DNA from: Thermovirgaceae bacterium | Lineage (GTDB): Bacteria > Synergistota > Synergistia > Synergistales > Thermovirgaceae | Assembly: GCA_046542505.1 (NCBI GenBank) | Contig: JBKHBH010000050.1 | Location: 1-14,347 of the forward strand | Length of the DNA: 14,347 nt | Direction: 5' to 3' | Program-made: the position numbers and the translations under genes | The notes under the pieces: generated by a model | Databases searched by the model: none | What the model was told of the DNA's origin: nothing | What the model saw: the letters and a program-made list of their open reading frames with translations, nothing else | Part shown: in pieces, positions 1 through 14,347 of the stretch | How positions within the stretch are numbered: the first letter of the stretch is position 1 | How the letters are laid out: the number at the start of each line of letters is the position of its first letter

Positions 1-596
1 CCCCCCTCGATAAAGCGGGTGATCATGAAACGCCAGTATCTCTGTGCCCCTTCGAGCTCGATGGTTATTCCCAGGTTTACCAACAATCCGTGAAAACAGT
101 AGTCCACGATGCGAACGAGGTCTCCCACTTCCAGGTTCTTCTCCTTTCCCTCAAGGCCGGGAAAAGAGCTGGAGACCACGGGGATAAGCTTTTCAAAGGC
201 CGAAGTCATGGCACCCTTGATGAATCGCGACAACTCCCACCCCTTTTCGCCTCCGCGGTGGGATTCCAGAAAAAGGTGGACCCAGATCAAGCGAAGGTCT
301 TCGTCTTCCCACAGAATCTCAAGATATTCTTCGCCCCGACGTGTGAAGAACTCGAGCGGGTTCTCCCCCATTTCGCCGGTTCCGGGTATGAAATGTCTGA
401 CGATTTCCTGTATCTCCGCTTCCATGACAGCCCTGAAAAGAGCTTCCTTGTTTTGAAAATGCCAATACAAGGCTCCCTTGCTGAGCCCTGTTTCCTTGAC
501 GATGGAATCCATGCTTGTTCCGTAAAACCCGGATCTGGCGAACTTCCTTCTGGCCTCCGCAAGAATCCGTAATCGAGTTTCACTGATATCAGCCAT
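1..596 (-). CDS. TetR/AcrR family transcriptional regulator (3' end beyond window)
   Basis: Hand translation from ATG 596 (SD GGAGGTG at 601-607): MADISETRLRILAEARRKFARSGFYGTSMDSIVKETGLSKGALYWHFQNKEALF..., a classic TetR N-terminal HTH. The frame stays open to position 1 (>198 aa), which probably explains its absence from the ORF track. Confidence 0.93.
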   Translation of the reverse strand, partial: MADISETRLRILAEARRKFARSGFYGTSMDSIVKETGLSKGALYWHFQNKEALFRAVMEAEIQEIVRHFIPGTGEMGENPLEFFTRRGEEYLEILWEDEDLRLIWVHLFLESHRGGEKGWELSRFIKGAMTSAFEKLIPVVSSSFPGLEGKEKNLEVGDLVRIVDYCFHGLLVNLGITIELEGAQRYWRFMITRFIEG

Positions 597-606
597 GTGA
601 CACCTC

Positions 607-655
607 CAGACCGGTCGGTATGCTCGACAGACCCTATCACCGACCAAACGGTCTG
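607..655. promoter_or_regulatory. Two palindromic operator-like sites, consensus CAGACC-N4-GGTCTG
   Basis: CAGACC-GGTC-GGTATG (607-622) and CCGACC-AAAC-GGTCTG (640-655). One abuts the SD and the other overlaps the -35/spacer, as is typical of TetR autoregulation. Confidence 0.65.
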
Positions 656-659
656 TCAA
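631..659 (-). promoter_or_regulatory. sigma70-type promoter of the TetR gene
   Basis: TTGACA (654-659), 17-nt spacer, TGn-extended -10 TAGGGT (631-636). Confidence 0.7.
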
Positions 660-663
660 CAGG

Positions 664-695
664 AAAAAAAGGGCGCCCTGATTCGAGGGGTGCCC
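664..695 (-). terminator. Probable intrinsic terminator after mgtE
   Basis: Minus strand GGGCACCC..GGGCGCCC stem (one A-C mismatch) followed by T7. Confidence 0.6.
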
Positions 696-722
696 CAAGA
701 TGGCAAAACCAGCCTGTTGCGG

Positions 723-2078
723 TCATGAAATGCCCAAAACACGACTGGCGATTTCAAAGTAGATAATGAGGCCAAGCACGTCCACTGTAGTGGTGATGAA
801 CGGGCCGGAAATCACCGCGGGGTCGATCTTGAAAAATCTTGCGACGATGGGAAGGATGACTCCCGCCAAATTCCCGACGATCACCACCGCGACGAGTGAG
901 AAGGCGACGACCAGGGCCACATCGGACCCCGTATCCAGCATATAGGCCCGCGCGATGGCAAGAACCCCCAGGGGCAGGCCGAGCAAAAATGCCGTTAGAA
1001 TCTCCCGCAAGAACACCGTCTTGAGATTTTTCCACTCGATGTCCCCAAGGGTCATTCCGCGAATGACCAGCGTTGCCGCCTGGTTTCCAACATTGCCCCC
1101 CGTGCCTATGAGAAGAGGGATGAAAAAGGTCAGGGGCACGACGCTCTGGATCAGAAAAGAGTAGGAGCTCAACACAGTGGAGCTGATGGCCTGGGCGGCT
1201 ATACAGATGACCAGCCAGGGCAGCCGCTTGCGCGCCAGGGTCAAAACCCCCGTTTCAAGATAGCGTTCCTCCACAGGCTGGATACCGGCCATCCGTTCGA
1301 AGTCTTCAGTGGCCTCTTCTTCGAGGATGTCCAGCACATCGTCGAAAGTCACGATTCCCACGAGCCGGCTCTCGCTGTCAACCACGGGGAGGGCGTGCAG
1401 GTCATAACGGGACATGATCTGGGCGCATTCCTCCTGGTCCGTTCCCGTCCCGATGGAAACGGGATCCTCGTTCATGAGGGCCGACATCGGAGTTTCAGGC
1501 TGGGCGAGGATGATGTCCTCCAGGTCTACGGTCCCCAACAGGTGCCGCTTGTTGTCCATGACGAAGCAGATATATATGGTTTCCTTGCTCCGAGCCTCGC
1601 GACGGATATGCTGCAAGGCCTCGGAAGCGGTCATATCTTCCTTGAGGTCAATATATTCAGGTGTCATCAGGCGTCCCGCCGATGAGGGCCTGTAGTTCAG
1701 GAGACTGTTGGCAATGGTCCGTTCCTCCGACGACAGGTGCTGGAGGATTTTTTTCACCGTCTTGGCCGGTAATTCATCCAAAAGGGCCGTCCGGTCGTCA
1801 TCTGACATGTCCTCGATGATCTCGGCGGCCTCCCTGTCGGTAAAGCTGTTCAAAAGCTCCTCCCGCTCCGGGCCTTCCATGTGTTCGAAAACCTCAATGG
1901 CAAGATCCTTGGGGAGGAGCCTGAAAAGCAGCACCCGCTGTACTTGCGAAATATCCACCAAAAGATCGCTGATATCCGCCGGCTCAAGTGTCGAAAGGAG
2001 CTCCTTGACAGCCTGGAACTTGCGTTCGGCCATAAGGGACTCGACAACTTTGTAGAGCAGTTCGAGACGTTCGATCAT
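723..2078 (-). CDS. mgtE: Magnesium transporter MgtE
   Basis: MgtE N-domain, CBS pair (AGRLMTPEY, LPVVDSESRLVGIVTFDD), GTGGNVG motif and TM helices with conserved TTTVD. ATG 2078 is preferred over GTG 2102 because SD GGGGGTG lies 6 nt upstream. Confidence 0.96.
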   Translation of the reverse strand: MIERLELLYKVVESLMAERKFQAVKELLSTLEPADISDLLVDISQVQRVLLFRLLPKDLAIEVFEHMEGPEREELLNSFTDREAAEIIEDMSDDDRTALLDELPAKTVKKILQHLSSEERTIANSLLNYRPSSAGRLMTPEYIDLKEDMTASEALQHIRREARSKETIYICFVMDNKRHLLGTVDLEDIILAQPETPMSALMNEDPVSIGTGTDQEECAQIMSRYDLHALPVVDSESRLVGIVTFDDVLDILEEEATEDFERMAGIQPVEERYLETGVLTLARKRLPWLVICIAAQAISSTVLSSYSFLIQSVVPLTFFIPLLIGTGGNVGNQAATLVIRGMTLGDIEWKNLKTVFLREILTAFLLGLPLGVLAIARAYMLDTGSDVALVVAFSLVAVVIVGNLAGVILPIVARFFKIDPAVISGPFITTTVDVLGLIIYFEIASRVLGIS

Positions 2079-2385
2079 CGCCGTCACCCCCGTTTCCGTC
2101 ACAAGGCGACATACACGACACCCATGTGCGGCGGAATGTCAGGGTTTCTTCGCCGCAAGGCGTCCTGAGCTGTCTTGTGCCTGTTGAAAAAGCTTCAAAC
2201 TCTGGAGGGGGGGAACCTGCGATGGAAGGGAGTTTCGGGAAACCGAAAGGGCAAAAAAACTGGAAGGCCCTACTCGTCCATTTTCGCGTTTCCCCCCTCG
2301 AAACGGGACGTATCCCTCTTCAAATCCTGTCGGGGACATAAACTGTCGTCCATTTTCATCTCCTTCGCTTCCTCTGATACATTTC
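2079..2385 (-). ncRNA. Long structured 5' leader of mgtE (candidate cis-regulatory RNA, family unknown)
   Basis: Lies between a promoter (2392-2421) and the mgtE start. Nested complementary segments: 2205-2216/2288-2299, 2222-2226/2277-2281, 2230-2233/2272-2275, 2234-2238/2243-2247, 2248-2252/2267-2271. Confidence 0.55.
2270..2353 (-). CDS. Candidate leader peptide (uORF) MDDSLCPRQDLKRDTSRFEGGNAKMDE, 27 aa
   Basis: SD AAGGAG (2360-2365) 6 nt before ATG 2353, with an alternative in-frame ATG at 2359. TAG at 2270-2272. No homology evidence. Confidence 0.4.
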   Translation of the reverse strand: MDDSLCPRQDLKRDTSRFEGGNAKMDE

Positions 2386-2391
2386 AAACCC

Positions 2392-2421
2392 ATCCTAGCC
2401 TAAAGGCTTGTTAATGGTCAA
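2392..2421 (-). promoter_or_regulatory. sigma70-type promoter firing into the mgtE leader
   Basis: TTGACC (2416-2421), 18-nt spacer, TAGGAT (2392-2397), just downstream of the rpsI terminator. Confidence 0.65.
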
Positions 2422-2454
2422 TGCAGCAGGATTTTGGACATTCTCTTTGGGCAT

Positions 2455-2482
2455 AAAAAAGGGGACGCATCCCTGCGCCCCC
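2455..2482 (-). terminator. Intrinsic terminator of rplM-rpsI
   Basis: GGGGGCGCA-GGGA-TGCGTCCCC 9-bp stem (one G.U, GNRA loop) followed by T6. Confidence 0.9.
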
Positions 2483-2504
2483 TGTATCGTACGGACTGTC
2501 CCGA

Positions 2505-2900
2505 TTAACGTTTCGAGTACTGCCGCTTGCCGCGGGCGCCCTTTTGGCCGAATTTCTTTCGCTCAACCATTCTGGGATCCCGGGTCAGGAGGCCTGCCTG
2601 CTTCAAGACAGACCTAAGGTCAGGGTTTAATTTAAGCAGAGCCCTCGCGATGCCGAGCCGTACGGCTCCGGCCTGGCCCGTCAACCCGCCACCGCTGGTG
2701 TTGACGAAAACGTCGATTTTTCCTTCCAGTCCGGCGACTCGAAGGGGTTCGAAGGCGTGGTTCTGCCATATGGTCCGGGGGAAATAGTCTTCCGGCGTAC
2801 GGTTGTTGACCTTGACGGCACCGTCACCCGGACGGATGCGCACCCGCGCGAGAGCGGTCTTGCGTCTTCCTGTTCCCCAATAATACTCGCTGCCTCTCAT
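2505..2900 (-). CDS. rpsI: 30S ribosomal protein S9
   Basis: GTGRRKTA, GGGLTGQAGA and LLTRDPRMVERKK...YSKR motifs; SD AGGAGGT. Confidence 0.99.
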   Translation of the reverse strand: MRGSEYYWGTGRRKTALARVRIRPGDGAVKVNNRTPEDYFPRTIWQNHAFEPLRVAGLEGKIDVFVNTSGGGLTGQAGAVRLGIARALLKLNPDLRSVLKQAGLLTRDPRMVERKKFGQKGARGKRQYSKR

Positions 2901-2929
2901 GGGTTACCTCCTTTCCCGGCTCCGGCCGC

Positions 2930-3361
2930 CTAGATCTCTATCTTCTCGGGTTTCTGGGCCGTATGGGGATGGTTCGGCCCGGCGTAGACCTTGAGTTTTC
3001 TGTGAAAGGCCAGCCTGTTTTTCGGAAGCATGCCCTTGACGACCTTCTCAACGAGGCGATCGGGTGCCTTGGCCATGTACTCGCCGAAAGAAACGGCCTT
3101 AAGACTTCCCTTGTATCCGCTGTGGCGATATACCATGGATTGCTGGGCCTTTCTTCCCGTCAGCTTGACCTTGTCGGCGTTCAGGACAATGACAAAATCT
3201 CCCGTATCGACGTGAGGCGTATAGACAGGCTTATGCTTGCCCTGAAGAATTTTCGCGATCTGCGAGGCAAGTCTGCCAAGGGGTTTGTCGGTGGCGTCGA
3301 CGACATACCATTTTCGTTCGATGCTGTTCGGTTTCGCCATGAATGTTGTCTTATCAGGCAT
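2930..3361 (-). CDS. rplM: 50S ribosomal protein L13
   Basis: [35 protein letters not shown] and HPHTAQKP motifs; canonical rplM-rpsI pair. Confidence 0.99.
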
Positions 3362-3367
3362 CTATTC

Positions 3368-3438
3368 CGTCACTCCCTCGCCCACACCGAAGGCGCAAGC
3401 GCAATGAATTCGATCCCTGCCCGAAGGCAGAGCGACAG
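3368..3438 (-). promoter_or_regulatory. Structured 5' UTR of rplM (candidate L13 autoregulatory leader)
   Basis: Hairpins CUCUGCC-UUCG-GGCAGGG and CGCUUGCGCC-UUC-GGUGUGGGCG, plus a basal helix CUGUCGCU/AGUGACGG overlapping the SD. The many G.U pairs work only on the minus strand. Confidence 0.55.
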
Positions 3439-3440
3439 TT

Positions 3441-3469
3441 ATTCTAACGAAGGCCGCCTGACGTGTCAA
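3441..3469 (-). promoter_or_regulatory. Near-consensus sigma70 promoter of rplM-rpsI
   Basis: TTGACA (3464-3469), 17 nt, TAGAAT (3441-3446). Confidence 0.9.
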
Positions 3470-3496
3470 GCAGATCCGCCCTCGACCCGGCTCAAA

Positions 3497-4543
3497 CTAG
3501 AGAACCTTTTCAAGCTTCGCGTTCTCGATAATCCCCGGGAACCTTCCCCTCTTTGCGATGGGATTTCCGTCAACCATCTTGATGTCCATGGTCATGTCCC
3601 GCGGCGTGGCATGGGCAATATAGCTGCCGACACCAAAAGAGTCCACCCCCGCTTCCCGCAGCCGCGCGATAGTGTCAGGGTTAAGGCCTCCGGAGGCCAC
3701 GATCGAGACATGGTCGAAACCCGCCTTATCAAGCCTCCATCGGACTTCACGCACCAGTTCAGGAGAGACTCCTCCCCGTTCCGAGGGCGTATCGAGCCTG
3801 ACACCGGCAAGTCTTTCGCCCAGCTCTTCGGCCACCCTGAGTGACTCTTCTGCCTCGTCCTTGAAGGTGTCTACAAGAATGAGTCTAGGCTCGCCTTCCG
3901 CAAGGACATCGTCGTAGACCTTTGCCAGATTGACTGTATCCCCGACGATGAGAATCGCGGCATGGGGAATTGTCCCTTTCGGCTCGATACCGGCCAACTT
4001 CGCGCCGAGAATGCAGCTGGCGCCCGAACAGCCTCCGGCGACAACAGCAGCCCGCTCCATGACGGATGCAACCGCCGGGTGAACGTGTCTGGCCCCAAAA
4101 GACAAGACTGGTTTGCCTCCGGCTGCCTCCACGCATTCCCTGGCGGCCGTCGCCCATCCAGTCGAGCTCGCCAGCATGCCGAGGATTACCGTCTCGTACA
4201 TGCCGAAAGCCGAATAGGGGCCTTCAAGGCGCATGAGAACTTCCTTCGCGTCGAAGCTGTCACCTTCAGAAAGGGAATGGATTTGTACTCCTTTCCCGTC
4301 CAAAAGTCGCAACACTTCGGGAAGGCCGGCGTAAATCCCCGGCTTGCGTGCAAAAATCTCCGCGACTACTGGCGTATCGAGTTTTCCTGCGGCCTCCAGG
4401 ACATCCCTGGTCTTAACGAAATAAATATCGGTAGTGAGCCCGGTCGCGATCTCTTCGTGTTCGGCACTGTAAAACCGGTTGCTCCCGCAGGAGACGTCGT
4501 AGACATCGGAAAGCCGGTCGAGTCGTCTGGGATCCATCCTCAC
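3497..4543 (-). CDS. pncB: Nicotinate phosphoribosyltransferase
   Basis: TDIYF, SFGARH, GTIPHA, LVDTF, GVRLDT, ASGGL and FGVGS motifs of NAPRTase (short ~350-aa type). Confidence 0.9.
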   Translation of the reverse strand: MRMDPRRLDRLSDVYDVSCGSNRFYSAEHEEIATGLTTDIYFVKTRDVLEAAGKLDTPVVAEIFARKPGIYAGLPEVLRLLDGKGVQIHSLSEGDSFDAKEVLMRLEGPYSAFGMYETVILGMLASSTGWATAARECVEAAGGKPVLSFGARHVHPAVASVMERAAVVAGGCSGASCILGAKLAGIEPKGTIPHAAILIVGDTVNLAKVYDDVLAEGEPRLILVDTFKDEAEESLRVAEELGERLAGVRLDTPSERGGVSPELVREVRWRLDKAGFDHVSIVASGGLNPDTIARLREAGVDSFGVGSYIAHATPRDMTMDIKMVDGNPIAKRGRFPGIIENAKLEKVL

Positions 4544-4554
4544 ATACCTGGAAA

Positions 4555-4785
4555 CTACCTGGGAAGGATGACCAGCAGCAGGGACGAAATCAAAAACAGG
4601 GCTGTCAGTAGGACCGTCACCTTGCTAAGCACCGTGAAACGCTGCCACTGTCCACCCGTTGCGTCAGCCTGGGTGCCTCCTCCGAAAACACCGGAGAAAC
4701 CGCCCTGTTTCCTCTGCTGGAGCAGGATCACGGCCATCAGGGAAACGGCCAGTATAATATGTGCAACCATCAAGAAAATACCCAC
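4555..4785 (-). CDS. secG: Preprotein translocase subunit SecG
   Basis: Two TM helices flanking ILLQQRKQGGFSGVFGGG and ending LSKVTVLL. GTG 4785 is preferred because SD GGAGG is at 4794-4798. Confidence 0.93.
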   Translation of the reverse strand: MGIFLMVAHIILAVSLMAVILLQQRKQGGFSGVFGGGTQADATGGQWQRFTVLSKVTVLLTALFLISSLLLVILPR

Positions 4786-4828
4786 GCATCGCACCTCCCC
4801 GTGCGTTCATGACATGAAGCGACTACAC

Positions 4829-4837
4829 ATTCTATCA
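4829..4837 (-). promoter_or_regulatory. Extended -10 promoter element for secG-pncB
   Basis: TG-A-TAGAAT on the minus strand; weak -35 (ATGCTA). Confidence 0.5.
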
Positions 4838-4848
4838 CAGAAGCCTCT

Positions 4849-5424
4849 TTATAGCATTCGGCGCAGGGAAAAAGTCGCAACGGCCCGGTGCGAGATCTTC
4901 GATTTCACAGGTTGACCCAAAACCGCAAAAGGCTCGTTGTATCCCTCTGGCACGAAAAGGGGGTCGTAGCCGAACCCCTCGTTTCCGGAAGGACTGCTGG
5001 CAATGCGTCCCCAACAATACCCCTGGGTCAGCCAACACTGCCCGGCCTCCGGAAAGACCAGCGCAAGACACGCGACAAATCTCGCTGTCCGGTCGGAAAC
5101 ATTCTTCATCTTCTCCATGAGCCACCGGATACGGGATGAATCATCCTCTGCGACCCGGGCCGATTCTGTCCCAGGACCCCACGCGAGCGCCCTGACTTCC
5201 AGTCCGCTGTCGTCCGAAAGGGCGGGCATTCCTGTTTTTTCCGCCCAAAAGCGCGCCTTTTTCAGTGCGTTGTGAGCGTAAGTCGTGCCGTCTTCAACGA
5301 TTTCCAGATCATTTCCGATAAGGTCTGGTCCAAAAAGAACCCGCACGCCGACAGGCTGGAAAAAATCCGACAGTTCGAGGAACTTGTTCCGGTTACCGCT
5401 GGCCAAAAGAATCGTCTGACTCAC
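4849..5424 (-). CDS. rdgB: dITP/XTP pyrophosphatase (RdgB/HAM1 family)
   Basis: [29 protein letters not shown] and KSKISHR motifs; GTGA overlap with rph. Confidence 0.96.
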
Positions 5425-6167
5425 AAAAAAGCCTCACGTTCGGCTTCAGTCAGCTCCAGGGACTCTTTCTGCAGTTCAACGAGCTCCCCTATACCCCTTT
5501 CGGCGATATTCAGGAGCCCTTCCAGTTCATCCCTGGAGAAGGTACCAGACTCGCCGGTGCCCTGCAACTCGATATATTCACCCCTGTCATTCATGACGAT
5601 ATTGCAGTCCACCTCGGCTGCCGCGTCTTCTTCGTAGCAGAGATCGGCCAGGATTTCGCCTTCGACCTTGCCGACACTGAGGGCGGCTACAAAGGAGCGG
5701 ACGGGGATTCCCTCGATGCTCCGCGAGCCATAGAGATTCCGCAAGGCGTCCACCAGGGCAACGAATCCGCCGGTAATTGCCGCCGTCCGGGTTCCACCAT
5801 CCGCCTGGATAACGTCACAGTCTATCCAGATCGTCCGCTCGCCAAGCAGGTCGAGATCGATTCCGGCCCTGAGCGACCTCCCGATCAGGCGCTGGATCTC
5901 GTGGCTTCTGCCGCTGACACGACCCCTGACACTGTCTCTGGGCGACCTGGTTTCCGTCGCGCGGGGAAGCATGGAATACTCAGCTGTGACCCAGCCCTGT
6001 CCGCTTCCCCTGAGGAACACGGGGACCTTATCCTCCACCGAGGCGGTGCAGATCACCCACGTATCGCCGAACCCGATACGCACCGAGCCCTCGGCAAACT
6101 TTGTAAAGCCCCTGTCAATGGTCACAGGACGCAGGTCCCCGGGGGCTCTTCCGTCACATCGGATCAT
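5421..6167 (-). CDS. rph: Ribonuclease PH
   Basis: [47 protein letters not shown] and DLCYEED motifs. Confidence 0.98.
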
Positions 6168-6197
6168 ACCTGAACCTCGTTTCTGCCGCGTCGGGCA

Positions 6198-6932
6198 TCA
6201 GGAGGGCATCTCCCAAAAGGAAGAGAGATCCACGGGTTTGCTCTCGTCCACTTGTTTGCCGTTAATGAGGAAACGGATCCTGGTGACGGGCGAGAAATTT
6301 TTTGAAACAGTGCTGACGATACCGGTAATGACCGATACGGCCTTGTCTTCTGACATATTTGACACGCTCTCGAGAAATGCGTCATTCAGGTCCAGGTAAA
6401 CTTTGTCGCCGTTTCTGAAGACATGGAGCACCCTGACGTCGCCGGGAAGCAGTTCTTCATCCCTGTATGTCGCGATCACTTCCGACAGGAGGTTCCTAAG
6501 ATCGTCCTCAAGAAGCCCCGCCATAAAGGAAACCGATTTCTCCCGGAACTCATCCCCTGAAGGAATATAAATCACGAAACGGCTTTTCGGTCCTGTTGTG
6601 GATTCGCTTTCTTCCCCGTCCTCCGCTGAAACCCGGCGGGCTTCATCAGAGGTCTGTACAACTTGTTCGTCGCCGATAACGCCCTTGTTGTCGAGCCATT
6701 TCAGGGCAATTCCGGACCCCCAGTATCCGATGGCGAAAAAAACGACGATCACCGCTGCCCAGACGAGGACGCGCAGTGCAATGGGAGCCTTTCTGCTTTC
6801 TTCGTCGTCTTCCTCTATTTCCTCATCCTCGTCGCCATCCTCATACAGTTCTGGGGAATCCTCTTCTTCGGCATCATAGCGCCACGGAGCATGGCGGCGG
6901 TCATCTTCATCCTTGAAAGCCGAAAACAGCAT
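6198..6932 (-). CDS. GerMN (sporulation/germination) domain membrane protein
   Basis: Acidic N-terminus, one TM helix, and C-terminal LLPGDVRVLHV...VYLDLN...IVSTV...VTRIRFLINGK, typical of GerMN. Its position upstream of rph-rdgB matches Bacillus gerM. Confidence 0.8.
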   Translation of the reverse strand: MLFSAFKDEDDRRHAPWRYDAEEEDSPELYEDGDEDEEIEEDDEESRKAPIALRVLVWAAVIVVFFAIGYWGSGIALKWLDNKGVIGDEQVVQTSDEARRVSAEDGEESESTTGPKSRFVIYIPSGDEFREKSVSFMAGLLEDDLRNLLSEVIATYRDEELLPGDVRVLHVFRNGDKVYLDLNDAFLESVSNMSEDKAVSVITGIVSTVSKNFSPVTRIRFLINGKQVDESKPVDLSSFWEMPS

Positions 6933-7009
6933 GTCCTGTCACCTGCCTATTGCTGCGCGAAAATGGTCCGCGCGGGTTTTTACACATACAGCCAGCCTCC
7001 CATTATATT

Positions 7010-8686
7010 TCATTTCCCGAGATAATCCATGATTCCGCCGGCGATTGACGAGGCAAGCTTCTTCTGGTAGTCCGATCTCTTCAGTTGGGCCGCTTCCGAA
7101 GCTTCCGTCAGAAATCCCATCTCGATCAACACCGAAGGCATGGACGCTCCCCGCAGGACGTAAAATGGAGCCTGGGCGACGCGGCGCATGGGAAGCCCCC
7201 TTTGTTTCCCGGCGGAAAAAAGCACTTCCGCAAAGCCGCTACTCTCCTGTATCTTGGCGTTCTGCTGCATATCTCCAAGAATCTTCAGCAACATTTGAGT
7301 CCGTTTGTCGGCCGCTTTCGCCGCTTCCGTACCCCCTCCGTTCGCCAACTCCTTGTTCTCAATCCGTGCAAGCTCCATGGCATGCTTGTCTGTCGGAAGA
7401 GCCATGAGGTAAATCTCGACACCTCTGGCGTGCCTCCCCGCAGGGAGCGCATTGCAATGGAGGCTGACGAAAAGGTCTGCATCCCGCTTCATGGCGATGT
7501 CGGTCCGTTGAGACAGCTTGAGATACACATCTTTGTTCCTCGTAAGCACCGGCTGGACACCTTTCGTCTTGAGCAGATCGACCAGGTACCTCCCGACTTT
7601 GAGGTTGATATCCTTCTCGAGAAGGCCGTTGGCCACTGCCCCCGGGTCCTTTCCACCATGACCGGGATCGATGACCACGACGTATTTGCCGTCATCATGG
7701 GGAGAAACCGCCGGTAGGACAGGCTCCCGGGGGGACTGGCTCTCCTCCGGCTCTTTATCTTGTGGCGGCTCTTTATCTTGTGGCGGTTCTTCCTCTTGAG
7801 CCGGCTCTTCCTCCTTCGGTTCAATTTTTTCGGCAAGCACAAGAGAAGGAGCCTGGCTTTTCAGGGGTTGAGGGTCATAGAAGTCCACCACATACCGCTG
7901 CGGACCTTCAAGGCGGAAATGTTCTATTTTTCGTGCCCTGTGCATGAAGGAAATAAGGACCCGGTCACCGAATTGTGAAACGGAGGCTTCGACCTTGCCT
8001 GGTGAGGGTGAAGGGGAAACGGCCCCGGGCAATGCGACACCCTGAATGGTGACATCCACACGGCCCGTCAGGGGTGAGACTTTGACCGGAAAAGAGCCGC
8101 TAAAGTCGATCACCGCCCGAAGTCCGAAATCCTGCACACCCCAACGAAGGAAATTCACCCTTCCAGAGGATTTCCCTTGTGATGTTTCAGGGGGAGTCTC
8201 TTTTTCAGATTCGCTGGACTTTTCAAGGTCAAGGAGCTCAGGCCTTTCGGCCTCAGCCGACGAGCCGCCACTATCCCAGGAAACACTGACCTGCCTTCCC
8301 TGATCAAGGGAGAGGAAGCGGCCGAAGACTTTCAGTGCGTCGTTTTTTTCGATCCACCAGCCGCCGTTTTCCATCATGTTTCGGGTCAGGGCGATAATCT
8401 GACCCTGGAGGATCGCTGCGGTGGCCCCTGGGACGAGCTTCACCATGGTCTTTTTTCCGTGCACAAGGAGAGAGTCCCCCGTATTTTCGGCACGGCATCC
8501 GAGGGATTCGGCCATCCTTCCGACTGGGACAAACTGCGCGCCCTGATGAGTCTTAGTCTGCATTTCCCCTGCTGCCTCCCCGTCCTTGAGGAGGGTCAAG
8601 GCATGCGTTCCTGATGCCGCCGAAACAAGCATCAGGCATGCCACAAAGAACAGGAGGGTAACTCTAAAGCCCCGCAACGGGGACAT
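7010..8686 (-). CDS. N-acetylmuramoyl-L-alanine amidase (Amidase_3, AmiB/AmiC-like) with signal peptide and AMIN-like region
   Basis: Zn-ligand and catalytic motifs IDPGHGG, EKDINL, SLHCNA and VLIEMGF; hydrophobic signal peptide. ATG 8686 follows GGTGGTG; TTG 8692 is an alternative start. Confidence 0.93.
   Translation of the reverse strand: MSPLRGFRVTLLFFVACLMLVSAASGTHALTLLKDGEAAGEMQTKTHQGAQFVPVGRMAESLGCRAENTGDSLLVHGKKTMVKLVPGATAAILQGQIIALTRNMMENGGWWIEKNDALKVFGRFLSLDQGRQVSVSWDSGGSSAEAERPELLDLEKSSESEKETPPETSQGKSSGRVNFLRWGVQDFGLRAVIDFSGSFPVKVSPLTGRVDVTIQGVALPGAVSPSPSPGKVEASVSQFGDRVLISFMHRARKIEHFRLEGPQRYVVDFYDPQPLKSQAPSLVLAEKIEPKEEEPAQEEEPPQDKEPPQDKEPEESQSPREPVLPAVSPHDDGKYVVVIDPGHGGKDPGAVANGLLEKDINLKVGRYLVDLLKTKGVQPVLTRNKDVYLKLSQRTDIAMKRDADLFVSLHCNALPAGRHARGVEIYLMALPTDKHAMELARIENKELANGGGTEAAKAADKRTQMLLKILGDMQQNAKIQESSGFAEVLFSAGKQRGLPMRRVAQAPFYVLRGASMPSVLIEMGFLTEASEAAQLKRSDYQKKLASSIAGGIMDYLGK
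7749..7802. repeat. 18-bp in-frame tandem repeat in the amidase linker
   Basis: GGCTCTTTATCTTGTGGC exact at 7749-7766 and 7767-7784, with a degenerate copy at 7785-7802. Encodes PAQEEE-PPQDKE-PPQDKE. Confidence 0.9.
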
Positions 8687-10019
8687 CGTCAATCACCACC
8701 GAGCAGCCGCCTGTATTCCCGAAAAATCGCAAATCGTCTCCGACAGAGGAAATCCTCTCAAGAAGTTCCAAGAGATTCCCCGCAATGGTCACACCAGAGA
8801 CGGGTTGAATCCGTTCCCCCGAACTGTACAGGGCTCCTTTTGCACCGAGAGAATAATCCCCGCTCACGGGGTCGATGGTATGTACGCCCATAAGGTCCGT
8901 TACGTACAGGCGATTTTCGGGCACCCTGAGAAAACTTTCCGCCGAATCCGACCCTGGTTCCAGGTAAAGGTTCGAGAATCCCGCCTCAGGAAGCGACCCC
9001 GGGGAACGGACAGCGTTACCCGTCGGGGCGACTCCGTCTTTTGCGGCATATTTCAGGTCGTTGAGAAAAACTTCAACCTTTCCTTCGGAAAGCAAGACCG
9101 TCCGTGTCGACGGTACCCCTTCGCCATCGAAAGGTTCTGATCCCACCTTGCCATGAAGAGTCCCGTCATCGATCAATGTTACCGCCGCCGAAGCGATTCG
9201 CTCACCCAGCTTGCCTTTAAGCATGGAGAGGTTCTTGTGTATATTCTGACTCAGAAAAAGTTCTCCTACTACCTCGAAAAGAGTCGCCGTAACCTCTGGA
9301 TCGAGAACAACGGTATACCTTCCTGTCGAGAGAGCTTTCCCCCCCAGAGAGAGTCCGACCCTCTCAAGGGCCTCTGCGGCAATCGCCCGATGATCGAGGT
9401 CATCGATAAAACAGGCTTCAAGTCCAAATCCTCCCATATCATAAGCTTCGCCCTGTTCCATGACAACGACGAGGCCGCAGGAAACCCCCGTTTCACTGTG
9501 CCAGAGACGGAGCCCCTCTGTGGAGGCGTAAAAGGTTTCGCCCCGACCGTCTGCCCATCTCGCCGCCCTGACGGATCGAACCCTGGGATCCCTGGAAGCG
9601 ACTTCCATCATTTCGTTGCAAATCCGCTGCCTCCGGGCCGGCGTAATCTCCAAAACCGAAGGATCATATAATCGGAGGTCGGCCAATTCGACAGGCCCCG
9701 GAAACAGGGGAACATCCTCTTGTCCGGCTCCAAGCCTGGAGTTCGCAACGGCCCATCCTGCCATGGCCGTCACCGCCTCTTTCGAGAGATCATTCGTATC
9801 GGCTACGCCCTGTCTTCCGTAAGGATCGATCACCCTGATTCCCATTCTCCATGAGGCGCCGCTTTTGTCGATTTCAGGTTCACCATTTCTCAGGCCCCAC
9901 TCCGTACCAGACCCCGCATTATAATACACGTCGGCCCGTTCGATGCCTTTGGCATGAACGGCTTCCAACGCTCTTGAAGCAACCTGTTCGATCTTCTCCC
10001 TTTGCGGGAAGTCTTTCAC
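8664..10019 (-). CDS. pmbA: TldD/PmbA family protein, PmbA (TldE) type
   Basis: GRYTVVLDP, PFDGEGVP, TGNAVR, SNLYLEPG, DPVSGDYSLG and TIAGNL motifs; no HExxxH, so it is the non-catalytic PmbA-type subunit. Confidence 0.88.
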   Translation of the reverse strand: MKDFPQREKIEQVASRALEAVHAKGIERADVYYNAGSGTEWGLRNGEPEIDKSGASWRMGIRVIDPYGRQGVADTNDLSKEAVTAMAGWAVANSRLGAGQEDVPLFPGPVELADLRLYDPSVLEITPARRQRICNEMMEVASRDPRVRSVRAARWADGRGETFYASTEGLRLWHSETGVSCGLVVVMEQGEAYDMGGFGLEACFIDDLDHRAIAAEALERVGLSLGGKALSTGRYTVVLDPEVTATLFEVVGELFLSQNIHKNLSMLKGKLGERIASAAVTLIDDGTLHGKVGSEPFDGEGVPSTRTVLLSEGKVEVFLNDLKYAAKDGVAPTGNAVRSPGSLPEAGFSNLYLEPGSDSAESFLRVPENRLYVTDLMGVHTIDPVSGDYSLGAKGALYSSGERIQPVSGVTIAGNLLELLERISSVGDDLRFFGNTGGCSVVIDDVPVAGL

Positions 10020-11050
10020 CGGGCACGAGCCTCCCCGAGTATTTTTTTCGCCGCTATTTCCACATCGGCCCCGGTAATGCCGACATGGGTGACAAGACGG
10101 ATCCTCCTGTCGGAAACAGCGTTGAAAAGAATGCCTTCCCTTTTGCAGACTTCGACAATGGCATGGGCATCAGGGCCCTTTCCGTCAAGCTGGAAGTAAA
10201 CCATGTTCGTTCTTCGGCCGGGCTTTTCGACAAAAAGACCACCTTCGGCCAGAAGATCCGCGAGCTTTTCGGCATTCCTGTGATCTTCGGCGAGACGGGC
10301 GGTCATTTTTCTGATCGAAATGACACCGGCTGCGGCCAGGATCCCTGCCTGCCTCAGCCCGCCACCGAGTTTCTTTCTCCAGTGCCTGGCCTTGCGGATG
10401 AAATCTTTCGACCCGCACAAAAGCGATCCCACCGGTGCCCCGAGTCCTTTTGAAAGGCAAAACTGGACAGAATCGACCTGGTGCGTGAACTCGCGGACAT
10501 CCACGTCCCATGCCGTCGCGGCGTCAAAGATCCTGGCACCGTCGAGATGGACTTTGAGCCCCATGTCCTTCCCTGCCCTGGCGACTTTTTTGAAGTCCTC
10601 CGGTGAAACCGCCGTTCCACCCTCCCTGTTGTGGGTGTTTTCGAGACAGAGAAGCCTGGCAGGTGCCTTGTGGACATCCGGGGGCAGGATCCAGCTTTTG
10701 ATCTCCTCAATTTTCATGATTCCACCGGAATCATCGGCGACAAGAGGCAAAATGCCCCCGAAGACCGCAAGGCCTCCGGCTTCGTAATTATAGATATGGC
10801 AATTTTGACCGATAATGGCGCCGTCTCCCATCCTGCAATGCGTCAAAAGGGCAACCAGGTTCCCCTGTGTCCCCGAGGTGACGAAAAGGCCCGCCTCGTG
10901 CCCCGTTAGAGCCGCGGATTCTTCTTCAAGCTCCCTGACCGTCGGGTCATCTCCGTAAACATCATCACCGACTTCAGCCGTAGCCATGGCGGTCCGCATT
11001 TCTTCCGTGGGCTTGGTAACCGTATCGCTTCTCAAATCAATCGTTCCCAT
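10016..11050 (-). CDS. ltaE: Low-specificity L-threonine aldolase (PLP-dependent)
   Basis: IDLRSDTVT, VGDDVYGDDP, SGTQGN, ENTHN, HLDGARIF, CLSKGLGAPVGS (PLP lysine) and RLVTH motifs. Confidence 0.96.
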   Translation of the reverse strand: MGTIDLRSDTVTKPTEEMRTAMATAEVGDDVYGDDPTVRELEEESAALTGHEAGLFVTSGTQGNLVALLTHCRMGDGAIIGQNCHIYNYEAGGLAVFGGILPLVADDSGGIMKIEEIKSWILPPDVHKAPARLLCLENTHNREGGTAVSPEDFKKVARAGKDMGLKVHLDGARIFDAATAWDVDVREFTHQVDSVQFCLSKGLGAPVGSLLCGSKDFIRKARHWRKKLGGGLRQAGILAAAGVISIRKMTARLAEDHRNAEKLADLLAEGGLFVEKPGRRTNMVYFQLDGKGPDAHAIVEVCKREGILFNAVSDRRIRLVTHVGITGADVEIAAKKILGEARAR

Positions 11051-11120
11051 GCTGTACCCTCCCGGAGACGGATCATGACTCCGTCTTTGTCATCTTGGCG
11101 TTCTTTTCTCGTTTTCGCCT

Positions 11121-11129
11121 ATGATAACA
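11121..11129 (-). promoter_or_regulatory. Possible extended -10 promoter upstream of ltaE
   Basis: TG-T-TATCAT in an AT-richer 150-bp gap; no clear -35. Confidence 0.35.
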
Positions 11130-11202
11130 TCATTTTTCCCGAAGAATCGGCATCTTTTACATTCAGCCTGAAACCCGGACTTATGTTTTCGGCATTCGGA
11201 AC

Positions 11203-12027
11203 CTACAAAGAGACTCCAAGGCGTGCCCAGGGAAGAAGATCTTCCGGGACGGTGACGCCAAGCTGCCCCGGTCGTGAACCGCCGTGAAAATCAGAGCCGG
11301 CCGTCCGCTCGAGTCCGAATCGAGCCGCTATTTTCGACCAATAACGGACCTCCGATTCAGTATGATGGCCCGAGAAACATTCGATCCCCCAAAGTCCGGT
11401 AGCAACGAGCTCCTCTAGGAGATTTTCCTGTCTTTTTTCGGTAATCCCCATAAGGCCCGGATGGGCAAGGACCGCCACCCCACCTGCTTCGGTGATGAGC
11501 CACACGCACTCCGTCGCCGTCAGCCGCTCGCGGGGGACATACGCCGACCCGTTTCTCCCGAGGTACCAGGAAAAGGCCGTTCCTTCGTCGGGGACATATC
11601 CTTTTTGCACGAGAAGCCTCGCTATATGTGGACGGGCCACGACCTGTCCGCCGGATTCACGGGCAAGCTCCTCCATGTTTACATCCATTCCCATTGCCTT
11701 CAGCTTTTCACACATGAGCCTGTTCCTGTCGTTCCTTTTCTGTCTTATCTCTTCGAGCCTGGATTCCAGAAGATCCATGTTTTCATCGATCCTGTACCCG
11801 AGAATATGGAGTGTAAAATCCGCATCAGCTGAAAGTTCAGTTCCGGAGATACACTGAAGCCCGCTCTTTTTGCAGGCTCGCCGGAATCTCGGGATCCCGG
11901 CCACGGTGTCGTGATCTGTCAGACTCAGGATGGATATGCCACGTTTCTCGGAACGCCTGACAATCGTTTCAGGGTCCAGAAGTCCGTCGGAAAAGGTGCT
12001 GTGCATGTGAAGATCGATGCGTATCAT
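11203..12027 (-). CDS. PHP-domain metal-dependent phosphoesterase (TrpH/YciV-like)
   Basis: DLHMHSTFSDG, LTDHDT, HILGY, RPHIA, LAHP and GSDFHG motifs. Confidence 0.93.
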   Translation of the reverse strand: MIRIDLHMHSTFSDGLLDPETIVRRSEKRGISILSLTDHDTVAGIPRFRRACKKSGLQCISGTELSADADFTLHILGYRIDENMDLLESRLEEIRQKRNDRNRLMCEKLKAMGMDVNMEELARESGGQVVARPHIARLLVQKGYVPDEGTAFSWYLGRNGSAYVPRERLTATECVWLITEAGGVAVLAHPGLMGITEKRQENLLEELVATGLWGIECFSGHHTESEVRYWSKIAARFGLERTAGSDFHGGSRPGQLGVTVPEDLLPWARLGVSL

Positions 12028-12054
12028 TGCGTCGGCTCCAATCGGTGGGAAAAT

Positions 12055-13104
12055 CTAAAAGAGGTATCCCATGGGGCAGTCTCCGTCAGCGGCGGCCTCG
12101 ACGACATCGCGATAGAGAGCGAAGGCAGTCTGCTTGGGGCCGGTTCCCCCTCCCGCCACGAACACATCACCCAGGGCATCGGTGACAAAAAGGACACCGT
12201 TGGCGGCACCATTGACATTGGAAAGCGGGTGGGATCCGGGAAGCACTTCAGGTTTAACAGTGATACGCGCCTCTTTTCCCGCTGCCTCGACACGGGCGAC
12301 AAGGCGGACGTTCCCCCCGGAACGGCGGGCCTTTCGGATCATGGCACCGGAGACACTGCGTATGCCCTCAACGTGGACATCCTCAAGGCTCACAGGCGGC
12401 GCCCCCATGAGGACCTGGGCAATGATCGCCGCTTTCACGGCACTGTCAGTGCCCTCCACGTCAAAAAACGGCTCCGGTTCGGCATACCCCTTCCGTCTCG
12501 CATCCAGGAGGGCCTCGTCGAAGGATGATCCCTGGGCCATAAGATCAAGGATGTAATTGCAGGTGCCGTTGACAACACCTTCACAGGAAAGAATACGGGT
12601 TCCCTGCAAGCAATGCCTGACAAAAGAAAAGAAAGGCGTTCCCGCCAGAACCGTTGCCTCGAAAAGAAAGGGTACTCCCCGTTTTCGGGCAAGCTCCTCG
12701 AGTTGCCTGTAGGACAAAAAAAGCGGCCCCTTGTTGGAAGTGACCACCGCCGCCCCGCGGTCGATGGCGGTTCTCATGAATTCGAAAGCCGCTTTCGGCT
12801 GGGCAATGTTGGTGGTCGTACATTCAACGAGCATGTCGTAATCGGCGAGTTCCAGAAGGTCTTTGGCGGAACGAAAGGACTTCCGGTCCATCCCGCTGTC
12901 CAGATGCCCTGTCGAGGCCTCGTAACGAAGGACATCTTCAAGGGACAGCCCCGAAGGATCGTAAAGACATCCCCTGGTTCTCGTTCCGATGCCGACGATC
13001 TCCCCTTCAATGCCAAAGCGGGAGCGGAGCCAGGGGCGCCGTTCGGCAAAAAGCTCGCAGAAAGCCTTCCCCACATTTCCGAAACCGAGGAGCAGGATTC
13101 TCAC
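12055..13104 (-). CDS. hom: Homoserine dehydrogenase (short form, no ACT domain)
   Basis: GFGNVG Rossmann motif, VVTSNKGP, FEATVLAGTP, NGTCNYIL and GYAEPEP..DVEGTDSAVK. Confidence 0.9.
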   Translation of the reverse strand: MRILLLGFGNVGKAFCELFAERRPWLRSRFGIEGEIVGIGTRTRGCLYDPSGLSLEDVLRYEASTGHLDSGMDRKSFRSAKDLLELADYDMLVECTTTNIAQPKAAFEFMRTAIDRGAAVVTSNKGPLFLSYRQLEELARKRGVPFLFEATVLAGTPFFSFVRHCLQGTRILSCEGVVNGTCNYILDLMAQGSSFDEALLDARRKGYAEPEPFFDVEGTDSAVKAAIIAQVLMGAPPVSLEDVHVEGIRSVSGAMIRKARRSGGNVRLVARVEAAGKEARITVKPEVLPGSHPLSNVNGAANGVLFVTDALGDVFVAGGGTGPKQTAFALYRDVVEAAADGDCPMGYLF

Positions 13105-13147
13105 CTGTAATCCACCCTTCCGTGAAGCGGTTCTGTCCTGCTCATCA

Positions 13148-13186
13148 ATAATAACATTGTCTGAAGGTGGGGATTCGTGTTATATA
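13148..13186. promoter_or_regulatory. Divergent promoter region (hom leftward, wHTH gene-deoC rightward)
   Basis: Minus: TG-T-TATTAT (13148-13156). Plus: TTGTCT (13157-13162), 18 nt, TATATA (13181-13186) preceded by TG. Confidence 0.45.
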
Positions 13187-13259
13187 CAGGACATCAGAAC
13201 AAAAACGCACTTGCCCGAAATCAGCGGAAACGGTTTATCGTAATGGAAGGAGCTTTTAA

Positions 13260-13610
13260 ATGAACCCGGACACCACTATGCCTGACATGCCCGAAACCTG
13301 AGCTAAAATTACGGCGCGTCTCGTAGAGTCCGTTTCCCGGACGGCCCAGCTTGCCGCTGGGACGACGCCAGAACTCCAGCAGCTTTTCGAACGGTGGCTT
13401 TCGATCATTGCAGGAGAAATACAGAGAGAATCAAAAGTACAGGGAGTGCTCAATATCAAGGACATCGCCGAGCGGATAGGCATTGATGATACTTCCATCC
13501 TGTGTCTCGTCCAGTACCTCCACCGGCAGGGGAAAATATCCGTTACTGAAGTCAGGATCACGGAGGGTTGTGGAGAGAACAGGGAAATCTGCGGATGTCT
13601 GAAGGAATGA
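13260..13610 (+). CDS. 116-aa winged-helix-like protein with in-frame TGA at codon 14 (candidate selenoprotein; alternatively a nonsense pseudogene)
   Basis: SD AAGGAG 13247-13252, ATG 13260, TGA 13299-13301, then an uninterrupted frame to TGA 13608-13610: MNPDTTMPDMPET*AKITARLVESVSRTAQLAAGTTPELQQLFERWLSIIAGEIQRESKVQGVLNIKDIAERIGIDDTSILCLVQYLHRQGKISVTEVRITEGCGENREICGCLKE. Ends 10 nt before deoC. Confidence 0.75.
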
Positions 13611-13620
13611 GTGATATGAG

Positions 13621-14347
13621 ATGACTGACATCGAAATGCTGGCACAGAAAGCAGGGATCAAGGCGGCTCGGGCGGAGGCCGGCTTCTACGAAAAACCGGG
13701 GATCGACGAGATCCGTCACTCCGTAGACCATACGCTCCTGTCGTCCTCTTCTACGGAAGGAGACATCAAAAAACTTTGTGATGAAGCCCAAACCTACGGC
13801 TTCGCCGCTGTCTGTGTCCCCCCGCTCTGGGTCCCCTACGCCAGGAACTGCCTTGAGGGCAAATCCCAGAAGGTTGTCGCCGCCATCGCCTTTCCCCTGG
13901 GAACCCTTCCCGTTGAAGTAAAGGTCAACGAAATAGAGTGGGCACTCAAAAACGGCGCAGAAGAATTTGATGTGGTCGCCACCATATCCGACATTATCGA
14001 CGAAGACAGGCAGGCCGTACGGGAAGAGTTCCGCGCTCTCCGGGAAGTTACATCGGGCAGGTGCCTCAAGATCATCATCGAGACACCGCTTCTGAACGAC
14101 AGACAGAAGTTCCTTTGCGTCAATATCGCCGAACAGACCGGCGTCGACTACCTCAAGACCGGAACCGGCTTCGCCGGACCTGTCACGTTCTATGACGTGG
14201 CGTTCTTGAGAACCGTCGCCTCCGACAGCCTTCACGTCAAGGCTTCCGGAGGCATACGCACCCTCGTATCCGCCGGCATCCTTCGGGCCTTGGGCGCCGA
14301 CCGTCTCGGGGCGTCCCAGTCTACGAACTTCCTTCCCTTGCCCGAGC
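13621..14347 (+). CDS. deoC: Deoxyribose-phosphate aldolase (3' end beyond window)
   Basis: Hand translation gives VDHTLL, AAVCVPP, AFPLG, GAEEFDVV, LKIIIETPLL, YLKTGTGF (Schiff-base Lys), VKASGGIR and GADRLGAS. The frame is open to the window end and absent from the ORF track. Confidence 0.93.
   Translation, partial: MTDIEMLAQKAGIKAARAEAGFYEKPGIDEIRHSVDHTLLSSSSTEGDIKKLCDEAQTYGFAAVCVPPLWVPYARNCLEGKSQKVVAAIAFPLGTLPVEVKVNEIEWALKNGAEEFDVVATISDIIDEDRQAVREEFRALREVTSGRCLKIIIETPLLNDRQKFLCVNIAEQTGVDYLKTGTGFAGPVTFYDVAFLRTVASDSLHVKASGGIRTLVSAGILRALGADRLGASQSTNFLPLPE

Follow-up and report, generated by a model that had tools for sequence, protein, structure and literature searches.

Mg2+ uptake is controlled by the M-box riboswitch at mgtE of Firmicutes and by the MgtL leader peptide at enterobacterial mgtA. 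The expression platform of the M-box in Firmicutes is usually an intrinsic terminator, and a Rho step operates at mgtA. Known cases of Mg2+ transporter genes under leader-peptide control are mgtA, mgtCBR and mgtB. For MgtL, which starts with MEPDPT, the sections of the source cited here (10.1101/2021.02.02.429294) describe translation that aborts more at low Mg2+ at the N-terminal EPDP, within the first six residues, with up-regulation of mgtA. According to the same sections, this effect is favoured by the N-terminal position and by small residues (10.1101/2021.02.02.429294). For MgtQ, part of a second source (PMC8092293) describes acidic codons that destabilise the ribosome and alternative stem-loops by which the ribosome-binding site of mgtB is either masked or freed.

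The window analysed here (the whole stretch of 14,347 nt, from a Thermovirgaceae bacterium of the Synergistota) includes an mgtE gene with a long leader. As in mgtL-mgtA of Salmonella and E. coli, a short ORF with its own ribosome-binding site occurs in the leader of an Mg2+ importer gene and, by computation, overlaps alternative, mutually exclusive RNA structures. A partial resemblance lies in the conserved part of the peptide, an acidic, proline-containing N-terminus, and a C-rich tract also follows the ORF, in a genome that has a rho gene. The two systems differ in that the controlled gene is a P-type ATPase gene in the enterobacteria, whereas it encodes an MgtE channel here, in Synergistota. 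Where MgtL has MEPDPT, the peptides described below have M-D/E-S-G-x-x-P-L. The peptide of the window starts M-D-D-S-L-C-P; it is less proline-rich than MgtL and less dense in D, E and P, and with two Asp and one Pro it is less MgtL-like than the family consensus. No sequence similarity to a known leader RNA was detected with Rfam and, unlike at mgtL-mgtA, the output here is, judging from the fold models, probably masking of the ribosome-binding site.

An upstream ORF with acidic codons and alternative stem-loops before an Mg2+ transporter gene are likewise features of mgtQ, as described in the part of PMC8092293 cited above. However, mgtQ has 8 codons and lies between mgtC and mgtB, whereas the ORF here has 27 codons and lies 190 nt upstream. 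Translation of mgtQ promotes downstream translation, and the sign predicted for the window's family is the opposite. With the M-box (RF00380) the locus shares a long structured leader upstream of mgtE and presumably the same physiological purpose. Unlike the M-box, this mgtE leader has a candidate translated ORF, and no intrinsic terminator was found in it. We consider it fairly likely that a long stem in this leader is one conformation of a leader-peptide switch, similar to MgtL and MgtQ, that controls translation of mgtE.

The mgtE leader and its upstream ORF

The genome assembly comprises 2.14 Mb in 142 contigs and is 93.5% complete. Features of the locus are listed in Table 1. The mgtE leader is about 300 nt long, and the stem at 2205-2299 sits in the middle of it. 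The start of mgtE was placed at 2078, from where relatives align full-length from residue 1. Of the 14 family leaders (see below), 13 have the mgtE Shine-Dalgarno sequence GGGGGTG, and L103 has GGGAGG instead.

Table 1. Features of the mgtE locus and its leader, with positions in the window.
Feature	Position	Strand	Remarks
rplM	3361-2933	minus	Ribosomal_L13 domain
rpsI	2900-2508	minus	Ribosomal_S9 domain
Intrinsic-terminator-like hairpin and T-run	2460..2483	minus	Closes the rplM-rpsI unit; 10-bp stem with 7 GC pairs, TTTTTAT tail
Promoter-like site for the mgtE leader, TTGACC-18-TAGGAT	2392..2421	minus	Predicted
Shine-Dalgarno of the upstream ORF, AAGGAG	2360..2365	minus	6 nt before the ATG at 2353
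Upstream ORF (uORF), 27 codons and TAG, MDDSLCPRQDLKRDTSRFEGGNAKMDE then stop	2270..2353	minus	TAG at 2272-2270
Whole stem and junction	2205..2299	minus	Folds as the sequence-only reading described; outer helix conserved, junction not
5' arm of the long stem, GAGGGGGGAAAC	2288..2299	minus	Within the uORF, codons E-G-G-N
80-nt tract rich in C and poor in G, downstream of the uORF stop	2190..2269	minus	36% C, 17% G
Pyrimidine box, CUCCCUUCCAUCGC	2219..2232	minus	Pairs with AUGGA/GAGU in the stem
3' arm of the long stem, GTTCCCCCCCTC, anti-Shine-Dalgarno candidate	2205..2216	minus	Pairs with 2083-2091 in the full-leader fold
mgtE Shine-Dalgarno, GGGGGTGA	2084..2091	minus	5 nt before the ATG
mgtE coding sequence	723..2078	minus	451 aa and stop; MgtE_N, two CBS and MgtE domains

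The site at 2421-2392 is the sole promoter-like sequence between 1900 and 2700; a previous reading made from the letters alone (the sequence-only reading) had likewise placed the only visible promoter on the minus strand. Both hexamers of the site, TTGACC and TAGGAT, are kept in all five sequences of the genus (the window and L003-L006). No promoter-like site was found on the plus strand of 1900-2700, and no intrinsic terminator was found in the mgtE leader on the minus strand from 2392 to 2078. Because a promoter and a coding uORF are both conserved on the minus strand, the stem element is assigned to that strand, as part of the mgtE leader. The element occurs in a single copy in the 2.14-Mb assembly, which rules out its interpretation as a repeat or a mobile element. 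In one public RNA run, 5% of words were present and the contigs span only 2548-2700, in rpsI.

The uORF holds the 5' arm of the stem (2299-2288), and its stop codon lies within the junction. In three relatives from the genus for which the leader is complete, the reading frame and the position of the stop are kept and the middle of the ORF has diverged (27, 27 and 28 codons). Among 268 Synergistota genomes, 165 yielded an mgtE gene, and we took the upstream regions of 72 orthologues that are at least 51% identical and whose N-terminus is intact; together with the window they make 73 leaders. Second copies of tandem pairs and N-terminally truncated fragments were left out, as were one gene lacking upstream sequence and three genus members that had already been analysed. 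A strict pattern (a site resembling Shine-Dalgarno, a start codon ATG or GTG, a length of 10-32 codons, and either M-D/E... or one of two observed variants), composed like the other uORF patterns after examples had been seen, identified a uORF in 46 of the 73 leaders. Eleven further uORFs, all from one genus, have the Shine-Dalgarno sequence farther upstream and bring the total to 57; such a uORF is lacking in 16 leaders. A looser pattern, from which the Shine-Dalgarno condition had been dropped, served as a control and matched 51 of the 73 forward strands and 14 of the 73 reverse strands.

Alignment of 58 distinct leaders at the start codon gives the consensus M-[D/E]-[S/E/Q]-G-x-x-P-L, preceded by conserved purine-rich positions at -12 to -6. 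Conservation in these 58 sequences has a three-nucleotide periodicity: first and second positions of codons 2-4 carry 0.5-1.9 bits, and third positions carry 0.38, 0.28 and 0.27 bits. The start of the uORF varies synonymously (GAA/GAT/GAC, AGC/AGT, GGN, CCN and TTA/TTG). An upstream in-frame ATG directly followed by TAA is present in 5 of 60 leaders, and the second ATG is therefore the start of the uORF. Residue 2 is acidic in 56 of the 60 leaders, a count to be read with the fact that the search patterns selected for an acidic residue at this position. The peptides range from 14 to 28 residues, and only about the first 8 residues are conserved; the C-termini are unrelated. The alignments indicate that the N-terminus is conserved as a peptide and the 3' part of the uORF as RNA, because the G-rich 5' arm lies there. 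Profile and pattern searches of the organism's own genome found no second copy of the uORF (E 0.097 for this locus, E 0.3 for the next match).

The long stem and its conservation among relatives

Direct reading of the sequence confirmed every helix listed in the sequence-only reading, with its coordinates. Present are the 12-bp helix 2205-2216/2288-2299, GCG/CGC at 2219-2221/2285-2287, ATGGA/TCCAT at 2222-2226/2277-2281 and GAGT/ACTC at 2230-2233/2272-2275, as well as two hairpins (2234-2247 and 2248-2271) that leave zero unpaired junction bases. In the 12-bp helix, one G.U pair of the plus strand (2213/2291) corresponds to an A.C mismatch on the minus strand. When 2195-2310 (116 nt) is folded alone, this structure is the minimum-energy fold on either strand, at -41.5 kcal/mol on the minus strand (z -2.08, with 9 of 200 shuffles as good) and -48.9 kcal/mol on the plus strand (z -2.92, with 3 of 200 as good). 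The calculated stability beats chance, yet it is not extreme. A further 9-bp helix that had been proposed (2315-2323/2184-2192) can be drawn but is unused in the fold of the full leader, in which 2315-2321 pairs locally with 2300-2306.

Conservation of the stem was assessed in a family set of 14 mgtE leaders from 5 genera, with the stop codon of the uORF as the common reference point. All 14 have a 5'-arm core (G[A/U]GGG...) that begins 19-30 nt upstream of this codon, and all 14 have a matching C-rich arm (CCC[U/A]C) about 40-80 nt past it. CCUUCC/CCUCCC boxes, read by eye, recur in the 10 family leaders from other genera. MAFFT with RNAalifold recovered only 5 pairs from the 14 leaders. In three attempts MAFFT placed the two arms out of register; pairs were therefore counted in our own ungapped register, anchored on G[AU]GGG and CCC[UA]C. 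Standard pairs occupy 78.6% of cells in this register, compared to 49-54% after a shift of the 3' side by 1-3 nt and 68 +/- 3% after permutation of the arms between sequences (0 of 500 permutations attain 78.6%). Helix positions 1-5 pair by construction because the register is anchored on those motifs. Double-sided changes occur at position 2, which is inside the anchor, and at the unanchored positions 6, 8, 9 and 10; position 6 is G-C in six leaders, U-A in five and U.G in one. Covariation events are few, as the 14 leaders come from only 5 genera.

The z-score of the duplex of the two arms relative to dinucleotide shuffles averages -2.4, and 8 of the 14 family leaders reach p<=0.015. Energies of cognate and non-cognate arm duplexes gave no discrimination, because G-runs and C-runs pair promiscuously. 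The congeners L100 and L101 carry the same 13-nt version of the arm in different reading frames; the arm is therefore constrained as RNA. By these comparisons, all 14 family leaders retain the outer helix, and compensatory changes occur in it.

Structural conservation in related mgtE upstream regions, which the sequence-only reading had named as a check, thus extends to the outer helix and not to the three-way junction. The perfect junction is present in the window and is not conserved in relatives. A consensus of four sequences from the genus keeps the outer helix and, among the inner helices, solely an AGGG/CCCU hairpin that starts at the uORF stop codon, and it lacks the TTCGG-GAAA-CCGAA hairpin; its covariation term is +0.62, and the three-way junction is therefore without covariation support. 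In a DNA search of 40 relatives, other genera matched only a 30-nt stretch that corresponds to the start of acpP (Shine-Dalgarno and MKMEE...), a chance resemblance.

A cmscan search against Rfam on both strands, proposed by the sequence-only reading as a check, gave no match in the window at the gathering score on either strand, and a known independent RNA family was rejected as an explanation of the region. At E<=10 nothing relevant was found in 2000-2560; the three weak matches are all at the rpsI terminator. The M-box model RF00380 (membership threshold 44 bits) matched in 0 of 19 family genomes, and the B. subtilis and L. lactis controls were positive. The earlier statement that the element is not an M-box is correct on these grounds, given that neither the window nor the 19 family genomes match while the controls do. 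There was also no Rfam match in 20 Synergistota leaders, including all 16 that lack a uORF, and a search of 20 Clostridia-type mgtE loci returned nothing.

Competing folds and the proposed switch

The minimum-energy fold of the full leader (~310 nt) has -109.0 kcal/mol and does not include the outer helix. Forcing the long stem gives -108.3 kcal/mol, a cost of 0.7 kcal/mol, and the equilibrium pair probabilities of the outer helix in the full leader are about 0.1. In the minimum-energy fold, 2205-2224 pairs with 2076-2096, so that the Shine-Dalgarno sequence and AUG of mgtE are covered, and the 5' arm pairs with 2226-2243. The part of the pyrimidine box at 2219-2224 pairs with the mgtE start region 2076-2081 in this alternative fold. 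As the two folds of the full leader are near-isoenergetic, the 3' arm has, according to the model, two mutually exclusive partners of near-equal strength, one of them inside the uORF. The arms resemble a Shine-Dalgarno sequence and its antisense, with GAGGGUGAU(C) as the 5' arm in most genera and (G)AUCACCCUC as the 3' arm. Pairing between the 3' arm and the mgtE Shine-Dalgarno sequence is weakly supported (mean z -1.35, p<=0.04 in 5 of 14 family leaders). A blind RNAduplex search for an anti-Shine-Dalgarno in 57 leaders was noisy, with many z near 0.

The uORF stop is followed by more C than G in 47 of 60 leaders. The C-rich tract at 2190..2269 could be a Rho loading site and, as a rho gene is present in the genome, loading of Rho on the freed arm may thus be an alternative output.

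In the switch that we propose, transcription would start behind the rpsI terminator, near 2385, and the leader would first encode the 27-codon uORF with its good Shine-Dalgarno sequence. The C-rich 3' arm and the pyrimidine box would then choose between the 5' arm, which would give the long stem, and the Shine-Dalgarno sequence and start codon of mgtE, which would be masked. Ribosomes that reach the uORF stop inside the junction would hold the 5' arm unavailable, and the C-rich arm would then mask the mgtE initiation region or serve for Rho loading, with mgtE off. Stalling or loss of ribosomes in the first acidic, small and proline codons would allow the 5' arm to capture the 3' arm, with mgtE on. 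Low Mg2+ increases early ribosome loss of this kind in MgtL and MgtQ of Salmonella and E. coli. We infer that the uORF is translated, in which direction it acts on mgtE, and that the signal is Mg2+; this last point comes from the gene that is controlled and the precedent of MgtL and MgtQ. Ribosomes rather than a classic riboswitch probably set the level of the magnesium channel in these Synergistota. The Mg2+-responsive cis-RNA of the sequence-only reading survives as a cis-acting, structured mgtE leader, but its interpretation purely as RNA missed the uORF that overlaps the 5' arm.

Partition-function modelling with regions masked by a ribosome follows the proposed switch exactly in one leader, L098, where a mask over codons 1-8 changes the predicted fold from one with a masked Shine-Dalgarno sequence to one with the stem formed. 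The modelled shifts are otherwise small and family-dependent. Across the window's family, the mgtE Shine-Dalgarno sequence has a mean unpaired probability of 0.34 for a ribosome on the start and 0.29 for one on the stop, and in the leader of the window the site stays masked in all three modelled ribosome states.

Alternative explanations and a possible leader-peptide class

The folds could also serve positive translational coupling, in which production of MgtE would depend on translation of the uORF, as a passing or terminating ribosome would melt a structure that masks mgtE initiation; the stem would then be part of the masking fold and the sign of control would be opposite. Such coupling agrees with the models of leaders from other families (f10, f5 and part of f3), where leaders are short and the anti-Shine-Dalgarno helix begins 0-10 nt after the uORF stop. 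In these the modelled sign is reversed, and a mask on the stop region raises accessibility of the Shine-Dalgarno sequence (from 0.03 to 0.37 in L142, from 0.02 to 0.23 in L150 and from 0.09 to 0.32 in L148); the mean of the non-family leaders goes from 0.28 to 0.33 in the model. It also has a precedent in mgtQ, the translation of which promotes translation of mgtB according to the cited part of PMC8092293. As the sign differs between families, one mechanism for all leaders is not established. In the window's own family, however, the distance between the uORF stop and mgtE is 159-193 nt in 13 of the 14 leaders, L103 being the exception with 89 nt, and covering the end of the uORF lowers the modelled accessibility, from 0.28 to 0.15 in the window and also in the family mean. 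We therefore regard positive coupling as unlikely. The conserved N-terminus, which is found as a peptide in two mgtE clades, would also suit a trans-acting small protein, such as one that modulates MgtE, with the stem affecting only mRNA stability or relative translation. Such a role is improbable, given that only the first ~8 residues are conserved among peptides of 14 to 28 residues with unrelated C-termini, that the 3' part of the uORF is constrained as RNA (the arm being in different frames in congeners), and that the profile search of the genome returned no second copy (E 0.097 at the locus, E 0.3 next).

A true riboswitch, in which the leader RNA would bind Mg2+ or another ligand directly and the uORF would be incidental or secondary, would account for a long conserved helix and two near-isoenergetic folds. 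The gene mgtE is a classic riboswitch target in Firmicutes, and the M-box reference genomes were positive in our searches. Yet the RNA interior beyond the outer helix is not conserved even within the genus, which speaks against a ligand pocket, conservation across the 58 distinct leaders is strongest in a coding N-terminus that wobbles at third codon positions, and Rfam gave no match in the window or in the 20 Synergistota leaders. We consider direct ligand binding quite unlikely. A separate plus-strand transcript, either a small RNA or an antisense RNA, has a very low probability, although the plus strand has the more stable fold (-48.9 vs -41.5 kcal/mol), a GAAA loop and a G.U pair in place of the A.C mismatch. 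The tetraloop and the G.U pair had been taken to favour the plus strand, and this was misleading: in 10 of the 14 family members it is the antisense strand of the element that gives the more stable fold anyway, and fold energy is therefore uninformative on strand. There is no plus-strand promoter-like site among those found, the conserved promoter, the Shine-Dalgarno sequence and the codon-periodic ORF are all on the minus strand, and neither strand has an Rfam match.

The proposed leader-peptide switch at mgtE has no counterpart in the literature that we searched, which was mostly outside subscription journals: no published leader-peptide control of mgtE, or of this kind in Synergistota, was found. 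The results suggest that a leader peptide with mgtE is a third combination, and that it is the rule across a phylum without the M-box. More speculatively, short leader peptides whose N-terminus has acidic, small and proline residues (M-D/E-S-G-x-x-P-L and M-D-A-G-P-S) might represent a widespread and ancient ribosomal sensor of Mg2+, which in Synergistota would act on mgtE via an anti-Shine-Dalgarno switch in place of the M-box; MgtL would in that case belong to a class that spans phyla. If the ribosome does serve as the sensor, intrinsic ribosome destabilisation would become a sensing principle of general reach and no longer a curiosity of enterobacteria, and the leader would offer a compact, testable system of ~300 nt with one uORF, one helix and one ribosome-binding site. 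For RNA-motif hunting the locus carries a caution, as a striking stem may be one state of a translation-coupled switch of which the coding part is overlooked.

Similar peptides occur outside the group of leaders analysed above. In the second mgtE clade of the phylum (~38-40% identity), a uORF that starts MDAGPS... is present in 5 of 20 regions, three of them identified by pattern and two by eye. Among mgtE loci from other phyla than Synergistota, comparable uORFs were identified in 7 of 66 (L044, L092, L074, L076, L082, L086 and L090).

RNA-level constraint and a repeated string in the leader

The 13-nt motif of the 5′ arm, the G-rich strand of the long stem that lies inside the upstream ORF (uORF) of the mgtE leader, is the same in L100 and L101, leaders from two species of one genus, yet its reading frame differs: frame 1 in one species, frame 2 in the other. 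This is a clean case of constraint on RNA, rather than on peptide, within a coding frame.

One copy of the string AAAATGGACGA is located at the uORF start in the window and the other close to the uORF end. Either copy could be a pairing partner of the pyrimidine box (UCCAU, 2222-2226). A motif resembling the second copy, [AT]ATGGAC[GA]A, is present in two of three genus relatives.

Features of mgtE leaders and loci
Feature	Position	Strand	Where found
AAAATGGACGA, two copies	2346-2356 and 2274-2284	minus	mgtE leader of the window
M-D-A-G-P-S/E... leader ORF	120-140 nt upstream of mgtE		second Synergistota mgtE clade (L170, L177, L181, L182, L188)
Small ORFs (starts MDSEPLPK..., MDPLPSS..., MEADAHPEP...)	upstream of mgtE		Firmicutes-type genomes (L044, L092, L074, L076, L082, L086, L090)
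Tandem mgtE genes			G092:C664, G095:C46, G093:C223, G094:C24, G100:C7, G099:C5

Leader ORFs and look-alikes in other Synergistota

Genes of a second Synergistota mgtE clade share only 38-40% identity with the mgtE of the window. Five of 20 regions from this clade (three pattern-matched, two recognized by eye) encode a leader ORF beginning M-D-A-G-P-S/E..., which differs from the window-type uORF, yet is similar to it. The sequence GAAGTGAG precedes this ORF. DNA matches to the uORF start in L007-L010, L013, L015 and L016 were misleading, as they are the start of acpP (MKMEE...); in other genera the acpP start (AAGGAGATGAAAATGGA[A/C]GA) is nearly identical to that of the uORF across 30 nt.

A GC-rich hairpin, CCCGGCG-NNN-GCCGGG, occurs repeatedly 3′ of the uORF in several leader families (f3 and f6; e.g., L107, L113, L121, L128, L156), with variants that include CCCGACG/CGTCGGG. 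In some leaders a U-run within a longer stem follows this hairpin.

mgtE loci outside Synergistota and tandem genes

Neither the M-box nor any other Rfam family was matched at gathering score in any of 20 Clostridia-type mgtE loci (among L041-L097, 125 kb). Thus, the mgtE orthologues nearest to those of Synergistota generally seem to be without M-box control. In Firmicutes-type genomes, small ORFs with an acidic or proline start occur upstream of mgtE, and the AAGGAGATGAAG context is common to one non-Synergistota locus (L092) as well.

Several genomes of one Synergistota genus encode two mgtE genes in tandem, and the uORF leader of these pairs is upstream of the first copy.

Follow-up and report, generated by a model that had tools for sequence, protein, structure and literature searches.

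Positions 13260-13610 of the analysed window, a 14,347-nucleotide stretch of contig JBKHBH010000050.1 from the genome of a Thermovirgaceae bacterium (Synergistota), very probably constitute one functional gene, which would code for a selenoprotein of 116 residues with SelB-dependent insertion of selenocysteine (Sec) at codon 14, an in-frame TGA. This conclusion was reached by comparative sequence analysis and agrees with the central claim of the initial annotation of this DNA, which had been made from the nucleotide sequence without database searches. It is supported by orthologues carrying cysteine (Cys) at the same position, by purifying selection on the reading frame, by the Sec machinery of the genome, and by confirmation of the bases of the TGA in other sequencing runs.

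Reading frame and verification of the in-frame TGA

The start signals of the gene are those described in the initial annotation: the Shine-Dalgarno (SD) motif is separated by a spacer of 7 nt from an ATG (13260-13262), which is directly preceded by an in-frame TAA. Translation confirmed that 13 codons, the TGA, and 102 further sense codons follow one another in a single frame, which terminates with a second TGA at positions 13608-13610, and the distance of 10 nt between this stop codon and the ATG of deoC was found as claimed. In the read-through translation, residue 14 belongs to the peptide MNPDTTMPDMPET-U-AK, and its surroundings in this gene read PET-U-AKIT. Downstream of the TGA there is no in-frame ATG anywhere in the frame, as had been pointed out before. 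The first in-frame codon of the types ATG, GTG, or TTG is the GTG at position 13446 (codon 63), which would give an ORF of only 54 amino acids. Five other genes of the window (mgtE, rph, and those of GerMN, an amidase, and a beta-eliminating lyase) end in TGA, so that the genetic code is standard and not globally reassigned, again in line with the earlier reading.

The bases of the TGA were verified by comparison with contigs from two other sequencing runs. The contig of run X2 covers positions 13100-13733 and that of run X3 covers positions 13159-13437, each with 0 differences from the window; X2 and X3 stem from a single study other than the likely source study of the assembly. The TGA is no assembly error.

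An antisense ORF of 129 codons (13256-13645, minus strand) overlaps the whole gene and was regarded as a shadow ORF, based on the purifying selection acting in the plus-strand frame (see below). A promoter-like scanner match inside the gene (13282-13309) is not conserved in the congeneric genomes G001 or G002 and was treated as a chance match. The promoter and terminator scanner found no terminator, and nothing relevant was retrieved from Rfam for positions 13000-13700. The features of the region are listed in Table 1.

Table 1. Features in and around the predicted selenoprotein gene, in window coordinates.
Feature	Position	Strand	Basis
Shine-Dalgarno sequence AAGGAG	13247-13252	+	(A/G)GGAG at equal distance in all five congeneric orthologues
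Predicted selenoprotein CDS, 116 codons including UGA-14, plus terminal TGA	13260-13610	+	Length and start context as in Cys-form orthologues
In-frame TGA, predicted to be read as Sec (residue 14)	13299-13301	+	Sec/Cys column; bases confirmed by contigs
Candidate SECIS hairpin, apical loop GUA (13323-13325)	13313-13334	+	Consensus fold of three TGA forms
Winged-helix-like domain (approximately residues 45-100)	13392-13559	+	AlphaFold2 model, structural matches
C-terminal Cys-x-Cys (C111, C113)	13590-13598	+	Conservation in 34 family sequences
deoC (deoxyribose-phosphate aldolase), truncated at the 3' end by the window boundary	13621-14346	+	TIGR00126
Candidate sigma-70-type promoter, TTGTCT (13157-13162), 17 nt, TTATAT (13180-13185)	13157-13185	+	Conserved block

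Orthologues and selection on the reading frame

A six-frame search detected the read-through frame in 36 of 61 related genomes, the window's own genome included, and a profile search identified a family member in 133 of 268 Synergistota genomes, with no match in the remaining 135. In all five other genomes of the genus, the frame is likewise 116 codons long and has the same SD-start context, which indicates that the arrangement is more than a product of chance. The initial annotation had called for a check of homologues for Cys at codon 14, and Cys (encoded by TGC or TGT) is indeed present at this column in the congeners G003, G004, and G005. The genome of the window (G000) and the congeners G001 and G002, that is three of the six genomes of the genus, carry TGA. 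The local sequences are PET-U-AK, SET-U-AK, and AET-U-AK in G000, G001, and G002, respectively, compared with AES-C-GK in G003-G005. Three metagenome contigs extend this series: L056 and L057, with 98.9% and 100% identity to the G002 gene, carry TGA. Cys is found in L055, whose identity to the G005 gene is 93.7%, and it also occupies the Sec column in the proteins P0002-P0004. In the alignment of 34 family sequences, this column contains U in 3, C in 15, L in 8, Y in 6, E in 1, and T in 1 sequence. The residue is thus not universally essential and is dispensable in many relatives, 16 of the 34 sequences having L, Y, E, or T. The Sec form is limited to one genus and to 3 of the 133 family-bearing Synergistota genomes. 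In-frame TGAs that had been flagged in two further genomes, G222 and G223, turned out to be the ordinary stop codons of these genes.

The expectation that standard gene callers miss or truncate the gene was borne out by the G001 orthologue, which is publicly annotated as a "hypothetical protein" of 67 amino acids (P0009). Two calls of 69 amino acids from other metagenomes (P0007 and P0008) share 76% identity with the C-terminal half of the predicted selenoprotein, and these two truncated calls may mark additional TGA-bearing lineages. In the three U forms, Sec is accompanied by M-P-x-M residues.

Conservation on both sides of the TGA, which had been named as a further check, was found as purifying selection upstream and downstream of this codon among the TGA forms. 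Among these three forms (the rows of G003 and G004, which were mis-registered by one codon, were left out), dN/dS amounted to 0.11, 0.10, and 0.24 for codons 15-62, at dS values of 1.22, 1.46, and 0.31, and to 0.23, 0.14, and 0.40 for codons 1-13. The low values for codons 15-62 rule out recent decay, and the selection on these codons, combined with the lack of a start codon before codon 63, makes a downstream restart implausible.

These data bear on two other explanations of the TGA. According to the first, which we regard as quite improbable, UGA-14 is a true stop codon that terminates a 13-codon leader, and translation of the protein body begins at a non-canonical start immediately behind the stop, giving a product that does not contain residue 14. 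The replaceability of this residue in the wider family would fit such an arrangement, as would the fact that the protein body is its most conserved part. However, codons 15-62 are under strong purifying selection even though no in-frame ATG, GTG, or TTG precedes codon 63, and the stop lies exactly on the Cys column of the sister species. Furthermore, it is always TGA and never TAA or TAG in all three species and both TGA-bearing metagenome contigs, the gene does not differ from the Cys forms in start, SD, or length, and a SECIS-like hairpin follows at the canonical distance. The second explanation, a nonsense pseudogene in which the TGA arose by mutation of a Cys codon in a gene undergoing decay, is very improbable: a single-base change would suffice to turn TGC or TGT into TGA, and many Synergistota genomes (135 of 268) have no match to the gene, but the TGA is common to three species at dS values of up to 1.5 (near saturation) with a downstream dN/dS of 0.10-0.24, the TGA forms contain no frameshifts or further stops, and the synteny with deoC has been retained.

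Similarity between G000 and its congeners varies along the gene region. The flanks of G000 are closest to the Cys-form G005 (0.84-0.93 identity; positions 13230-13380 compared with loci L011, L012, and L013), and in a 90-nt segment centred on +74, which contains the TGA and the hairpin, G000 is nearer to the Sec forms G001 and G002 (0.82 versus 0.74). G005 shares the sequence "IAESCGK" with the outgroup G003/G004. This mosaic similarity suggests that the Sec codon plus SECIS may have passed between species by recombination.

Selenocysteine machinery and candidate SECIS element

The components of the Sec machinery whose presence the initial annotation had left to be confirmed were all detected in the genome, and all above curated cutoffs: tRNA-Sec (76.3 bits; anticodon TCA according to ARAGORN), selA (578.6 bits), selB (370.7 bits), and selD (345.3 bits). 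Genes with in-frame TGA codons other than the one described here are selD itself (U in SG-U-AAK), grdA (CFV-U-TAA), and grdB, of which both frames run on through TGA in the read-through translation (TST-U-GTC). These other selenoprotein genes of G000 are located on contigs C74 (L042), C95 (L058, L059), and C108 (L060). All five congeners, Cys-form species included, possess selA and selB. Like the genes of SelD, GrdA, and GrdB, the gene at 13260-13610 has a UGA within its frame that is matched by Cys in orthologues and closely followed by a hairpin, but its product differs from these proteins in being without a known enzymatic fold.

Bacterial SECIS elements are stem-loops located shortly 3' of the UGA, with a G in the apical loop. 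RNAalifold predicted a consensus hairpin for the three TGA forms that spans +14 to +35 relative to the U of the UGA. It starts 11 nt past the UGA, and its 4 lower pairs are separated by a bulged C from 5 further pairs, which are capped by a GUA triloop. In the SECIS elements of selD, grdB1, and grdB2 of the same genome, the stems start at +14, +14, and +13, respectively, and GGC triloops are found at +20/+21. The hairpin described here thus matches the start at +14, but differs in its longer stem and in its loop, which is GUA at +24. The grdA hairpin starts at +9 and has a loop of 9 nt. When folded in the same register, the U forms of G000, G002, and G001 reached -6.5, -9.6, and -8.0 kcal/mol, where the value for G000 includes a non-canonical U-U mismatch in the upper stem, compared with +0.7, +0.7, +3.5, and +1.9 kcal/mol for four congeneric Cys forms. 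Energies of 28 more distant family members ranged from -9.6 to +12.8 kcal/mol, and only one of these was at or below -6.5 kcal/mol.

Several results limit the weight of this hairpin. The unconstrained fold of G000 has an energy of -4.3 kcal/mol, and the non-Sec relative L047 is comparable at -4.2 kcal/mol; the 81-nt region folds no better than shuffled sequences (z = -0.82). Part of the stem coincides with conserved R-L-V-E codons, so that the hairpin is not independent of the coding sequence. Among the three U forms, two substitutions keep the pairing and one breaks it, three related sequences being too few for an assessment of covariation. Owing to these points and the U-U mismatch, the assignment of the hairpin as a SECIS element was rated plausible, not demonstrated. 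In the proposed mechanism, the ribosome would start at the ATG at position 13260, the hairpin would recruit SelB carrying Sec-tRNA(Sec) to the UGA, and selenocysteine would be inserted as residue 14.

UGA is the leakiest stop codon in bacteria. Together with the imperfect hairpin of the window, this property could be taken to favour a SelB-independent read-through, in which a near-cognate tRNA (Trp, Cys, or Arg) decodes UGA-14 at low efficiency, but we assign very little probability to this mechanism, as a complete Sec system is in use in this genome for selD, grdA, and both grdB genes, and as the pairing of Cys and TGA along with the hairpin geometry is what Sec recoding predicts.

Protein family and predicted structure

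No Pfam model matched the read-through product above any cutoff, the best hit being winged-helix noise at 12 bits, and a search of NCBIfam release 20 at E-values of up to 1 yielded a single, sub-threshold match to NF045695 (TsoA). The family is specific for the Synergistota and consists of proteins of 116-130 amino acids. Invariant positions in the 34-sequence alignment (A1) are P37, W46, G74, R89, G91, and C111, whereas A19, R20, Q30, T36, I73, L87, and C113 are near-invariant, the last of these being present in at least 90% of the sequences.

The AlphaFold2 model (mean pLDDT 79) contains two long helices (residues 10-32 and 37-61), a helix-turn-helix (66-73 and 77-89), and a C-terminal tail. 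In a wide structural search, the model was matched best by winged-helix domains (Z 7.0-7.7, rmsd 1.8-2.0 A over 51-62 residues); all matches were generic, at Z of 7.7 or less, and were rated as possibly reflecting a common arrangement. Foldseek found nothing in the PDB at E ≤ 0.001, every E-value being 0.07 or weaker. A search of the ESM Atlas with the natural Cys homologue P0002 retrieved only the protein's own Synergistota cluster, short hypothetical proteins of Thermodesulfobacteriota, and generic helix-turn-helix clusters.

A profile search of 1.84 billion representative sequences returned 227 proteins at E ≤ 0.001. About 28 clusters of these match over the full length at E < 1e-25, and the weaker ones match the core only. 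When 66 superfamily matches were scanned with NF045695, 49 scored 50-129 bits; as this is below the 170-bit cutoff of the model, they are unnamed relatives or truncated calls. Some NF045695 matches are proteins of 86-88 amino acids that start exactly at profile position 61, and they resemble the products of TsoA genes that were cut short at their own Sec codon.

Members of the wider TsoA-like superfamily (P0046-P0104) have methionine-rich N-terminal regions with MMxxMM repeats and, ahead of the core, an invariant Cys in the motif "P-M-x-M-C". The initial annotation had pointed to a Cys in small hypothetical proteins with an "ATPE...LFEEW" segment, at about the position of residue 14. Such a Cys does exist, but in the superfamily it is located 4 residues past the Sec column and corresponds to T18 of the present protein. 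The methionine-rich N-termini of the relatives and the M-P-x-M residues of the U forms may hint at soft-metal chemistry. FeoC-like proteins (PF09012) and similar small proteins whose tails are rich in Cys likewise combine a winged-helix fold with Cys residues outside the helix-turn-helix, and the superfamily relative P0048 reaches the gathering score of FeoC (22.4 versus 21 bits). FeoC has a Cys-rich wing, and the Cys pattern and the two long N-terminal helices of the protein described here are unlike those of FeoC.

Relationship to TsoA

TsoA, the "LULAXC motif selenoprotein", is represented by the NCBIfam model NF045695 (Haft and Tolstoy, 2025, mSystems 10:e0141724, as cited in PMC13188914). 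The read-through product scores 38.2 bits with this model, compared with a cutoff of 170 bits, and its residues 16-90 align to profile positions 69-143 of the 144 positions of the model. A true TsoA above the cutoff was found in none of the 268 Synergistota genomes. By contrast, alignment of A1 with the alignment of TsoA and its superfamily by hhalign gave a probability of 99.5% (E 3.7e-23, 89 columns). The initial annotation had stated that the protein matches no recognised selenoprotein family. This holds insofar as the protein does not belong to TsoA, but has to be amended because its core is homologous to that of TsoA.

Both are small proteins with the same core, which consists of a helix, a helix with the motif "TPE..LF..W", and a winged-helix-like domain, and TsoA, too, is a selenoprotein with Sec located N-terminal to this core. 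In 80 TsoA loci of Thermodesulfobacteriota, an in-frame TGA occurs 5 codons before the start at profile position 61 ("MGEGVDP") in 78 cases, and the Sec context is L-U-L-A-E-C in 75. The LULAXC motif is absent from the present protein, where Sec14 lies approximately 11 residues nearer to the core than the Sec of TsoA, as judged from an extension of the hhalign register. The two Cys residues of TsoA (that of LULAxC and that of "QMC") have no counterpart here either, the second being aligned with T18. Conversely, the C-terminal CxC tail is found only in the Synergistota family and neither in TsoA nor in the wider superfamily. The genomic surroundings differ as well: TsoA is encoded directly downstream of an ArsR-family gene in all 10 loci sampled from the 80, the operon expected for TsoA comprising an ArsR-type regulator together with tsoB and tsoC, whereas the gene described here is flanked by hom, in divergent orientation, and by deoC. 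Finally, the TsoA loci come from Thermodesulfobacteriota and the family described here from Synergistota. Homology of the cores without homology of the Sec positions argues for an independent acquisition of Sec. Judging from these alignments, the predicted protein would be a selenoprotein of the TsoA superfamily with an independently placed Sec, and it is no member of TsoA itself.

In the curated models searched, the only trace of this selenoprotein is the sub-threshold TsoA match in NCBIfam release 20, and the literature searched, which did not extend to the primary TsoA paper and the deep-Sep and BSepDB supplements, contained no description of this Synergistota family. The text of the review PMC13188914 makes no mention of winged, helix-turn-helix, DNA-binding, or transcriptional regulator.

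Genomic context

The gene diverges from the homoserine dehydrogenase gene (hom), and deoC, which was identified by a TIGR00126 score of 185 bits (cutoff 117 bits), is located directly downstream. Of the 28 family loci that could be assessed, 21 have a DeoC-family gene next to them in the same orientation, at distances of -42 to +29 nt downstream. The remaining seven, which come mostly from another family of the order, are bordered by different genes, and in six further family loci the sequence ends before the downstream neighbour can be judged. Based on this arrangement, deoC is a probable operon partner of the predicted selenoprotein gene. Contigs of the metatranscriptomic libraries X6 and X7, with approximately 97% identity, cover positions 13450-13686, which comprise the 3' part of the gene and extend across the 10-nt gap into deoC. 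They are compatible with co-transcription of the two genes but no proof of transcription, and as they do not include the TGA, expression across the TGA region is not shown by them.

Upstream of the gene, a block at positions 13148-13190 ("ACATTGTCT...ATTCGTGTTATATACAG") is conserved in all seven genus-level sequences amid diverged intergenic DNA, and it is duplicated around an insertion in G003/G004. This block is probably the promoter of the pair formed by the gene and deoC and could also hold an operator, although the candidate promoter hexamers within it were not listed by the consensus promoter scanner.

Possible function and implications

Compared with the superfamily, the Synergistota family has lost the invariant Cys that corresponds to T18 here, and some of its members have a Cys, or the predicted Sec in this genus, located one turn of the helix before that position. 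An invariant C-terminal Cys-x-Cys tail has been gained. Tentatively, and as a possible rather than a probable function, Sec14, which is located near the start of helix 1, may form a redox-active or soft-metal/metalloid site together with C111 and C113, in a small sensor, regulator, or carrier that is co-expressed with deoC. A more far-reaching interpretation, which we consider unlikely, would combine the independent origin of Sec in this family with a role of Sec14 and the CxC tail as the sensing centre of a regulator that binds DNA and controls the deoC operon, and with a Sec codon and SECIS that form a recombining module among the congeners. If true, the protein would be a transcription factor that senses through selenocysteine.

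With Sec14 very probably decoded as proposed, Sec would have been recruited on two or more occasions by proteins with the TsoA-type core, at positions that differ but lie shortly ahead of this domain. The segment in front of the domain would thereby stand out as the chemically active end of the superfamily. In practical terms, the gene is missed or shortened by annotation pipelines. The three TGA-form and three Cys-form species, which belong to one genus and share the same gene neighbours, would offer a natural series for studying the benefit of Sec over Cys and the way in which a SECIS element arises inside a coding sequence.
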